The notes beneath the pieces are model-generated. The model was given only the letters and a program-made list of their open reading frames with translations. It had not been told where the DNA came from and made no database searches. The translations under genes and the position numbers were made by a program. Positions 1 through 64,000 of a stretch of DNA of 64,000 nt are shown here, piece by piece (position 1 is the first letter of the stretch; the number at the start of each line of letters is the position of its first letter). Where the stretch lies: positions 128,001 to 192,000 of the IMG/VR virus record IMGVR_UViG_3300042997_002652. One strand, 5' to 3'. Origin of the DNA: a virus. Taxonomy: Duplodnaviria; Caudoviricetes.

Positions 1-22
1 AAAAGGTATTGACTGTTCTCAT
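1..22 (-). CDS. 5' end of a gene running off the window (MRTVNTF...)
   Basis: ATG at 22-20, downstream of the promoter at 87-114 and a GGAG SD; only 7 codons visible. Confidence 0.4.
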
Positions 23-24
23 AC

Positions 25-62
25 AGATATTTATCTGAGATATTTATCTGAGATATTTATCT
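25..62. repeat. 13-bp tandem repeat AGATATTTATCTG x~2.9
   Basis: Units at 25-37, 38-50, 51-62. Confidence 0.9.
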
Positions 63-86
63 CCCGTTTCATCAATTTATATAACT

Positions 87-118
87 ATTATAGCAGAAAT
101 GGGTAGAAAGTCAAGCCT
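87..118 (-). promoter_or_regulatory. Early sigma70-type promoter, family copy 1
   Basis: AGGC TTGACT TTCTACCCATTTCTGC TATAAT (16-bp spacer). Confidence 0.85.
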
Positions 119-145
119 TTTTATATAAAAAGATTTCTTTAATAA

Positions 146-158
146 AATCAATAACTTA
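146..158. promoter_or_regulatory. IHF-consensus site
   Basis: AATCAATAACTTA matches WATCAANNNNTTR. Confidence 0.6.
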
Positions 159-506
159 CCAATATACCGTGATACTAAACTTATTATCAGGGTCTTCTTC
201 ATCAAGAAGGCTGTATATTGTTTTAAAATATTGTATATCAGAATTATGTTTTACCATTCTGAGAACATATCCATTTTCAGACAACTTATTACAAATAATT
301 TTATGAGCACCCTCAAGATTGCTTACAGGTTTACTAGAAGGGAATATTGATATGTACCCATAGTTGCCAAGTGCTTCATCTAAGTAAATATGATGCTGAC
401 CCGACATAGCAGCACTATCTATCTGTTGAGATATAAATTCCAAAACTCTTTCAATTTTAGCTGCTGAGTTATCTGTTTTTTCTCTTGCTTGTGTTGCTGT
501 AATCAT
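156..506 (-). CDS. hypothetical protein
   Basis: 116-aa ORF overlapping its neighbour in a tight operon. Confidence 0.75.
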   Translation of the reverse strand: MITATQAREKTDNSAAKIERVLEFISQQIDSAAMSGQHHIYLDEALGNYGYISIFPSSKPVSNLEGAHKIICNKLSENGYVLRMVKHNSDIQYFKTIYSLLDEEDPDNKFSITVYW

Positions 507-694
507 GCTTGCTCCTTGTCCAGAATCTCGTCCAGAATAGATTTAATTTCCACCAATCGTCTTTCCCAACGTTCCATCATGCGTCTAAAGTCTTCAATTG
601 CTTCTTCATCGTGAAACGTGTCACCACTAAATAAAGCAGCGTCTATTTCGTCAATAGCACCATCAACCAACTCTTTATAATCAATATTCATCAT
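503..694 (-). CDS. hypothetical protein
   Basis: 63-aa acidic ORF with ATGA overlap. Confidence 0.75.
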   Translation of the reverse strand: MMNIDYKELVDGAIDEIDAALFSGDTFHDEEAIEDFRRMMERWERRLVEIKSILDEILDKEQA

Positions 695-741
695 ACACCT
701 ACCATATCAGTTAAAATTTCCCATTCTTCACAATCATTCAT
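691..741 (-). CDS. 16-aa micro-ORF MNDCEEWEILTDMVGV (not in ORF track)
   Basis: ATGA overlaps with both neighbours; GGAGG SD about 10 nt upstream. Confidence 0.5.
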   Translation of the reverse strand: MNDCEEWEILTDMVGV

Positions 742-1046
742 GGTATTGAAGTCCTCCCCATTTCAGGTATAAAAACTTCACCTATGAACCTGAGATTATT
801 ATCTTTAGTATGCTTCATATGTCCCGCGATTGCTTCTTCCCAAGTGTCGTAACGCTCTAACACATCGCTACCATCTTTACAAAAGATGCAAGTTTCAAAC
901 TTGTAGCCAAGATGCAATCCATACTTTTCCATCGTGTTAATTTTAGGCATTTCTGTGGTATATAAAGTCACATCGGCAGGAAACATCCACTCCCAGTGTT
1001 TAACTGAGTTGTTGCTTTCACATTGTCGTCTTGCTGATATTTCCAT
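738..1046 (-). CDS. hypothetical protein
   Basis: 102-aa ORF in operon. Confidence 0.7.
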   Translation of the reverse strand: MEISARRQCESNNSVKHWEWMFPADVTLYTTEMPKINTMEKYGLHLGYKFETCIFCKDGSDVLERYDTWEEAIAGHMKHTKDNNLRFIGEVFIPEMGRTSIP

Positions 1047-1048
1047 TA

Positions 1049-1243
1049 TTAATCTTTTTCTGAAAATTTGTTAAGAGGGTCGCCTAAATATTTATGTATC
1101 ATTTTTTCTATCCAAGCGGTACAATTCCAAACTAATTCTAAAAGTTGGCGAATGACAAACAACACACAAACACTTATCGCAATAAGTAACATGGGAATAA
1201 ACACCAAATACCATCGCCATGATCTTTTAATTTTCATCATCAT
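1049..1243 (-). CDS. small membrane protein
   Basis: 64 aa, basic N-terminus then hydrophobic segment. Confidence 0.7.
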   Translation of the reverse strand: MMMKIKRSWRWYLVFIPMLLIAISVCVLFVIRQLLELVWNCTAWIEKMIHKYLGDPLNKFSEKD

Positions 1244-1383
1244 CGGCAGTGTGTATGTGTAGTTTTAGTTAATAACGATATATGGTCTATTAACTGTTGA
1301 GCCACTATCTCAAGTTTTTCAATACGGAGATTGCTTTCTTCTGTAAGACGAATAGCTTCCGCAATTTGTTCTTCAATTGTCAT
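1240..1383 (-). CDS. 47-aa hypothetical MTIEEQIAEAIRL...THTHCR (not in ORF track)
   Basis: Fills the gap exactly with ATGA overlaps at both ends. Confidence 0.7.
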   Translation of the reverse strand: MTIEEQIAEAIRLTEESNLRIEKLEIVAQQLIDHISLLTKTTHTHCR

Positions 1384-1667
1384 ACTGGGTCCTTTACATA
1401 AGTTGACAGAATCCACTTAGCACGATTTAGTGCTTGGCGAACATCTTCCACAGTCATAAGATCGTATGTGCCGCCGTTATCACTGTTCAGCATTGCCTGA
1501 CAGTCTGACATAATGCTCATAGCAATCATAGCAGCATCTCGGTGAAAAGATGAGATGCCACTGAATATTTCACGTTCTACAGTTTCGCGCATATCGGATA
1601 CTGAGCAGCCATACATACGAACTTCGTTACGCTCTTGATCATTCATTTCAGCGAAAAGCTTAGTCAT
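1380..1667 (-). CDS. hypothetical protein
   Basis: 95-aa ORF, GGAGA SD, first gene after promoter. Confidence 0.8.
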   Translation of the reverse strand: MTKLFAEMNDQERNEVRMYGCSVSDMRETVEREIFSGISSFHRDAAMIAMSIMSDCQAMLNSDNGGTYDLMTVEDVRQALNRAKWILSTYVKDPV

Positions 1668-1701
1668 GTCTTATCTCTCCGTTAATCAACTTTATAATAC
1701 T

Positions 1702-1733
1702 ATTATAGCAGAAATGGGCAAGAAGTCAAGCCT
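1702..1733 (-). promoter_or_regulatory. Early promoter, family copy 2
   Basis: AGGC TTGACT TCTTGCCCATTTCTGC TATAAT. Confidence 0.85.
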
Positions 1734-1759
1734 TTTATATAAATAAAACGCTTGAAAAA

Positions 1760-2074
1760 TCAAGCACCTGTATCAAATGTTCCGCCCACGCCAACTATTG
1801 CCGCCGCGAACCATTCATAAAAAGCAGTTGCTTCAGCTTGCGGTGTACTGTACATTGGCCATTCTCGTCTGTCACCGCCCAAACTTTCAACCAAATGATT
1901 AATCAGATAGTCACGAGCAGCAGTGTCCCTAATGCTACCATCAGCCAACTCACCAATCAGTATGCCTGACTTTTTGATTATAGAAACCAGATACTCTTCT
2001 GGTAGTGTAGTGCCGAAGTATTCACTTAACACATCAGCCGCTGGTTCGCAGTCTATTTCAATTGTAAATTTCAT
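1760..2074 (-). CDS. hypothetical protein
   Basis: 104-aa ORF coupled to the ligase stop. Confidence 0.75.
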   Translation of the reverse strand: MKFTIEIDCEPAADVLSEYFGTTLPEEYLVSIIKKSGILIGELADGSIRDTAARDYLINHLVESLGGDRREWPMYSTPQAEATAFYEWFAAAIVGVGGTFDTGA

Positions 2075-2991
2075 TACATATTCTCCAAAAAGTTACGGCA
2101 CCATGCCAATCGCGCTTGTTCATCCAGTGTAGTGAATTCGTCAATTTTAGCACGAATCTCGTTAAGCAAAGGATAGTATTCCTCGTCTAAAATCTCATAT
2201 GCTGCCTGTGTCAACAGCTTATCAGTGCGAGGGTTACGAGCTACAAACTTTTGTGCCAAATAGTACTTTGTCTTGATCTTTGCAGCACGACCGTCCATAT
2301 GATAAAACACCACACCTTCTCTACGTGAAGTCAACATAGACTTTTCCAATTCAGCTACAGTAGTTACCATATAGCTGGGTACAGGATTAACCTTCATCCA
2401 TCGTGCCTTTCTGATCAGATCACATGCAATTGTTTCGTATGCCATATGACGCATATCAGAGTACCAGTCGTTGATACGATATCCCAGGTAATACAATCCT
2501 GCTTGTTCAGGAATGATATGTGGATCTGACGGATGCACTACTTCAAACAGCAATGTCACTTTGCCGTTCTGACAAAAATGCTTTATCACAAACACATCAG
2601 CCGTATCTAAAATCATCCGTTCTGCCATTACAGCAAAGTCAGAGTCCAGTGAACCAGTAGTAGATACTAGCAACTCGTCCTTATAAGTAGTCACTGATGC
2701 CATGAAGCCGTTGACTTTATCATAAGCCAAAACTACATCGTTGGGCTGGAACACAGGAGCACGATCTTCAATACCGTGGTTATAGATTTTTGTGAATGGC
2801 CGCACGATCACGTTGAAGTCACGATCAATTACGGTGCCTCGGCACTCTTCCAGATACTCGTTCCAAAGTGCGTCAAAGAATACCCGCCGCTTGTACTTTA
2901 ATACAAACAAGCCAGGATAGCGCGTGGACTCGCGCATAGTTACTAAGTCTGGATTCTGTTCTACAAAAGCTTTCAGTTCTAACCGACCCAT
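2074..2991 (-). CDS. rnlA: RNA ligase 1 (T4 Rnl1-like)
   Basis: Motif I DKVNG, FE motif, REGVV, KIK; start moved to MGRLELK (2991) because an upstream ORF ends at 2993. Confidence 0.8.
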   Translation of the reverse strand: MGRLELKAFVEQNPDLVTMRESTRYPGLFVLKYKRRVFFDALWNEYLEECRGTVIDRDFNVIVRPFTKIYNHGIEDRAPVFQPNDVVLAYDKVNGFMASVTTYKDELLVSTTGSLDSDFAVMAERMILDTADVFVIKHFCQNGKVTLLFEVVHPSDPHIIPEQAGLYYLGYRINDWYSDMRHMAYETIACDLIRKARWMKVNPVPSYMVTTVAELEKSMLTSRREGVVFYHMDGRAAKIKTKYYLAQKFVARNPRTDKLLTQAAYEILDEEYYPLLNEIRAKIDEFTTLDEQARLAWCRNFLENM

Positions 2992-2992
2992 T

Positions 2993-3148
2993 TTATATAT
3001 CCTGACAGCATTGAGTTTCACATTCCTGGCAACAAGTACACAGAGTTTCACGGTCGTCGGCTATTTCTTCTGCGTAAGGGCAAGTGTGCGGAGACTGGGC
3101 TTCTCCTTGTTGGCATCGTGAACATAATACTACTTGATCGTCTGACAT
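2993..3148 (-). CDS. 51-aa Cys-rich protein (not in ORF track)
   Basis: MSDDQVVLCSRC...HTCPY...CTCCQECETQCCQDI, 9 Cys; GGGAG SD; first gene after promoter. Confidence 0.8.
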   Translation of the reverse strand: MSDDQVVLCSRCQQGEAQSPHTCPYAEEIADDRETLCTCCQECETQCCQDI

Positions 3149-3182
3149 CTTTTTATCTCCCGTTTCATCAATTTATATAACT

Positions 3183-3214
3183 ATTATAGCAGATTTGGGT
3201 AAGAAGTCAAGCCT
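3183..3214 (-). promoter_or_regulatory. Early promoter, family copy 3
   Basis: AGGC TTGACT TCTTACCCAAATCTGC TATAAT. Confidence 0.85.
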
Positions 3215-3239
3215 TTTGATAAAAATAGATTTCTTTAAG

Positions 3240-3252
3240 AATCAATAACTTA
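3240..3252. promoter_or_regulatory. IHF-consensus site
   Basis: AATCAATAACTTA, 30 bp upstream of the -35. Confidence 0.6.
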
Positions 3253-3483
3253 GCTACTGAACCCAGTAAAGTTACCTATGCCATCATGATTCAACTTGGT
3301 ATTTTCGCCGTCACTGTCAAAGTATACAATCTGTTTTGTCCCGGTTGCTTGGCCTGACTTAAACAAATACTTGACTACGGCTTCAGCATCATTAGTAATC
3401 GTTTTGTAAGTATCCCAGGGACCTAGATCCCTAAGAACGATTACTTCAGATGAGTTGGACAGGATAGTAAAATTAGCATTCAT
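3250..3483 (-). CDS. hypothetical protein, 77 aa (start MNANF)
   Basis: Start overlaps the kinase stop; the longer ORF-track version overlaps the kinase gene. Confidence 0.7.
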   Translation of the reverse strand: MNANFTILSNSSEVIVLRDLGPWDTYKTITNDAEAVVKYLFKSGQATGTKQIVYFDSDGENTKLNHDGIGNFTGFSS

Positions 3484-3904
3484 TGTTTGCCTCGAAAAGT
3501 TCCTGAATATCATACTGAAAACGGTTGCGCATCTGCTCCAGCTTTTCAGCAGGTACATTATGCACATTAGGAAACTGATTCTGAGCCAAGTATACAACTG
3601 GCACAATAAAAAACTCTTTTGCAAGGTTGAAGTAAGGCTTCAGTTCGCGCTTAGTAGTAAAAGTATTGCTTACTATTACAGTGCGATTCTCTTCCAAAGC
3701 TTCACGAGTTTTACGTAAACACCAACCATGTGCTAAGACCAGTCGCTCGGCATCAAAGTTGTAGTTACCCTGAGCATCCTCAAAGTACATATCGGCTTCG
3801 TAGTGTCTTGCCATTACGTTGTCTAGCAGATTGCACAAGTTTCTAGCAAGGGTAGTCTTACCCGAGCCGGGGATGCCGCGAACCAAAATAAGATTTTTCA
3901 TCAT
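3473..3904 (-). CDS. P-loop kinase (AAA_33 / polynucleotide-kinase-like)
   Basis: Walker A GIPGSGKTT, ADMYF, VIVSNTF, HNVP. Confidence 0.8.
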   Translation of the reverse strand: MMKNLILVRGIPGSGKTTLARNLCNLLDNVMARHYEADMYFEDAQGNYNFDAERLVLAHGWCLRKTREALEENRTVIVSNTFTTKRELKPYFNLAKEFFIVPVVYLAQNQFPNVHNVPAEKLEQMRNRFQYDIQELFEANNEC

Positions 3905-3930
3905 TGTTCCTGTTTGTTTACTATAAAGCT

Positions 3931-3962
3931 ATTATACAGTATTTGGGTATAAAGTCAAGCCT
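3931..3962 (-). promoter_or_regulatory. Early promoter, family copy 4
   Basis: AGGC TTGACT TTATACCCAAATACTG TATAAT. Confidence 0.85.
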
Positions 3963-3995
3963 TCTTACGAAAAAGAATCTTAGCCTTTTGTCCTC

Positions 3996-4208
3996 TTATT
4001 CACTTTTAGGATGCAAACAGCTAGCGTAGAACATTGTGTATGCCTGTTCGTGTGCGATACGCTCTGCCTGGTAGTCAATAAACTTATCAATGCCCAGTTC
4101 AGCCATTTTGTTCCGAGTCTCAGCATCAAACATAGCATTGTACTGAATCATTATGCCATTTCTTGCCCGCTGGATATGTTCTTGAGTTGGCTTAACTGTA
4201 TTACCCAT
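3996..4208 (-). CDS. hypothetical protein
   Basis: 70-aa ORF coupled to the HD gene. Confidence 0.7.
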   Translation of the reverse strand: MGNTVKPTQEHIQRARNGIMIQYNAMFDAETRNKMAELGIDKFIDYQAERIAHEQAYTMFYASCLHPKSE

Positions 4209-4777
4209 TATACGTTCTCCATCTTTTCCAGGGCTTGTTGAACACGATGTTCTTGTACGATTCGCTTACCTTCTTTACACAGGGTATGTGCTTGCTTCCA
4301 CAGTACAGGGTCGCCGCCATGTTGTAGGACACTCAGCAGTTCCATCTTTTCTTCCAGATAAGTTTCAGCAAAGTTCATATCATATTTGACAATGCTTTGC
4401 GTGTTGCTGATCAGGTCAGCCAGCTTAACAGTTTTAGCAGCAGCAGGTGCTTTAGCAGTGTGCTTGCGATCAATAGTTTTACGCACCTTGCGATTGCCAT
4501 CTGAGGGCTTGCTAACATCTGTCAGGTAGCTAACCAGTTCTGTTATCTCTGTGCCAAACTCTCTTTCAATCTGCTCAATAGTCACCCCAGTATCTTCTAC
4601 TACATCATGCAGATATGCAGCGGCAATTTGAGCATCAGTGCCGCCAGCATCACGCACGATCCCAGCTACTTCAGTGGGGTGAACTATATAGTCCTCACCT
4701 GTGTACTTGCGTTTCTGACCAACAGCGGCATGAGCAGCAGTAGCGAAAACTCTTGCGCGTTCTACGATATTCATCAT
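4208..4777 (-). CDS. HD-domain hydrolase, RelA/SpoT-hydrolase (Mesh1/SAH)-like
   Basis: AH..Q.RK...YI.HP..V, LHDVVEDT, KLADLISN. Confidence 0.8.
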   Translation of the reverse strand: MMNIVERARVFATAAHAAVGQKRKYTGEDYIVHPTEVAGIVRDAGGTDAQIAAAYLHDVVEDTGVTIEQIEREFGTEITELVSYLTDVSKPSDGNRKVRKTIDRKHTAKAPAAAKTVKLADLISNTQSIVKYDMNFAETYLEEKMELLSVLQHGGDPVLWKQAHTLCKEGKRIVQEHRVQQALEKMENV

Positions 4778-4814
4778 TCAACTCCGAAATGTTCTTTAAT
4801 CAATTTATATAACT

Positions 4815-4846
4815 ATTATAACAGATTGGGCAAGAATGTCAAACCT
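4815..4846 (-). promoter_or_regulatory. Early promoter, family copy 5
   Basis: AGGT TTGACA TTCTTGCCCAATCTGT TATAAT. Confidence 0.85.
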
Positions 4847-4871
4847 TTTGTTAAAAATAAAATATGAACAA

Positions 4872-4907
4872 AATCAATAACTTACCGAACCAGCTAAGTT
4901 ATTGATT
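4872..4907. promoter_or_regulatory. Inverted pair of IHF-consensus sites
   Basis: AATCAATAACTTA ... TAAGTTATTGATT. Confidence 0.6.
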
Positions 4908-4916
4908 TTATTGAGG

Positions 4917-5468
4917 TTAATGATGACCTTTAATTTGACCCAGTTTAGCGGCAGTGATAGCGTCTTCCATCAGCGTCACGATCTTGCCAGTAGCATCAAA
5001 GCCCATGTCTCGGCAGCGATACTGTTCCATACCAGACACATTACCGTGTAAGTGACCATGAAAGTGGACCGAGCCACGATGCATCTGATCCCATTCGGCG
5101 ATAGGATAGTGAAACATTACTACCATAGTATCCTGATAGACGATATCATGATACTTGTGAACTTCTTTGAAACATGCTCGGAAAACAGGATCACGCAGGT
5201 TTTTCCTATCGTGGTTGCCCTCAACCAGTATCTTGGTACCGTTTAGTTGACGCATGATCTGTACAGCTTCAGCAGCCGAGCAAAATGCTACGTCACCTAG
5301 AATGTATACGATATCTTCAGGGTTTACAGTCTGATTCCACATTTGGATCATGTCACGATTCATAGTGTCAGGGTCGTTGCGCGTATCCCAATGCCCGCGA
5401 GTTTTCGGACAAAAAGTTGCTATGGACTTGTGTCCAAAATGTAAATCTGAAGTTATATAAGTTTTCAT
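4917..5468 (-). CDS. calcineurin-like metallophosphoesterase
   Basis: SDLHFGH, LGD, GNHD, FHGHLH. Confidence 0.9.
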   Translation of the reverse strand: MKTYITSDLHFGHKSIATFCPKTRGHWDTRNDPDTMNRDMIQMWNQTVNPEDIVYILGDVAFCSAAEAVQIMRQLNGTKILVEGNHDRKNLRDPVFRACFKEVHKYHDIVYQDTMVVMFHYPIAEWDQMHRGSVHFHGHLHGNVSGMEQYRCRDMGFDATGKIVTLMEDAITAAKLGQIKGHH

Positions 5469-5469
5469 G

Positions 5470-5667
5470 TTACTCTATTTCTGTTACTACTTGAGCAGTA
5501 ATTACAATTTCACATTCTTGATTTCTTGGCAAATCTGCTTTGCAAGTCTCAAGAGCAGTTTTAATTTCTCCGTGCATTGGCATGTTACTAACATCAAAAA
5601 TTACAGCAAGAAACAAGCCTGTTACTACTGCACTAATCATAACACCATGTACAAAATCGTTACGCAT
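5470..5667 (-). CDS. small membrane protein (start MRNDF)
   Basis: GAGGTG SD, one TM segment, C-terminal CxxxxxxxxxC. Confidence 0.7.
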   Translation of the reverse strand: MRNDFVHGVMISAVVTGLFLAVIFDVSNMPMHGEIKTALETCKADLPRNQECEIVITAQVVTEIE

Positions 5668-5701
5668 TTTAATCACCTCTTTGTTGTCTATATATAGTGC
5701 T

Positions 5702-5761
5702 AGTATATACGATTTGAATAAAATGTCAAGCCTTAATTTAACTAATAAAATCAACAACTTA
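5702..5761 (-). promoter_or_regulatory. Early promoter, family copy 6, plus IHF-consensus site (5749-5761)
   Basis: AGGC TTGACA N16 TATACT; AATCAACAACTTA. Confidence 0.7.
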
Positions 5762-5810
5762 CATATAACTCATCGTAATATATACATATTTTGTAATTTC
5801 GGGTAAACAC

Positions 5811-5816
5811 TAAATA
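5811..5816 (+). promoter_or_regulatory. T4-type late promoter-like box TAAATA
   Basis: About 50 nt upstream of the first plus-strand gene. Confidence 0.45.
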
Positions 5817-5867
5817 TTACTACAATAATAACAATAGCTAGTCTTTAAGATATAGCCGGAGAATAAA

Positions 5868-7142
5868 ATGAGCACACTAAAAATAATAACAAGTGCCATA
5901 GTATTCTGTGTTTTTAGTATGCCTGTATTTGGACAGGATACTACGACCATAAATACTACTAACGCAACTACAACCACAACCAATAACACCAATAACAATG
6001 TTATTACTAGTGATAATACCAATACCAATGTAAACACCAGTACTGCTACAAACAATAATAATAATGTAAGTACTAGTGACAGTACCAATCTGAATACTAA
6101 TATAAACACTAGTACCAGTACTGCAACAAACAATAATAATAATGTTAGCACGAGTGACAGTACCAACTTGAATACTAATATAAACACCAGCACCGCTACC
6201 AATAATAATAATAACGTTAATACAAGCACCAACGTAAACACAAATACATCTGTAAATACTAATAACAATACAAACAATAGTGTAAGTGCAAACACCAATA
6301 ACAATATAAACACCAGTACTAGCACTGCTACCAATAATAATATAAACACAAGCACATCGGTTAACACGAACAATAATAACAACGTTAGCGTCAGTGATAA
6401 TACAAATTTAAATACTAATATTAATACAAGCACATCCGTTAATACCAACAATAACGTTAATACTAGCACTGCTACCAATAATAATAATAACGTTAATACA
6501 AGCACCAATGTAAACACAAATAATAACAGTAGTGTGGTCACTAGTAACTCTAATAATGTTAACACTAGCAATAGCGTTAATGAAAATTTAAATGTCAATC
6601 AAAGTGTAAGCACAAGCGACAATAATATAAACCAAACAAGTGTAAACACAAATACCAACACAAATCAAAACTTAACTGTATCAGATAACACCAACAACAA
6701 CTATAATGAAAACGTAACAAGAAACGAAAGCACTCAGCGTATTGAACAAGAAATTAACTCACCGCCTCCTAGTGCGATAGCACCTAGTATCGGTAGCAGT
6801 TACTCACAAGACTTGTGTACAACAGGCATCAGTGGAGCAGTACAAACACAAATATTTGGTTTATCTACTGGTAAAAGCATTACAGATGAAAATTGTGAAC
6901 GAATAAAACTAAGCAAAACTCTTTACGATATGGGTATGCGTGTTGCTGCTGTATCACTAATGTGCCAAGACGAACGAGTATGGACTGCTATGAAAATGGC
7001 AGGAACTCCTTGCCCTTATGAAGGTAAGATTGGATCCGATGCTTCTATATCTTGGGAACTGAACAGAGAAGAAGTGCCTGGATACAATGAAAGACGAGAT
7101 CGTGATGTAGCCAGTACTCCCAATATGCCGAGAAGTAGATGA
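5868..7142 (+). CDS. exported Asn/Thr-rich protein with Cys-containing C-terminal domain
   Basis: Signal peptide, ~270-aa N/T/S low-complexity tract, then PPPSAIAP...DLC...ENC...LMC...TPCP. Confidence 0.85.
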   Translation: MSTLKIITSAIVFCVFSMPVFGQDTTTINTTNATTTTTNNTNNNVITSDNTNTNVNTSTATNNNNNVSTSDSTNLNTNINTSTSTATNNNNNVSTSDSTNLNTNINTSTATNNNNNVNTSTNVNTNTSVNTNNNTNNSVSANTNNNINTSTSTATNNNINTSTSVNTNNNNNVSVSDNTNLNTNINTSTSVNTNNNVNTSTATNNNNNVNTSTNVNTNNNSSVVTSNSNNVNTSNSVNENLNVNQSVSTSDNNINQTSVNTNTNTNQNLTVSDNTNNNYNENVTRNESTQRIEQEINSPPPSAIAPSIGSSYSQDLCTTGISGAVQTQIFGLSTGKSITDENCERIKLSKTLYDMGMRVAAVSLMCQDERVWTAMKMAGTPCPYEGKIGSDASISWELNREEVPGYNERRDRDVASTPNMPRSR

Positions 7143-9088
7143 AGCAGTTTTTATTACTTGTGTTGTTAGTCGTTTCTTCTATGGCTCACAGTCAAGATTA
7201 CACACCAAACTTAATTGACTATACTGGTTGGGTAAACGCTGGATCAGTAGGAGAACAACTTACGTGCTGGTCTCCTGGTGGTCCTGGATACTGTGGACCA
7301 TTGCCTGCTGTAGGTGCGTTTAATAATCCCAGTTTGATTAATTTTTCGTATGGCTTAACTGACATTTATCAACCCGTTGATATAGCACAAGCATTGAGTG
7401 CTGCTGGTAGTGGCATTATTGTTAACGGGTTTAGCTTTAACTTTATTGCTAAGAATGGTAATGGTTGGGATAACGGGCAACTTGATTACTTAACAGCGTA
7501 TGCAAAGTTTTATAACAATAATAGTTTAGTAGAATCCTACAACTATGATTTAAATTATAGATTCAATTGGACAAACTTCAATTATTCAGAAACTTTTACA
7601 AACCCGTATCAAATAAATGATTTGGATGAGGTGAAAGTTGGATTTGTAGGTAGAGACACAAATGGTTGGGCAGGATTTTATGGGCCCGAAGTAAGGAACA
7701 TTAATTTTAGATTGAATTATGGGATAGATCCTTGTTATGAAGATCCACTGTCATCAACTTCTTGTGCTGGATTTCAAGAAGCATTATTAGAATTACAATG
7801 TAATGGTGATCCATTATCAAGTATAGATTGCCCTGGATACTTGGAAAATTTTATGTCAGAAATTGATATGAATTTAGATGAAGTTTTTGAAGATGAGATG
7901 TATGATGAATATAGTGAAGAAGAACTATACGAAGACTTAGAAGAGGAATTCTTTGAAGATGAATTCATAGCAGATGAAGAATTTTTAGATGATGAAGAAC
8001 TGTTAGATGAGGACTTAATAGCGGATGAAGAATTTTTAGATGAGGACTTATCAGACGGGGAGTCGGTATTGTCGTTGTTGAAATTAATTGGAATACTTAA
8101 CAACACAGACGATGAATCTATTGATTCTTTAAGTCAGTATGATAGTAATACAATTATGGAAAACCAGATTGTTGAAACTATTACCTCAACAAATATTTCA
8201 ATCATTAAAACAGATGATATTGCCGAACCGGTTAAACAAGAAAATATTATAAGAGTTGAAGTTACACAATTAACAGAACAAAGCGTTAGCTCTGATTCAT
8301 TGATTGCAGAAATTGCAGATCAAGATGAAAAGCAAGTAGAAGATATAGAAACCACAGTTGATGACACGCTGATTGTTGACGATAATATAGAAGAAGAACT
8401 AGAAACAATTATTGCTGTTTCACCTTCGAGTAACGTCAGTGAAACAAATATTGAAACACTTCTTTCCGATAACACGGTACAAGAAAATAATACAGAAACA
8501 GTAGTTGCTGCTACCGAACAAGTTAGTGAGGAAGAAGAAACAAGTGTAGGAAATATTGTAGCACAAGAAGAAACAAATAATAATGAAGAAACAACAAATG
8601 ACAGTTTTGATGATATAACATTGATGAGTGAAGTTAGTTTGGATGTTGTAACCACTGCTACTTCTACATTCAATAATAATTCTATGCAACAAGTATTAGC
8701 ATTGGGAGGAACAATAACAGAAATACTGAATACTCCAGTTCCTGATTTTAGTAGATTTGAAATTAAGCCGCCTACACAAGACGAACAAGTACAAACAGCC
8801 AAAGTAGAAAATACGATAGAAACTATGAGTACAGAAGAGATAGAAAGTCAAGCAGAGATAAGAATAGGATCTATGGATCCAGAGTCTCAAGCAATAGCAT
8901 TACAGTTAATAGGATATAAACAAGGATTTGATCAGTATGGCGGAATGCTTGTTGATCAGAGTAATTGGTATTTAGATAGAGGCATGTATACAAACAACCG
9001 TGTACCAGCAGTATCTAGTTCCAATCAAATATTTGGTGCGCAGGATCAAAGACACCAAGAACTAATGTCATTACAATACGGGAGATAA
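7139..9088 (+). CDS. exported protein with Cys motifs and long acidic region
   Basis: Signal peptide; C..DPLSS..C repeated twice; E/D-rich middle; ATGA overlap. Confidence 0.85.
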   Translation: MKQFLLLVLLVVSSMAHSQDYTPNLIDYTGWVNAGSVGEQLTCWSPGGPGYCGPLPAVGAFNNPSLINFSYGLTDIYQPVDIAQALSAAGSGIIVNGFSFNFIAKNGNGWDNGQLDYLTAYAKFYNNNSLVESYNYDLNYRFNWTNFNYSETFTNPYQINDLDEVKVGFVGRDTNGWAGFYGPEVRNINFRLNYGIDPCYEDPLSSTSCAGFQEALLELQCNGDPLSSIDCPGYLENFMSEIDMNLDEVFEDEMYDEYSEEELYEDLEEEFFEDEFIADEEFLDDEELLDEDLIADEEFLDEDLSDGESVLSLLKLIGILNNTDDESIDSLSQYDSNTIMENQIVETITSTNISIIKTDDIAEPVKQENIIRVEVTQLTEQSVSSDSLIAEIADQDEKQVEDIETTVDDTLIVDDNIEEELETIIAVSPSSNVSETNIETLLSDNTVQENNTETVVAATEQVSEEEETSVGNIVAQEETNNNEETTNDSFDDITLMSEVSLDVVTTATSTFNNNSMQQVLALGGTITEILNTPVPDFSRFEIKPPTQDEQVQTAKVENTIETMSTEEIESQAEIRIGSMDPESQAIALQLIGYKQGFDQYGGMLVDQSNWYLDRGMYTNNRVPAVSSSNQIFGAQDQRHQELMSLQYGR

Positions 9089-9093
9089 TAAAC

Positions 9094-9411
9094 ATGGTAA
9101 AAAAATTACAAGACAATTCAGAATATAACCAATATGATGCTGACGGCGACGGAATAGTTTCCGATGAAGAAATTGCTAAAGCAGAACGTTTAGCAGAATT
9201 AGAAAACAAAGACAGAAAAGAAGATCAGTTAAGACAAATGGCTTGGGTAGCTATGGGTTCTATGGTGTTTTTTACTATTGCACTATTCTTACCATTTTTA
9301 AGCGTAGAAAGACTTACTGCGTTAGATAACTTGTTAAGCATGTTTTATATCGCACAAGCAGGTGTAGTAGCAACATTCTTTGGTTCTAGTGCTTATATGT
9401 CAAGAAGCTAA
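9094..9411 (+). CDS. EF-hand-like motif plus two-TM membrane protein
   Basis: YDADGDGIVSDEE followed by two hydrophobic helices. Confidence 0.7.
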   Translation: MVKKLQDNSEYNQYDADGDGIVSDEEIAKAERLAELENKDRKEDQLRQMAWVAMGSMVFFTIALFLPFLSVERLTALDNLLSMFYIAQAGVVATFFGSSAYMSRS

Positions 9412-9431
9412 AATAAAATAGGGGTAAAGTT

Positions 9432-9893
9432 ATGTTGGAAATAGGTATAGCACTCAATATGGCTGTTTCTGCTTTCAATGGTATAAAGAAAGCAGTTGAA
9501 GCAGGAAGAGAGATAGAAGATGTTGCGGGTTATTTTGGCAAATTTTTTGATGCAAAAGAAACCATATCTGAAGCATCACAATATAATGAAAATGCCCCTT
9601 TATTCAAAAAAATATTCGCAGGCAAAAGTGTAGAAGCTCAAGCCTTAGAAATTACTGCAGCCAAACATAAAGCAGCAAAAATAGAAAAAGAGTTGCGCGA
9701 ATTTCTTATCTATTCTGGTCAAGCTCAGTTTTATGAAGATATGCTGAGAGAAAGAAGACATATCAGAGAAGCTAGAATAGAAAAAGCAAGAGCAAATGCT
9801 ATAAGTAAAAAGTTTTGGATTGATGCGTTTTTTATAGGATTTCTTTTAACGACTATTTTTATCCTATTAGGTATGATAATAAGAATAATTTAA
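9432..9893 (+). CDS. coiled-coil protein with C-terminal TM
   Basis: 153 aa, hydrophobic C-terminus. Confidence 0.75.
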   Translation: MLEIGIALNMAVSAFNGIKKAVEAGREIEDVAGYFGKFFDAKETISEASQYNENAPLFKKIFAGKSVEAQALEITAAKHKAAKIEKELREFLIYSGQAQFYEDMLRERRHIREARIEKARANAISKKFWIDAFFIGFLLTTIFILLGMIIRII

Positions 9894-9912
9894 ATTTTGA
9901 GGTAATAACATC

Positions 9913-10437
9913 ATGAGTGATGAAGAAAACAAAACAGCACAAGTAGAATTTGCCGGAATGAGTTTAAGCGGTAGTAAACTGCTATTGTTGATACCTATTT
10001 TAAGTGCATTAGGCGGAGCACTTTGGGGAGGATTTGAAGTGTATCAGCGTTTGTTGGATGCTGAAGAAGCTGTCACAAGTTATATTGCTCCTGATATGTC
10101 AGGCATAGAACAACAGTTAGCAGTACAGCAAACACAAATGAACGAGTTTAAAACAGCCATAGATCAACAGTTTGCTACTACTAATCAATTGTTAGCCGAA
10201 CAACGCACTCAAATAAATGATATCAGACAAAGTATGCGTGATCAAGAATCATTGGTTAGAACTATTGACGAAAATACCGCAACTACCCAGCGTGATTTAA
10301 GAAACGATGTGTATGAAATGGAAAAAGAACTTAATGATAGAGTTAAAGAGTTAGATACTACTTTAAGAACGGTCCGCGAAGATTTAGAAAAGAAAATGCA
10401 GGAAATTTTAGCGAATCCTTTAAATACGGTTGAGTAA
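9913..10437 (+). CDS. N-terminal TM coiled-coil protein
   Basis: TM segment then long heptad-like Q/E/L region. Confidence 0.75.
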   Translation: MSDEENKTAQVEFAGMSLSGSKLLLLIPILSALGGALWGGFEVYQRLLDAEEAVTSYIAPDMSGIEQQLAVQQTQMNEFKTAIDQQFATTNQLLAEQRTQINDIRQSMRDQESLVRTIDENTATTQRDLRNDVYEMEKELNDRVKELDTTLRTVREDLEKKMQEILANPLNTVE

Positions 10438-10467
10438 ACTTGAACATTTGTTGCACACCCTCTTTAT

Positions 10468-10473
10468 TAAATA
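10468..10473 (+). promoter_or_regulatory. late promoter-like box TAAATA
   Basis: 20 nt upstream of ATG, with AGAGGAG SD between. Confidence 0.5.
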
Positions 10474-10493
10474 CATATAAAGAGGAGTGTAAA

Positions 10494-11732
10494 ATGTTTT
10501 TAAAAAACAAACCGTTATCTCGTAGAACATTATTAAAAGGTGCAGGTTTCAGCTTAACACTGCCCATGTTAGATGCTATGATACCTACTGTTACCGCAGC
10601 TCCTATTGCTGATCCTAAGTTAGCTTTCATTTACTTTCCTCACGGTGCTGTAATGAAATATTGGACTCCTCAACAAACAGGTAAAGACTTTGAGTTTTCA
10701 CCCATACTAAAACCATTAGAACCTCTTAGAGACTATGTTACTGTAGTAAGCGGATTGAGAAACAAAGGAGGTGAAAGTTCCAATCCTCATAGTATCATTG
10801 AAGAAACTTGGTTAACTTGTGTAGCACCAGACCAAAGAACAGGTGAACAAGGTTTAAGTGCTGATCAGATTGCAGCTAAGCACTTTACAAATACACCTCT
10901 GAGTTCGTTAGAATTATGCGGCGAACCCGGCGGATCACTTAGCTATCGTTCTAACAATCAAGCATTACCGCTTGAAGGCAATCCCAGAAAGGTATATTAT
11001 ACCATGTTCGGGGAAGGTGACAACTATCAAGATCGCATGAACATTCTAACACAGAAAAATAGCTTGTTAGACTATGTAATGGAGAGTACTAAATCACTAA
11101 ATAAGAAACTGGATAACAACGACAAACTTAAAGTGGAAGAGTATTTGAGCAGTGTACGCGATATTGAAAAGCGCATATCAGGGTTAGAAAGCAGTGCTAG
11201 TGGTCTTACTGATTTACCAGAAGCTCCTATTGGTCCGCCCGACGATTTTGAAGCACTATTAGATATTCAGTATGAAATGATGGCATTAGCATTACAAACA
11301 GGACAAACTCGTATCGTGAGTATGCGCACAGTTAAAGAAGCCAGTATGAGAGTGTTCAGCAACTTGGGCATTGAGGAAGCGTTTCATCCACTTAGCCATC
11401 ATCAAGAAAATGAAGCCAAGTACGAACAATTAGTAAGACTACAGCGTTGGCAAACTGAACGCGCTGCTAAATTTGCTCTTAGACTAAAAGATATGGGTTT
11501 ACTTGACGATACCGTGATCTTATTTGGTTCTAACATGAGCAATTCAGACAGACATAATAACGATCCACTACCGTCAGTGCTAATTGGTCGTGCAGGTGGC
11601 ATTAAAGGTAATCAGCACTTAGCTTATGCTCAAGATACTTCCCATGCTCGTTTGATACACACAATGTTAGAAAAGACTGGTGTACACTTAGATCAGTTTG
11701 CTGATAGTACAGGATCATTATTAGAAGTATAA
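10494..11732 (+). CDS. DUF1552-family protein
   Basis: LSRRTLLKGAG..LPMLDAM, FIYFPHG, FHPLSHH, GSNMSNSDRH..DPLP; start at 10494 by SD. Confidence 0.75.
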   Translation: MFLKNKPLSRRTLLKGAGFSLTLPMLDAMIPTVTAAPIADPKLAFIYFPHGAVMKYWTPQQTGKDFEFSPILKPLEPLRDYVTVVSGLRNKGGESSNPHSIIEETWLTCVAPDQRTGEQGLSADQIAAKHFTNTPLSSLELCGEPGGSLSYRSNNQALPLEGNPRKVYYTMFGEGDNYQDRMNILTQKNSLLDYVMESTKSLNKKLDNNDKLKVEEYLSSVRDIEKRISGLESSASGLTDLPEAPIGPPDDFEALLDIQYEMMALALQTGQTRIVSMRTVKEASMRVFSNLGIEEAFHPLSHHQENEAKYEQLVRLQRWQTERAAKFALRLKDMGLLDDTVILFGSNMSNSDRHNNDPLPSVLIGRAGGIKGNQHLAYAQDTSHARLIHTMLEKTGVHLDQFADSTGSLLEV

Positions 11733-11757
11733 TTTATGGTAAAAAATTAATCAAATC

Positions 11758-11801
11758 TTGACAGGCCTGTCACATAATTTTAACATAGTATTTAATAAAT
11801 A
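11758..11801 (+). promoter_or_regulatory. sigma70-like promoter with palindrome over the -35, plus late box
   Basis: TTGACA-17-TAACAT; palindrome TGACAGGCCTGTCA 11759-11772; TAAATA 11796-11801. Confidence 0.55.
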
Positions 11802-11837
11802 TGTGTGACAAAATTATAACAGTCAAGGATAATATAA

Positions 11838-14063
11838 ATGAATAAACTCAATAAACTTTTCACGGCACTTTTTATAAGTGCCATTTCTTTATCAACCCAG
11901 GCACAACCCTCGCTAGAAGAAATAGTAGTTACAGCTACCAAAAGAGAAACAAACTTAATTGATACACCCATATCAATGTCAGTAGTAAGCTCAAAGAATT
12001 TACAAGAAAGACACGTACAAAGCTTAATGGACTTGGCTGATGGTTCTGTTCCTGGATTAAACATAGCTCCATTTGAATCTAGACAATCTGCTGTTACTAT
12101 TGGTATTAGGGGTATTGTTCCTCTTGATGCTAATCAACCAGCGCGTGAACAAGGAGTAGGTGTTTACATAGATGGAGTATACTTAGGTAGACAACATGGA
12201 TTGAACGCAGCATTGCTAGACTTAGAAAGAATTGAAGTACTAAAAGGACCTCAAGGTACACTCTTTGGTAGAAACACAGAAGGTGGTGCGTTAAGTATGG
12301 TAACAAAAAAACCCACTGGCGAATTTGACTTTAGAATGAATACGGGAGCAGGTAACTATAATAGTAATAATATAGACTTTCATATTAACTTACCTACATT
12401 CTTTAATGTAATGACCAAGATAGATGGGATCACTCAGTATCAAGATGCTACTACTAAAAATCCATTAGCCGGTGAAACTGGTTGGAACTTTTTTGAAAGA
12501 AAGGGATTTAAAATAGCTAACAGATTAGAAACTGATAACTTTACTTTTGATTATTCATATGATGTAAGTATGGATGCGAACAGTCCCTTTTATAGTCAAT
12601 TGCTTAATTACAATCCCATGAATTTGCCAAATGTAACTCCTCTTCCTCCTATGGTAGTTGTAAACGGTTCTAGTATCATGAAAAAAGGTGATATTGGTGT
12701 TCCGCAACAACCTAGCGTAGCTGATGTAGGTGGTCAAAGTTTTAATATTATTTGGGATGTAACAGACAACTTAGAGTTTAGATCAATCACAGCTAAGCGT
12801 TGGGTAGATTCTACACAGTGGGATAATGCTGGCGGTGCTCACAGAATTCCAGTAGCTAAAGCAAACAGTGTATTCAGTAGATATAGTGTTTCTGAACTTC
12901 ATCAAACACAATTTAGTCAAGAGTTTCAGTTAGTAGGAAGCACTGATACTATTGATTACGTAGCTGGTTTATACTACTTTACTGAAGACGCATATGAAGA
13001 AGCAGCCACTCCTTCAACTAATACTTGGAACTTTACTCTAACTGGTTATACTATAAATGATCTTACCCCAACTCAACCAGGTAAAAGATTTATAGATAGA
13101 GGTAGTAGAGCCACTGCTGTTAGTAGCGCAGTGTTTTCACAGGCTACTTATACCCCTATTAATTTTGAAAGACTACATATAACATTAGGCGGAAGATATA
13201 CTAAAGACGATAAATCAGGCGAGTTGTATCTTTTAAGAAATAACCCATCACCGTACTCTTTCATAGAAATTTCTAAAAGATTTAATCCTTTAGCAATCGT
13301 TGCGTTTGATGTTACTGATGGTATCAATGCTTATGTGAAATACGCTACTGGTTATCGTTCTGGTGGTGCTAGTTCACGTTCAGCAACTTATCGCTCATTT
13401 GGACCTGAAGATAATATTTCATATGAGTTAGGTGTAAAAGCGCAATTAGATCGTGCTAGAATTAACTTTGCTGCTTACACGATGGAAAGAACTGGTAGTC
13501 AAGTTGACTTTAGTCAAGTAGTATTTGATCCTGTTTCTAAGTCTTCTAGACACACATTAGAAACTATGAATGCTCCGGGGATTACTGAAATTCAAGGTAT
13601 CGAACTTGATGGAACATTCTTAGTAACTGAAAATTTAGAAGTAACAGCAGCGTATACGTATACAACTACATCAGTACCTGCTACAATTAATCCGTTTAAA
13701 AACTTACCTCAACCAGTGTTTATTGTATATACACCTGAAAATGTTTGGAACTTGGGAGCAAATCATACATTAGCACTTGACAAGTTTACAGTAGAAACAC
13801 ATTTGAGTGCGAATAAGTCTGATCCTTCATATTCATTTTCTGAATTTGATTTACCAAATGACGGATCATTTATCGTAAATGCAAGCGTATCTATAAATAA
13901 CTTTATTAATGCTGAAAGTCTAAGCTTACAATTGTGGGTAAGAAATATGTTAGATGGTCATTTTGTTTTTAGAAGTGATCCATCAAATGACAATGTGTTG
14001 GGTACTTATGGTAACTTTAACGCGCCAAGAACTTTCGGTATCACATTAGGGTACGAAATATAA
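11838..14063 (+). CDS. TonB-dependent outer-membrane receptor, full length
   Basis: Signal peptide, TonB box EEIVVTA, plug DLERIEVLKGPQGTLFGRNTEGGA, barrel-type C-terminus APRTFGITLGYEI; 741 aa. Confidence 0.92.
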   Translation: MNKLNKLFTALFISAISLSTQAQPSLEEIVVTATKRETNLIDTPISMSVVSSKNLQERHVQSLMDLADGSVPGLNIAPFESRQSAVTIGIRGIVPLDANQPAREQGVGVYIDGVYLGRQHGLNAALLDLERIEVLKGPQGTLFGRNTEGGALSMVTKKPTGEFDFRMNTGAGNYNSNNIDFHINLPTFFNVMTKIDGITQYQDATTKNPLAGETGWNFFERKGFKIANRLETDNFTFDYSYDVSMDANSPFYSQLLNYNPMNLPNVTPLPPMVVVNGSSIMKKGDIGVPQQPSVADVGGQSFNIIWDVTDNLEFRSITAKRWVDSTQWDNAGGAHRIPVAKANSVFSRYSVSELHQTQFSQEFQLVGSTDTIDYVAGLYYFTEDAYEEAATPSTNTWNFTLTGYTINDLTPTQPGKRFIDRGSRATAVSSAVFSQATYTPINFERLHITLGGRYTKDDKSGELYLLRNNPSPYSFIEISKRFNPLAIVAFDVTDGINAYVKYATGYRSGGASSRSATYRSFGPEDNISYELGVKAQLDRARINFAAYTMERTGSQVDFSQVVFDPVSKSSRHTLETMNAPGITEIQGIELDGTFLVTENLEVTAAYTYTTTSVPATINPFKNLPQPVFIVYTPENVWNLGANHTLALDKFTVETHLSANKSDPSYSFSEFDLPNDGSFIVNASVSINNFINAESLSLQLWVRNMLDGHFVFRSDPSNDNVLGTYGNFNAPRTFGITLGYEI

Positions 14064-14773
14064 TGTTAAAAGATAAACTAACCATAGTAATACCTTGCAA
14101 AAATGAAGAAAAATATATAGCTCACCTGCTAAATTCATTACATGAGCAAATAGGTATTCATGATGTTAGAATAATTATAGCTGACATATCAACTGATAAT
14201 ACTAGACAAGTTATAGAAGAAAACAAAAAGGACTTAGATGTAGTAGTTATAGAGGGAGGTCCCGTGTCCAAAGCCAAAAACAATGGAGCCGATCTTGTAA
14301 CTACTCCCTATATCTTATTCATAGATAGTGATGTTAGGTTTTTTAATAATTTGGTTATTAGCGACACGATAGCACTATTAGAAAAAGAAAACTTAGATTT
14401 GATTGGGTTAAATATAAAGTGCTATGATAATGATCACGTTGCTAAGGTTAGTTTTAGCATTTTTAATATTGTTAATAAAATAATGTCTAACTTTATACCT
14501 TTTGCAGTTGGTGCGTATATGTTAACTCGTACTGAAAAGTTCTATGAGTTGGGAGGCTTTCCTGAAAAGTATCCTACATCAGAAGATTTTCATTTATCTA
14601 AAAAATATGATGTTAAAAAGTTTAAGATAGCCAATCATTATTTTGGTCAAGATAGTAGAAGATTTAAAAAGATGGGATACTTTGGTATGACTTGGTATTT
14701 GATAAAAAACTTTATTAACAGAAATAATGAATCTTATTGGAAGAACTTAGATGGAAACAAATACTGGTTATAA
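14063..14773 (+). CDS. glycosyltransferase family 2
   Basis: IVIPCKNEE, D..STD, FIDSD, SEDF. Confidence 0.9.
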   Translation: MLKDKLTIVIPCKNEEKYIAHLLNSLHEQIGIHDVRIIIADISTDNTRQVIEENKKDLDVVVIEGGPVSKAKNNGADLVTTPYILFIDSDVRFFNNLVISDTIALLEKENLDLIGLNIKCYDNDHVAKVSFSIFNIVNKIMSNFIPFAVGAYMLTRTEKFYELGGFPEKYPTSEDFHLSKKYDVKKFKIANHYFGQDSRRFKKMGYFGMTWYLIKNFINRNNESYWKNLDGNKYWL

Positions 14774-15488
14774 ATCAGTTTTTATATCAGACTTACACCT
14801 GGGTTCTAAACACTGCAACTCTGAAAAGCTTTTGTCTTTTTTATCAAATCTACAAACAGAAAAATTGTACTTAGTAGGAGATATAATAGACGGTTGGAGA
14901 TTGCAGAAAAAGTGGTATTGGCCTAACAAACATAATATAATACTAAAAAAACTTATCAAGTTATCTAAGACAACCGAAATTATATACATTACCGGTAATC
15001 ATGACGAGTTTCTTAGATCAATACCTGATGTTAAAATAGGTAATGTACCAGTATATAACAGAATAGACCACATAGGTACTGATGGTAAACGATACTTAGT
15101 TACTCATGGTGATATATTTGATCATTTAATGAGAACGCGCAGCGGCAGATTTGTCATGCATTTGGGTGATATAGCATACGATGGTTTAATATATCTTAAC
15201 CGATTGGTAAATGGTGTGAGAAAAATATTTAACAGACCGCCGTGGAGTTTAGCTAAATTTTTAAAAAAGAAAGCAAAAGCGGCTGCTACATACATAGGTG
15301 ACTTTGAACAAGAAATGTCAACGTATTGTAAAAAGAAAGGATACGATGGTGTAATCTGCGGTCACATTCATCATGCGACTATCAAGAATTTTGACGGAGT
15401 AGTTTACATGAATGATGGAGACTGGTGTGAAAGTTGCACTGCTTTAGTTGAAACTAAAGCAGGCACATTTACAATCATCCAATACTGA
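14751..15488 (+). CDS. LpxH-like (UDP-2,3-diacylglucosamine diphosphatase family) metallophosphoesterase
   Basis: SDLHLGS, GDIIDGW, GNHD, THGD, CGHIHH, NDGDW. Confidence 0.8.
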   Translation: METNTGYKSVFISDLHLGSKHCNSEKLLSFLSNLQTEKLYLVGDIIDGWRLQKKWYWPNKHNIILKKLIKLSKTTEIIYITGNHDEFLRSIPDVKIGNVPVYNRIDHIGTDGKRYLVTHGDIFDHLMRTRSGRFVMHLGDIAYDGLIYLNRLVNGVRKIFNRPPWSLAKFLKKKAKAAATYIGDFEQEMSTYCKKKGYDGVICGHIHHATIKNFDGVVYMNDGDWCESCTALVETKAGTFTIIQY

Positions 15489-15933
15489 TATCTTCCATAC
15501 CAGCCGTTCTTAGTTTTACGATGTGACCCATTTGCCATTGTTTGGCTTCTAAGCCCTTAAGTATACCTAAAAACTTATTTCTCAATAAAGCTACTTCGTT
15601 TATTATTAATTCGTACTCAATTACTTCATCTTCACCATCGGTATACTTTTCTGCATCTCGTGAAGTTAATGCACGATTGTAAGCTTCTAAGTATTTTTGA
15701 AAATGTTTCCTACGTATTTTTCGTAGTTGAATATTAAGGTAATTAAGTACTGCTTCAACTTCTTGTAAATGATTAAAACGTAACTCAGTTATGCCGGGTA
15801 ATGCGGCAATGTTCTTTTCAACATTGCCGTAGATCGTTACTTCTTTCTTTGCCTGTGCTAACTGATTTTCATAATATGAAATAAAATCAGGTAGTTGAGA
15901 AAGATCATTAGTTACACGATTATACCAAGTCAT
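15475..15933 (-). CDS. uvsY: UvsY-like recombination mediator
   Basis: Y.E.YNRALTSRDAEKY.DGE motif, helical, near uvsX. Confidence 0.75.
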   Translation of the reverse strand: MTWYNRVTNDLSQLPDFISYYENQLAQAKKEVTIYGNVEKNIAALPGITELRFNHLQEVEAVLNYLNIQLRKIRRKHFQKYLEAYNRALTSRDAEKYTDGEDEVIEYELIINEVALLRNKFLGILKGLEAKQWQMGHIVKLRTAGMEDISIG

Positions 15934-16205
15934 TAATAGTTGTCTTCATCCTCATCATCGTTGTCGTCATAATCATCGTAGCCATACTCGTCTTCTTCTA
16001 CTTCCAAGTCAAGATCGTCTACTTCATATAGACCAAGAGCATTAACAATGTTTCCATCTTTTTTAAATGCTTTTTTCAAGTCTTTAGGATCAAAATCATT
16101 GTCAATCAAAACATTTACAAATGTTTCGGCTGCTTCAGGTCTATCAGAAGTTGCAAACAATGGCTTCATTGCTGCCCAAATTTCAGTAACAATATCTAAA
16201 TTCAT
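15933..16205 (-). CDS. hypothetical protein with acidic tail
   Basis: 90 aa, D/E/Y-rich C-terminus. Confidence 0.75.
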   Translation of the reverse strand: MNLDIVTEIWAAMKPLFATSDRPEAAETFVNVLIDNDFDPKDLKKAFKKDGNIVNALGLYEVDDLDLEVEEDEYGYDDYDDNDDEDEDNY

Positions 16206-16228
16206 AATGGCTCCTTTAAAAGTTATAT

Positions 16229-17296
16229 TTATTGTTCTTCTTGTATTTCAATAACTTCTTCTGGGTCAGTTTTTTCAGCACGAGTTAAAAACTCACTCAT
16301 AACGATATCTAAACATCCATCGTCATTTCGTTCCCAACCTTTGCGAAACTTTTTGATGATAGTACCATCATTAGACTTATATACTAACGAGTTACCTTCT
16401 TTAGTTACCATAGCTTTTGCTTCAATCATGTCAAGAAGACCGCTATAAGGGTTCATACCTGTTTCGTATGGGATTTTAATCTGCACACTTTCAAACGGCT
16501 TAGCATAACGAGTTTTCATGATCTTACATGCTGATCTGATACCTCTTACTTCAGTGATCTTGTTACCGTCTTCGTCTTCTTTTAGTTTTAGCTTTTTCAT
16601 AGCTACTACTATAGAAGATGCATATACGAATCCTTGACCACCTGAAATTTTATCATCTGGATCAAACATGTCTTGCGATTGGTAAGTATGGTTAGTTGCT
16701 ACTAATCCAACGTTTTGTGAACCAAACATGTTAACACAGTTACGAACAAGTGAAGTTAGTGCTTTGGGCTTGCGACCCATGTCACCTTTCATGTCACCGG
16801 ATTCAAACTGATTTACGTCAGTTGGAGTCATCAACATACCAAGTGAGTCAATAATAAAAAGCACTTTGGGCTTGTCGTCTGGTGCAAGTGTTTTGTATGA
16901 CTTCATGAATTCTGAAATAGTTTTAGCTACGTCATCAATCATGGCCATATTAAGTTTCAACAGCTTTTGTTCACTGGTGTCTACTCCAAGTGCATGAAGC
17001 CAAGATTCGTCAAGTGCGTTTTCACTATCAATTAGCACAACGTAAATTCCCTGTTCTTGTGCATGACGAATTAAGTTACCAGAGCAGATATAAGATTTAC
17101 CTGAACCTGATTCACCTGCAAATACTGTAACTTTACCTAGCGGAACACCTTTATTAAAGTCGCTAGATATCAGATAGTTTAAGGCATAGTTTCCGGTGCT
17201 GACCCAATCAGTAGGGTCATTGAAACCAATGCTTAAACCATCAATAGATTTTGTAATGTCTTTTCTAAACTTAGAAAGATCAAACGGTTTTGTCAT
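16229..17296 (-). CDS. uvsX: UvsX/RecA-like recombinase
   Basis: GESGSGKS, IDSENA, IDSLG, TNHTY, SGG. Confidence 0.93.
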   Translation of the reverse strand: MTKPFDLSKFRKDITKSIDGLSIGFNDPTDWVSTGNYALNYLISSDFNKGVPLGKVTVFAGESGSGKSYICSGNLIRHAQEQGIYVVLIDSENALDESWLHALGVDTSEQKLLKLNMAMIDDVAKTISEFMKSYKTLAPDDKPKVLFIIDSLGMLMTPTDVNQFESGDMKGDMGRKPKALTSLVRNCVNMFGSQNVGLVATNHTYQSQDMFDPDDKISGGQGFVYASSIVVAMKKLKLKEDEDGNKITEVRGIRSACKIMKTRYAKPFESVQIKIPYETGMNPYSGLLDMIEAKAMVTKEGNSLVYKSNDGTIIKKFRKGWERNDDGCLDIVMSEFLTRAEKTDPEEVIEIQEEQ

Positions 17297-17297
17297 A

Positions 17298-17510
17298 TTA
17301 CTTTACTCCCTTAGGATGTTCCTTAGGAGCGACTTCAATATCCGAACGACCGATAGCTTTAAGCCATGTATTCAGTCTATGAATTATTGTGCTATCGTCT
17401 TTGGGATTATCAAAGCTAATACTGCAATCCATAACAGTATCACCGCTGTCTGCTTCGCGGCTATTATAATTTAGTGAAAAATTTTCATTAATTTTTGTAA
17501 TCTTACCCAT
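17298..17510 (-). CDS. hypothetical protein
   Basis: 70-aa ORF in operon. Confidence 0.7.
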   Translation of the reverse strand: MGKITKINENFSLNYNSREADSGDTVMDCSISFDNPKDDSTIIHRLNTWLKAIGRSDIEVAPKEHPKGVK

Positions 17511-17519
17511 ATATTCCTC

Positions 17520-17747
17520 TTATTTTAATACTCTTATTTTAGCAGTCTTTGAACTATTATCAAGATATTCAGGACAAGCTTCTGCGATATAATTTAACTC
17601 TGAATCAAGAGGAAAATGTTTTAGTAAACTTCTAGCACGATCTCTAACCGCACTAGGTACTCTTGGAGTTTTACCAGGGTCGCATAACTCTTCTATAAAT
17701 TTTCTAGACTGCTTTAATGCGTGATATCTTTGATCAGGCATGGTCAT
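17520..17747 (-). CDS. hypothetical protein
   Basis: 75 aa, GGAGA SD. Confidence 0.75.
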   Translation of the reverse strand: MTMPDQRYHALKQSRKFIEELCDPGKTPRVPSAVRDRARSLLKHFPLDSELNYIAEACPEYLDNSSKTAKIRVLK

Positions 17748-17760
17748 AATTATTCTCCTA

Positions 17761-17786
17761 AAAAGAAGAGGGGATTTCTCCCCTCT
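17761..17786 (-). terminator. intrinsic terminator after the SSB gene
   Basis: Stem AGAGGGGA/TCCCCTCT with U-tract on the minus strand. Confidence 0.7.
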
Positions 17787-17796
17787 TTATAGGGTA

Positions 17797-18771
17797 TTAA
17801 GCCTGATTCTGACGAGCGCGAATTTTAGCTAGAATATCCTGTGCCTTGTCACTTGACATTGCAGTAGTAGGAACTACTACAGGTTCGTCAGGTTCAAACG
17901 GAAGATCATCATTTGTGCTTGCTGATGCTGAAGTGTTAGTTGCAGCAGGTGCAGCAGGTGTACTAGAAGAACTTGCAGGAGCTTCTAATCCATAAGGTCT
18001 GAAGTATGTACCCCACTTTTCGTTATCAAAGGGAAGACCATCTACTGATGCTTCAAACATTTCTTTCATGATAGCCACTTCTGCTTGTGTAGGCTTCTTT
18101 GGAAGAAACTCTGACAAGTTAAACAAGCCGTGTGCATCAATAGCTGCTTGCTCTGCTTCAGTAAGAGCAGTTTCTTTACGTGCCCAGTTAGAAGTAGAGT
18201 AGTCTGCGTAACCACCTTTGCTAGTCTTGCGAATAACAAAGTCTAAACCGCGAGTAGCGTGTGTTGGCAGTTCTTCCATTTCAGGATCCATCAAACCAGT
18301 TTTGATGATAGGGATCAATTGTGGAGAAATAATAAATCTACGAATAGGATTTGCGGGAGTAGTATCATCACCCATTGGATTTTGACGAACAAAACCTTGA
18401 AAAAGATAAGAACGCTTTTTCCAGTACTTGTTTGCCATTTCTTTTAATGATTCGTCTTTATACCAAGGACGAACTTCTGCTAGAATAGGGCAAGATTCAC
18501 CATACATTTCCATACATGGAATAGTTACTGTAACTTGTTTTGCGTTAGAGTCACCTTTTACACCATTGAATGGAAGTTTGATAACTTGTTTTTCTATCCA
18601 AAAGAATTCATTTTTTGAATCACCATCAGGTAAAAATCTGATAGTAGCTGTTGTACCTTCAGTAATATTCCAATGAGGATAAATTGAATTGTCAGATGGG
18701 CCGGATGATTTGTTGTTTGATTTGTTTTCTTGTGCTGCGATACGAGCACGAATGTCTGCTAACGATGCCAT
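17797..18771 (-). CDS. 32: T4 gp32-like single-stranded DNA-binding protein
   Basis: Basic N-tail, IRFLP, C...YGE.CPI, YWKKRSY, GGYADYSTS, C-terminal linker. Confidence 0.88.
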   Translation of the reverse strand: MASLADIRARIAAQENKSNNKSSGPSDNSIYPHWNITEGTTATIRFLPDGDSKNEFFWIEKQVIKLPFNGVKGDSNAKQVTVTIPCMEMYGESCPILAEVRPWYKDESLKEMANKYWKKRSYLFQGFVRQNPMGDDTTPANPIRRFIISPQLIPIIKTGLMDPEMEELPTHATRGLDFVIRKTSKGGYADYSTSNWARKETALTEAEQAAIDAHGLFNLSEFLPKKPTQAEVAIMKEMFEASVDGLPFDNEKWGTYFRPYGLEAPASSSSTPAAPAATNTSASASTNDDLPFEPDEPVVVPTTAMSSDKAQDILAKIRARQNQA

Positions 18772-18893
18772 GAGTTGGTCTCCTTTAAGTGCCTAAGATG
18801 GTCTTTGGGTCTTTCAATATTCGTTAGATACCTTTATCTAACTAACATAAACAATAATACTACTTGTCGGTGAATATGTCAATAGTATTTATA
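18772..18893 (-). promoter_or_regulatory. SSB leader: TATAAATA, TTGACA-17-TATTAT promoter, 8-bp hairpin
   Basis: TATAAATA 18893-18886; -35 at 18882-18877; stem GTTAGATA/TATCTAAC 18823-18842. Confidence 0.6.
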
Positions 18894-18905
18894 CCCAGTA
18901 AAAGG

Positions 18906-18929
18906 AAACCGCACAATAAAGTGCGGTTT
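18906..18929. terminator. intrinsic terminator
   Basis: AAACCGCAC-AATAAA-GTGCGGTTT. Confidence 0.7.
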
Positions 18930-18950
18930 TTGAACAACTAGTTTACCCTT

Positions 18951-20921
18951 TTACTTGATCAATCGTTTTATCATGTCTAGATCGTCTTGACCTTCATTCA
19001 TACTAGAACTACTTGCTAGTATTTGTTCCATTTCTCTTATCCAGCCACTTACATCACTTGAACCGATTTCGTCTAATTCTTCTCCGGCAAAACGTGAACT
19101 AATTTCGTCTATAGCATCGTTAATAGCTCCTATTCCATATTTGTTAAGTAAATCAGTTCTAACGCGAGTTACTCTGGTATACAGTGCGTTTGCTACAGAA
19201 TCTTGAGCATTTTCGTTGATGGATTCGGACATTGGATAGGGATCATACTCGTCGGCTAGACGATCAACCACTATGTTTAGAATCTTTTCAAAGTCATCGT
19301 CGGAGTGTAGGGGGTGGTCAGTAGTAACGTCATCATACATCTGTTGTAATATGTCGGCGACGTTTTGTTGTGGTTTTGTTTTGGGATGGTTCATAACTTG
19401 GTATGCGTCTATGTTACCATTTACGATATCCATGATAACTGATTCTTCAGTAGAATCGTGTGCTACTGCTTCATTTGCACCAACCAATTTACCAACAGCA
19501 CCCGCTTTACCTACTTTTTCAGTTGGTCCAAGTTGGCCTACACGCTTTTGATCAGCATCTAAGTCTTCTTCAACTTCGTCATTCCCAGATAGTGCTCCTG
19601 CTATTCCCTGACCTACAACAGACCCAACTGTCTGACCAACCCTGCCAGCGCCTGCTAATGCACGACCGGCAATGGCTCCAACTACAGGGGCGATTTCTGA
19701 AATTTCTTCACCTTCGCCAATATCAGAAGTAATCTTTTTTAGATTTTCTGGATTGCGATAGTTGGGCTGCGGTTCTCCCTTTTCATTTGCCAACTTAACT
19801 TTACCACTAGAATGGACATATGTTACGTGCATTGGTTTACCTGTGTAATCACATATTACATCATCGCCTACTTTCAGTTTTGACGAGGATTGCTGTTCAG
19901 TTTCAATTATAGTTGAAATACTTTCTGCCCATTCTTCTAATTCTTTAACTTCTTTCACTGGAGTTTCTCTTATTTTAGTATGTAGTCTTGATAAGATTGG
20001 CATTACACTTTCAATTCTTGGGTCTACGGTTTCTTGAACAAACAGTTCATTAATCTGTGTACCATCTGTATCATCTTCCATCAATGCAGGAGTCCACGAT
20101 TCAAAGTACATATTGTACCCTCTATGACCGCGTAACTTACCTAGTGTTTCACGCAATGATTGATAATGATTAATGCCTTCATTTACTAATGATTGTGCAG
20201 ATTCATTAAACTGTTTGTTTTTAGTTGCGCGAACAAAGCCAGCCATTTTGCTGTATTCTTCGCACAGTGCTTTAACGTGATTCCAACGTTCATCATTTGG
20301 TACACCGCCTTCAGCAATATGTCTAGCATATATTTGTGCTATACCCGGGCGAGTAGTTGGTGCTAAAAATCTTTCACCTTCTTGGTTTTCTAAAAAGATT
20401 TTAGCAATGTTTCTATAACGCTGCTCCCCTTCTTCTATCTTACGATTGTGTTGTAAGATAATCTTAACAGCAGGTATGTTGTCGTTATAACTTGCTTTGT
20501 TACCCATTGAATGGTAACCTTCATTCATCTTTTCTTTCTTTTTAACATAATCTCGTTGTGCCATATCGTCACCTAATTCGTCTTTGTTTCTTAATTCAAA
20601 TGAAAGTTGTTTGTTCATGGACCATTGCTTTAAATGTCTTTTTAATCCAGACCAAGAATCGTCATAATCTAATCCAGGACTTTTACCAGATGGGCTTTCT
20701 TCTTGTTCGTTGTCATAATATAAAATTACTTTTTGTGCATCATCTATAGTAACCCAAGCATCACCATAATCTTTACCATCTTTTGTAAAAGTAAAGTTAA
20801 ATACTTCTGCTGCCTGAGGCTGAGTGCGTTGGTTTTTAGCGTCTTTTGGAACTGGTTTATAACCTCTAGTTCTTAAAAGTTTATAAAGGTCTGTATTAAA
20901 AGATTCTTGGTCAATGGCCAT
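18951..20921 (-). CDS. late modular protein adjacent to terminase, probably virion/prohead associated
   Basis: 656 aa; TAAATA at 20951-20946; C-terminal half of short segments bounded by Glu-rich linkers. Confidence 0.7.
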   Translation of the reverse strand: MAIDQESFNTDLYKLLRTRGYKPVPKDAKNQRTQPQAAEVFNFTFTKDGKDYGDAWVTIDDAQKVILYYDNEQEESPSGKSPGLDYDDSWSGLKRHLKQWSMNKQLSFELRNKDELGDDMAQRDYVKKKEKMNEGYHSMGNKASYNDNIPAVKIILQHNRKIEEGEQRYRNIAKIFLENQEGERFLAPTTRPGIAQIYARHIAEGGVPNDERWNHVKALCEEYSKMAGFVRATKNKQFNESAQSLVNEGINHYQSLRETLGKLRGHRGYNMYFESWTPALMEDDTDGTQINELFVQETVDPRIESVMPILSRLHTKIRETPVKEVKELEEWAESISTIIETEQQSSSKLKVGDDVICDYTGKPMHVTYVHSSGKVKLANEKGEPQPNYRNPENLKKITSDIGEGEEISEIAPVVGAIAGRALAGAGRVGQTVGSVVGQGIAGALSGNDEVEEDLDADQKRVGQLGPTEKVGKAGAVGKLVGANEAVAHDSTEESVIMDIVNGNIDAYQVMNHPKTKPQQNVADILQQMYDDVTTDHPLHSDDDFEKILNIVVDRLADEYDPYPMSESINENAQDSVANALYTRVTRVRTDLLNKYGIGAINDAIDEISSRFAGEELDEIGSSDVSGWIREMEQILASSSSMNEGQDDLDMIKRLIK

Positions 20922-20957
20922 TTTATTGTTCCTAAACTAATAGAGTATTTATCTTTA

Positions 20958-22508
20958 TTAACTGATAACAGCAAAGAAAGGTAATGGCGCAATGTCGCTG
21001 TCGTGATCACGCATTTGAGATTCTAAATCATAATGATAATCGCTTAGTTGCTGTAATATTCTAACTACTAAAAGTGTAGACATTACTAAGTCATCATTAT
21101 CACCTACTTTAGCGGCATAACTACCACCGTGAGCAATAAACGCTTTTAGTTCTGATATCAAACTACGACTGTTTATCTTCATCTTTTTACTTTCTACTAA
21201 TGTTTTAAACTTTGCGCAAGCGGCTAATTTTGATTTATTAGTAGTGTTAAATCCTTTGCGTTTCTTTCCCGGTTCACTCATAAATATGCCCGGAATATTT
21301 GCTTCACCATATTCATTTAATGATACTAACGCTGCTTCACCGATAGAATTATTTTCTAATGAGTAATAGATATTGTTAGGTTCGTTTGTTTTGTCAACGA
21401 TATATTTGTTTATTTGTGCTAACAGTTTTATTTGGCTAGGAATATCTGTTTTATTATGTTTCCATTCGCCTATTTGTTTAGTAGTATTTGCTTCAAATAT
21501 TTGTATAGCAGCTGGATCACTACCAGTACCCAGCGACGGATCCAATCCGACTGCGTAAATATTTCCTTTTTTTGGCTCTTCATACCATCTAACTTGTCCC
21601 ATTCTGTTAATAGGTTCTATACCAGATAGTTCTATCAATGTGCTGGGATTTATTAATGTTTCGTCTGCGATTAAAAATTCAAGTCCCATTTCTCTGCGAA
21701 ATCTGTCATCGCCCAACTGCGCTCGCATTTTATCAGCCCAAATCTGATCACGTTCTGGGTGTCTGCGCCAATCTGCTTTAAATGCTTTAAATCCGTTTAC
21801 ACCTACATCAGTTGCGTTTCCGTATGCGTCTTCACACTTGTTAGCACCTTTCCAAATGAGTGCAAACTGATCTTCATCAGAGTTAGGTGTAGACGTAATA
21901 ATTGCTTTACCACCAGTTGCTAGTGTTGGTGTAATAGAAGTCCAGAATAATTCAGCGATTGATGGTCTTACGAAGGCAAACTCGTCAAGATATAAAAGTG
22001 TGATAGACATACCACGACCTGTGTTTTCGGTAGTAGTTGCTGAAACAATTCTTGATCCGTTTTCAAAGTCAAGTGAACCTTTGTTATAAGTGGTGACACC
22101 TGCTTTAATATGCATGGGACAGTTTTCATACGCATATCTAATACGCTGCATGATTTCTTGAGCGCCTGCATATTTGTGTGCTGCAATCAAAATAGTAGAG
22201 TCTGGTATAAACATTGCATACCATAACAAGTATCCAGCTGCGGTAGTTGTTTTACCTAACTGTCTAGATAAAAGATTCACAGAGAATCTAAAGTCGTGAT
22301 AGTTTTTTGCTAGTTCTACTTGATAATCCCATGGCTGATACAACATGCTACCTTTAGTAGGATGTTGAATATAAAAGAAATGACTCATGAAATATGCGTA
22401 GCCTGTTTGCGGATCGCAACAAGCTATAAAGTCATCAAGTTCTTGCTGAGTAGCAAAGTGAGTTTTTACATATGGATCTTTAACAAAAGTTTGCTGATTT
22501 TTAGACAT
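20958..22508 (-). CDS. terL: terminase large subunit (T4 gp17-like)
   Basis: SRQLGKTT, LYLDEFAF, TSTPN, nuclease GLDPS, DDLVM; TAAATA at 22518-22513. Confidence 0.95.
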   Translation of the reverse strand: MSKNQQTFVKDPYVKTHFATQQELDDFIACCDPQTGYAYFMSHFFYIQHPTKGSMLYQPWDYQVELAKNYHDFRFSVNLLSRQLGKTTTAAGYLLWYAMFIPDSTILIAAHKYAGAQEIMQRIRYAYENCPMHIKAGVTTYNKGSLDFENGSRIVSATTTENTGRGMSITLLYLDEFAFVRPSIAELFWTSITPTLATGGKAIITSTPNSDEDQFALIWKGANKCEDAYGNATDVGVNGFKAFKADWRRHPERDQIWADKMRAQLGDDRFRREMGLEFLIADETLINPSTLIELSGIEPINRMGQVRWYEEPKKGNIYAVGLDPSLGTGSDPAAIQIFEANTTKQIGEWKHNKTDIPSQIKLLAQINKYIVDKTNEPNNIYYSLENNSIGEAALVSLNEYGEANIPGIFMSEPGKKRKGFNTTNKSKLAACAKFKTLVESKKMKINSRSLISELKAFIAHGGSYAAKVGDNDDLVMSTLLVVRILQQLSDYHYDLESQMRDHDSDIAPLPFFAVIS

Positions 22509-22530
22509 ATAGTATTTATGTACTCACAAT

Positions 22531-24282
22531 TTAGTTAGTAAGTTCTTCCCAGCCTAGTTTCCACAATAAATCTGCATTAGTAGCTGTGTACGCTACGGCA
22601 AGTGTTAGTGTGCTGGGTGTACCGTTAGCATATCTCCATAATTGAATTCGTTTCTTAACATCTTCACTAATTTCTACTTCATCACGGCTACTAGATAATC
22701 CTGCATAAACAACTTTACCATCTGTTATAGTATCAGTATGTATAGCACTTTGAACTACTGATCCTACCACATTACTAAATGAGGCATTTGCAATAGTTGC
22801 GTTTTCAATTAATTGAAACTGACCATACCGAACATCAAGTGATAACAAATCAAGTTGAGCAGGAACCACAACCGCGTCCGGATATGCAGGATTTAATCTT
22901 ATTGAACATAATGAGATTACTGTATTTGCCGAACCTACTCTTGTAGGAGATGTATTGTTAGTAACATATCCAACTGTAGTGCTTGGCGTATAGCCACCTT
23001 CACTGATAACAGTGCTACAAATTTGTTTCATTGTACTATTGCCACTGGTTGAGTCAGTATTTGTTATTTCATATCGCGGGTTTAATGTAGCAGTCGTCAT
23101 ATAAACAGTTGTGTTTCCTGGCTGATTAGCGTGTTGGAATGTATGACATACGATAAATTGACCGTTGATTACAAAACCTGCACGAACGTTACCTACGCCC
23201 AACCATTCAATGTCGCACCAAAATATTTGCGTCAACGTCGGATCCAACACAATACCTGACAATAAGGTATTTCCATTCCATGATGCTTGTGCAATTCTTT
23301 CTTCAACTACTACTCCTGTTGTGCTACTACGAATAACAAGATTAAGTGTAGTACCTACTGCTTCAAAATATACACCATTATCAGTTGTAAAATAACCAAC
23401 TCGCTGCCTTAGGTTAGCCTTAAGAGTAGCCATTGCAAATGTGTTCATTGTTAATAAACTTTTGCCAGGTTGATATGCTTGAACAGTTTTAGATTGTCTA
23501 ATTACACTACTACCACTAGTAGAAGAAACATTTAAATTAAATGAACTTTCGTTTTGAACATAAACTACATTACCGCCGGTAGCAGTGATATTACTAAATT
23601 GGTCACCGTCAATGTAACGATTTTGGCTGTCAAATAATGTGTAGGGTTCACTCACTCTTAAACGACCAAATGCATCTAGGTTAGTTCCAGTGATTGCTAC
23701 ATTAGCGTTGCCGCCTGTGACTATCGCATTGACATTTCCTGATACGACCCAAGGGCTAGTACCTTGAGTTACAGTTACATTACCACCTGTGACGTTTGCA
23801 TTAACATTACCTGTAATTGCTGGCATTGTGCCAATATTAACATTACCTGATACAGAGACATTGCCACCTGTAATATTTGCGTTAACATTTGGCATTGTAC
23901 CAATGTTAACATTACCTGTTATACCAACATTACCATCTACTGTAATACTGCCGCCGCCATCTACTATAGTAACATTAGATGATATAGTGCTTACTGTTAC
24001 AGTACCAGTGACTACGGCGTTGACATTGCCGCCTGATATAGTGACATTACTATTGCCGTCTAAACTAACAGGCATCCAAGGAACTGTCAATTCACCGCTT
24101 GTTCCGATTTGTGAAACATGTGCGTCAACATTTCCGGGAATGTTTACGTTTCCGTCAATAACGATGTTTCCAGTAAATCCAGTTCTGACATAAACATTAC
24201 CCGTAGTCTCGTCTAGTGCAAGTGCTTGGGTAATATTACGTAAGTACCAGGGTGCTACTTCTGAGGGATTCGGTACGGCCAT
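22531..24282 (-). CDS. virion structural protein with G/N/V-rich repeats
   Basis: Repeated GNV/GGNV motifs, beta-rich C-terminal domain; TAAATA at 24316-24311. Confidence 0.7.
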   Translation of the reverse strand: MAVPNPSEVAPWYLRNITQALALDETTGNVYVRTGFTGNIVIDGNVNIPGNVDAHVSQIGTSGELTVPWMPVSLDGNSNVTISGGNVNAVVTGTVTVSTISSNVTIVDGGGSITVDGNVGITGNVNIGTMPNVNANITGGNVSVSGNVNIGTMPAITGNVNANVTGGNVTVTQGTSPWVVSGNVNAIVTGGNANVAITGTNLDAFGRLRVSEPYTLFDSQNRYIDGDQFSNITATGGNVVYVQNESSFNLNVSSTSGSSVIRQSKTVQAYQPGKSLLTMNTFAMATLKANLRQRVGYFTTDNGVYFEAVGTTLNLVIRSSTTGVVVEERIAQASWNGNTLLSGIVLDPTLTQIFWCDIEWLGVGNVRAGFVINGQFIVCHTFQHANQPGNTTVYMTTATLNPRYEITNTDSTSGNSTMKQICSTVISEGGYTPSTTVGYVTNNTSPTRVGSANTVISLCSIRLNPAYPDAVVVPAQLDLLSLDVRYGQFQLIENATIANASFSNVVGSVVQSAIHTDTITDGKVVYAGLSSSRDEVEISEDVKKRIQLWRYANGTPSTLTLAVAYTATNADLLWKLGWEELTN

Positions 24283-24330
24283 AATTAAATACTCTTATAT
24301 TAACTAAGAGTATTTATCTTATACTTCGTA

Positions 24331-24978
24331 CTAATCTTTATCAGTTTCTTCTTGACTTGTTTTGTATTGCCATTCGTCTGAATGAGCTACATTCCACTTA
24401 GGTGAAGTTTCTACTTTGTAGTTTTTAGAACATGCTTTGAAATCAGGTGTTTTCTTGTTTGCTAACACCAAACTTGAATCATGCCAAATAATTCTATTGT
24501 TTGGCTGTGCAGCAAACTGCCCATTATCTAGTTTTATAATGTTAAAACTTTTATGCTCAGGATCGTGCTCGGAAAAATTTTGATTTAATATAGTACGATC
24601 TGGATGACATGTATCTATAGTGAAAACATATTCACCAGGATGCATTTTACGATCTTTACCAAAGATTTCACACCTGCTTAACAAAGGTTTTTTAATAACA
24701 GTTATATGGTAGTCAAAACAATCCCATAGTTGTAAAGTATCTAAACTAAGATCATAATCCAAATCTGTTTTCCAAACAAAAGCACTAATAGGTAATTTAT
24801 CATATAAAGCTCCGTATTCAGTAAGCAAGGTTTCAAAATACAAAGCTTTACCTTCTATACTTTTTACTGACACCCAAACTCCCGGAATGTATTCACCTAA
24901 GCCTTTTTCACCATCATAAAGATATTCTTTTCTAACCATAACGGGAATTAAAGGTAAATTGTGAACTAAAAATGCCAT
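24331..24978 (-). CDS. hypothetical protein
   Basis: 215 aa, contains QFAAQPNNR; function unknown. Confidence 0.8.
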   Translation of the reverse strand: MAFLVHNLPLIPVMVRKEYLYDGEKGLGEYIPGVWVSVKSIEGKALYFETLLTEYGALYDKLPISAFVWKTDLDYDLSLDTLQLWDCFDYHITVIKKPLLSRCEIFGKDRKMHPGEYVFTIDTCHPDRTILNQNFSEHDPEHKSFNIIKLDNGQFAAQPNNRIIWHDSSLVLANKKTPDFKACSKNYKVETSPKWNVAHSDEWQYKTSQEETDKD

Positions 24979-25680
24979 TTATCTAATGTCTAGGGGTTTT
25001 GATTTGGTAGCCACAATACAGTAATACTTTTCACGCATTGTTTGTGTTTCACCAGTTTCTTGATTAGGAATACCTAAATCAAATTCTAAGTTATTAAACT
25101 TGTCAATAGTAAATCCTGCTCTAATCAATAACGCAGCTAGTTGATTATGACCTAAAATACTATAATGATTCAAATTCATTTCATGCTTACGATCACAATC
25201 AGGAGCAGGAACTTCAATATAAATCTTGCTGCCTTGCTTTAGAATACGATTGTATTCCATTAGCGAAAAGATAGGATACGGAGAATGTTCAAGAGCATGT
25301 CGTAAAAAGATAAAGTCAACACTTTCATCATAATATCCACCTGTTTGTGGTAAGAAAGACAAGTCATACTTTTTTATAGTATGCCCTTTCTTTTCACAAA
25401 TTTCAATATCACCTGGACTTAATGTAACACCTATTGTATTTGTATATTCACGAGTTTTCATTTCATCTAAGAAATAACCAGGCCCGCATCCTAAATCTAA
25501 GATATGAGCATCTTTAGATAATTCAAGAGGATCAATATAAGTTTCTACTACTTGTTTAGTAAGTTGTTTATGAAACTCACTGTCGCCTTCATCATATATG
25601 TGCGCTTGATACAAGTACTCGTTGTATAATTTAAGTTTGAGTAAATCCAAAGTGTTGTTAATGTCAATCATGTTTTTCAT
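24979..25680 (-). CDS. class I SAM-dependent methyltransferase
   Basis: ILDLGCGPG, FLRHALEH, LK.G..IYIEVP. Confidence 0.88.
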   Translation of the reverse strand: MKNMIDINNTLDLLKLKLYNEYLYQAHIYDEGDSEFHKQLTKQVVETYIDPLELSKDAHILDLGCGPGYFLDEMKTREYTNTIGVTLSPGDIEICEKKGHTIKKYDLSFLPQTGGYYDESVDFIFLRHALEHSPYPIFSLMEYNRILKQGSKIYIEVPAPDCDRKHEMNLNHYSILGHNQLAALLIRAGFTIDKFNNLEFDLGIPNQETGETQTMREKYYCIVATKSKPLDIR

Positions 25681-25713
25681 AAAAAATCCTATATGTGATT
25701 AACATTACTTATT

Positions 25714-26658
25714 CTAAAAATCAGTATATGAATTATTTTTCTTAGCATCTCGCTCTGTATTGTAAATGCCTTGCCATTTTTTAGCTAAAAACTGTACTAA
25801 CTGAGATACAGTAGTTAATTTGTTTTTATTCATAAAGTCAATAAGTTTTACTACATGATCACGATCTATTCCAGAATTAGGTTTTCTAGCATTACTCATT
25901 GAATTAGCTAAACCTCTAATAGAGTCATCCAATCTATTGATATCAGTAAACACCAAGTTATACCAAATTTCTCTAGCCTTGGTGCCTAACTGATTTTTGT
26001 TTTTTGCAGACATTACTTCTATCCACGGATATAAGTATCCTTTATATGTGGATTTATTTGCCAAGTTTACTTTGCTAATATCTTCTTTGCCGGTTAGTAA
26101 AGAAACATCACCTAAATTTCTTTTGTCAAAATTTAACCAAGCAGTTACATCAGTATAAAAATAAGCAGGGATATTTTGTTTTTTTGCTAGTATTAAAATT
26201 TGTCTAGCTCTAGCTTTAACTGAATCAGTTGCCGAAGTAGTGCCTTCACCGACTAATACATGAATTTCTTTTACACCACCTATACTCATTGTAGGTTCTT
26301 TACTAAAAATTCTATCTTCAGCTTCACTGCTTCTTCCACTTGCTGCTGTGCTCATTGAATTACGATCTTGATAATAATCAACTGAAGAGGCTTTATAGTG
26401 TCTGTTATACCAATCACCATTTAATACAAACAACACACCGTGCCTACCTAAACTATTTGTATGATAGCCACCGTGTCTAGTTCTAGTTGTACTTAAAAAG
26501 TATGGATAACCTTTGGGAGCATATTGTTGCTCAAGAGATCCCATTGCGCTAGTTAATTCAAAATTACCAGTGCTAAGTATATTTCTAGCTGGGAGAAAAG
26601 AAGTATAATGATAAACTACAGAACTAGCTCGTTCATTTATTAACTCTTTTGCTCTCAC
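25714..26658 (-). CDS. hypothetical protein with capsid-targeting-like N-terminus
   Basis: Starts MRAKELINE; YHYT...LSTTR core. Confidence 0.7.
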   Translation of the reverse strand: MRAKELINERASSVVYHYTSFLPARNILSTGNFELTSAMGSLEQQYAPKGYPYFLSTTRTRHGGYHTNSLGRHGVLFVLNGDWYNRHYKASSVDYYQDRNSMSTAASGRSSEAEDRIFSKEPTMSIGGVKEIHVLVGEGTTSATDSVKARARQILILAKKQNIPAYFYTDVTAWLNFDKRNLGDVSLLTGKEDISKVNLANKSTYKGYLYPWIEVMSAKNKNQLGTKAREIWYNLVFTDINRLDDSIRGLANSMSNARKPNSGIDRDHVVKLIDFMNKNKLTTVSQLVQFLAKKWQGIYNTERDAKKNNSYTDF

Positions 26659-27023
26659 TTTTTGTATCCCTTGAAAGGTTTTAAAGTACTTTGTGTGTTA
26701 GTGGAATCAAGTTCGTCACTATTTAAATCACCGTGATTTAAATCTTTGAATTTTATACCTGCTGCTTTATATGCTATTTTTAGCATGGCTTCTTCTTCTT
26801 TAGTATATGCGTGTGCAGTATTAAACTTTCCTGCCCAGCTTTCACCGTCCATTGCAGGTACGATGTTGCCGTCAGTACATGCTGCTGCCATCATTACTCG
26901 GTTTAAGTCATAAGTTCTATCATAATTAGAATTAGCAAATACATGTAATCCCCTAGTAGGATTACTTTGCCTTTTAGACAATTTCCCTATTTTACTTTCA
27001 GTTACAAATTCTTTAGCTCTCAT
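26655..27023 (-). CDS. hypothetical protein with capsid-targeting-like N-terminus
   Basis: Starts MRAKEFVTE. Confidence 0.75.
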   Translation of the reverse strand: MRAKEFVTESKIGKLSKRQSNPTRGLHVFANSNYDRTYDLNRVMMAAACTDGNIVPAMDGESWAGKFNTAHAYTKEEEAMLKIAYKAAGIKFKDLNHGDLNSDELDSTNTQSTLKPFKGYKK

Positions 27024-27024
27024 A

Positions 27025-27558
27025 TTATTCCGTAGTAACGTCTAAATCACTTTCAGTACTCATAACAGAACCAGCAACAAAACCATCCAATTCTATTAAT
27101 AAAGCTGCGTCATTAACATCTACATAAGTTACAGTAGATGCTATAAAGTGTTGCATCACTACATTAGCAAGAGGCGTAGTTACTATCCTAACATTGCCAC
27201 TAGATACGTTCATATCATAAGTAGCTAATGCATTTCCGTTAAATGTTGTAGCGTATCCTGTCCACTTTACTTGTGTTAAATTGTTTAATATTTGAGCAGA
27301 AATTAAAATATCTTGACTATCGTTATTACTAGGATTTCCTGTTCTAATTTGAAATTGACCTTGAGTAAATTCAGCTACCGGTGTTTGCCAAATTACTTGA
27401 TTTGCGCTAGTTCCTGATGTAATTGATTCTAGTGTATTAGTAGAAGTTGCAAATAGATTAGAAAAGTTATTGTTAATCTTTCCAAACGCAACTCGTAACG
27501 GATCACCTTCACCATCGTTTGGTAACGTGCCTATATTAATAATTTCTTGTGTAGCCAT
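27025..27558 (-). CDS. baseplate wedge/tail-related structural protein
   Basis: INIG..PNDG.GDPLR.AF.KIN.NF motif of T4 gp9/gp10-type N-termini; TAAATA at 27587-27582. Confidence 0.7.
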   Translation of the reverse strand: MATQEIINIGTLPNDGEGDPLRVAFGKINNNFSNLFATSTNTLESITSGTSANQVIWQTPVAEFTQGQFQIRTGNPSNNDSQDILISAQILNNLTQVKWTGYATTFNGNALATYDMNVSSGNVRIVTTPLANVVMQHFIASTVTYVDVNDAALLIELDGFVAGSVMSTESDLDVTTE

Positions 27559-27591
27559 GATATTAATCCAATGTTATTATATATTTATCTG

Positions 27592-27798
27592 TTACAGAAT
27601 AGCTTTAGCTACTTTAGAAGCTTTAATCATAGCATCATACAAATCTTGTTTTTTCTGTAAATCTTTTGTATTATTAGAAATTGCAGATTCAAGATTTAAT
27701 CCATTAATAAGCGTAGCATATTCTTTATCTGATAACTTTCCTGACTCATGAAGTTTTTGAATGTCATTAAATTTCTTTTCTAAATCGTTAATGTTCAT
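27592..27798 (-). CDS. small protein with SHOCT-like motif
   Basis: QKLHESGKLSDKEY. Confidence 0.6.
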   Translation of the reverse strand: MNINDLEKKFNDIQKLHESGKLSDKEYATLINGLNLESAISNNTKDLQKKQDLYDAMIKASKVAKAIL

Positions 27799-28199
27799 CG
27801 TGGTTTATCTCCTAATACTTGTTGAATTGTTTCGGCTGATGCAATTATTTGTTCTAAACTAAGCTCACAAAAAGTTTGTGATACTTGATCATTAGTAGCA
27901 TATAATTCTACACCTTGGTCTATTAATTGATATAAATCATTAGATAATTCATGTGTATCTTGATTTCGTCTTAGATATTGAGTGAAATTCTTAAACTCTA
28001 AAGAACTTCTATACAAAGTAACAAAGTTTTCCTTTGATACTTCATTGTTATCGCACGTTTCTACTGACAGTTCAGCAGTGGTTCTTATCCAATTGATTAG
28101 TTCATATTCATTAGTATCATACTTTGCTACTAAAAAATAATTAAATGTACTGCACCCTGACAGTAATAATAGTGCTGTGATAATTAATATATTTTTCAT
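27795..28199 (-). CDS. lipoprotein
   Basis: Lipobox LLSGC. Confidence 0.8.
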   Translation of the reverse strand: MKNILIITALLLLSGCSTFNYFLVAKYDTNEYELINWIRTTAELSVETCDNNEVSKENFVTLYRSSLEFKNFTQYLRRNQDTHELSNDLYQLIDQGVELYATNDQVSQTFCELSLEQIIASAETIQQVLGDKPR

Positions 28200-28200
28200 A

Positions 28201-28722
28201 TTAGTTTCCTATATTTGGTAATAAACGTCTAAAAAATCCGCGATCTTCTACTGGTTCAGGAACAGTGGGTTCTGTAGTTTCGTTATTTGATTGTTCTATT
28301 TCTAATTGATTACTTTGTCTTTCTTGATTTTCTTCTAACCAACCTGAAGGACCTTTTGGTTTGGTAGCTTCACGGTAATATTTTATAATTTCAGTTTGCT
28401 GTCTAATATATCTACGCATTTCTTGAAAGTTGTATGCCATGTTTTCATAGCTTTGAGGAGTCATACCAAACACAACAAAGTCTGCTCCAGTAAAACTTTT
28501 TACTTCTGAAATCTTGTCTTGTAGATTAGATTCAGTTAATACAAACCATTGAACATCGTCTAATTGTATTTCGGGCGGAAGAGGTGGTTGATATATTTCT
28601 AGTTGTACTGTTTCTGTAATTATTTTTACAGGGGGCAGCGGTAAAGGTTCAGGAGTGCTAGGACGTAAAAAACTACAACCCGGCAGTAGAAACAATAAAG
28701 CAATTAGCATGATTTTATTCAT
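28201..28722 (-). CDS. o-spanin-like lipoprotein
   Basis: Lipobox LPGC, Pro-rich, follows i-spanin-like gene. Confidence 0.65.
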   Translation of the reverse strand: MNKIMLIALLFLLPGCSFLRPSTPEPLPLPPVKIITETVQLEIYQPPLPPEIQLDDVQWFVLTESNLQDKISEVKSFTGADFVVFGMTPQSYENMAYNFQEMRRYIRQQTEIIKYYREATKPKGPSGWLEENQERQSNQLEIEQSNNETTEPTVPEPVEDRGFFRRLLPNIGN

Positions 28723-29134
28723 TTAATTGATCTACCTCTTTAGAATCTTCTTCCATTTGTCTAAACACTTCTTGTGTTCCATTATTAAGTCTAGGTTCAA
28801 TCAATCCAGGTCTAGCTAGTGCTAACCTTTGTAGATCATGCCTGCGAAATATACTTAAGTATTCATCTTTTTCTGATTGTAGTTGCTGATTAGCTGAAGT
28901 TAGGTTAGTCATTTGCTCTACTTGGCGCTGACTATTTTCTTCTAATGATCTGATAGTTTGTTCGTTTATTTCTGCTGCGGATTGTAACGCTACATTTTGT
29001 GCTTGATACTGCCTTACATCAGATTGTAACTGAGTTATTTGGGTATTAAGTTGGTTAACAATAAACCAATGCGCTGCATAACCAGCGCCGGCAAGTAATA
29101 GTACAATGGGTAGTATTTTTAAATATGCAAACAT
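28715..29134 (-). CDS. i-spanin-like protein
   Basis: N-terminal TM plus coiled coil, overlaps the lipoprotein gene start. Confidence 0.65.
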   Translation of the reverse strand: MFAYLKILPIVLLLAGAGYAAHWFIVNQLNTQITQLQSDVRQYQAQNVALQSAAEINEQTIRSLEENSQRQVEQMTNLTSANQQLQSEKDEYLSIFRRHDLQRLALARPGLIEPRLNNGTQEVFRQMEEDSKEVDQLNE

Positions 29135-29140
29135 AGTCTT

Positions 29141-30217
29141 CTATTTATCATAGAAGGCTTTTACCATGGTGGCTATATACTCAACTTCGCTGTCTAACAG
29201 TTCAGGATAAATGGGTAAACTTAAAACGGATCTAGATAACATTGCACTAGCTGTTAAAAAGTCTAATGTATTTTCACACAAGAACTTAGTTGCAGGTAAC
29301 TCAGAAATAGTTTGTTCATAATGAACCTTGACTTCTATCTTATGCTTGAGTAAATGAAATCTTAATAAGTCTCTATCGTCTGTAGCAATTACGAATTTTT
29401 GATCTGCGTGACGATAAAATTTCTTACTCAAACATTTGATTGGAAGATTTTCAAACTCTTTAATATAATACTTTCTGATCTTTTGTCTACGTATCTGCCA
29501 CTGATCTATATGTAGCGATCTTGCTAGTACATGAGCACAATCTATTTCACTCATTTTACTGTTAGTACCTGCTACAAAGATTTCTTGTGCAAAGTGCTTA
29601 CCGTTATCTTTATAAGATTTTGCAAACTTGTACAACTCTTCGCTGTTAGTTACGATTGCACCACCGTTTCCCGAAGCAGGTAAGTTTTTTGTAGGGTCAA
29701 AACTAATTGCCATACCCAATCCTACATTACCATTAGCTATCAACCAGTGTTGCGCACCATCTACTATATCTTGAGAAGTTAATAAGTCTGGAGTAGGTGC
29801 TCCATATAAACCTACATAGCAATTGTATGTGTTTATACTTTCTCGTTCTGGTTGCAACATTATACCATGTGAATCAGTATCTACGATTTCTATATCATAG
29901 TTTTTAGTATATGCGTTATTGTTAACAAACGCATTTAGTGTAGCTCTGTATGTAAGATTAGGTATACGGATATGCAGGGGGATAGTTAAGTCTAAGCTAG
30001 TGTAGCAAAGATACTTTGCAATGATTTCTAATGCTTGAGTTCCGCTGTGAACAACTACTGCGTATTCACATTTGGTTCTGTTGACTAACCAATTTTCTAG
30101 TCTATTAGTATAACTACCGTCGCAAAAGATACCAGATTTTAGTACGTCATCTGTGGCTGATAAAAGTTCATGTTTTAAATTTAGATACTGACGATCTAAA
30201 CCAAAATGTTTAATCAA
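29141..30217 (-). CDS. DegT/DnrJ/EryC1/StrS PLP-dependent sugar aminotransferase
   Basis: SGTQALE, DGAQ, SFDPTKNLP..GNGGA, NSKM, LSLPIYP. Confidence 0.9.
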   Translation of the reverse strand: MIKHFGLDRQYLNLKHELLSATDDVLKSGIFCDGSYTNRLENWLVNRTKCEYAVVVHSGTQALEIIAKYLCYTSLDLTIPLHIRIPNLTYRATLNAFVNNNAYTKNYDIEIVDTDSHGIMLQPERESINTYNCYVGLYGAPTPDLLTSQDIVDGAQHWLIANGNVGLGMAISFDPTKNLPASGNGGAIVTNSEELYKFAKSYKDNGKHFAQEIFVAGTNSKMSEIDCAHVLARSLHIDQWQIRRQKIRKYYIKEFENLPIKCLSKKFYRHADQKFVIATDDRDLLRFHLLKHKIEVKVHYEQTISELPATKFLCENTLDFLTASAMLSRSVLSLPIYPELLDSEVEYIATMVKAFYDK

Positions 30218-31179
30218 AGTTTCTTAGACCAATAAGGAGAATTTATAATCCAATCGTAATAAATCTTAAAGCCTTCTTCAACATCAACTTTAGGATCAAA
30301 GTTAAAGTCATTTCTAGCAGCCGCTATATTAAGTGAGCCTCTGCTAGGAAAGTCAGCGTCTTTATCTTTAATCTCAATTGAGCCTTTACCAGCTAATTTG
30401 ACTGCTAGTTCTGCTGCATACTTTAAAGTTCTGCTGTGGCTTTTTGTAATGTTGTAAGTTTTGTTGATAGCGTTTTCACTTAATGTAGCAGCTACTATAC
30501 CCTCAGCAGCATCATCTACATATGTAAAGTCAAGGGTTTCATTTACCCCGTTTACTTTTAGTGTTTGACCGCGTAATGCGCTTAGAATAAACTTTGATAT
30601 TACTCTGTCTTCAACGTCAAGAGGACCGTATACTGCACTTGGTCTGATGATAGTATGTTCTAAGTTACAGCTACGAGTATAGTCTTTTACTAACCATTCA
30701 CCTGCTAGCTTCATTATACCATATTGACCTTGAGGTTTACATATAGCATCTTCAGTTACATCGTCTGTAAAGTCTCCATATACCATAGAACTACTAATAT
30801 AAACAAATCGTCTTACTTTATGCTTTTTAGCAAGTTCAAGTAAGTTAATTAAACCCTCGCTCATTGTTCTACTACCAGCACGAGGATTTACGTTAACTAC
30901 TTTTTGTCTAGGAAAGCTAGCAAGATGAATAATGATTTCTGGTTTGTCGTCATTGATTATTTCATCTAGCGCATAATAATCAGTAATATCTGCGTTAAAT
31001 ATATCTTTAGTTTTTATTTTCTTAATGCGTTCATTCATCAAGTAATTTAGTTCATCGGCAGGTATTAAACCATAACTAGTTTTATTATCTACGATAGTTA
31101 TTTCGTGTCCCAAACTTTCTAGTTTGTTAACTATGTTATGTCCAATTAAACCTAACCCGCCAGTGACTAATATTCTCAT
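30214..31179 (-). CDS. NAD-dependent epimerase/dehydratase (extended SDR)
   Basis: MRILVTGGLGLIG, ISSSMVYG, YGIMK; start by ATGA overlap. Confidence 0.92.
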   Translation of the reverse strand: MRILVTGGLGLIGHNIVNKLESLGHEITIVDNKTSYGLIPADELNYLMNERIKKIKTKDIFNADITDYYALDEIINDDKPEIIIHLASFPRQKVVNVNPRAGSRTMSEGLINLLELAKKHKVRRFVYISSSMVYGDFTDDVTEDAICKPQGQYGIMKLAGEWLVKDYTRSCNLEHTIIRPSAVYGPLDVEDRVISKFILSALRGQTLKVNGVNETLDFTYVDDAAEGIVAATLSENAINKTYNITKSHSRTLKYAAELAVKLAGKGSIEIKDKDADFPSRGSLNIAAARNDFNFDPKVDVEEGFKIYYDWIINSPYWSKKL

Positions 31180-31943
31180 TGAAGTAATGTCCACACCGTA
31201 GTATCAATGCCTGTGCTTTCTAACTGTGCTGCATCAGTTAACTTAGGATGAAAATTCAACCCAGTCATTTTTTCAATATTCTCAATTGTAGTTACCGTAG
31301 CAGATATGTCTTGTGTTCTAACTGGCTCATTAGGGAATAAAAATGCTACTGCTGTATTAGAATTACTATCTACAACAACTTTCCAAATATATTGAGGTAT
31401 GCCTAATCCATTGCCTATTACTTCATAGCCGGGATTATACACAGTACCTACAGTAACATATAAATTCATACCTGTTTTTGCTAAGTTTCTAATACGATCT
31501 TCTAATATACGCCAAGCACCTCTGTTTTGATTTGGATTCTGCGGAACCATATTACTTAGATAAAAGCTTTGTGACATTTGTTCTTCGCTTGCTGTGTTAT
31601 CAGCAGCGGCACTTAAATGTCCTCTGTCATATGGCTTGCCTGCGTAATCAGCTAAAGTAACATCATGTTCACTGGGAATAACAGGATCATCTCTAAAGTT
31701 ATCTTTACGCTTTGCTGTTCCTGTAATATCTTCAGGGTCTATACGATAAGTTACATACTCTGCGGTTTTAGTGTCAAACCTAAAATGAACAGCATAGTTT
31801 AAGTGACAAACATACTGTGACTCAGTGATTGCTGACACCGGGGCGCCTGCAGGATGAGCATGATCAGGGCAATTATCATCAATAGGGTTGGCATAAATTG
31901 TTGTGCTTAAAAGTAACGCTAATATTGTTGTTATTGTTCTCAT
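31176..31943 (-). CDS. DNA/RNA non-specific endonuclease (NucA/Serratia type) with signal peptide
   Basis: YDRGHL, SFYLSNMVPQ...N.G.W; hydrophobic signal peptide. Confidence 0.9.
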   Translation of the reverse strand: MRTITTILALLLSTTIYANPIDDNCPDHAHPAGAPVSAITESQYVCHLNYAVHFRFDTKTAEYVTYRIDPEDITGTAKRKDNFRDDPVIPSEHDVTLADYAGKPYDRGHLSAAADNTASEEQMSQSFYLSNMVPQNPNQNRGAWRILEDRIRNLAKTGMNLYVTVGTVYNPGYEVIGNGLGIPQYIWKVVVDSNSNTAVAFLFPNEPVRTQDISATVTTIENIEKMTGLNFHPKLTDAAQLESTGIDTTVWTLLQ

Positions 31944-32179
31944 TTAAATTTTAATCTCCAAAATGTTTCAATTTTTTCTTCTAATGTGGCCCAAAGTTCT
32001 ACTTTCTCATTGAAGGTATTAGGGTCGTTCATAACTCTTATCTGGATAGGAGTTTGGCTATGTTGTTTTATAAACTTTCCTTCTTCAGTTTCAAACCATA
32101 TCTTTATTGTTTTTTCGGCAATATTCGGATAGTTAAAATCGTTACTAATATCAAACGATATAACTTCTACTTTTTTCAT
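31940..32179 (-). CDS. hypothetical protein
   Basis: 79 aa; similar style to 34564-34821. Confidence 0.7.
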   Translation of the reverse strand: MKKVEVISFDISNDFNYPNIAEKTIKIWFETEEGKFIKQHSQTPIQIRVMNDPNTFNEKVELWATLEEKIETFWRLKFK

Positions 32180-33045
32180 ACTGCCATTGGTGCTTTAATA
32201 GCATCATGTGACTGATAGTTATTTAGTTTAATGTCATCCATTGTAAAATGATCAATATTTTTTATCGCAGGGTTAAGCCAAAGAGTAGGTTCAGGATATG
32301 CTTCTCTTGATAATTGTTCTTTAACTTGTTCTACGTGATCTTGATAGATATGTGTATCACCAAAGCTAATAATCAGTTCTTTAGCTTTTAATCCAGTTAC
32401 ATGCGCAATCATGTGCGTAAGTAACGCATAGCTTGCGATATTGAACGGGACACCTAAAAAGATGTCTGCGGACCGCTGATACATATGACAACTTAGTGTT
32501 CCATCAGTGCCTACATAAAACTGAAACATAACATGACAGGGCGGCAATGCCATTTTATTTAGTTCAGCAACATTCCATGCGCTAACGATGTGTCTACGAC
32601 CATATGGATCTTTTTTGATGTTTTCAATAACTTGTTTAAGTTGGTCAATAAAAACAGGTTCTGCTTGACATATACTAGTAGTGTGCGTATCCCACTGTCG
32701 CCACTGTACACCATACACTCTACCCAAGTCGCCTTCAAACTTGGCTCTAGGTTTCCAGTAAGGTGACTCGGCATTACCAGTCCATATTGTTGATTTAGAA
32801 GGATCGCGTGTGCCGTGTGTTATCTCGGAAAGTCTTCGTTCGTCACTTGATCCTTCTAAGAACCAAAGTAATTCAGCTACACATGCTCGCCATGCTAGCT
32901 TTTTTGTAGTGATTGCAGGGAAAGTTGTTCTAAGATCAAAACGTAGCTGACGACCAAATACTGATATAGTTCCTGTGTTTGTTCTATCGCTACGTTCCTC
33001 GCCGTTTTCAAGAATGTCTTTAAGTAAATTGTGATACTGTTCCAT
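32176..33045 (-). CDS. thyA: thymidylate synthase
   Basis: DRTNTGT, GRVYGVQWR, MALPPCH, YQRSADIFLGVPFNIASY. Confidence 0.97.
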   Translation of the reverse strand: MEQYHNLLKDILENGEERSDRTNTGTISVFGRQLRFDLRTTFPAITTKKLAWRACVAELLWFLEGSSDERRLSEITHGTRDPSKSTIWTGNAESPYWKPRAKFEGDLGRVYGVQWRQWDTHTTSICQAEPVFIDQLKQVIENIKKDPYGRRHIVSAWNVAELNKMALPPCHVMFQFYVGTDGTLSCHMYQRSADIFLGVPFNIASYALLTHMIAHVTGLKAKELIISFGDTHIYQDHVEQVKEQLSREAYPEPTLWLNPAIKNIDHFTMDDIKLNNYQSHDAIKAPMAV

Positions 33046-33502
33046 CTTTTCTTTTCCAAACCTCGTAGCTATGATCTTTGTGATGTTCTATATGAACGCG
33101 AGTATAATTGTGTTCTAAGTATACTAGATCAACAAAACAATCACAATCATAATGGTCATTTGTTAAAGACAAATAAATTTCGTCTATGTAATCCCAACTA
33201 GAGTTTACTAGACTAGCACCACCTATTAACCAAGCATTTTTAAAATGGTTGAAATGTGATAAGTCTTTTACTGCAACAGCGCCAGGTGGTAATTCTAATT
33301 GATGACTAGTAACAACAAAGTTAAGTCTATTAGTGAGAGGTTTCTTAGGTAAGCTTAACCATGTATTTCTACCCATTACTATTACTTGGTCAGTGGTAAG
33401 TTTTTTAAATCTAGGCAAGTCGCCTTCTAACATAGGCCACGGTAAAGTATTATCTTTACCGATTCCGCCCTGTGGATCACATGCTAATATTAATTTCATC
33501 AA
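33020..33502 (-). CDS. folA: dihydrofolate reductase
   Basis: GIGKDNTLPW, D...FK, IVMGRNT, PL..R.N.V, IGG. Confidence 0.92.
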   Translation of the reverse strand: MMKLILACDPQGGIGKDNTLPWPMLEGDLPRFKKLTTDQVIVMGRNTWLSLPKKPLTNRLNFVVTSHQLELPPGAVAVKDLSHFNHFKNAWLIGGASLVNSSWDYIDEIYLSLTNDHYDCDCFVDLVYLEHNYTRVHIEHHKDHSYEVWKRKDGTVSQFT

Positions 33503-33795
33503 AGACCGTTTAATAATTTATCTGTTTCTGGTTGTACTATTTCTGCAATAGTATCTACGTTTAGTACAAACTCAATACTTACAACTTGGTCATCAAGTTC
33601 TAATAACTTAGTACTAACAGTATCTTCAACATCTTCAGGTTCTAAACCCTGCTTTAGCATCTTTTCAATATTAATAGTATGCTGTTTTCTTTTTTCAAGT
33701 TTTATTACTAACTTTCTGATAAACTCTATAGGTATAGCACGTTTATCAACATCTTCTAAAATATGTGACCACTTTTTACTAAAATCAGGTGACAT
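33499..33795 (-). CDS. hypothetical protein
   Basis: 98 aa, coupled ORF. Confidence 0.75.
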   Translation of the reverse strand: MSPDFSKKWSHILEDVDKRAIPIEFIRKLVIKLEKRKQHTINIEKMLKQGLEPEDVEDTVSTKLLELDDQVVSIEFVLNVDTIAEIVQPETDKLLNGL

Positions 33796-34505
33796 TAGGC
33801 TTCAACTTTTGGTTTCTTTACTCGTGTTTTAGCAACAACTTTAGGTTGTTCTACCGGAGCAACAGTAGTAGCTGCTTTAGTTTTTCTAGTTGTCTTTTTT
33901 TCTACTGAAACACCTAGCATCTGATTAGCTTCGCTCATCATTCTTTCAGATTCAGCTAAAAGTCCTTTAGCTTCAGTTGCCATTCTTTCAGCTTGAGTAC
34001 GCAAGTTATTTGCTATTTGGTGGTCACCTAATACATCAGTTGATTGTGAAACAACAGGTTCTTTATTGTTGCGCATTCTACGAGCAACATCAGCAGGATC
34101 TTGCAACCCAGTGCTTGAGTCAAGTTCTGCTAACCGCTTTACCGCAGCCTCACCCTGCTTCATTTCATCCAGAATTTTATTCAACTCGTTTAGCTTAATT
34201 CTAGTATTAGGAGCAGGAGTAACTATTACTTGTTCTGTATTAACTTTCTTTAATTGGCCTTCAGCGTGTAGTGCTTGAAGAATGATTTTACCATCAATAG
34301 TGTAAGTGCGATTAAGTGCATCAGCTAAGTTTTCACTGCTTTGTCCGATATCACTTTCAATACATTTCATCAATGGATCATGAATATGTCTGTTAAGCAC
34401 TTCAGGGTATGCAACCAAACACATGTGAGGTTCACCTGGTACTTCTCTAAAAATAATAGCAATCTTTCTTTCGTTATGTTTACCGATGTGTCTTAAAAAA
34501 CTCAT
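33795..34505 (-). CDS. hypothetical protein
   Basis: 236 aa, GGAGA SD, TAAATA upstream, basic tail. Confidence 0.8.
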   Translation of the reverse strand: MSFLRHIGKHNERKIAIIFREVPGEPHMCLVAYPEVLNRHIHDPLMKCIESDIGQSSENLADALNRTYTIDGKIILQALHAEGQLKKVNTEQVIVTPAPNTRIKLNELNKILDEMKQGEAAVKRLAELDSSTGLQDPADVARRMRNNKEPVVSQSTDVLGDHQIANNLRTQAERMATEAKGLLAESERMMSEANQMLGVSVEKKTTRKTKAATTVAPVEQPKVVAKTRVKKPKVEA

Positions 34506-34563
34506 ATAGTTTCTCCTTGTATATCGTATTTACAATAAAGAAACAGTGTGTGAAAATTTTTAC

Positions 34564-34821
34564 CTAGTTCCACATAAGTTGGAAATAGGTAGCTTCTTGA
34601 GGATTTTCAAAAGCAGGAGAATATCCAAATGCCCACGGATTAGATGCTATATTTAAATCGGTATAGTTGGGAATCTCTACTAAACAAAATCTACCAGTTA
34701 GCTTTTCAAGAATCCATTGTTTGGACTCTTGAGTAATTAAAGTATCTACTACTACAAAGTGTGCAGGTATATAATTTAATTCTCTGTTACTAAACCATGT
34801 GTAAACATTTAATTCTGTCAT
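34564..34821 (-). CDS. hypothetical protein
   Basis: 85 aa. Confidence 0.7.
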   Translation of the reverse strand: MTELNVYTWFSNRELNYIPAHFVVVDTLITQESKQWILEKLTGRFCLVEIPNYTDLNIASNPWAFGYSPAFENPQEATYFQLMWN

Positions 34822-35198
34822 TCATACAACCTAGCAATTACAGTTAACTTATCCCACAAATCTTTTGCCGCAGGTTCTTGCAACAAGTGAGGAGGAAATA
34901 TTTCAATCCAAAGTTTATCACCGCCACGGAAAAACGGATTAGTTTTAAAGTTTCTAGGCTGGTGTATTTTTCCGTTGTTCCATAACCGAATACCTAATTC
35001 TTTTGCTTCCTCATAAGTCCATTGTGAAATGTCATACTCACCGTAACGTTCGTAATGGTACTGTTTGATGATTAAAAGAAAATCATCTATAGTGTGAGAC
35101 ATAGTACCTGTTACTATCAAGAAAACTTGATCCTCGGACACTTCACCCTTGAGTATGCTGCGCAAACATCTTCCTAAACTTGTACCAATATATTTCAT
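34818..35198 (-). CDS. hypothetical protein
   Basis: 126 aa, ATGA overlaps. Confidence 0.75.
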   Translation of the reverse strand: MKYIGTSLGRCLRSILKGEVSEDQVFLIVTGTMSHTIDDFLLIIKQYHYERYGEYDISQWTYEEAKELGIRLWNNGKIHQPRNFKTNPFFRGGDKLWIEIFPPHLLQEPAAKDLWDKLTVIARLYE

Positions 35199-35569
35199 CG
35201 TATAACAACCCTAGCTTTTTCATCAACGTAATCACTATAAGTTTTGTAACCATTTTTTCTAATCCAATCAACAACAATTTGAGGGTCAGTTTTAAATAAT
35301 TCCTTTACTCCGTCTATGTCTAATGCGGAATTAAATTCATAAATTTCATACGATCTTTGAGAGTTCATTCTGGCTCTAAGAATCATTTGATTTAATGGAA
35401 TAGGATTTGGTTTTGGACCGGCGTAGTTTTCTTCCTTTAAGATAGAAAAAATAGTTTCCTTTTCCCAGTTTTCAATTTCCTGTTTGGCGGCAGCAACATC
35501 ATAGATACATTCCAATCCTTCATTACACCACATTGCCAAAAAATGATGTGTTTTATTTTGTGAGTTCAT
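35195..35569 (-). CDS. hypothetical protein (MNSQNKTHHFLAMWC...)
   Basis: Downstream half of ORF-track 35195..35905. Confidence 0.65.
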   Translation of the reverse strand: MNSQNKTHHFLAMWCNEGLECIYDVAAAKQEIENWEKETIFSILKEENYAGPKPNPIPLNQMILRARMNSQRSYEIYEFNSALDIDGVKELFKTDPQIVVDWIRKNGYKTYSDYVDEKARVVIR

Positions 35570-35788
35570 ATACCATTTCCGCTTTTTTATTAAATCATCA
35601 AGTGCTGGATTAGTTTCGGCAGCTTTTAGAATATCTTGCCAATCAGACCAACGACTAACCCACAGTGGATATTTGCTATGAACCAATGTACGCTCGGTAC
35701 TTCCTATAGTGCGGGCGTACACTGTGTGTCCCCTGTCAGGGGATTCAAATATTACCTCAGGCTGCTTGGGAGATTCTGTGGTCATCAT
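35553..35788 (-). CDS. hypothetical protein (ESPDRGHTVYAR), apparently frameshifted at an A6 run
   Basis: One extra A gives ...DDLIKKAEMVYELTK* ending at 35553; as given it fuses to the next gene. Confidence 0.5.
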
Positions 35789-37070
35789 AAATCGCAAAAT
35801 TGCCAAAGGGCGGGTTCGGATTAGGATCACCGTGAATGATCCATAGTGTATCACAGTATTCAGCATCACCCCATGAACCAAAAGGATAGCCATCTGTGAA
35901 TACAATCAGTTTGTTGGGCACTCTGTTTTCTTCTTTAAGATGTTTAAAGATACAAGTAAAGTCAGTACCGCCGCCACCTTTAAGTTGGTAATCTTCAACA
36001 GTGTCCATGTTTTCAGAAGTAAATTCCTGAGTGTTATATACTTCAGTATCAAAGCATGATACATGAACACGATAGCCATCAAACATATCCATCATGCCCA
36101 TTACTTCTGACAAAAATGCCATGCCCTGCTTGTTAGAAATAGATCCGGACAAGTCAATGTAGATATCTACGTCAATTTCTTCACCGGGGTTAGTACCTGG
36201 CATAATAGCATCCATGTGCCATGATCTACGCGACGGACGCATCCAAGTGTAATCACTTTTGATAGCAGAAGTTAATGCAGTCTGAATCAGTTCTCGCCAG
36301 TTCATTACCGGGTCAGTAAGTTCTTTTACCAAACGCTCTACACCTGCAGGAAGTTCGCCGGAGCCTGCTTGTTGTGCTGCATTGAGAATAGCGTCTCTAA
36401 TATCTTTACGCATTTGTTCACGTTCGGCTTCAGACATGGTTGGACGTTTGCCTTTGCCTTCTTTATCATCACCTTCACCTTCGCCGTCACCGTCTCCATC
36501 CAAGTGATCGTCAATCATTTTGTCAATCAACTTGTCAAGGTCAAGTTTTTGAATGTTTTTCATCAGATCATCATAAATCTTTTCGCTAGACCAACCTTCA
36601 TACTTGGGTTCATACAAGCAATCTACTGTAGTGATAAACTCGCCCACTTTGTGCTTTTTGAGGTCAGCGTTTACGCAGTAGTCATTTGCAATATTGAATA
36701 GTTGAGGATCACGATTACCACGACGGCCCATGTGATCATAAACTACGTGTAGTACTTCATGTGCAACTAAAAATATAACTTCTTTAGGCTTTAGCATCAT
36801 GATAAAACGAGAGTTGTAGTAAAACTTGAAGCCGTCAGTAGCAGCAGTTGAGCACCAATCGTCAGCATTGATAAGTTGCAAGCGAGTTGCGAGATTACCA
36901 AAAAATGAATGCTTGAGCAAAAGAGACACACGAGAACTAATCAACCGATCACGAGCAAGTACATCAATTTTGGGATCAGTTGGACCTACAAGTTTTTCAA
37001 GTTTAGCTGAACGCTTTTTCTTACCCTTAGTACCGGGGAGTGTATCAGACATATAGATTGGGTAATTCAT
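35757..37070 (-). CDS. DUF2201-type metallopeptidase-like domain plus vWA domain protein
   Basis: HEVLH (HExxH), NIANDYCVN, DLSGS (MIDAS), GGGTDF, FTDG. Confidence 0.85.
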   Translation of the reverse strand: MNYPIYMSDTLPGTKGKKKRSAKLEKLVGPTDPKIDVLARDRLISSRVSLLLKHSFFGNLATRLQLINADDWCSTAATDGFKFYYNSRFIMMLKPKEVIFLVAHEVLHVVYDHMGRRGNRDPQLFNIANDYCVNADLKKHKVGEFITTVDCLYEPKYEGWSSEKIYDDLMKNIQKLDLDKLIDKMIDDHLDGDGDGEGEGDDKEGKGKRPTMSEAEREQMRKDIRDAILNAAQQAGSGELPAGVERLVKELTDPVMNWRELIQTALTSAIKSDYTWMRPSRRSWHMDAIMPGTNPGEEIDVDIYIDLSGSISNKQGMAFLSEVMGMMDMFDGYRVHVSCFDTEVYNTQEFTSENMDTVEDYQLKGGGGTDFTCIFKHLKEENRVPNKLIVFTDGYPFGSWGDAEYCDTLWIIHGDPNPNPPFGNFAIYDDHRISQAA

Positions 37071-37144
37071 AATTTATACCTGTATTTTTGATTTACGATA
37101 ATGCTATTATATATTACTTTGCTTACTATTGTCAAGTAAAAAGA

Positions 37145-37162
37145 AGGGGAGTTTCCTCCCCT
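37145..37162 (-). terminator. intrinsic terminator after MoxR
   Basis: AGGGGAG-TTTC-CTCCCCT with flanking A-run. Confidence 0.6.
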
Positions 37163-37185
37163 AAAGCGTACCACCACAGTAAACC

Positions 37186-38280
37186 TTAATCATCAGCGTT
37201 GATGATATACTTACCATACTTCTTGTGAAACTCGTCAAAGTTTTTCAACTGTGAGGGTTCAATTGGAAGTTTGAAAGTTTTCAAAGCAACTTTAGCACCC
37301 ATTACAACCAACTCAGTTTCAAAGTTATTCATCATGTAGTCAAAGAAATACTGAGCCATGTTGTGAAACTTTTTGCTATCAACTTTGTTTTCATGTGCTT
37401 CTTTCAGTTCGTAGCACATTGCTGTTGTCAGCGAGTACATAGCTGAGATTTCTTTTATAGCAAGATCAGTTACCTTACCATTAAGAATATCTGCCGGGTT
37501 AGGCATACGCGCAGCTACTTTGCGGTGAGCCATAAACTTAATAGCAAGACCCTCACCCACAGAACCCGCAATCAAGTGTTCTAGTGTGTCGGTGTCAGTG
37601 TCATTATCATCAAGCAACTGGCTTACAAACACCCATGAACGCGGGGTAGCAAATGCTCGTGAAGAAGACTTAGCGTTAAAGTCATACATGTCATTTTTTG
37701 CAAATGACAAGTAACCAACTACGTCTTTGTGAATGCCTTTGTTAACAGCCCAGTTCTGCCAAGCGTTAAAGTCGGGGCGCATTTCAAGGTGAATGAAACG
37801 ATTAGCAAGCGGCATGGGCATACGATAAGTAACACCTTTGTCACTGTCGCGGTTACCTGCTGCTACGATTACTACGTTATCAGGCAAACGATACTTACCT
37901 ACTCTGCGGTTAAGAATCAACTGATAACCAGCTGCCTGCACTGCGGGAGGAGCCGAGTTCATTTCGTCAAGAAAGAGTACGATCAGAGGATACTGACTAG
38001 CAAGTTCTTGATCAGGAAGATCAATTGGTTCAGCCCAATCCATCTTATTAAGGTCTTTGTTGAAGAATGGAATACCGCGAATGTCAGTAGGTTCCATTTG
38101 AGCCATACGAAGGTCAATCATCAAGCCGCCCATTTCTTCAGTAATGTCAGCTACTACTTCCGACTTACCGACGCCGGGCGGGCCCCATATAAAAACAGGG
38201 CGTTTTACTTTGAATGCTTTGAGAAGTGCTCGGCGAAGCTGTACTGAAGTTACTGTCAAGCTGTCTGTGGTGCGAGTCAT
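37186..38280 (-). CDS. MoxR-like AAA+ ATPase
   Basis: GPPGVGKS, LFLDE, AAGNR, LANRF, TPRSW. Confidence 0.9.
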   Translation of the reverse strand: MTRTTDSLTVTSVQLRRALLKAFKVKRPVFIWGPPGVGKSEVVADITEEMGGLMIDLRMAQMEPTDIRGIPFFNKDLNKMDWAEPIDLPDQELASQYPLIVLFLDEMNSAPPAVQAAGYQLILNRRVGKYRLPDNVVIVAAGNRDSDKGVTYRMPMPLANRFIHLEMRPDFNAWQNWAVNKGIHKDVVGYLSFAKNDMYDFNAKSSSRAFATPRSWVFVSQLLDDNDTDTDTLEHLIAGSVGEGLAIKFMAHRKVAARMPNPADILNGKVTDLAIKEISAMYSLTTAMCYELKEAHENKVDSKKFHNMAQYFFDYMMNNFETELVVMGAKVALKTFKLPIEPSQLKNFDEFHKKYGKYIINADD

Positions 38281-38329
38281 AAATGCTCCTAATTGTTATA
38301 TTACAAAATAAAGTATTGCGAGAAGTTAT

Positions 38330-38358
38330 AGTTTACGAAAGTAACTAACTAATGTCAA
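38330..38358 (-). promoter_or_regulatory. sigma70-type promoter for MoxR
   Basis: TTGACA-17-TAAACT. Confidence 0.55.
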
Positions 38359-38398
38359 CTACTTTCGCATTATTTGGGTAATCATTTAGACGATGTTG

Positions 38399-38674
38399 TT
38401 ATACAGCTTCCAACATGTTCATGGGAACACGCCAGTTACCTTGATTAGTTTTGACAGTAGCAAACTTGATTGCTACCTTAGTCAGTGTACCAACATAAAC
38501 ACCATGCCGATCTTTAAACGAAACAGTGTCACCTACAATTAAAGACCGCTTTACTTGAGTGCGCAGTTGGGCTCTAGCATAATTGATAGCTTGAGCAAGG
38601 TCGTTAATGTCATCATTAGTCAAATTACTATTGATAATTGCACTGCGAATTTCTTTTACTGAGTTCATTTTCAA
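38399..38674 (-). CDS. hypothetical protein, SH3-like C-terminus
   Basis: L.VGD.VSF...G...G...K......V....G.WRVP. Confidence 0.7.
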   Translation of the reverse strand: MKMNSVKEIRSAIINSNLTNDDINDLAQAINYARAQLRTQVKRSLIVGDTVSFKDRHGVYVGTLTKVAIKFATVKTNQGNWRVPMNMLEAV

Positions 38675-38701
38675 GCTCCTGTTTATTTACTGTATGATGT
38701 T

Positions 38702-38733
38702 AGTATAGCAGATTTGGGTAAGAAGTCAAGCCT
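38702..38733 (-). promoter_or_regulatory. Early promoter, family copy 7
   Basis: AGGC TTGACT TCTTACCCAAATCTGC TATACT. Confidence 0.85.
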
Positions 38734-38735
38734 TT

Positions 38736-39068
38736 TTATTCAGCTACGCGATAAATGATACCCTGATCAGTAACAGCTTTTACAATACTGTCTTGGGCCC
38801 AATTAGATTCCCATTCTTTGATCAGCTTGCGATCACGGGGTCGCGCATTGTGTACTTTTACGCGGGCCCACTTTTTGCAGTAAGTGATTGTAACTTCATC
38901 ACTTGCATAGATCATTTCAAGTACAAGCTTCATACGCTCAGCTTTAAGCTTGAGTTGATTAGAAAAACGTGAAGCATTGACGGCGCTTTTGAAAGCAGCA
39001 TCACGAGCAGCAAAGAAAGCATAACGACCTGCGCTTTTGTGTTCAGTTTCAAGCATTTGAATTGACAT
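38736..39068 (-). CDS. hypothetical protein
   Basis: 110 aa, GGAG SD. Confidence 0.75.
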   Translation of the reverse strand: MSIQMLETEHKSAGRYAFFAARDAAFKSAVNASRFSNQLKLKAERMKLVLEMIYASDEVTITYCKKWARVKVHNARPRDRKLIKEWESNWAQDSIVKAVTDQGIIYRVAE

Positions 39069-39102
39069 ATTACTTTAGCTCCTGTTTGTTGACTGTATGA
39101 TT

Positions 39103-39134
39103 AGTATAGCACAATTGGGCAGAATGTCAAGCCT
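39103..39134 (-). promoter_or_regulatory. Early promoter, family copy 8
   Basis: AGGC TTGACA TTCTGCCCAATTGTGC TATACT. Confidence 0.85.
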
Positions 39135-39170
39135 TTGGGTAGAAATAGTTTAAAATATTTTCTTTAATAA

Positions 39171-39197
39171 AATCAATAGGTTACTAAGTTGTTGATT
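39171..39197. promoter_or_regulatory. Inverted pair of IHF-consensus sites
   Basis: AATCAATAGGTTA c TAAGTTGTTGATT. Confidence 0.55.
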
Positions 39198-39455
39198 TTA
39201 TTGACAAAGTATAGCTAATAAGAGCATTTTGTCAGCATAATCAATAGCTTTGGCTAGCTCTTCCTTAGGTCTTTGAGCAATACCGGGAGATCGGTTGGTT
39301 CTAGCAACTACTTCAGCTTTGGATAATTCGGTTACTAAGTGATCTAGGTTCTTGATCATCTTTTTTAAGTCTGGGTTGTAGTTTAGCTCTTTCAGTCGTT
39401 TGGAAAGAGCATCTACAAGTTTTTGTGCTTCTACTGCGGTTGTAAATTCAGTCAT
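39198..39455 (-). CDS. hypothetical protein
   Basis: 85 aa, helical. Confidence 0.7.
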   Translation of the reverse strand: MTEFTTAVEAQKLVDALSKRLKELNYNPDLKKMIKNLDHLVTELSKAEVVARTNRSPGIAQRPKEELAKAIDYADKMLLLAILCQ

Positions 39456-39903
39456 TAGTATTCAAGCGCCTAATAATTTCTTCAGCCCAGTCTTTGGCGT
39501 GTAGTGTGTTCCACCATTCATACTCGGGTATGATAGCATTATATTCTGTGTTGTCAAGCCTTTCAAATACTTGATTAGTATCTTCAAATCTTCCTTCATC
39601 AATCGTGTCCATCCAAACTATAAAGTCAGCATTAAAATCTGTGCGTAACTGTTTAGTTGGACACACAAAGTCACAAATTACATAAGATCCATTTCTTTTG
39701 GCTTTGTCAGCTAATAGCTTCATCCTATTCATTTGTCTGTGTCTACCAATTGGGGTAAAGTCCCAATCGTTAAACTGTTCTCTTACTTGATCAGCGTTAA
39801 ACCATTCAACTTGATACTGTTTATCTTCTAATGCTTTCTTTAGAGCAGCAGCCAAAAATGTTTTTCCTGATCCCGGGAGTCCCATAATCAATATAGTTTT
39901 CAT
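39448..39903 (-). CDS. cysC: adenylyl-sulfate (APS) kinase-like P-loop protein
   Basis: GLPGSGKT, FNADQVR, DF...GR..Q, VICDFVCP, WMDT. Confidence 0.65.
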   Translation of the reverse strand: MKTILIMGLPGSGKTFLAAALKKALEDKQYQVEWFNADQVREQFNDWDFTPIGRHRQMNRMKLLADKAKRNGSYVICDFVCPTKQLRTDFNADFIVWMDTIDEGRFEDTNQVFERLDNTEYNAIIPEYEWWNTLHAKDWAEEIIRRLNTND

Positions 39904-39905
39904 GT

Positions 39906-40991
39906 TTACTTTCTTAGTAGTGGAGGAATGCCAGCGCGTGATACTTTAAATCCAAAAGCTTTAGCGTTCTTTCTAAGTGTATCAGGTTTTATATCCACTG
40001 TCAAGGCTGTTTTAAACCTTGGATCATTTTTTTCTTTTTCACTTGGAATGTAACCTGATGCAGACTCATTTGTTTCGGCTTTAGCTAATCTATCATAGTA
40101 GTTAGGAAATTCTTTTAAATGATCTAACGCGATTTCTTTAGCTACTTGTTTATTGGTAGTATGTTCTAACTCAACTCGTATTCCTTTGTTCAATTGTTGT
40201 ATTAGTTGGTTAACAGGTACTGAATGCTTTTTTGCTAGTTCGTGTACTGTTAATGTGGGTTTGTCTAACTGATCAGCTTCTTCTATACTAAGAGACTTAC
40301 TATGTAGTTTATCTCTTAATGAGTATAATGCAGTAATGCCACCTTGTGTTCTTAATGCTTTATATGACAAGTTTTCAGGTGAAAATTCTCCACCTTTGTC
40401 TAATCCTGCTTGCCGATAGCGTTTTACTAAAGATATCGCATCATTTACTTTATCTAAGTCTTTTGATTTAAGTGTTAATTCTATTAGCTTAGCCAACTTT
40501 TCAAATTTAGCTTTAGTTTCTTTATGATCTAGATTAGCTTTGCTTTTCTTAGGAAAGTGTATCCATTCGTTATTCAATACACTATATTCGCCTAATGACC
40601 GCACTGGTTTCTTTACATCTTGTACATATAATTCTACAGGAACACCATGAACAGTAATATCATGAGAATCGTTATACAATGTTTTTTTAGCAGTAAAAAG
40701 TTCTTGATAAACTTCATCATTGGATAGATTGCTAAAATCAACTAAAATGTGTAAATCTAAATCAGAATGCGGTGTATAGCTAAATGCTGCGTTAGACCCC
40801 GATATCGTAATATCATCTACATCTAATTGACTAACACCAAGTTCTTGTAAGAAATCTTTTGCTATTACTATTAGTTGTTCTCTAACTTCTGGATCTAATT
40901 GGTCATCGTTCCAAAGAGCAGGGTTAAGTTCATCGTGAAACTTAACTGCATCTGATAGACTGAAATCTGTTAATTCTGTTATTAATACCAT
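39906..40991 (-). CDS. Pol-beta-superfamily nucleotidyltransferase with C-terminal EH..../IALDH domain
   Basis: SGSNA...SDLDLH, ELYVQD; GIRVELEHT...AKEIALDHL...YY; start moved out of the terminator; TAAATA at 41002-40997. Confidence 0.75.
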   Translation of the reverse strand: MVLITELTDFSLSDAVKFHDELNPALWNDDQLDPEVREQLIVIAKDFLQELGVSQLDVDDITISGSNAAFSYTPHSDLDLHILVDFSNLSNDEVYQELFTAKKTLYNDSHDITVHGVPVELYVQDVKKPVRSLGEYSVLNNEWIHFPKKSKANLDHKETKAKFEKLAKLIELTLKSKDLDKVNDAISLVKRYRQAGLDKGGEFSPENLSYKALRTQGGITALYSLRDKLHSKSLSIEEADQLDKPTLTVHELAKKHSVPVNQLIQQLNKGIRVELEHTTNKQVAKEIALDHLKEFPNYYDRLAKAETNESASGYIPSEKEKNDPRFKTALTVDIKPDTLRKNAKAFGFKVSRAGIPPLLRK

Positions 40992-41010
40992 ACTACTATT
41001 TAGTATAGAT

Positions 41011-41036
41011 AAAAAGAAAGGGAGCATAAAGCTCCC
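41011..41036 (-). terminator. terminator closing the tmRNA transcript
   Basis: GGGAGC-TTTAT-GCTCCC followed by TTTCTTTTT. Confidence 0.75.
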
Positions 41037-41039
41037 CTC

Positions 41040-41372
41040 TTAGTTGTTTGATAACAAGGTAACCAGCCCCGTGAAGCTTACGCCGCTAGGCGAATATCTT
41101 CAAGTGCGAACTCATCGTTTGCGTTTACTTTTTTGCTTCTTTAACCGAGAAACTCCCAGTCCTTAAAGGTGTTCTGCGTTCACCTATTCTCCACATACCT
41201 TCAGTTGTTTGGCGAATCCAAATCATCCCCATCAAAAGAGTACTATAAAGAACTACCTAATCCCCTTTCAGTAATTTACCATCGCGGTCAACAGGCGGAA
41301 CGATGTAATACTCTTTTGGTGGAGATGCCGGGGTTCGAACCCGGGTACAAACTTCCTATCTCATGCTTCAAC
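41040..41372 (-). ncRNA. ssrA: circularly permuted (two-piece) tmRNA
   Basis: Acceptor piece (~41372-41317): AAGCATG..., T-arm CCGGG-TTCGAAC-CCCGG, CATCTCC-A-CCA. Intervening segment 41316-41231. Coding piece from GGGGATGATTTGGATTCG (41230), tag ANDEFALEDIRLAA* at 41122-41078. G3:U70 present. Outer ends approximate. Confidence 0.92.
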
Positions 41373-41529
41373 GAATTTCTTTTTTAGCAGCGTCATAAAA
41401 GCTGCTTGATGTTTTAGTATCAGCTTGTTTTATCAAGCATCTACCACAACAACTTCCAATTAGTTTTGCTAACTCAGGTTGTCTTTTGATATCTTGTTCT
41501 CTAATGTTATTACAGATACATAATATCAT
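41368..41529 (-). CDS. Bfd-like (bacterioferritin-associated ferredoxin) small protein (not in ORF track)
   Basis: MILCICNNIREQDI...GSCCGRCL, 53 aa, GGGAG SD, TAAATA at 41553-41548. Confidence 0.7.
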   Translation of the reverse strand: MILCICNNIREQDIKRQPELAKLIGSCCGRCLIKQADTKTSSSFYDAAKKEIR

Positions 41530-41546
41530 AAAACTCCCTTATTATT

Positions 41547-41702
41547 CTATTTAGCTGGTTGAGAAGCCTCTAGAACTTCGTTAGAAGCTTCTACCCAAGC
41601 TTTGATAGTTTCATTTTCACTGATCTTATTACTGAAATTATCTACTACCCACTTGCATGTGTCAATACTTTTGGAGTGATATCCAGGTAAGTTAACAATC
41701 AT
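41547..41702 (-). CDS. hypothetical protein, 51 aa (MIVNLPG...)
   Basis: TAATG coupling to the upstream ORF. Confidence 0.6.
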   Translation of the reverse strand: MIVNLPGYHSKSIDTCKWVVDNFSNKISENETIKAWVEASNEVLEASQPAK

Positions 41703-41854
41703 TACATGCTCGTAATTGCTACATTCATTGCAAACATCGAAACCGTTGCCACGCATAGAAATAAAACCATTTCTATTCGCTCAAGTGATACACTCTTTTT
41801 AAGTTTTCTTGTAGCCATTACATTGCCGTACTTGATTCTTCTTGTGAAAGACAT
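41702..41854 (-). CDS. 50-aa basic/hydrophobic membrane peptide (not in ORF track)
   Basis: MSFTRRIKYG...MVLFLCVATVSMFAMNVAITSM; AAGGA SD. Confidence 0.55.
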   Translation of the reverse strand: MSFTRRIKYGNVMATRKLKKSVSLERIEMVLFLCVATVSMFAMNVAITSM

Positions 41855-41895
41855 TTTTTTGTTCCTTTTCCTTTATGAGGTTATTTAAAATTGAA

Positions 41896-41959
41896 TTAGT
41901 TACAACACCATGCTGTAACTAACGAAAAGAGTAACTGTTACTCTTTCGCACACTATTTA
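41896..41959 (-). promoter_or_regulatory. TAAATA box followed by two inverted repeats
   Basis: TAAATA 41959-41954; AAAGAGTAAC-T-GTTACTCTTT 41926-41946; TTAGTTACA/TGTAACTAA 41896-41922. Confidence 0.45.
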
Positions 41960-42032
41960 TCAAAGTGATACGCATAGTAACAATATATTGTAGAAATAGC
42001 AAGACATTTTTAGGGTGAATTTACCCAAAATG

Positions 42033-45000
42033 CTAGTTATCAAATCTAGCTTTTAACCATGCCCATTCGTAGCTTAGTTTTAGTTTGTTAAACTCACCCT
42101 CAACTTCATTATAATAGTCGCTAGCGTCTTTTGCACCTTTCAAACAGTAGTCAGCAAAGTTGCCTTCAGCTTTTGTTAGCCAAGTATCTAAACGCTGCTT
42201 GCTGATTGAGTCAGTAGCGGCTTTTAGTTTTATTACTTCTCTAAACGCAGTACGCCAAGTAGCAAACGCATCAGTGTTAAACATAGCCGTACCTGATATT
42301 TCTTCTACTACTTCGTGTTCATCGTCTAGTGTAAAGTCTAAGCCTTTACCTATATTGTTTAGTACCAATGACTTTTGATAAGCAATCATTGCTTGGTGAC
42401 CATAGACTAAACCATTCACCGGGTTTTCAGCATAAAAGATATAATGCTTAGCAACTTGCATTCTATCGGGTTGCCATGCCCAATCAAACTTGTCATTTAC
42501 TTTTAGCTTGGCGAAAACTGTAAACGCCCATGGAGTGTTACTTGCTTCTAGTGCAGCATGATAAGCTTGTACTCTACCATTTATACCATCTACTCTTACT
42601 ACACGATTAGAAAGTTTGTGAGTTACTTTTAGCAAGTGCTCGTAGTTTTCTTCAGCATCTTGTTCTCCATTGCTCAAGAATACGATATCAATAGGCTTAG
42701 ACTTTGCTATACGATCTACTTTTTTGATATATGGATAATCGTACAACTCTCTTTTTACATACTCTTTGGCTTCTTGAGGCACTATAATTTTTGTAGCACC
42801 TTCGCTAGCAACTATAATTGTTTTAGTTCTAGGTGACCAAAGATTCATTGGTTCATCGTTTAAAGTTTGAATATTTTCATCTGTGCTGCTAATCATTGTT
42901 ACATATGGAAAGTCAAACTCTGTGGGTATAGCAGTTGCATGTGTGTCATCATGAACGATAATAATTGGTTCTAGCAAACGATCAACTCGCATAGTTTGAT
43001 TGAAGTTTATCTTTTCGTAATCTTCTAAACTTGCAATACTTTCTAATTGTAGTTTTGTTTTGTTTACATCTAATAAGAATGTATCACCGAACTTTTGTTT
43101 TTCGCTAGGGAACACATGTAGCTGATCTCGTGCAAAAGGATCACTGATATATGTAAAGTCAAAGTTAGTGTAATCACATACTGAACTGCACAACCAAAGA
43201 TAATGTTCTTTCTTTGTAATCATATTAGTTAACAAGTTTTTAAAAGTTCTTAAATAACTACCGTCGTATTTTATCGTAGTTAAATTAGCTTTTAGTGTTG
43301 TATCTAAATTAGTTTTTAGTGTTGTATCTAAATTAGTTTTTAGTGCTAAAAATTCTGCAACTTGATTAGCTTCTTTATTTCCATGATCTATCAATACAAT
43401 ATCATGTTGACATTGAGTAGCTTTTGCTTTTCTGTCTTTAACAAAGTTTACTATAGAAAGGTGTTCAATGATTTTTACATACTTAGTATCTTCAGGGAAT
43501 GTTTCTTTGTTTACTAAAAACGTAGTACCCCAACGTGACCATTGAGTACCAAACACTGTTAACATTTTCATTTGCCAGGGGTTAGGATAATAATTAAAGT
43601 CAAAGTTTGTGTAATCTAATTCACTGTCTAGAATCCAAAACAATTCTGTAGTAGCTTTGTTTGCACAACGATTGATAGTGTCAACCCAAGAACTTATATA
43701 ACGAACTTTTTGTATCGTAGGGAATCTTTCTTTCAACTGTTCATATTTTGAGGTAGCATTTTGATTGTACCTATCTACAAAAAACATATCAGGCTTTACG
43801 AACAGTTTAGACAATGCTTTTTCATCTAGCCCAGTAGTTTCAATAAACTTTAACTGAGTGTTCCCTCTTATGTATGATTTTGCATTAACAAAATACGTGT
43901 GTGTTAATTCACTGTCCACTGAACCAAATACGCTTACATAAGTTGACTCCCACGATCCGTCTACTAAGTCTGGTCTCCAAGTAAAATCAAAATCTTGATA
44001 ATTAATATTTTTTCTAGTTGCCCAAAATACTTCTGTAGAATGTTGTTTCACTAAATTATCTAATGTAGTTTCTATTTGATATTTTTTTACTTGTATTCCA
44101 ATCTCTAGATACACAATGTCGCCTGTGTTATCAGGTGTGACATATCTAGGACCATCGTTTTTGTCTGCAATACTACCAAACTGGTATATGTACGAAGGTG
44201 AATGAGGATCAGGATGCCAAGTAAAATCAAATGTGTCTTTGTCAAAGTCACTGGGTATTTGCCAATTGTTAAAGTTAGGCATTAATATTGCTTTGATATC
44301 GTCAATATATTTTCTTTCTGTTGCTTCTGAAACATGATATTCTATTGTAGGCATTTTTTCAGCAGAATATTGCTTATTACCAAATACGTAGATATACGGA
44401 GGTTCTTTTGGATCAGGTCTCCACGTAAAGTCAAATTTGTTTTTATTTACTGGATGTATAATTTTCCACTTATCCCATTCAGGAAACAGTTCTACTAACT
44501 CATCCATGAACTTGATTTCAGTAGCTTCAGGTACGCGATATTCAAGTACATGTTTTTCTTCTACTGGAAAGTATTTACAGCCCCACTTATATATGAATGG
44601 GGGTTCTTTTGGATCAGGTCTCCAAGTAAAGTCAAATTTATTTTTATCTACTAGTTCTAGTTCTTTCCACCGATCCCATTCAGGTACTAGCTCAACTAAT
44701 TCATCCATAAATTTAATATCAGTAGCATCAGGTACGTGATATTCAAGTACATGTTTTTCTTCTACTGGAAAATACTTACAACCCCATCGGTATATAAAAG
44801 GAGGTTCAGTAGGCTCAGGATGCCAAGAAAAATCAAAAGTAGACTTATCAATAAGTTCTAATTCTTTCCAACGATCCCATTCCGGTAAAAGTTCAATTAC
44901 TTGATCCATATATTTGATTTGATTAGCCCCAGCGCAGTAGTATTCTACTGTAGGCATCTTTTCAGCAGAGTATTGCTTATTACCAAACACATAAATATAC

Positions 45001-46406
45001 GGAGGGTCTTTTGGATCAGGTCTCCAAGAAAAATCAAAAGTAGATTTATCAATGGAATAATTTATTTTCCAACGATCCCATTCAGGTAATAGTTCAATTA
45101 CTTGATCCATATATTTGATTTCTGTAGCATCAGGTACGCGATATTCTAACACATGCTTTTCTTCTACTGGAAAATACTTACAGCCCCACTTATATATGAA
45201 TGGTGGCTCGTGTAAATCAGGACGCCAAGTAAAATCAAATTTAGTTTTGTCTATTAACTCAATTTCTTTCCATCTATCCCATTGTGATTCTAATTCAACT
45301 ACTTCATCCATGTATTTTACTTCAGTAGCACCTGGTGCATGATATTCAAGTACGTGTCTTTCAAACATAGAATAGTACTTAGAAGCCCACTTATATATAA
45401 ACGGCGGTTCCTTAGGATCGGGGCGCCAAGTAAAGTCAAATTTAGTTTTGTCTATTAATTCAATTTCTTTCCACCGATCCCACTCAGGTACTAGATTAAT
45501 TACTTGATCCATATATTTGATTTCTGTGGCATCAGGTACGTGATACTCAAGTACGTGCTTTTCTTCTACTGGAAAATATTTACAACCCCATTTGTAAATG
45601 AAGGATGGTTCTGTTGGATCAGGACGCCAAGTAAAATCAAAAGTAGACTTGTCAATAAGTTCTAGTTCTTTCCACCGATCCCACTCAGGTAATAGTTCAA
45701 TTACTTGATCCATATATTTTATTTCTGTGGCATCAGGTACATGATATTCAAGTACGTGCTTTTCTTCTACCGGAAAATACTTACAACCCCATTTATATAT
45801 AAACGGCGGTTCAGTGGGATCAGGTCTCCAAGTAAAGTCAAACTTGTTTTTATCTATAAGTTCTAATTCTTTCCATCGTGATTTTTGTTCAACAAGTTCA
45901 ACTAATCTTGTCATAAACTTTACGTCAGTAGCACCCTCTACATGATATTCAATAGTTGATTTTAGTTCTGCTGATACCCACTTGTTACCCCATACATAGA
46001 TATAAGGAGGATCAGTAGGATCAGGGTGCCATGAAAAATCAAACTTTGTTTGATCAATATCGTCTAATACTTTCCAGCACTCAGTAATTTCATTTTTTCT
46101 GTTAACTGGGTCAACATCAGCACGGTATACTGTGTATCCTTTGTGATCTTTAGGACACAACCAAGTTCCTGAATCTTTTTGATGTTGGCTAGGCCAAACA
46201 TTATTATGATCTTGCGCCCATACATCTTCGTCAGGTAAGAACTCAAAGTCCCAATCCCAGTCAAAGTTTTTATAATCACCATATTCGTTGATTATCCAGA
46301 AATGTTCAGTAGTTGCTTGTTGTCTAGCGTCTTCTAATGACTCAGCAAACTTTTCTCTCGGATGAACATTGGGTTTTTTGTTGTAGTAAAATACGTCTCT
46401 AATCAT
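42033..46406 (-). CDS. 1457-aa protein: ten 67-aa repeats plus C-terminal glycosyltransferase-like domain
   Basis: 201-nt periodicity; C-terminus DIVFLSNGE...H..A...NPVNGLVYGH...WRTAFRE resembles 58246-59196; TAAATA at 46417-46412. Confidence 0.85.
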   Translation of the reverse strand: MIRDVFYYNKKPNVHPREKFAESLEDARQQATTEHFWIINEYGDYKNFDWDWDFEFLPDEDVWAQDHNNVWPSQHQKDSGTWLCPKDHKGYTVYRADVDPVNRKNEITECWKVLDDIDQTKFDFSWHPDPTDPPYIYVWGNKWVSAELKSTIEYHVEGATDVKFMTRLVELVEQKSRWKELELIDKNKFDFTWRPDPTEPPFIYKWGCKYFPVEEKHVLEYHVPDATEIKYMDQVIELLPEWDRWKELELIDKSTFDFTWRPDPTEPSFIYKWGCKYFPVEEKHVLEYHVPDATEIKYMDQVINLVPEWDRWKEIELIDKTKFDFTWRPDPKEPPFIYKWASKYYSMFERHVLEYHAPGATEVKYMDEVVELESQWDRWKEIELIDKTKFDFTWRPDLHEPPFIYKWGCKYFPVEEKHVLEYRVPDATEIKYMDQVIELLPEWDRWKINYSIDKSTFDFSWRPDPKDPPYIYVFGNKQYSAEKMPTVEYYCAGANQIKYMDQVIELLPEWDRWKELELIDKSTFDFSWHPEPTEPPFIYRWGCKYFPVEEKHVLEYHVPDATDIKFMDELVELVPEWDRWKELELVDKNKFDFTWRPDPKEPPFIYKWGCKYFPVEEKHVLEYRVPEATEIKFMDELVELFPEWDKWKIIHPVNKNKFDFTWRPDPKEPPYIYVFGNKQYSAEKMPTIEYHVSEATERKYIDDIKAILMPNFNNWQIPSDFDKDTFDFTWHPDPHSPSYIYQFGSIADKNDGPRYVTPDNTGDIVYLEIGIQVKKYQIETTLDNLVKQHSTEVFWATRKNINYQDFDFTWRPDLVDGSWESTYVSVFGSVDSELTHTYFVNAKSYIRGNTQLKFIETTGLDEKALSKLFVKPDMFFVDRYNQNATSKYEQLKERFPTIQKVRYISSWVDTINRCANKATTELFWILDSELDYTNFDFNYYPNPWQMKMLTVFGTQWSRWGTTFLVNKETFPEDTKYVKIIEHLSIVNFVKDRKAKATQCQHDIVLIDHGNKEANQVAEFLALKTNLDTTLKTNLDTTLKANLTTIKYDGSYLRTFKNLLTNMITKKEHYLWLCSSVCDYTNFDFTYISDPFARDQLHVFPSEKQKFGDTFLLDVNKTKLQLESIASLEDYEKINFNQTMRVDRLLEPIIIVHDDTHATAIPTEFDFPYVTMISSTDENIQTLNDEPMNLWSPRTKTIIVASEGATKIIVPQEAKEYVKRELYDYPYIKKVDRIAKSKPIDIVFLSNGEQDAEENYEHLLKVTHKLSNRVVRVDGINGRVQAYHAALEASNTPWAFTVFAKLKVNDKFDWAWQPDRMQVAKHYIFYAENPVNGLVYGHQAMIAYQKSLVLNNIGKGLDFTLDDEHEVVEEISGTAMFNTDAFATWRTAFREVIKLKAATDSISKQRLDTWLTKAEGNFADYCLKGAKDASDYYNEVEGEFNKLKLSYEWAWLKARFDN
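43281..43345. repeat. 24-bp in-frame tandem repeat x~2.7 (LKTNLDTT)
   Basis: Unit TAAATTAG(C/T)TTTTAGTGTTGTATC. Confidence 0.85.
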
Positions 46407-46440
46407 GAAACTATTTAGAAGTTAATACTTACTGTTGAAA

Positions 46441-47952
46441 TTAATCTTTGGTGTAGACAGGTAAATTATACTTTTGTGAGAAAGCAATAGCGTCTTGTTC
46501 ATCATTTACAATAGGCTGACCTTTGATATTCAAACTAGTGTTTAACAGAATAGGACACCCAGTCTTTTTGTAAAACTCTTTTAACAAAGTATATAAACCA
46601 GGATGCTGTTCGTAGTTAACAGTTTGCACTCTGCTTGTACCGTCTGCGTGTATAATAGCAGGAAACTTAGTGGGCTTTTTGCACTTAGCAACAAACTGCA
46701 TATAAGGTGATACTGTATTGTTGGGCATTTCAAAGTATTCGTGTACAAACTCTTCCATGATAACAGGTGCAAATGGTCTAAACTTTTGTCTATGCTTAAT
46801 AGCGTTTACTCTGTCTTTTATTTCATTGCCTCTTGGATCAGCCATCAAACTACGATTGCCTAACGCTCTAGGTCCAAACTCTGCCTTACCGTTTGCTATA
46901 CCAAATATTTCACCACGCTCTAAACTCTCAAGTGCTTTTTGTATAGGATACTCGCCCTTAATATCATAACCTAAGTAAGGAGTTTGCCAATTAACTTTAT
47001 TACCAGTTCTGTTAAAATGCTCTAGTGCTGCTGCACCAAGAGAACTACCTGCGTCACCTGGGTTTGGCATGATATGAATGTTTTCATACCATCTGAACAA
47101 TTCACTATTTGCTACACAGTTAAGAGCTACACCTCCCATGAAAACTAAATTATTTGAATTAGTAAGTTCTTTAGCATACAGTGCATAAGCCATAATTCTT
47201 TTTTCTACTTCCATTTGTGCTGCTCTAGCAATATCATAATCAGTATACTCAGTGTACATGTCTTTTGATATACCTCTATGTAAGTTCTTTTTCATTTTTA
47301 ATGCTTTTCTAGGATTATGAAAAGGTTCAGGGTAGCTAAAGAAATCATGTGACATTTTGTAGCTGAGGAAAGTAGCGGCATCCTTAGAGCCATAAGCAGC
47401 CATGCCCATAAGAATGTACTCATCTTCCATTGGCTTTAAGCCAACTCTGTGTGTCATAGCACTGTAGAATAAGCCAAGACTACTAGGGTACTTTACGCTA
47501 TGCTTTTTAGTAAGCTTATTATCTTTCCAATGCCATATCGTAGCAGTATCAAATTCGCCTATGGCATCTATAACCATAATGGCACATTCATCAAAGTCAC
47601 TAGTTAACACGCCTGCTGCCGCATGTGTTTCATGATGCCAATATTCTTTTATAGGTATTCCTGCTAATTGAGGATAAAATTGTTCAATCCATTCTTTCGT
47701 ACTAGGTTCTTTTAGAGCTTGCCACGAGCCTGCCCTTATATGTCTTAGCTTTTTGAAAAAGTTCTTTTCGTGTAAAACAATTTGATCGGGCTTGCCGAAC
47801 GCAAGTGCTGCATTAATGATTTCTTGATTCAAGAAACAATCATTTTTTATTTTACTGTATCGTTCGCTGTGTGCGGCAAAGACGATGTTACCGTCTTGTA
47901 ACACAGTAACCGCAGCATCATGAAACCCTGCACTAATTCCTAAAATAATCAT
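46441..47952 (-). CDS. carbamoyltransferase (CmcH/NodU family)
   Basis: HDAA, HH..HAA, DAIGE, GGVALN, AEFGPRALGNRS, FRPFAP, NTSLN. Confidence 0.95.
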   Translation of the reverse strand: MIILGISAGFHDAAVTVLQDGNIVFAAHSERYSKIKNDCFLNQEIINAALAFGKPDQIVLHEKNFFKKLRHIRAGSWQALKEPSTKEWIEQFYPQLAGIPIKEYWHHETHAAAGVLTSDFDECAIMVIDAIGEFDTATIWHWKDNKLTKKHSVKYPSSLGLFYSAMTHRVGLKPMEDEYILMGMAAYGSKDAATFLSYKMSHDFFSYPEPFHNPRKALKMKKNLHRGISKDMYTEYTDYDIARAAQMEVEKRIMAYALYAKELTNSNNLVFMGGVALNCVANSELFRWYENIHIMPNPGDAGSSLGAAALEHFNRTGNKVNWQTPYLGYDIKGEYPIQKALESLERGEIFGIANGKAEFGPRALGNRSLMADPRGNEIKDRVNAIKHRQKFRPFAPVIMEEFVHEYFEMPNNTVSPYMQFVAKCKKPTKFPAIIHADGTSRVQTVNYEQHPGLYTLLKEFYKKTGCPILLNTSLNIKGQPIVNDEQDAIAFSQKYNLPVYTKD

Positions 47953-49046
47953 TGGTAAATAAATGGATCTCGTTTTCTAAGTTCTTCCAATCTCGCTTTT
48001 AATCGTTGTTCTCTTTCATCTTGATATGACGATTCTAATCCCTTTTTGTATATACTCAACAGTGAAAAAATCTCAGTTCTTAGATTATTTTTAAATTCTT
48101 CAGTTTCGTTTAATATAGCCATAAGTTTTTTACCCTCACTATAATTATAGCAATAATGAGCAGCAACTCTAAATTTAGTAAAATTATCAGAATCTGATTC
48201 TGATAACACCCACCTTTTCCAATAATCACTATTAATTACTGAAATAAAAAAGACAGCAAATTCTGCCGAACAATGATCTCTTAGTTGGTATAATACAGTG
48301 GATTGTATAGATCCCAATTGAGGAGCTATATTAACTGCATCTACATTTGCTTTTGTTCTATACAATAAATCGCTTTCTAACAAATAATCAGCGTTATGTT
48401 CTTTGAACATCAATCCATATGAGTGTATCTTTTCTGAAGTTACTTTATTCACAATTGGATCAAATGTTCCAACTTGAGTGTGTTTAGTTAAACTTCCGGT
48501 TTGCGTAACAAAGAATTTTAAATTATTTTTATATTTTTGAACAAACACTAATTGCTTGTCTAAGTTAGCAATACTTTCATCTAATCCAGTATTAGTATTA
48601 TCTTCACTACCAAATTCAAACATGATATCAGGATTAAGTGACAATGCATAATCAAATAGCTTGATTGCTACTGATTCTTGCATATCTTGACTTACTCTAC
48701 TTACGTCTATATGAATTAAATCAAATCCTGACTCTATATCAGTTTCTATAGTTTTTAAGCATCTATTTACTGCATAATCTAAAGTTAAGCGTTTATCATC
48801 ATCACTAAAGTAAGGTCCGCAATGATCTCTACAAATCAATACTCGGTTAGGATCATAATTTTTATTTTGTTTAACATACTCAACAAAAGATTCAGTAGTA
48901 AACGCATAGCCAGAATCAAAATCTACTTGATTTCTACTAGCTATTAACATGATAGGATAATCGTGAATCTTACTATATTCTAAGCAAAGATTTACTATAT
49001 CTTTACTCATAGGTCCTAGACCTAGTTTAAATTTACTTATGTTCAT
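47949..49046 (-). CDS. tagatose-bisphosphate aldolase subunit (GatZ/KbaZ)-like TIM-barrel protein
   Basis: LGPMS, LIASRNQVD, RDHCGP, GFDLIHID, EHNADY. Confidence 0.6.
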   Translation of the reverse strand: MNISKFKLGLGPMSKDIVNLCLEYSKIHDYPIMLIASRNQVDFDSGYAFTTESFVEYVKQNKNYDPNRVLICRDHCGPYFSDDDKRLTLDYAVNRCLKTIETDIESGFDLIHIDVSRVSQDMQESVAIKLFDYALSLNPDIMFEFGSEDNTNTGLDESIANLDKQLVFVQKYKNNLKFFVTQTGSLTKHTQVGTFDPIVNKVTSEKIHSYGLMFKEHNADYLLESDLLYRTKANVDAVNIAPQLGSIQSTVLYQLRDHCSAEFAVFFISVINSDYWKRWVLSESDSDNFTKFRVAAHYCYNYSEGKKLMAILNETEEFKNNLRTEIFSLLSIYKKGLESSYQDEREQRLKARLEELRKRDPFIYQ

Positions 49047-49512
49047 TAATAATAACATCCTTTAAATACAAACAAGCGTCAAGAACTGCACCAGATCCAG
49101 CCGCGCTTTCAGTGATAAATTTAGCCGCTTGTTTTGCTTCTTTTCTAGCACTTGAGGGTGCTATACCTATCTTAACTTTTTCAAGAATAGGAGCATCGTG
49201 ATAACCGTCACCTATAAACGCAGTCTCATCTAGATTACAATTATCTATGAACCATTCCATACGATGTCCTTCAGGAACAAGATGCAACTGTTCTGAGCTA
49301 AACTTCCAATCAGTTACAATTCTAGCATAGGTGATATCCCAGCCAACCTTGTCAGCCGTTATAAACTGTATGTCTTTTATATAATTTTTAATTATCTTTA
49401 AGCCATCACTATCATGTGGACCAAATACTTTATATATTTTTCCTTCTTTACTATATATTAAGTGACCGGTAGTTAATACCCCGTCTATATCCAAAACTAA
49501 CTTAGTAATCAT
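49033..49512 (-). CDS. KdsC-like HAD phosphatase
   Basis: LDIDGVLTTG, DSDG, AFIGDG..D, GSGAV. Confidence 0.8.
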   Translation of the reverse strand: MITKLVLDIDGVLTTGHLIYSKEGKIYKVFGPHDSDGLKIIKNYIKDIQFITADKVGWDITYARIVTDWKFSSEQLHLVPEGHRMEWFIDNCNLDETAFIGDGYHDAPILEKVKIGIAPSSARKEAKQAAKFITESAAGSGAVLDACLYLKDVIINEHK

Positions 49513-50233
49513 TTTTTTCAGCTTCTATTTTGTCAAATTCTAGTTCGTTTACTAGTACACCGGTATATAACATAAATTGTTTTAAAAATTGATGTTTGTA
49601 AAACTCTGACCCACTTATGTATTCTACATCGTTGTTTAGACATTGTTTGTATAATTCTTTCTTTTTTATTGCTAAGTCTATTACTAGTTTCTTGTTTTTT
49701 AAACTAAGCAAAGGACTTTCATCATCAACCGTTCCTATACCGGTGCAGTTTATAACTACTTCAGCATTGTTATCATGTCTATCGTCCCAGTTTTGCAATC
49801 TGCGACTATACATATTTATAGTGATGTCTCTGTTGGATAAATATTTACTATACATGCTAGCCATTGATCCGTCGCCTAGTATAGCAACTGACTTTGATTG
49901 TATTTTAGTAGATGTTTGGATAACGCCTTCAATGTCGGTATTATACCCGTATAGCTTTTTGTCTTTAATAACAATTGTATTACATGAGTTGTAGTTGCTG
50001 ACCGAAGAGTCACAATAATTAAGCATCAAACTTGCTTGCTGCTTAAATGGCATACTTACACTTATACCACTAACGCCCTGATCTATTGCTGCTCTTATTT
50101 GATCTTCAAAATTTTCATCAGTAGCCGGTAAGGGAACATATTCAGCTTCTATGTTGTAAAGCTTAAAGAAATTAGTGTAAAAATATTTTCCGTTAGAACT
50201 TGGATATTTGCTAAGACTAATGAATCGTTTCAT
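49502..50233 (-). CDS. shikimate dehydrogenase (AroE)-like protein
   Basis: VSMPFK, SCNT, GYNTD.EG, INCT, DL...K. Confidence 0.75.
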   Translation of the reverse strand: MKRFISLSKYPSSNGKYFYTNFFKLYNIEAEYVPLPATDENFEDQIRAAIDQGVSGISVSMPFKQQASLMLNYCDSSVSNYNSCNTIVIKDKKLYGYNTDIEGVIQTSTKIQSKSVAILGDGSMASMYSKYLSNRDITINMYSRRLQNWDDRHDNNAEVVINCTGIGTVDDESPLLSLKNKKLVIDLAIKKKELYKQCLNNDVEYISGSEFYKHQFLKQFMLYTGVLVNELEFDKIEAEKNDY

Positions 50234-51764
50234 TTAATTCTAATTTAGAAAACATAAGAATACCTAAATACCATAAAAACTCATCAAAGGGTTTAGTATG
50301 TAAGGGCGACATGTTCCAAAATATAATAGGAACAAGTAACTTTACTTTATGTTCATTATAGTTTTTATCTCTTATATATTCTAGTAGTTTGGATATATAG
50401 TATTCATAATCGTCACAGTGAGGTACATCTAGATAAACTTTAGTACCTTTTTTGGTTATCTCAAAAGTATTGTTTTTAATCTTACTATAATCTATTACAA
50501 ATCCACCATATAACTTTGCCAAATCATAGTACAAATCTCCTACTTCAACAGAAGTACCGAATTCATGTCTCCAGTCTATAACAATAAATTCATTGGTATC
50601 AGTAATAATAGTATTATCAAATTGTAAATCGCCGTGAGTATACGAAGGTATAATATCGTTGCATAGCATATCAAAATTTATATTTTGTATATAATGTGTG
50701 TAGTCTTTTACCGGAACATCATTAACATGAGTCACTTCTGGTAAATTTTTGTTTTTTTCTATAAACATTTTTATTCTTTTTAATGTTTTGTCTTTATAGA
50801 AGTTTAGCGCATCTGAATTAATATCAGCGTGTTTTTTTATCCATACTTTTTTGTCTAACCATTCAAGGAAATCAGAAAAAACATTTGGATCATTTTTTAC
50901 ATATAAAGTAGAACCCGGGCAATAATCATACACTAAAAATTGCCCTTGTTGCTTAACATTACGAGGGTAAGCATTGGGGTTAGTTAAATACTTTTTATAT
51001 TTTTTAATAGATACTTCAGGATCTTTCCAACATTTTACTACTTTGTTATTAACAATGTATGTAACTTCATCTGTTTTAGTAAAATCATAATGTTCGGTCT
51101 TTTTAACTTCATTTTGGTAAATATTTAAGTTGCCAAAATCTAACCAAGAATCTAAGTTTTTAACTTTGCTATTTAATAAAATAGTATAAATTATTTCAGG
51201 ACTGTCTCGCGTTAACAATCTTTTCTTGAAAGAATCAAAATCTTTTATAAACATTACTCCAGTAAATGAAGACCAAGAACTATCAGTATTTTGTTTAAAT
51301 TTATACTCTTTTATCCTATCATCTTTTACATTAAAAGTAGTATATTCTTGATGCAATTTTTGATCAACTTGTTTTACAAAGTAAGTATCCTCATTATACT
51401 CACCCAATATATTTTCATTAAAATAGGTGTCACATGGAATATAAAAGAACGAACTATTAATTTTATCTAAACACTGTGTTATTGTGTAGCCCGGGCCTGT
51501 CCAAGATTGTTTATAATGTTCTATATCAACAAATTCAATATTTCTATCACTGTACGTTAATTCGCAAAAGTCTTTTACTTGTTGTTTGTTGTATCCAATA
51601 GGGATAATAAACTTAGTGTCTTTGGGGAACTGTTCTATAATATGTGATAACACTGGTTTATGTTTATATGATACTAAACTTTTGTTTATAAATTGAGATA
51701 TAACTCCCAATCGTGATCCCAATCCAGCAGTAGGGATAATAACAGTAATGTTATTCATGTTCAC
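50217..51764 (-). CDS. sugar nucleotidyltransferase fused to APH/choline-kinase-like phosphotransferase
   Basis: IPTAGLGSRL...NK.L; HGDLQFDN, VIDWR, DL.YDLAKL. Confidence 0.85.
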   Translation of the reverse strand: MNMNNITVIIPTAGLGSRLGVISQFINKSLVSYKHKPVLSHIIEQFPKDTKFIIPIGYNKQQVKDFCELTYSDRNIEFVDIEHYKQSWTGPGYTITQCLDKINSSFFYIPCDTYFNENILGEYNEDTYFVKQVDQKLHQEYTTFNVKDDRIKEYKFKQNTDSSWSSFTGVMFIKDFDSFKKRLLTRDSPEIIYTILLNSKVKNLDSWLDFGNLNIYQNEVKKTEHYDFTKTDEVTYIVNNKVVKCWKDPEVSIKKYKKYLTNPNAYPRNVKQQGQFLVYDYCPGSTLYVKNDPNVFSDFLEWLDKKVWIKKHADINSDALNFYKDKTLKRIKMFIEKNKNLPEVTHVNDVPVKDYTHYIQNINFDMLCNDIIPSYTHGDLQFDNTIITDTNEFIVIDWRHEFGTSVEVGDLYYDLAKLYGGFVIDYSKIKNNTFEITKKGTKVYLDVPHCDDYEYYISKLLEYIRDKNYNEHKVKLLVPIIFWNMSPLHTKPFDEFLWYLGILMFSKLELNETIH

Positions 51765-52188
51765 TTATAATCCTACCGTGTGTTCTTCCTGCATCGTCTT
51801 GTAATCTATAAACATCATCTAACTCAGTAGTACTGGTTTCTATAAACTCTAAATCAGTAACAGCAACAACTCTATGGACAATACCCGGTGTTATAGTAAA
51901 TGTTACTCCCGGAGAGAGTTCTATCACTTCAAACGTTTCTTCGTATTCATTTACCTGGCCTATAGTCATTCCTTTTTCTAAAAACATATCTATATCAAAT
52001 ATAGTTTTACTGCGATACAATTTACCCGTACCTTTGATAATACAATTAGTTTCACATTTGTACTTATGTACTTGCAAGCTAGTACGGTTTCCTGCTAAGA
52101 ATAATATATTTTTTACAGCATAGGGGGTTCTGGTACCATCTTCTATCCATGATTCATGGCCCCATGGTTTTTTAACTAATTTAGACAT
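51751..52188 (-). CDS. cupin (mannose-6-phosphate isomerase C-terminal-like)
   Basis: KPWG.E, TSLQVH..K.E, PG.VHR, DVYRLQD..GR. Confidence 0.85.
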   Translation of the reverse strand: MSKLVKKPWGHESWIEDGTRTPYAVKNILFLAGNRTSLQVHKYKCETNCIIKGTGKLYRSKTIFDIDMFLEKGMTIGQVNEYEETFEVIELSPGVTFTITPGIVHRVVAVTDLEFIETSTTELDDVYRLQDDAGRTHGRIISEHE

Positions 52189-52224
52189 TGTAATTCCTCG
52201 TGAAGAAAAAATTTGCTATAGCCT

Positions 52225-53277
52225 TCAGAAGAAATCACCCAAATTATCTGAATTTCTTCGTATGTTAATAGCAGTTGCTCCTGGATATGGGTTTAACTCA
52301 TTATAATCGTTGATCAATATTCGCGCAGAATCATTTAAATTCATTAATAGTTGAAAGTCGTTAAAACCCAGAGACTTTAACATCTGATGTGTAATATCTC
52401 TAACAGATTCAGGTCTAGAGGTTGTAAAGATTATCTGAGATCCCTGATCCTGCATTTTCAAAACAGTACCGACATTATTATTGAGAGGTACCGGCACACT
52501 GTCGTAATTATCAACCCCGTAACGTTGTTGATGTTTAATAATAGTTCCGTCAATATCACAGAATACAACAGGTTTATTATTATGTTCTAACCAATCATAC
52601 ATCGTACTTATATCAATATAATCAGTTGTATCTACTATAAAAAAAGGTTGATTAGCTGACAACATATATCGTACAACATCACTAATAAATATTTCATTGT
52701 TTTCTTGTAAATTAGAATATTTTATATCCTGCACCGCTGTTCTGAAATAATGTGCCTGTTGGAACTTATAACCCCCTGTACAATAAGTATCAGATAATAC
52801 CCGTTTTTCTGATATTTTTTGCACAAATCCAGTATCATTGAATGATACATAACTTTTATTAACAGGACTATTTACCGTTAATTTTTTATTAAAGGTAGAG
52901 ACACATAAATAATGTCCTTCAACTATTTCATGCTTGAAAAAACTATCACAATCTTTTACTAGTATAGGACTAGCCATGGAAATTTGTGCAAGTTCTATTA
53001 TTGCATCAACGGTGTCGGCCGGTCCCGAAGTTTGGTCAGGTACTATTACTAAATTTATTAAATTTCCGAATTCATGTTGTATAAAATCTTTTATATTAAA
53101 CTTCTGTTCGTGTTCGGCAAGAACACCTATATGTATTTTATATTTGGTCAAATAAGGTTCAACCGCTCTGAAGAGCATACTTTTGCCTGCATAATCATAT
53201 AACATAAATTTAGGTTTGTCCTCGGGAAACCGAGTTACTAACTCAGTTGCCGGCACTGCCGGCACTATTATTTCCAT
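52225..53277 (-). CDS. nucleotidyltransferase-like domain fused to HAD domain
   Basis: TRFP..KP, DCD; C-terminal FCDIDGT, TSRP, INDY. Confidence 0.75.
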   Translation of the reverse strand: MEIIVPAVPATELVTRFPEDKPKFMLYDYAGKSMLFRAVEPYLTKYKIHIGVLAEHEQKFNIKDFIQHEFGNLINLVIVPDQTSGPADTVDAIIELAQISMASPILVKDCDSFFKHEIVEGHYLCVSTFNKKLTVNSPVNKSYVSFNDTGFVQKISEKRVLSDTYCTGGYKFQQAHYFRTAVQDIKYSNLQENNEIFISDVVRYMLSANQPFFIVDTTDYIDISTMYDWLEHNNKPVVFCDIDGTIIKHQQRYGVDNYDSVPVPLNNNVGTVLKMQDQGSQIIFTTSRPESVRDITHQMLKSLGFNDFQLLMNLNDSARILINDYNELNPYPGATAINIRRNSDNLGDFF

Positions 53278-54743
53278 ACTCTGTTCATTTCCTCTAATAA
53301 CATTTTTTGTTCAATTGTTCCCTTCTGTGAATATTTATATACCCGTAATAATATTAGAATATAAAGATAGTCATTAAATGCTTCAGGAAACGCAATAACA
53401 AGTTCTTGTTTGATTGCAGATAATTTCAAATTGAATTCATTTTTATTTTCGTGTCTAATAAACCATTTACCGTCAAGATCATGTCGCAACTTAACTATAT
53501 CAAATATCCAGGAATTATATGCATTGGAATCAGGGTCTATCATGTAAAAGTTGGGTTCCTTATATATAATGTTGTTTAATGTAAAGTCGCCGTGGCAGAA
53601 ACCAGATGGTAGAATTTTAGGCAATTTATTTAAAAGTTCGGTGATAGTAAAGGGTAATTTATTATCGTTCTTGAAACAATCTAACTGATTTTTATATATT
53701 AATGTATAATTCTTTTCTTGAGTATTTATATTTTTAAATCTGTTCATGGTATCAATAACAAAATTTACAAATTTATGAATATTATCTAACTTTATAAAAG
53801 TTTTCATGTCGTATCCAGATATATATTCCATGTCAAGAACATTTTCTTCTTTATCTATAATTTTAGGAACTAAAAAGTTATTCTGATTCAATAATATTAA
53901 TTTTTCATAATTTCTTTCTATATTATCTATTTTTCGTATAATAAAATCATTAAGACTTTTAATCATTAGCACTTTACTTCCAGAAAGTCCAGAAAACTCT
54001 TTTATAATCGTATCTTGAGAATTTAGTGATCTATACCATTTGTCAGAATCTTTGCTAGCTATTTCAAAATCAATATGCGGTTTGTTTCTAGAATTGGGCC
54101 TAACAATACAAATCTGTTTTCCTACCCCTTTTATTGTTTTCGGTGCATATTTAAAGATTTTAGATATTTTTTTTGCTAACCAAACATGTATATCTACCGT
54201 ATTATGTAATTCGCTTACAGGAAGATTTATTAATTTAATAATACTTTCATACTTTCCTATTATCATCTGATCCTGTATCCACATATGTACTACAGATTCG
54301 GTAGTGAATGTGTATATACGATCTTCATTCATTTCATTTATTTCATTTAACCATTCAAAAAAATGCGCAACATTAACATCATATTTAAAATACAAATCCG
54401 GTCTAATAATCAGACATACATCATATTTTATGTTTGATACTTTAACAAGTGCTATTCCTGCCATCCATCTATTAATCATTCTATGATTATTATTTTTACA
54501 TGCTATATTACATGTTATAGCACTTCCTATATCAACACCTTTACAATTAGGTATAAGTCGTCTAATATTATATTCAGTTACGGTTTCATCGACATGAATG
54601 TTCAATTTATCATTGTGTTGTTTTGTAGTTTCCCAAGTTGAAAAATAAACATCTACGTCAGGATTGTCTAAAAACTTCCAAGATTTGTGTGCAATCTCAA
54701 ACTCTCTAAAAGCACCGGAGATTAACACAGCTATTTTTGTCAC
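53268..54743 (-). CDS. KIAxxxSGxxR GT-like domain fused to APH-like kinase
   Basis: KIAVLISGAFR...RPD; HGDFTLNN, MIDP, DIVKL. Confidence 0.75.
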   Translation of the reverse strand: MTKIAVLISGAFREFEIAHKSWKFLDNPDVDVYFSTWETTKQHNDKLNIHVDETVTEYNIRRLIPNCKGVDIGSAITCNIACKNNNHRMINRWMAGIALVKVSNIKYDVCLIIRPDLYFKYDVNVAHFFEWLNEINEMNEDRIYTFTTESVVHMWIQDQMIIGKYESIIKLINLPVSELHNTVDIHVWLAKKISKIFKYAPKTIKGVGKQICIVRPNSRNKPHIDFEIASKDSDKWYRSLNSQDTIIKEFSGLSGSKVLMIKSLNDFIIRKIDNIERNYEKLILLNQNNFLVPKIIDKEENVLDMEYISGYDMKTFIKLDNIHKFVNFVIDTMNRFKNINTQEKNYTLIYKNQLDCFKNDNKLPFTITELLNKLPKILPSGFCHGDFTLNNIIYKEPNFYMIDPDSNAYNSWIFDIVKLRHDLDGKWFIRHENKNEFNLKLSAIKQELVIAFPEAFNDYLYILILLRVYKYSQKGTIEQKMLLEEMNRVWK

Positions 54744-55477
54744 AGTAAATCTTTGTTAGAGAAAAGCTCATTTTTATTTATATGATCCAATAAATGATGT
54801 GCCCAAGCCTTATGCGCTTTTTCTAGAGGATGTAATCTAGGCCCTATCTCAAATCCATGCATGTGCGTGAATTGGGCGAACGATATGTCATCATAATATC
54901 TAGGTTTGTATATTTGATTAACTACGCTGGCTGGCACACTTTCTGTAGTTATCATTTTCTCGTATTTATTACCCATAGATGATGTTAATAAATACGGTAT
55001 TTTATTTTTCATTAAGAAATGTTGCAAACCGAGAACATGTAACATATCACTCATGTATATTCCTTTATTATCTTTTACTATGTTAATAAATAACTCCCAC
55101 AATTTATACAAATCAGAAGATTTATCGCCCGGAGGAAATGTATACATGAACGGGAACCAGTTTGTGTCTATATAAAATTCTCTTCTATATGCATGTGTCA
55201 AACTTATATTAACAAATATTTTTTCAGGTGCGTATTTTTCTAATGCCTGTGTTATATTTGTTATTGTTTTTCTATAGGCTCTTTCATTTGATCCTCCCGG
55301 TAATGCTTTATTGACATATTGTTTTAATCCCGGGATAGTATCAGCCATGATACCCGAATAACATTTCTTTCTATGGTATAACGTGAAATCGTATACATCA
55401 CGAGTTTGTAATCTAGGATATCCTAATTCTTGCCCAAATGCAAATGAGTCTCCGGATATGTAAAAATATTCTATCAT
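54740..55477 (-). CDS. SGNH/GDSL-like hydrolase or acetyltransferase
   Basis: GDSFAFG, GGSN, HP...H; start at ATGA overlap. Confidence 0.6.
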   Translation of the reverse strand: MIEYFYISGDSFAFGQELGYPRLQTRDVYDFTLYHRKKCYSGIMADTIPGLKQYVNKALPGGSNERAYRKTITNITQALEKYAPEKIFVNISLTHAYRREFYIDTNWFPFMYTFPPGDKSSDLYKLWELFINIVKDNKGIYMSDMLHVLGLQHFLMKNKIPYLLTSSMGNKYEKMITTESVPASVVNQIYKPRYYDDISFAQFTHMHGFEIGPRLHPLEKAHKAWAHHLLDHINKNELFSNKDLL

Positions 55478-56214
55478 ACCTGATAATACCTCATATGGTT
55501 CATACATATATCTCCGTATTTGATTATAGAATCTGCCGGTATACATTCTTTTCTATAAACAACTTCACCAGCATTGCTGTTTTTCATATACACGATGTTA
55601 TATTTATTGCAATAGTCGTGCAGTATTACCCCGGGGCCTAAATATGATAAATCATCAGTCGTACTAATAATATGACGATAAACGTCAGTAACTACATCTA
55701 TGCAATATGATGATCCGTAAAAAAACACATCTGATAAGTTTGTTCGGTTGAACTCCGTTTTCATTCTATCTGCATGATTTATATATAAATCTAGTGTATG
55801 GTTTGGTTGCTTAAAAATAAAATTAGATGCAGGGTCAAATATTGAATCATATCTAGCTCTAACTACGCAATCATATCTAAAATTATTCCTTATTTCGTAT
55901 TGTTTTTTCAAATTGTTTGCCATCATCATACTATAAAATAAACTATGCCATGGGCCCTCGGTTGGGCAGTCCTGCTTGCTTTCTATTAATGTTAATTTAG
56001 GATCATATTTATTCAATACTATTTGTAGATCATCTCTGTTAACTAGCTCGTCTTCTGACCAATAAACAAAATCTTTCTTCATTTTCCATGTGTTATAATC
56101 CCAAGCATGACAGAAATAATCAGTTTCATAATCTCCACTGAAATAATTTTGTATAGACTTTAATGTAAATTCCGCAGTCCTAGATTGCCCGCTTAAACAA
56201 ACAGCTATTTTCAT
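55474..56214 (-). CDS. glycosyltransferase-like protein (KIAVCLSGQSR family)
   Basis: KIAVCLSGQ.R, D.F.H.W, YD.V.R.RYD, D..FYG. Confidence 0.65.
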   Translation of the reverse strand: MKIAVCLSGQSRTAEFTLKSIQNYFSGDYETDYFCHAWDYNTWKMKKDFVYWSEDELVNRDDLQIVLNKYDPKLTLIESKQDCPTEGPWHSLFYSMMMANNLKKQYEIRNNFRYDCVVRARYDSIFDPASNFIFKQPNHTLDLYINHADRMKTEFNRTNLSDVFFYGSSYCIDVVTDVYRHIISTTDDLSYLGPGVILHDYCNKYNIVYMKNSNAGEVVYRKECIPADSIIKYGDICMNHMRYYQV

Positions 56215-56675
56215 CTGGTTATATGCACCATTGGTATTTTTATACTTTTTATATGATAGAAGAATCTAGTAGCATCGGTCATGTCCCAACTAGAATCAAT
56301 CTTATTAAAGATGAATTCACATAACCTATCAAAAACTAGTGAATTTGCATAAAATCCACTAGGAGATATCCCTTTTTTATAGCTGTTATCATAAAAAACG
56401 TTATTTAAATAGTAGATTTTATTATCTATTTCATGTTTAAAATTTAAATTGTTTAACAAATGTACGTCTTCACATTGTAGCGCAATACAAATATCAAAAT
56501 TATTTTTATGATATATTTCATACTGTCGTTTTTGATTAGCGGTAAGCCACATACTAGTATATTGACATTTATCAGATACAGCAAAAGTTTCTATACGATA
56601 ATCCTTTTCACTGAGACTTATATCATTCTTGATTGGTGTATTACCGAACACACATAGAGCTATATTTTTAATCAT
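56211..56675 (-). CDS. shortened paralog of the preceding gene
   Basis: NIALCVFG, NQKRQYE....NFD matches NLKKQYE....FRYD. Confidence 0.6.
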   Translation of the reverse strand: MIKNIALCVFGNTPIKNDISLSEKDYRIETFAVSDKCQYTSMWLTANQKRQYEIYHKNNFDICIALQCEDVHLLNNLNFKHEIDNKIYYLNNVFYDNSYKKGISPSGFYANSLVFDRLCEFIFNKIDSSWDMTDATRFFYHIKSIKIPMVHITR

Positions 56676-58252
56676 GATGATCTCACAATCAAATTTTCTC
56701 TTTTATTTTTACACATTATATAAAAATCTCTATATTCAGGAAACACTTCTAAAAAATCTGATTCATTTCTGGTATCTATTTCATTTATGTAGTCATGAAA
56801 TTTAGCATAGATCAGAGCAGTTTTGTTAGGGTCTGATTGTAATGTCTTTTGGAAATGCATTATTTGCAAACACACTCTTTTAAATTTTTCAATCTCATAT
56901 GGTTCAAATCCTTGAAAGGAACCCCATATAGTACCGGCCATGTTTCCTGACATAAAATTCATAGCCGGTATCAGATACTTCTGTATCAAATCCGGAGTAG
57001 CATATTGCGCATCTAATACTTCAGGATATCGTAAGTATGGAGTATCTATTCCGACTACGTTCATATGGTCTGGATTTTTTGCATTCCTAGTGACAAATGA
57101 ATCTCCGGAGTCTGGTATAACAAACCCCGTTTCTAATTCCCATACCGTACCTGCACTATCAGGATTATACCTTTTCTTTAACTCTAATTGCCATTTCAGC
57201 AAATCTATAAATGTCGTTAAGCTTAGTAGGTTAAAAGTACACATAGTAGTTACTCTTATATTACCAATATCTAGAAGTTGTATATATCGTTGTTTAAATA
57301 ACTCTATATCTAATCCAGGTCGCAAATATTCTGCCTGCTTCCCCCATGCGTCCAGGCTAGTATATACTGTAAACTTTTTTACCGATTTGTTTTTAACTAA
57401 CTGTTCTATCTTATTTACAAATTTATCCCAAAGTGCTTCAGGGGCACACAGATTAGTGTTTATATTAAATTCTAATTCTATATTCGGATTTTCTATTAAC
57501 CAGTCGATGCTTCTGTATGTTTCTTTACTTAGTAATGGCTCCCCACCGGTAATACGATATGTTTTAAGTTTAGTATATGCTTGAGGGAACCAATTCCAAA
57601 AAGCATCAATATAAGGATTACATTCGTTGTTTTTATACGTTAGGTTCTCTAAACCTTCTTGATACCCTTGTATCCATTGTTCATGTTTAGTATTCTCCAA
57701 AACTTTAAGAGGACCTAAACGCCTTAGTTCATCTGCCCATTTAGAACTGTACTCCGGGCCGCAATATATACATTTAAAATTACACACATTACTGAAATCT
57801 ACTTCTAAGTACGTAGGGAAAAAATCATCACTGGGATCAGTACTAATTATAGTATCGTGGTTTTCTAGTGCCCATGGCTCCATACTTTTCAAGTATCGGT
57901 CACTAATCTCACCAGTGTCTTCCACTCGCCAGCAGTATTCACATTCTGTGGGTTTTTTATCGGACATCATTTCATGTCTTGCTTTTTTTAAATGCGTAGT
58001 ATTAAATAATGCATTGGGATTATTTTCTAACTCTTCTAGCGGTATTTTATGAGTTTTTGGATGATGACAAGAATGTACTAACCCAGTACCTAAATGTAAA
58101 GTGACTTGAGTAAATTTAGCCAAACAAAATCCACTTCCAGTTTCGTTCAATAAATCTCGTACTTCAAGTATGTTATCTCTATTATTGCGATCTATGTTAC
58201 CCTGTGAGTTCAAATTCCACTGAACTTCTTCAAATGAAGTCATACTTACCAA
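56672..58252 (-). CDS. radical SAM protein with N-terminal Twitch/SPASM-like domain
   Basis: CNFKCIYC (CxxxCxxC), GGEPLL, INTN; N-terminal C...SCHH...CEYC. Confidence 0.88.
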   Translation of the reverse strand: MVSMTSFEEVQWNLNSQGNIDRNNRDNILEVRDLLNETGSGFCLAKFTQVTLHLGTGLVHSCHHPKTHKIPLEELENNPNALFNTTHLKKARHEMMSDKKPTECEYCWRVEDTGEISDRYLKSMEPWALENHDTIISTDPSDDFFPTYLEVDFSNVCNFKCIYCGPEYSSKWADELRRLGPLKVLENTKHEQWIQGYQEGLENLTYKNNECNPYIDAFWNWFPQAYTKLKTYRITGGEPLLSKETYRSIDWLIENPNIELEFNINTNLCAPEALWDKFVNKIEQLVKNKSVKKFTVYTSLDAWGKQAEYLRPGLDIELFKQRYIQLLDIGNIRVTTMCTFNLLSLTTFIDLLKWQLELKKRYNPDSAGTVWELETGFVIPDSGDSFVTRNAKNPDHMNVVGIDTPYLRYPEVLDAQYATPDLIQKYLIPAMNFMSGNMAGTIWGSFQGFEPYEIEKFKRVCLQIMHFQKTLQSDPNKTALIYAKFHDYINEIDTRNESDFLEVFPEYRDFYIMCKNKRENLIVRSS

Positions 58253-59196
58253 CCCTCAATTCGTCTGATTACTTCCATTTCAGTGACTAGTGTGCCTTGA
58301 TTTCTGAAATCTCGCTTGTAGTGTCTTTTGAAAAACTTACTTTGTTCTTTATTTAACGTGTCTACTGGTAAGCCTAGTTTATCATGTAAACTAAAACCTA
58401 GTGTTATTATTTTTAAAGCAGGATCACTGTCTTTATGTTCTTCCCAAAGTGCGGCTATATTATCAAACCATTGTACTGTGGTATGATCCCAATCTGTAAG
58501 CATTGTCATATACGTTCCTAACCTAGCACCATATATAGCCCACATACCGTTGGTAACATCTGCGCCCACGTTATGCCATATAGTCAAGTTGTCTACGTTT
58601 CTCATAGCAACAGTTTCTTTGAATTCATCAACTGTTGGCTTTCTACCCCTGTCTAGTGACATTTTGACACCTTCTCTAAAGCCAGCTCGCCAGGCTTGAA
58701 AAGGTGTGTAGTTTGGATATGTAGTAGAATAAGAATCCCACATAGCGTAATATGAACTGTCAGCATCCATACAAAAATCTACTATGCGTGATACATCACC
58801 TTCAGTTTGATTTTCATGCGTCTTCATATTAGCAACGTATTCTTTTGTCCAAGAACTAATACCACCGTTGCCGTATCTTAATCCGTTTATAGCGTTTATA
58901 GCTTTCCATCTAAACTGAGCATTCTTAAATTTATCATCTTTGCCAGTAAAGTCAAGTTGTAAGTTAAAGAAAGATTCTTCGGGTAAGTTGTCACCGTCAA
59001 TCAAAATAAATCTATCAGTGTCACTCATTTCGCCTGCTGCTTTGTGTGCAGCATCACTGCCCTTCACGCCGTCTACTCGCTTGGCCCAGGGCACCATGTT
59101 CTTTATCTTTAGCCAAAATTCTTCTTTGGCCGGCTCGTCAAAACTTAAATAAATTACATCAAGATCAGCTATATCAATTATATCGTTAGAGTTCAT
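58246..59196 (-). CDS. glycosyltransferase-like protein
   Basis: DVIYLSFDE, GVKG..AAH, IDGD (DxD), AWRAGFRE. Confidence 0.7.
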   Translation of the reverse strand: MNSNDIIDIADLDVIYLSFDEPAKEEFWLKIKNMVPWAKRVDGVKGSDAAHKAAGEMSDTDRFILIDGDNLPEESFFNLQLDFTGKDDKFKNAQFRWKAINAINGLRYGNGGISSWTKEYVANMKTHENQTEGDVSRIVDFCMDADSSYYAMWDSYSTTYPNYTPFQAWRAGFREGVKMSLDRGRKPTVDEFKETVAMRNVDNLTIWHNVGADVTNGMWAIYGARLGTYMTMLTDWDHTTVQWFDNIAALWEEHKDSDPALKIITLGFSLHDKLGLPVDTLNKEQSKFFKRHYKRDFRNQGTLVTEMEVIRRIEGW

Positions 59197-59533
59197 ATGT
59201 TATCATTTTCCAATTTGTCGTTGCAATTTTGTGGTTCTTAGATACTACTATGCTAATATCTTCAGCAGCGCACAGCTTTCCTGTGTCGCATGGCATTAAT
59301 TTAGAAACTACTGCGTTAGAAACAACAGTTGTTATTCTTCCGTCTACTACGCGAACATCAGGTCTTGCTTGTGCGAACGTACTATTATCTACAATAATAA
59401 AGTTGCCGGGCAGCTTTTCACATGTGTAACAAATAACTTTACCTTTTTCATCATAGTATAATCTAAACTCAGGAGTACTTATCTTAGGAGCTTCAAATAA
59501 AACAATGTATCCTTCTTCATTTTGTTTTTGCAT
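59186..59533 (-). CDS. hypothetical protein
   Basis: 115 aa in operon. Confidence 0.7.
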   Translation of the reverse strand: MQKQNEEGYIVLFEAPKISTPEFRLYYDEKGKVICYTCEKLPGNFIIVDNSTFAQARPDVRVVDGRITTVVSNAVVSKLMPCDTGKLCAAEDISIVVSKNHKIATTNWKMITYEL

Positions 59534-59535
59534 AG

Positions 59536-60333
59536 TTATTTCAATAGCCTATCAGCAAATGCTTTTTTATGATAGTGAAATGGATACATTTGCGGCACTG
59601 TTTGTACTCTAATTTGATTAGGTAATACTTCATAAACAAAAGTATCTGTCCAATCTTCTGTATACGTACCGTTTATAAACTGTTTCATGTGTATCATACT
59701 CATATCTTTAAACGTAGGTAACGTTGTATTTTCAACACCCAATACGTGACTTGCGATTGCATATGCCCAATCAGTAGTTACTAGTTCATTGGTTTTACAT
59801 TTTAAAATAGCGCGATACTGATCCCAATTATCAAATACATCAAGAACTATACCAAAAAAACGCTTAGCTAAGTCAGACTTCTTGAAGTAAGTGATAGCGT
59901 TATAACAATCAGGTAAACAATTGTCATCAATAAATCGTCTGTATACTCGTACATCTGAAATTTCTTGCTTGTAGTTTCTTATCGTAGTAGATACAACCAA
60001 GTCACGTTCTTTTAAAATATCCCACCAATATGTAATATCTTTTGGTATATACATATCTGCTTCTAATTTGATTGTATATTCGTACGGAGAGGCTAGGTAT
60101 ACTTGCCAATCATTTGATAACTTCCAATCACTATCTGGTTCTAATTCACCGTACGGTAGCTCTACTATGTGATTGAAGTATTTTGCGTAATCACTTACAA
60201 CCAAATCCATTGTTACTAATGTTACAGATTCGTCGGGCATTACTCTTTTAATACTTTTTGCTAATGCAGCGGCACACTTAACATAATCAACTTTGTCGGT
60301 ATTTTGTGCTAAAATTACAAAGCCTCGGTTCAT
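59536..60333 (-). CDS. GT8-like glycosyltransferase
   Basis: RGFVILA, Y.ASPY..T..LEAD, YFKKS, HMK. Confidence 0.6.
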   Translation of the reverse strand: MNRGFVILAQNTDKVDYVKCAAALAKSIKRVMPDESVTLVTMDLVVSDYAKYFNHIVELPYGELEPDSDWKLSNDWQVYLASPYEYTIKLEADMYIPKDITYWWDILKERDLVVSTTIRNYKQEISDVRVYRRFIDDNCLPDCYNAITYFKKSDLAKRFFGIVLDVFDNWDQYRAILKCKTNELVTTDWAYAIASHVLGVENTTLPTFKDMSMIHMKQFINGTYTEDWTDTFVYEVLPNQIRVQTVPQMYPFHYHKKAFADRLLK

Positions 60334-60980
60334 ATTCGTTCTCGTAACTCAATTAATTTATTATATATCTGTATTTCACTTTTCAAATATTCTTGTATCA
60401 TGTCTACTGTTATTTTAGGTAAGTTATCATATTTTTCAAGAAATTTAATACACGACTTATCTTTTTTATCGGTTATATGTGTATAAGAGATATCTAAAGA
60501 TGATAACATATATTGTAGTTCTTCTAGCTTCCAGATTTGATAAGTTTTATTCTTTGGGATGTGCTGAATAACATCTGTGATTCTTGTTAGCCAATTACTT
60601 ATGTGATACTCCTGACTATAGTCTAGTGCAGAATTTATTACAGAAAGACGATACAAGACAAAAGAGTTTACGTCAATACGATCTGCATCATAAAAATGAT
60701 TTAAATAATGTGTGTTAACACGCCAGTCTTCTAGTATTCCCGATCTAAAGCGTGCCAGAGGGTCTCGTACAACAAAATGTACTTTGTATCCCTGATCAAC
60801 TTTAGATAAAAATTCTGTACTAGTGATACTAGTAGTACGCCAGGTGCGGTCACTGACAGTGTGTAACGTTTTTGAACCACATTTACCGTTAGTAATTACA
60901 ATGTTATCTTTTATGAAATAAAACGGAAATATACTATTACCTATAAAAGAATTAGCATCTAATAACTCAAATATATTCAC
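60330..60980 (-). CDS. sulfotransferase family 2-like protein
   Basis: KCGSKTL (5'-PSB-like), VVRDPLARFRSG (3'-PB-like). Confidence 0.6.
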   Translation of the reverse strand: MNIFELLDANSFIGNSIFPFYFIKDNIVITNGKCGSKTLHTVSDRTWRTTSITSTEFLSKVDQGYKVHFVVRDPLARFRSGILEDWRVNTHYLNHFYDADRIDVNSFVLYRLSVINSALDYSQEYHISNWLTRITDVIQHIPKNKTYQIWKLEELQYMLSSLDISYTHITDKKDKSCIKFLEKYDNLPKITVDMIQEYLKSEIQIYNKLIELRERI

Positions 60981-61777
60981 TTTATTAACTCCATAAAGTC
61001 TTCTTTTACCATTACATGAAAGTCCATATCTTTGATTGTAATATATTCTTTTCTTATTTTACCGCGTTGCCAGTTATCATACATTATAGTAAACTCAGTA
61101 TCTAAAAACTCATTAGAATTTTTAGATATAGGAGTATTCTTTCCTACATGCATCAAGCTCCATGGAATAATATTATCTTGCTGTAAGATATGTCCATTTA
61201 CTAAACGCAATGCTAATGTAAGAGCATAATCATTTCTGAATGTAGTTGAAATGAAACCGTGTATGTTAGCATAATGTTCAAAGTTATGTTGAACCATTTT
61301 TAACGATTCAAATATTTGTTCCGACTTTGTTGTCTTTTTAAACATAACAGCAGTAGCCCAAAGAGTTTCAAAACTAAAAGGACTTAGCATTTCTTGAGGT
61401 AAGTTTGGTTGCATAAAAAACTCTGTATGATCATGACAACAAAAGTCTTTAGAAAAATCAAAAGTCTTTAATAGCTTATCAGAGTTAACCATATAATCCG
61501 TGTCTAGCAAAAGTGTTTCATCATAGGGACTAAACTCATATGCTTTATATCTACCCTTGTTAATCCACTGACCCCAATCTCGTTTATTATTTTTATCGGG
61601 CACAGTAATAATAGTTTTATCAAATTGATAATCAGATTCACGAACGGAATCTTTATCAGTAACTACTGTAACAGGTAAGTTTAAAAAATGATTGATACGT
61701 TTAGCAGTAGCAACTGCCATTTTGTAATAATCATACTTGTCAGAGTTGAACGCGAAAAGAATAGCACCACGAGTCAT
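60977..61777 (-). CDS. GT8-like glycosyltransferase, paralog of 59536-60333
   Basis: RGAILFA, Y.FSPY..T.LLDTD (DxD), RNDYA, HVM. Confidence 0.6.
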   Translation of the reverse strand: MTRGAILFAFNSDKYDYYKMAVATAKRINHFLNLPVTVVTDKDSVRESDYQFDKTIITVPDKNNKRDWGQWINKGRYKAYEFSPYDETLLLDTDYMVNSDKLLKTFDFSKDFCCHDHTEFFMQPNLPQEMLSPFSFETLWATAVMFKKTTKSEQIFESLKMVQHNFEHYANIHGFISTTFRNDYALTLALRLVNGHILQQDNIIPWSLMHVGKNTPISKNSNEFLDTEFTIMYDNWQRGKIRKEYITIKDMDFHVMVKEDFMELIK

Positions 61778-62082
61778 CGCTTAGATTCTAACTCCTGCCA
61801 TTCTTGATACCATTCAAATGTTACTGTTAAATAAACTTCTTTTAATTTTTTCAATAGTTCTTCTCTTTCTACCCGTAACGGATTTCCAAAAGTGTCTATT
61901 AAAATTAGATTTTTTAAACCGGAAAAAGAATTTAGTGTAGAAATCGTTTGTTGATCTGCTTTCCAAAGTCCACCTTGATCTGCTACAATAAGTTTAGCTT
62001 CGTATTTTTCTTTAAGGTATGCTTTGGCTGAGTTGTGTGCGAAACGTGCTTTTACATCTGAAATTAACGTATCAGTATTCAT
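61774..62082 (-). CDS. hypothetical protein
   Basis: 102 aa, GGAGA SD, TAAATA at 62106-62101. Confidence 0.75.
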   Translation of the reverse strand: MNTDTLISDVKARFAHNSAKAYLKEKYEAKLIVADQGGLWKADQQTISTLNSFSGLKNLILIDTFGNPLRVEREELLKKLKEVYLTVTFEWYQEWQELESKR

Positions 62083-62133
62083 CTTGTGTTCTCCTACGAG
62101 TATTTAGATGAATACTGATCGTGTGTTAAATTA

Positions 62134-63087
62134 TTATGATCCTGTTACTGATCCTGCTAACGTAATGGTTCCCCAAGTATTAGCGATATTAGTTACTTCA
62201 GGTGGGGTAACAGTTAGTGTAGTAGTAGAACCTGTACCTACTACTAAACCATCAGGAACTTCGTCCCAAACAGTGCTAATTGTAATGACAGAGCCGGCAT
62301 CACCGTTTGATCCCTGTGTTCCGTTTGATTGTACGATAAAGCGAATAAAAGAACTTAAATAACCTGAAGGACCGGTAGATGCGGTTTGAGTAAAGACGTT
62401 AGCGTTTGAAGTAGTTAACGCATAGTACCCGTTATTCGGTGAAATAGTAGGTGAGCTTCCACCTCCGCCGACTTTTTGGATGCCATTAAAATTTGTTCCT
62501 GCAATGTTTGCAGTACCCGAACTAGGAGCACTTAACACTACAGTACCTACGTTAGAAGCCAAGTTATTGAACAATAAGTTAATACCTGCTGTGTTATCAG
62601 CATGTGATACAGTCATTTTTAACTGACCACCCGAGTTAAAAAAGAATCTAGCAGCGTCCCCATTTGCAAACGTAGCAGTGTGAGTAAATGTTAATGCAGT
62701 AGACCAAGTAGTACCTCTTGTCACAGCATTTGAAGTAGTACCTGACTGAGTAGCAGCGTTTAATCTGTTTGTATAGATTGTTTGTAAGTTAGTAGGAACA
62801 GCAGATAAGAAAGTTACAGTTGCTCCGGCTGTAGGAGCAGTAACACTGGTTATAGAAGACCCCTGGTGTGTTGCTACGTTAGCAGTGTTTGTTACAAGTG
62901 AATTCCAACTACTTGCGGCTACAGTATTACCAGCAGTAACGTTAGCTACAGCAGTTTGTCCATAACCTGCAGTTCCGCTACCAGTAGCCCAAGTTGCATT
63001 TAGCGTATTAGCAGTTGCAGTTGGATTACCACCTACTAATGCGTTAAAGTCTGTTGCTTCTATTAATCCAAATTGTGCGTAACTCAT
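62134..63087 (-). CDS. tail/baseplate-associated structural protein
   Basis: 317 aa, G/T/N/S-rich beta composition. Confidence 0.65.
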   Translation of the reverse strand: MSYAQFGLIEATDFNALVGGNPTATANTLNATWATGSGTAGYGQTAVANVTAGNTVAASSWNSLVTNTANVATHQGSSITSVTAPTAGATVTFLSAVPTNLQTIYTNRLNAATQSGTTSNAVTRGTTWSTALTFTHTATFANGDAARFFFNSGGQLKMTVSHADNTAGINLLFNNLASNVGTVVLSAPSSGTANIAGTNFNGIQKVGGGGSSPTISPNNGYYALTTSNANVFTQTASTGPSGYLSSFIRFIVQSNGTQGSNGDAGSVITISTVWDEVPDGLVVGTGSTTTLTVTPPEVTNIANTWGTITLAGSVTGS

Positions 63088-63100
63088 TTGTTATTCCCTA

Positions 63101-64000
63101 TTATCGTATCATTACGATAGCTTCTACCGTACCTAAATCATCCGTATTCTTATCTGCTAATGCTCTACCTATCGTATTAAACGCAGTAGCTTCACCAGGT
63201 AATGCAGCCCTAGCAATACCATTGCCGGCACTTACTAAACGCTGTCCTTTCTTGATTATCCCTGTAACTTTAACGTCTACTCTACCAGACACTGCGATAG
63301 GAGGATGAGAGTTATCATTTCCTGCACCTGCATTCATAAGATAAGCCGCAGTATTAGATACTACTCCAAATACATCTTCAGAAAGTTCATATTTAACCGC
63401 AGTAATTTCTTGTGTTCCGCCGATTTCTACTACTGTACCTGCATCATAAATATCATCCGCAGAAAAACGTTCTGCTAAGTCAGCATATGTAGCATTTAGT
63501 CTAGAACCAGCAGATAAAGTCCAGTTACCTGTTACTGTTCCGGGAGTTGTATTTGCTCCTGTTGTTAGAACAGTTGCAGTAGTTTGTACAGTTAATATAT
63601 TTCCGCCATATGTAGGTAAATAAGCTGCTACGTTAGCGTTAGCGTAAGAACCTGCAAACGAAATAATGTCACCGTTAGCATACATATACTTGTCGGTTTT
63701 TATGCCAAAGATATTAGAACCTGACGAGTTGCTTATAAACAAGTTTCCGTTTAATACAAGAGCATTACCGCTGGCTGAACCATTAACTGTCCAAGTACCG
63801 GTTAGTGTACCCGGAGTAGAGGTTGCTCCTGTTGTTATTACAGTAGTTTGAAGTGTGCCAATATTAGCAGTAGTTATATTTGCATCTGCTATATTTGCGT
63901 TTGCTGAAATAGTTAAATATCCAGCAGAAAAAGCATTAGCAGAAATTGTATTAACTGCTGTAATATTATTTGCTGTTACGTTACCGGTAACTGTAACTGC
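63101..64000 (-). CDS. tail fibre with C-terminal peptidase-G2/IMC-like chaperone domain; 5' end off the window
   Basis: Frame open to base 64000; YADLAERF...GTVV...GVVS...G+V.VKV.G.I.KG. Confidence 0.75.
   Translation of the reverse strand, partial: AVTVTGNVTANNITAVNTISANAFSAGYLTISANANIADANITTANIGTLQTTVITTGATSTPGTLTGTWTVNGSASGNALVLNGNLFISNSSGSNIFGIKTDKYMYANGDIISFAGSYANANVAAYLPTYGGNILTVQTTATVLTTGANTTPGTVTGNWTLSAGSRLNATYADLAERFSADDIYDAGTVVEIGGTQEITAVKYELSEDVFGVVSNTAAYLMNAGAGNDNSHPPIAVSGRVDVKVTGIIKKGQRLVSAGNGIARAALPGEATAFNTIGRALADKNTDDLGTVEAIVMIR

Follow-up and report, generated by a model that had tools for sequence, protein, structure and literature searches.

A phage-encoded TonB-dependent receptor as a putative auxiliary importer linked to phosphorus scavenging

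Why would a phage carry a gene for an outer-membrane receptor of bacterial origin? The question is raised by a TonB-dependent receptor (TBDR) gene of an uncultured T4-like jumbo phage (record of 266,967 bp), of which bases 128001-192000, a stretch of 64 kb hereafter called the window, were analyzed. The TBDR gene is placed approximately 140 kb into the record, i.e. in its middle, with phage-only ORFs (phrog_20531 and phrog_27150) on its left and the genes of UvsX, gp32 and the large terminase (TerL) on its right. Independent viral contigs, which come from other samples, have the same gene order around the TBDR gene (88-97% identity). The claim of an earlier note that the receptor is phage-encoded is therefore borne out, both by the phage genes on either side and by the repeated synteny: the gene, a transport gene of host origin, is flanked by viral genes in a genuine phage genome and qualifies as an auxiliary gene.

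Homologue searches of the phage record revealed no integrase, and the phage looks lytic; they also found no TonB_C, ExbB or PstS homologues in this record. The phage encodes a permuted tmRNA, which, together with the alphaproteobacterial relatives of the receptor (see below), fits the TBDR-rich Gram-negative host proposed in the earlier note. A megablast search of INPHARED (GenBank phages) with an 8.5-kb region as the query gave no match, and tblastn with the TBDR protein gave only weak (<=37%) or partial matches, mostly to doubtful "phage" records. With INPHARED matches absent, weak or partial, no cultured relative was recognized.

The receptor is complete, its ORF being exactly as previously described, and the signal peptide, TonB box, plug and barrel read earlier from the sequence are all present according to sequence inspection, Pfam, and AlphaFold2 with Foldseek (Table 1). 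The signal peptide, MNKLNKLFTALFISAISLSTQA (judged by eye), has a basic n-region followed by a hydrophobic core and, before QP, a cleavage site of the A-x-A type, and the same layout was observed in 24/24 phage TBDR copies. Residues V31, T32 and A33 of the TonB box are invariant in a 12-sequence alignment; in a 37-sequence alignment A33 is invariant and V31 nearly so. In the latter alignment more than 130 columns are invariant in phage and bacterial copies, and all of them are kept by the window's TBDR. The plug matched the full Pfam model with 65.4 bits (E 7.9e-18; cut-off 23.9), and the barrel model PF00593, which is below threshold for the window's TBDR, is annotated in relatives that share 92-93% identity with it. 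The AlphaFold2 model (pLDDT 77.5, pTM 0.79) is a plug-filled barrel, some 22 long strands following from residue 164 on. Foldseek alignments of more than 700 columns were obtained with FyuA (4epa), FhuA (1by3) and FoxA (6i97), which have the same plug-in-barrel fold (E 1e-33 to 1e-35, TM about 0.73). Since sequence identity to these proteins is only 15-19%, their substrates are uninformative for the phage TBDR; a sequence search of solved structures revealed plug-level homology only and no substrate clue.

The C-terminus (...FGITLGYEI) ends in a hydrophobic, not an aromatic residue. The YEI ending in place of the usual F, to which the earlier note drew attention, is thus real; a terminal I or M characterises the clade to which the window's TBDR belongs, and the other phage copies end in F, with the exception of L018, L019 and L025 (M, L and L, respectively). 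It is probably unremarkable, however, because 11/82 bacterial family members also end in L or M, and a non-aromatic last residue is probably tolerated.

Table 1. Features of the TBDR locus (positions within the window).
Feature	Position	Strand	Remarks
DUF1552 (HXXSHH) gene	10494..11732	+	Pfam PF07586, E 5.6e-76
Intergenic control region of TBDR	11733..11837	+	105 bp
Sigma-70-like TTGACA-17-TAACAT	11758-11786		promoter scan; predicted
Palindrome TGACAGGCCTGTCA	11759-11772
Pho-box-like CTGTCAC-ATAA-TTTTAAC	11767-11784	+	9/14 positions, at -71
Upstream box AATAAATA	11794-11801
Pho-box-like CTGTTAT-AATT-TTGTCAC	11805-11822	-	11/14 positions, at -33
RBS AAGGA	11825-11829
TBDR gene	11838..14063	+	741 aa, ATG start
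TBDR signal peptide	aa 1-22, 11838-11903	+	judged by eye
TBDR TonB box	aa 27-34, 11916-11939	+	EEIVVTAT
TBDR plug	aa 40-151, 11955-12290	+	Pfam PF07715
TBDR beta-barrel	aa about 160-741, 12315-14060	+	AlphaFold2 model, Foldseek
TBDR stop codon	14061-14063	+
Family-2 glycosyltransferase (GT2) gene	14063..14773	+	Pfam PF00535, E 7e-19
LpxH-like/PlcP-like calcineurin-type metallophosphoesterase gene	14751..15488	+	Pfam PF00149/PF12850

A cellular gene in a viral record might result from mis-assembly of host and phage DNA, might belong to host sequence that flanks a provirus, or might be a passenger in decay. The record is indeed classed as "provirus" by IMG/VR, and TBDR, DUF1552 and GT2 genes are typically cellular. 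Such an artefact is nevertheless highly improbable, given the position of the gene deep within the record between phage genes, the junctions repeated in contigs from other samples and the failure to find an integrase. Its composition is also phage-like: the GC3 of the TBDR gene is 21% vs. 23-30% for the genes of UvsX, gp32, TerL and other phage proteins, in keeping with the AT-rich codons noted earlier, and 79% for a bacterial relative (L038). The refutation raised by the earlier note, an assembly chimera with a near-identical bacterial flank, fails, as bacterial sequences reach no more than 59% identity. Decay is ruled out by dN/dS values of 0.05-0.08 for the TBDR of phages; over ten phage-phage comparisons the values span 0.05-0.18, and the TBDR is thus maintained in phages by strong purifying selection.

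TBDR genes of this kind were also found in (i) a second T4-like lineage, between gp45 and gp44, (ii) an HK97-type phage lineage, and (iii) further contigs, beside RNR and ligase genes or beside gp46 and a helicase gene. The phylogenetic check proposed in the earlier note recovered a phage clade (clade A), composed of 15 phage copies and one bacterial copy (SH-aLRT 100), and a second phage clade nested inside Novosphingobium. A single origin of all phage copies was rejected by the AU test (p 2e-8), and the orthologous group was captured by phages on two or more occasions. One of the phage clades is distributed over at least three backbones that are unrelated to each other. This number of backbones, together with at least two independent captures, shows that the TBDR gene was selected repeatedly.

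Literature searches for phage- or virus-encoded TonB-dependent proteins returned no paper on the present clade; the broader search yielded only a mention of the marine megaphage Mar_Mega_1, and a survey of phosphorus acquisition by soil phages does not mention TonB. The TBDR of Mar_Mega_1 is likewise carried by a large phage genome and was read as an uptake-boosting auxiliary gene (PMC9723777). It is, however, a SusC-type protein in a Bacteroidota-like setting, mentioned in passing with a carbohydrate reading and without clade, selection or regulatory analysis (PMC9723777), whereas the window's TBDR belongs to a different, alphaproteobacterial family.

The relatives of the phage TBDR constitute one uncharacterised alphaproteobacterial orthologous group, with members in Caulobacter, Brevundimonas, Sphingomonadales (Sphingomonas, Novosphingobium and Allosphingosinicella) and Rhodospirillaceae. 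The bacterial orthologues, retrieved by an alignment-based scan of genome contigs (a single-protein scan gave no match), share 50-59% identity with the window's TBDR over its full length. Each of three Caulobacter/Brevundimonas genomes contains a single clear orthologue, one of them with an additional 49% paralogue; the remaining TBDRs of these genomes show <=41% identity, mostly in partial alignments. Signal peptide, TonB box, plug and the invariant positions are common to phage and bacterial proteins. The phage copy differs in its low GC3 (bacterial orthologues, about 79%) and, in the window's clade, in ending in I and not in F and in the absence of an 11-residue segment, i.e. a shortened surface loop. 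It also differs in its surroundings, a phage-assembled cassette: the window's DUF1552, GT2 and PlcP-like proteins were found beside no bacterial orthologue. No dominant neighbour emerged when the ORFs lying up to 5 kb from 83 bacterial orthologues were clustered, naive ORF calls being noisy in high-GC DNA. An OmpR-type two-component pair frequently adjoins the bacterial genes, and its identification as PhoBR was rejected by NCBIfam. The Rhodospirillaceae orthologues adjoin CYTH-CHAD, PitA-like PHO4 and PhoU_div genes.

The upstream regions of the bacterial genes provided a clue to function. A Pho box was defined as CTGTCAT-N4-CTGTCAT with at least 11/14 matching positions. Such a canonical box precedes 23/72 bacterial orthologues, compared with 0.8 (maximum 3) in dinucleotide shuffles and with a rate of 2.6% in 429 other genes of the same loci. 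This corresponds to a 12- to 30-fold enrichment, in counts that are not phylogenetically independent. Of these 23 boxes, 10 have the reverse orientation. PhoB has been reported to control "various TonB-dependent receptors" in Caulobacter (PMC11208175); the Pho boxes before the present orthologues are a new finding of this study, and the family appears to be switched on by phosphate starvation in bacteria.

A matrix built from the bacterial Pho boxes was applied to the upstream regions of the phage copies. Matches were obtained for L015 (p=0.007), L028 (p=0.003) and L003 (p=0.02), and for the upstream region of the window's own TBDR when compared with its shuffles (p=0.003); no Pho box was found upstream of L006, L013, L017, L022 and L025. 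The minus-strand site of the window (Table 1) is the top match to this matrix in the whole 64 kb (15.2 bits). It lies between the promoter-like elements and the RBS, which is unusual for an activator site. The elements of the control region are conserved in the relatives L002 and L003. The upstream box described in the earlier note is present as AATAAATA, and the aligned position in both relatives reads TATAAATA. A T4 late promoter reading of TATAAATA was dropped, and we make no late-promoter claim, because this motif is not enriched in the window (7 found vs. 11 expected).

A phosphate link is also seen in another T4-like phage (L013), in which the gene next to the TBDR encodes a true PstS (NF008171, 408 bits vs. 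cut-off 339). The loci of this phage and of its relative L006 contain no Pho box of at least 11/14 positions, and phosphate-related neighbours were present in only 2 of roughly 8 phage contexts examined.

In the window, the TBDR gene is accompanied by three further genes. The upstream DUF1552 gene, in which translation probably starts at M19 of the listed ORF, encodes a protein with a twin-arginine (Tat) leader (SRRTLLKG). It is a variable accessory gene, absent in the syntenic L003 and present in two copies in L012 and L017; bacterial DUF1552 genes are paired with a PSCyt/PSD protein, a partner that the phage lacks. The AlphaFold2 model of the product is of moderate quality (pLDDT 68), and the best 50 Foldseek PDB matches listed belong to the alkaline-phosphatase superfamily (sulfatases, phosphonate monoester hydrolases and LtaS), with TM only about 0.4. 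The DUF1552 product may be a periplasmic hydrolase from the alkaline-phosphatase/sulfatase superfamily.

Downstream, the ATG of the GT2 gene and the stop codon of the TBDR gene overlap in TAATG, an arrangement suggestive of translational coupling, and the PlcP-like gene overlaps the GT2 gene by 23 nt. The PlcP-like protein gave sub-threshold matches to LpxH-like NCBIfam models, and its close homologues are named LpxH by JGI. Both genes are conserved downstream of the TBDR in L002-L005, and no PADLOC defence model matched within the cassette. PlcP and a glycosyltransferase are a known Pho-regulated lipid-remodelling pair: in phosphate-starved marine bacteria an operon behind Pho boxes encodes an LpxH-like metallophosphoesterase together with a glycosyltransferase (PMC4796936). 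In the phage, GT2 precedes the putative PlcP-like gene, and both follow the TBDR.

The best reading of these data, and in our judgement a somewhat probable one, is that the TBDR is a phage auxiliary importer linked to phosphorus scavenging. The auxiliary nutrient importer suggested in the earlier note is thereby favoured, and is narrowed to a phosphate-starvation type by the Pho boxes and the adjacency of pstS; its two alternatives, TonB titration and receptor-swapping exclusion, received no support. The TBDR, presumably expressed during infection, would leave the cytoplasm as a pre-protein through the Sec machinery of the host and be inserted into the outer membrane with the help of the host BAM complex. 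It would then be energised by the host TonB-ExbBD, which would be needed because the phage record encodes none, and would add import capacity for its substrate during phage replication. This substrate most likely contains phosphorus or is required by cells starved of phosphate, since members of the orthologous group very often have a Pho box of the PhoB-binding type. The likely pay-off would be phosphorus for a 267-kb DNA genome. Such a benefit is consistent with the coupled TBDR, GT2 and PlcP-like cassette, as in bacteria the latter pair swaps phospholipids for glycolipids and frees phosphate, and with the Tat-exported hydrolase candidate directly upstream. The phage thus probably boosts the uptake of a nutrient, likely phosphorus, by infected cells. 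A broader proposal, which we put forward tentatively and which may well claim too much, is that several unrelated types of freshwater phage have in common a phage-adapted, PhoB-controlled importer, here part of a three-part phosphorus island (Tat hydrolase, TBDR, and the GT2 and PlcP-like glycolipid-swap pair) read by the phosphate sensor of the host.

An auxiliary importer could instead serve another limiting nutrient or cofactor; iron chelates, haem, vitamins and sugars are examples. The closest solved structures are those of siderophore or metal-chelate transporters (FyuA, FhuA, FoxA and FptA), the TBDR matches NCBIfam siderophore and haem subfamily models (below cut-off), and its relatives are labelled "iron complex outermembrane receptor protein" by JGI. 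For the sole published phage TBDR that was found, carbohydrate import was proposed (PMC9723777), and phosphate genes are lacking next to most phage copies. At the identity levels given above, however, the siderophore-transporter matches reflect only the common TBDR fold, and a non-phosphorus substrate, though a serious candidate, is made less likely by the Pho-box enrichment before the orthologues and by neighbours that include pstS, PitA/PhoU, CYTH-CHAD and PlcP-like genes.

The phage receptor might instead act in superinfection exclusion or surface remodelling, by displacing or masking a host receptor or by soaking up TonB. TBDRs are well-known receptors of phages and colicins, the supply of TonB in the cell is limiting, and phage proteins of the outer membrane that alter phage sensitivity exist, e.g. 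Llp of T5, which acts on FhuA, and the Lc porin of PA-2. The T5 Llp-FhuA structure (PDB 8a60) is among the Foldseek matches of the TBDR model, and no sequence relationship of the TBDR to Llp or porins was found. The shortened loop and the non-aromatic C-terminus of the window's clade, both in comparison with bacterial copies, also speak for this reading. On the other hand, TonB box, plug and invariant positions are held by purifying selection as in a working transporter, not a decoy; the partner genes are metabolic, the cassette carries no PADLOC defence match, and a lytic-looking phage without an integrase would have little time for exclusion to pay. We consider this function improbable.

If the TBDR is indeed an importer linked to phosphorus scavenging, it extends a familiar theme. 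Phage pstS and phoA, which raise phosphate uptake of the host, are textbook cases of viral reprogramming of nutrient flow, and pstS of cyanophages is controlled by the host PhoBR. The pstS and phoA genes of T4-like cyanophages (for pstS, see PMC3037559) are, like the TBDR gene in this reading, host-derived, serve phosphate acquisition and are preceded by Pho-box-like sequences. Their products, however, act in the periplasm, only past the outer membrane in which the TBDR would work, and the hosts of the TBDR phages are presumably heterotrophic Gram-negatives. If the reading is true, phage control of phosphate would extend to the first step of uptake and to heterotrophic lake bacteria, and the coupling with lipid-remodelling enzymes would widen the picture further, from periplasmic PstS to the outer membrane and the membrane lipids. 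The phage TBDR also offers a handle on a widespread, uncharacterised family of alphaproteobacterial transporters, for which concrete candidate substrates are suggested by the Pho boxes and by neighbours that include pstS and polyphosphate-related genes.

The TonB-dependent receptor (TBDR) gene belongs to the phage and is not a chimera. It lies within bases 128001-192000 of a virus record of 266,967 bp, between phage-only ORFs on the left (phrog_20531, phrog_27150) and UvsX, gp32, large terminase and virion protein genes on the right. The TBDR is present at 88-97% identity in four viral contigs from other samples, and the 43-kb viral contig L003 keeps the gene order throughout (424-aa ORF, TBDR, GT2, phosphoesterase, UvsX, gp32, TerL). 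The AT-rich, phage-like codon usage described in the earlier note was borne out, as GC3 is 21% in the TBDR vs. 23-30% in phage core genes and 79% in the nearest bacterial relative. Pairwise dN/dS among TBDRs of the window's clade is 0.05-0.08, and searches of databases and species-representative genomes found no bacterial sequence more than 59% identical. Against an assembly artefact, in which the TBDR would not truly be part of the phage, stand the flanking genes, the syntenic contigs from other samples, the phage-like GC3, the low dN/dS and the distance to bacterial sequences; the chimera that the earlier note had named as a possible refutation is thus extremely improbable, and the gene very probably encodes a functional, phage-maintained receptor. 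No integrase was found in the phage record, so its "provirus" label is probably wrong.

Coordinates of the features of the window and of two related loci
Feature	Position	Strand	Details
DUF1552 gene	10494-11732	+	Twin-arginine (Tat) leader; directly upstream of TBDR
Palindrome	11759-11772		TGACAGGCCTGTCA, perfect; overlaps -35-like TTGACA upstream of TBDR
TBDR gene	11838..14063	+	741-residue ORF
GT2 glycosyltransferase and LpxH/PlcP-like metallophosphoesterase	14063-15488	+	Overlapping genes
Permuted (two-piece) tmRNA	41078-41377	-	Rfam RF04321, 78.9 bits vs. gathering score 47
1457-aa ORF	42033-46406	-	Almost no family matches
NolO-like carbamoyltransferase	46441-47952	-	phrog_1601, E 4e-111; adjoins 1457-aa ORF
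TBDR of viral contig L027	L027:7271-10322		Same family, independently acquired; directly 3' of full-length ClpP protease gene
TBDR of bacterial MAG contig L038	L038:669-2987		Adjoins RND efflux genes

The earlier note had described a complete 741-aa TBDR, and this description was confirmed. The protein has a Sec signal peptide of typical layout at its N-terminus (MNKLNKLFTALFISAISLSTQA|QP), a TonB box (EEIVVTAT, residues 27-34) and a complete Plug domain (PF07715, E 7.9e-18). The window copy did not reach the threshold of the Pfam barrel model; the barrel was recovered in the AlphaFold2 model (37 relatives as input; pLDDT 77.5, pTM 0.79), which is a plug-filled barrel matched by Foldseek to FyuA, FhuA and FoxA over >700 columns (E 1e-33 to 1e-35, TM about 0.73). 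The likeness to these receptors concerns the plug-in-barrel fold, whereas sequence identity is just 15-19%. NCBIfam models for siderophore and haem subfamilies of TBDRs align along the whole protein, all under cut-off, and the protein is therefore a TBDR outside any curated subtype. Its non-F ending (...GYEI) is real and common to its own clade as I or M, vs. F in most other phage copies; since 11 of 82 bacterial family members also end in L or M, this is a minor variation. An 11-residue segment (e.g., VGPFSGSLPSG), probably a surface loop, is missing from the copies of the window's clade and from some further phage copies (columns 287-297 of the alignment, a gap between residues about 265 and 266 of the window copy) and is kept in bacterial copies and in the phage clade with the gp45-gp44 insertion.

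An alignment-based scan gave 512 matches to the TBDR family in species-representative genomes and 23 viral-contig loci. The best 80 of the 512 matches are almost all from Alphaproteobacteria (Caulobacter, Brevundimonas, Sphingomonas, Novosphingobium, Allosphingosinicella and Rhodospirillaceae). Three Caulobacteraceae genomes each carry one clear orthologue (56-59% identity); one of them has a 49% paralogue, and the remaining TBDRs show at most 41%, mostly in partial alignments. By these comparisons, the family is a discrete orthologous group. Gene neighbourhoods place the TBDR on at least three distinct phage backbones: (i) the jumbo T4-like clade of the window, to which a 77-78% relative on contigs of 82-159 kb belongs, (ii) a second T4-like clade, with the TBDR between the gp45 clamp and gp44 loader, and (iii) an HK97-type phage with T5-like small terminase, portal and S78 protease; on other contigs it adjoins RNR and ligase, or gp46 and helicase.

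Phylogeny and viral database searches, named in the earlier note as the way to find a phage clade, recovered one. The maximum-likelihood tree (107 sequences) groups 15 phage copies, representing each of the three backbones, with bacterial L038 (support 100); uncultured lake Alphaproteobacteria are the sisters of this clade. A second phage clade of eight copies is nested within Novosphingobium, and the TBDR of L027, a 333-kb viral contig, is separate from both. The AU test rejected one common origin for the whole set of phage copies (delta lnL 603, p 2e-8), so phages captured the gene at least twice. The larger clade reflects either transfer between unrelated phages or repeated uptake from close unsampled hosts. 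The L038 TBDR (contig GC content 62.6%) sits within this otherwise phage-only clade; either it is, among the sequences sampled, the one closest to the donor, or it passed back from a phage to a bacterium.

The TBDR stop codon overlaps the GT2 start (TAATG), and the GT2 and metallophosphoesterase genes overlap by 23 nt. In phosphate-starved bacteria, PlcP and a glycosyltransferase form a Pho-regulated lipid-remodeling module (PMC4796936), and the window genes resemble such a pair, the PlcP identity being putative. The phosphoesterase has very many close metagenomic homologues (85-89% identity, contigs up to 273 kb), labeled merely LpxH, and so may by itself be common among phages. The cassette was not found near bacterial TBDR orthologues in the loci compared, which argues that it was assembled in the phage. 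In L013, of the second T4-like lineage, the gene next to the TBDR encodes a true PstS (408 bits vs. cut-off 339). In Rhodospirillaceae, the genes downstream of the orthologue encode CYTH-CHAD, a PitA-like PHO4 transporter and a PhoU_div protein; among the orthologue loci, 7 have PHO4/PhoU and 6 have CYTH-CHAD. The DUF1552 model (moderate pLDDT, 68) matched, among the top 50 PDB matches listed, only alkaline-phosphatase-superfamily enzymes (TM about 0.4), which weakly points to the alkaline-phosphatase/sulfatase superfamily. This gene is an orphan, lacking the PSCyt/PSD partner found beside DUF1552 in bacteria; it is missing in L003 and present in two copies in viral loci L012/L017. Its closest bacterial relatives (about 68% identity) are from Gammaproteobacteria and Hyphomicrobiales, and its source is other than that of the TBDR.

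The canonical Pho box, CTGTCAT-N4-CTGTCAT, was established in E. coli and rhizobial work, and this consensus was scored in the 250 nt upstream of each gene. Of 72 bacterial orthologues, 23 had a site matching at least 11 of 14 positions (0.8 in dinucleotide shuffles) and 11 had one matching at least 12 (shuffles, 0.1), both counts being uncorrected for kinship; among 429 other long ORFs of the same loci, 2.6 and 0.7%, respectively, reached these levels. The orthologues with a Pho box represent at least 8 genera; of their 23 sites, 10 have the reverse orientation. A matrix built from the bacterial sites detected significant sites ahead of TBDR copies in separate phage lineages (window, p=0.003; viral loci L003, p=0.02; L015, p=0.007; L028, p=0.003). 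The window site has the top matrix score of the whole 64 kb, and 16 nt separate it from the TBDR start codon; this strongest Pho-like box is in reverse orientation, near the RBS. The forward box matches at 9/14 positions only, with conserved AATAAATA/TATAAATA 9 nt downstream. Scanned upstream regions of several phage lineages, the one with pstS among them, gave no Pho box. The palindrome upstream of the TBDR recurs almost unchanged in L003 (TTACAGGCCTGTCA) and could serve a dimeric regulator as its operator.

Several lines of evidence, independent of one another, suggest phosphorus as the purpose of the TBDR, and, taken whole, we slightly favor this reading. The phage would express the TBDR pre-protein, to be inserted in the outer membrane by host Sec, periplasmic chaperones and BAM. 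Because no TonB or ExbB homologues were found in the phage record, host TonB-ExbBD would power the receptor. The added transporter would boost uptake of a phosphorus source, and the cassette partners would release phosphate from lipids. The earlier note had proposed an importer or an exclusion device. Comparison with solved structures and the fold search gave no substrate clue. An importer for another nutrient seems rather unlikely; a device for exclusion or TonB titration is more doubtful still.

The permuted form of tmRNA is typical of Alphaproteobacteria as well as of some Betaproteobacteria and cyanobacteria, and the phage tmRNA (ARAGORN-predicted tag peptide ANDEFALEDIRLAA) may therefore hint at the host.

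A TBDR-like family is already present, unannotated, in PHROGs (phrog_5687), and a SusC-type TBDR was mentioned in a marine megaphage (PMC9723777). Our literature search found no paper on this TBDR clade, its spread over phage types or the phosphate link. Phage nutrient-acquisition genes are a known theme, which here would act at the outer membrane.

Follow-up and report, generated by a model that had tools for sequence, protein, structure and literature searches.

The stretch of viral DNA analyzed here (the window: 64,000 nucleotides, positions 128001-192000 of a 266,967-bp IMG/VR record) carries, on its minus strand, a real and complete gene for a circularly permuted, two-piece tmRNA, as a preceding sequence-only reading had proposed. 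A tmRNA releases stalled ribosomes and marks their incomplete proteins for degradation. Three lines of evidence agree on this phage-borne gene with a tag of its own. ARAGORN calls a permuted tmRNA (flag tmRNA*) at 40987-41409, the sole gene it calls in the window, and returns the same tag that had been read by eye, ANDEFALEDIRLAA followed by a stop. The generic Rfam model of permuted tmRNAs, RF04321, is matched along its whole length (model positions 1-213 of 213) and gives 78.9 bits (E 1.9e-13), where 47 is the gathering score. Finally, the segment from the acceptor stem through the spacer folds with -36.4 kcal/mol (z = -4.84), and none of 200 shuffled sequences folded equally well. To judge by its sequence, the gene is probably functional as well.

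In the 5' to 3' direction of the minus strand, the T arm is followed by the 3' strand of the acceptor stem with its CCA, the spacer, the 5' strand of the acceptor stem and the tag frame; direct reading places the T arm, CATCTCC-A-CCA, GGGGATG, the tag and the terminator exactly where the sequence-only reading had located them. The acceptor piece opens with a 5' tail (41348-41377) that, in the Rfam alignments, holds the 3'-side strands of helix P2, namely, AUUC (41376-41373), GCAUG (41366-41362) and GUUUG (41352-41348). The earlier 5' limit of the gene, 41372, has to be moved because these P2 strands run further 5', to at least 41377 in the RF04321 alignment and to 41413 in the RF01850 alignment. 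The T arm (41328-41344) consists of the stem CCGGG (41344-41340) / CCCGG (41332-41328) and the loop UUCGAAC, and leads into the acceptor 3' end (41317-41327), with CAUCUCC (41327-41321), the discriminator A41320 and an encoded CCA (41319-41317), so that the acceptor piece is predicted to end at 41317. The intervening segment of 86 nt (41231-41316) contains no open reading frame and is predicted to be removed on maturation; it is bracketed by a perfect 10-bp inverted repeat (41318-41309 / 41242-41233), which would form a spacer-closing stem stacked onto the acceptor stem. Both the length of the segment and the repeat were verified by direct reading, as was the pairing of GGGGATG with CATCTCC in 7 of 7 positions. 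The resulting 7-bp acceptor stem includes G3:U70, which together with the discriminator A matches the identity features of an alanine acceptor.

The coding piece starts with the acceptor 5' strand GGGGAUG (41224-41230), where G41230 is the predicted RNase P site. The D-loop analogue AUUUGGAUUCGC and the 5'-side P2 strands occupy 41186-41223, and helix P2 consists of three short blocks that join the 5' tail of the acceptor piece to the coding piece: GUUUG with CAAAC (41211-41207), GCAUG with UAUGU (41197-41193), and AUUC with GAAU (41189-41186). Two tandem hairpins follow (41143-41185), H1 (41185-41181 / 41171-41167, with a 9-nt loop) and H2 (41161-41154 / 41150-41143); a pseudoknot sought in this region, at the position of pseudoknot 1, was not found. 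The tag frame (41078-41122) runs from the alanine resume codon GCA at 41122, which is preceded by the usual sequence context in the RF01850 alignment, through a degron end ...AA to TAA at 41078. Behind it lies an H-type pseudoknot (41041-41072) formed by S1, ACGGGG (41072-41067) / CCUUGU (41059-41054), and S2, UGGUU (41065-41061) / AACUA (41045-41041), and then an intrinsic terminator (41008-41039), with a stem at 41039-41017 of 9 bp, 5 of them G-C, and a T run. The earlier statement that the coding part is too short for pseudoknots 2 to 4 is right inasmuch as the full set is absent, but one pseudoknot, supported by covariation, does follow the tag.

Comparison with related tmRNAs supports selection on structure for the acceptor stem, the T stem, the closing stem, H1, H2, the pseudoknot stems and the terminator. 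G3:U70 is present in all 17 parsed sequences, and the T stem keeps its pairing among the relatives despite differences in stem sequence. Between the window and its closest relative, the viral locus L089, P2 pairing survives changes from U-A to U-G and from G-U to G-C. An equivalent of the closing stem, 12-18 bp long and different in sequence, is found in 11 of 15 parsable phage relatives and in two bacterial permuted tmRNAs; in the relatives it begins at the CCA and stops 1-2 nt short of G1. The view that the spacer is closed by a stem in the manner of a processing precursor is thus upheld, the pairing being kept by different sequences. H1 and H2, again with different stem sequences, recur in L089, L002, L105, L053, L056 and L048 according to per-sequence folds, which recovered both hairpins where RNAalifold, run on a MAFFT alignment, had missed them because of misalignment; in bacterial beta-type copies and in some phage copies, a smaller element takes their place. 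RNAalifold did recover S1 of the post-tag pseudoknot and covariation of the terminator stems, and column counts for the two pseudoknot stems find the pairing kept in 8-11 of 11 sequences, CG/UA and GC/AU swaps included.

The spacers of related tmRNAs are variable in other respects. In L029 (3460-3774) and L094 (3698-4016), CCA and G1 are separated by spacers of just 5 and 9 nt, and a closing stem is absent. The tmRNA at L047:3336-4000 has a spacer of approximately 340 nt that holds an open reading frame beginning MRIKELTE; the spacer in L051 contains a tRNA-shaped element (L051:3041-3121; 'tRNA-???' in ARAGORN) whose acceptor stem is the spacer-closing stem; and a spacer segment in L093 (2836-2928) matches the skipping-rope RNA motif RF02924 with 46.8 bits, above the threshold of 36.7.

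The assignment of the RNA to a bacterial lineage is less straightforward. Among the lineage-specific Rfam models, that of the betaproteobacterial two-piece tmRNA, RF01850, fits best, being aligned end to end (1-331 of 331; E 3.6e-19) with 64.9 bits against a curated threshold of 84, followed by the alphaproteobacterial RF01849 (28.5 bits against 50, covering the tRNA-like domain only) and the cyanobacterial RF01851 (22 bits against 70). Hence, of the Rfam tmRNA models, which the sequence-only reading had suggested as a check, the generic one recognizes the gene, whereas the beta, alpha and cyano models all stay under their curated thresholds. The end-to-end alignment also disposes of the notion of a compact tmRNA: the RNA is not smaller than beta-type bacterial two-piece tmRNAs. 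It shares with the betaproteobacterial form (RF01850; Sharkady and Williams 2004, as cited in PMC9004378 and PMC11915505) the gene order, the three-part P2, the closing stem, the post-tag pseudoknot with its CCUUGU-containing loop, the terminator and an ANDE...LAA tag, but its P2 is shorter, its tag is four residues longer, and two hairpins stand where the bacterial copies have a small pseudoknot 1 region.

The tag itself combines these affinities. Its start, ANDE-F-A-L, resembles the tags ANDERFALAA, ANDENFALAA and ANDEHFAIAA of the fetched beta-type bacterial examples. For its longer C-terminal half, E-D-I-R-LAA, the match is with ANDNYYTEELRLAA, AANDDYYEGLRLAA and ANDDAFYGDLKLAA, the tags found in the closest relatives among phages. 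Other relatives have ANDEAFALAA and further variants; nearly all of these tags end in AA and most in LAA. Overall, the tags of the lineage are diverse and often 13-14 residues long, with the N-terminal AND and the C-terminal LAA as the constant parts. A mosaic origin of the window tag, with an L002-like 5' half and an L089-like 3' half, was considered and dropped because L089 is the closest relative in 5 of 7 segments. Among the fetched phage tmRNAs, L087, L053, L048 and L051 pass the gathering score of RF01849, and L002, L005 and L058 score as beta-type; L058 and the four alpha-type copies adjoin the same DUF5661 phage gene as the window tmRNA. Approximately 2.7 kb upstream of the tmRNA in L058, a COG2908 RNA motif was detected (L058:872-916; RF02939, 69 bits against a threshold of 58.7).

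Upstream of the tmRNA, the preceding transcription unit is ended by a terminator at 41923-41895, and the nearest promoter-like site is a sigma-70-like candidate on the minus strand (41637-41665; TTGACA-17-GATAAT, 11 of 12 positions), approximately 260 nt from the tmRNA. It is a consensus match only, in a region with 2 such sites against 4.1 expected in shuffled sequences. Between this candidate and the tmRNA lies a minus-strand ORF of 53 codons (41368-41529) with a CxC...CxxC arrangement of cysteines (MILCICNN...GSCCGRC), which we take to resemble a Bfd-type 2Fe-2S domain; even at E 10, Pfam gives no match for it, and homologues are lacking in the fetched loci. The ORF ends with codons that span the outermost P2 strand, and its stop (41370-41368) lies just 3' of that strand. 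In 11 of 17 phage tmRNA genes, a T4-late-like motif, (T/A)AAATA, is located 44-60 nt upstream of the T stem, against a background expectation of 0.033 per interval. At the equivalent place of the tmRNA studied here, the motif is degenerate (CTAAAAAA), and the T4 late promoter motif TATAAATA occurs in the whole window no more often than by chance (7 against 11 expected). The action late in infection that had been suggested for this tmRNA is not borne out by these signals; by the same signals, late expression is plausible for the tmRNAs of the relatives.

A feature that sets the window apart is found where P2 meets the T arm. About 45 relatives were parsed, and nearly all read UCGA(C/U) ... GAC at this place, where the window has UCGCC ... 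UAC. C41212 stands in for an otherwise invariant A, and U41347 for a nucleotide that is G in 43 relatives; both substitutions are unique to the window among the relatives parsed, where the single exception to GAC before the T stem is the CAC of L051. Of the conserved tandem G.A/A.G junction (UCGAC ... GAC), which is no formal criterion of the RF04321 family, the window keeps the G.A pair, the other pair being C.U. These positions are presumably the tandem G.A/A.G pairs that are contacted by SmpB. The double change next to the SmpB-binding region could therefore weaken the function of the RNA, and at the extreme, the gene would be a decaying copy, recognizable but rendered non-working by this very change, a reading with which the scores under threshold on all three lineage-specific models and the degenerate upstream motif would also fit. 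However, all helices are intact, the tag frame is open and ends with a proper stop and a terminator, and the generic RF04321 score is well above its threshold. Moreover, both partners are altered although they are about 135 nt apart in the gene, which makes a sequencing error less likely than a real change, one that may have been compensated, and the joint alteration of both partners in a non-canonical pair looks like compensation, not decay. We consider a crippled copy very improbable.

The carrier is an uncultured giant myophage of the broad group that includes Sinorhizobium phage Phosso, Vibrio phage 2.275.O and the Pseudomonas PA5oct phages. The record has a uniform GC content of 33-39% (about 36%) and encodes a Gp23-type, that is, T4-type, major capsid protein (E 4.6e-100) that is 66-73% identical to those of Phosso, 2.275.O, the PA5oct group and 350-kb Escherichia phages. 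These phages, the closest cultured ones by capsid, have their hosts among the Alpha- and Gammaproteobacteria. From the tmRNA, the record extends for at least 98 kb in both directions, and the neighbors of the tmRNA are phage genes, for an HNH endonuclease, an ATPase, a small P-loop kinase and, immediately downstream on the same strand (39906-40991), a 361-aa protein with a DUF5661 and an IF2_N-like domain (phrog_36119), a frequent neighbor of tmRNAs in related phages. Neither a tRNA gene nor an integrase was found in the 266,967 bp. SmpB was not found in the record either, which is 76% complete by CheckV and might lack such a gene for that reason. With blastn, the tmRNA locus has no match in the INPHARED phage genome collection.

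The relatives of this tmRNA are found almost entirely in viral DNA. A search with the downstream DUF5661 gene yielded 80 related viral loci; in 19 of them, the gene is preceded on its own strand by a permuted tmRNA. Whole-contig searches located a permuted tmRNA in 16 of 17 large related contigs, including all seven that are at least 90% complete. SmpB is absent from all 18 related records searched, these 17 contigs and Phosso. Signatures of the lineage were scanned, as exact patterns, against a bacterial collection of one genome per species (185,579 species, 596 billion bases). The signature of the post-tag pseudoknot occurs in 31 viral contigs against one bacterial contig, which is 7.3 kb long and comes from a metagenome-assembled genome (MAG), and that of the P2 tail in 28 viral contigs against none from bacteria. 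Judged by these scans, the lineage is widespread among phages but goes unseen in bacterial sequences at such similarity, a statement about exact patterns that leaves room for more distant relatives in hosts. An 18-nt tag-coding pattern was discarded as a marker: its 17 matches in bacterial genomes equal the chance expectation and include no tmRNA by ARAGORN, and two of its five viral matches (L003 and L004) are likewise due to chance. Among 151 sampled Burkholderiales genomes, only three strongly permuted tmRNAs were detected; their tags are related but their sequences are distant, the phage profile giving them 54-99 bits and the phage copies 84-321.

These observations bear directly on whether the tmRNA might belong to a bacterial chromosome flanking a prophage, or be a fragment kept for integration into ssrA. 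IMG/VR does label the record 'provirus', and tmRNA genes are common integration sites (PMC4383910). But a complete gene is present, well inside the record and amid phage genes, the record has no integrase, related tmRNA genes adjoin the same phage gene in other viral contigs, and the signatures are missing from all of the bacterial species genomes save the single MAG contig. A host gene or an attachment-site remnant is already contradicted by this evidence, and we give it next to no credence: the tmRNA is clearly a phage gene.

Phage tmRNAs as such are not new. Lists of them go back to the Bxz1 group and Bacillus phage G (PMC4131195), and a 2025 tmRNA database includes 79 bacteriophage sequences (PMC11915505). 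How often the permuted form occurs in phages, a question that the sequence-only reading had left to others, was answered by Buchholz et al. in 2022, who found it in 53 of 133 unique phage tmRNAs, mostly from aquatic sources (PMC9004378). Two-piece phage tmRNAs have thus been described, and the locus adds one more member to a documented class. The one-piece tmRNAs of the Bxz1 group and Bacillus phage G (PMC4131195) are similarly carried without smpB but differ in their unpermuted gene order and in the phyla of their hosts. Methylophilales phage Melnitz and the pelagimyophages, T4-like phages of aquatic origin (PMC9004378), are closer in kind, being myophages with a T4-type capsid that encode a permuted ssrA with its own tag, for which the same roles have been proposed. 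However, their genes are of the alphaproteobacterial type, some with a glutamine riboswitch, whereas the best subtype for the window is beta, and a search of its locus with Rfam models found no riboswitch; furthermore, the carrier, with at least 267 kb, belongs to the Phosso/PA5oct-like giant group.

The nearest cultured phages are the Sinorhizobium jumbo phages AP-J-162 (PMC11242549) and Phosso (PV764938.1), with 72.6% amino acid identity in the capsid protein and 71% in ClpP. They differ in a genome size of approximately 470 kb, a GC content of 47% (AP-J-162) against about 36%, and 44-66 tRNA genes where the record of the window has none. The tmRNA of L089, the closest relative, is situated directly behind at least 14 tRNA genes (L089:1-2479). 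One tmRNA and several Clp genes were reported for AP-J-162, with no link drawn between them (PMC11242549). In Phosso, we identified a permuted tmRNA match (PV764938.1:349596-350198; RF04321, 113 bits) in a gap without an annotated feature; it spans 603 nt with a long spacer, which is probably why ARAGORN misses it.

By homology with known tmRNAs, the following mode of action can be proposed. A single precursor would be transcribed, starting at a promoter that lies upstream of 41413 and ending at the terminator near 41012. With the spacer-closing stem stacked on the acceptor stem, cleavage by RNase P would expose G41230 as the 5' end of a coding piece of approximately 215 nt, and trimming from the 3' side as far as the encoded CCA (41317) would leave an acceptor piece of approximately 60-95 nt. 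The acceptor stem and P2 would keep the two pieces together. The alanyl-tRNA synthetase of the host would charge the tmRNA via G3:U70, and the SmpB and EF-Tu of the host would bring it to ribosomes stalled on broken mRNAs, the phage providing the RNA but not SmpB. Translation would resume at GCA 41122 and append ANDEFALEDIRLAA, the LAA end of which would serve as a degron for ClpXP. The probable benefit to the phage is that ribosomes are kept free during the mRNA breakdown of infection and that truncated products are fed to ClpXP, itself phage-encoded. Here we infer the processing sites, charging, tagging, timing and benefit. The overall reading, that the locus is a working phage copy of a two-piece tmRNA gene, we hold with considerable confidence.

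Another possible role starts from SmpB. Because the phage has none, its RNA must share the SmpB of the host, and conceivably, the phage RNA displaces the host tmRNA on this protein, so that the longer phage tag alters the fate or the degradation rate of the tagged products, or host trans-translation is damped. The confinement of the lineage almost entirely to viral DNA would be compatible with such a competitor, as would tags that are diverse, often 13-14 residues long, and constant only in the AND and LAA ends. There is also a precedent on record, as cited in PMC4131195 and PMC11915505, in the phage tmRNA of DS6A, which comprises the tRNA domain only and inhibits the host tmRNA, and Buchholz et al., who discuss ribosome rescue and selective tagging as the two roles of phage tmRNAs, raise the latter as a possibility (PMC9004378). 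A pure SmpB decoy would, however, need neither the full tag frame nor the resume context nor the LAA end, all of which are conserved. Furthermore, long AND...LAA tags are presumably much like ordinary alphaproteobacterial tags such as that of Caulobacter. Altogether, displacement or re-routing of the host tmRNA seems unlikely, and a phage tmRNA working in ribosome rescue is the reading that we retain.

The phage also encodes the protease subunits to which such a tag would be directed. Outside the window, on the minus strand of the same record, lie genes for a full-length ClpX (G000:C1:24067-25242; TIGR00382 score 480 bits, cut-off 370.75) with the N-terminal CxxC...CxxC zinc domain, GYVG, the RKN loop and the IGF loop, and for ClpP (G000:C1:19189-19734; 270 bits on PF00574); SspB was not found in the record. 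In the relatives, the two genes are in the same order, 4-7 kb apart, and clpX is present in 5 and clpP in 6 of 7 near-complete related genomes; Phosso carries both, in this order and with this spacing, and a ClpX homologue is also found in Bacillus phage G. A tag ending in LAA is the classic ClpXP degron. Through the co-occurrence of this tag with ClpX and ClpP, the phage would supply both the writer and the reader of the tag; because the tmRNA is nearly universal in the clade, a statistical link between tmRNA and ClpXP cannot be drawn.

It is tempting to go further and to regard the tmRNA, a diversifying lineage maintained by giant phages rather than borrowed from hosts, and the phage ClpX and ClpP as a phage-owned 'tag and destroy' module that needs only the SmpB of the host. 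The phage would then write its own, often lengthened degron on the products of stalled ribosomes and furnish the protease that reads it, and C41212/U41347 would be an adaptation of the SmpB-binding junction. We put this forward as a tentative possibility, on balance more doubtful than probable. The phage-only lineage, the co-carried ClpXP and the paired change at the junction are leads rather than results.

Taken together, these findings outline a clade of uncultured phages with genomes of 330-365 kb that almost always carry a tmRNA, never SmpB, and usually a complete ClpX and ClpP, with tmRNA sequences that are essentially unseen in bacterial genomes, a wider pattern that may merit the attention of specialists. 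This pattern makes testable the old question of whether phage tmRNAs top up ribosome rescue or control which proteins get destroyed. All three genes are also present in Sinorhizobium phage Phosso, a cultured relative with a tractable host.
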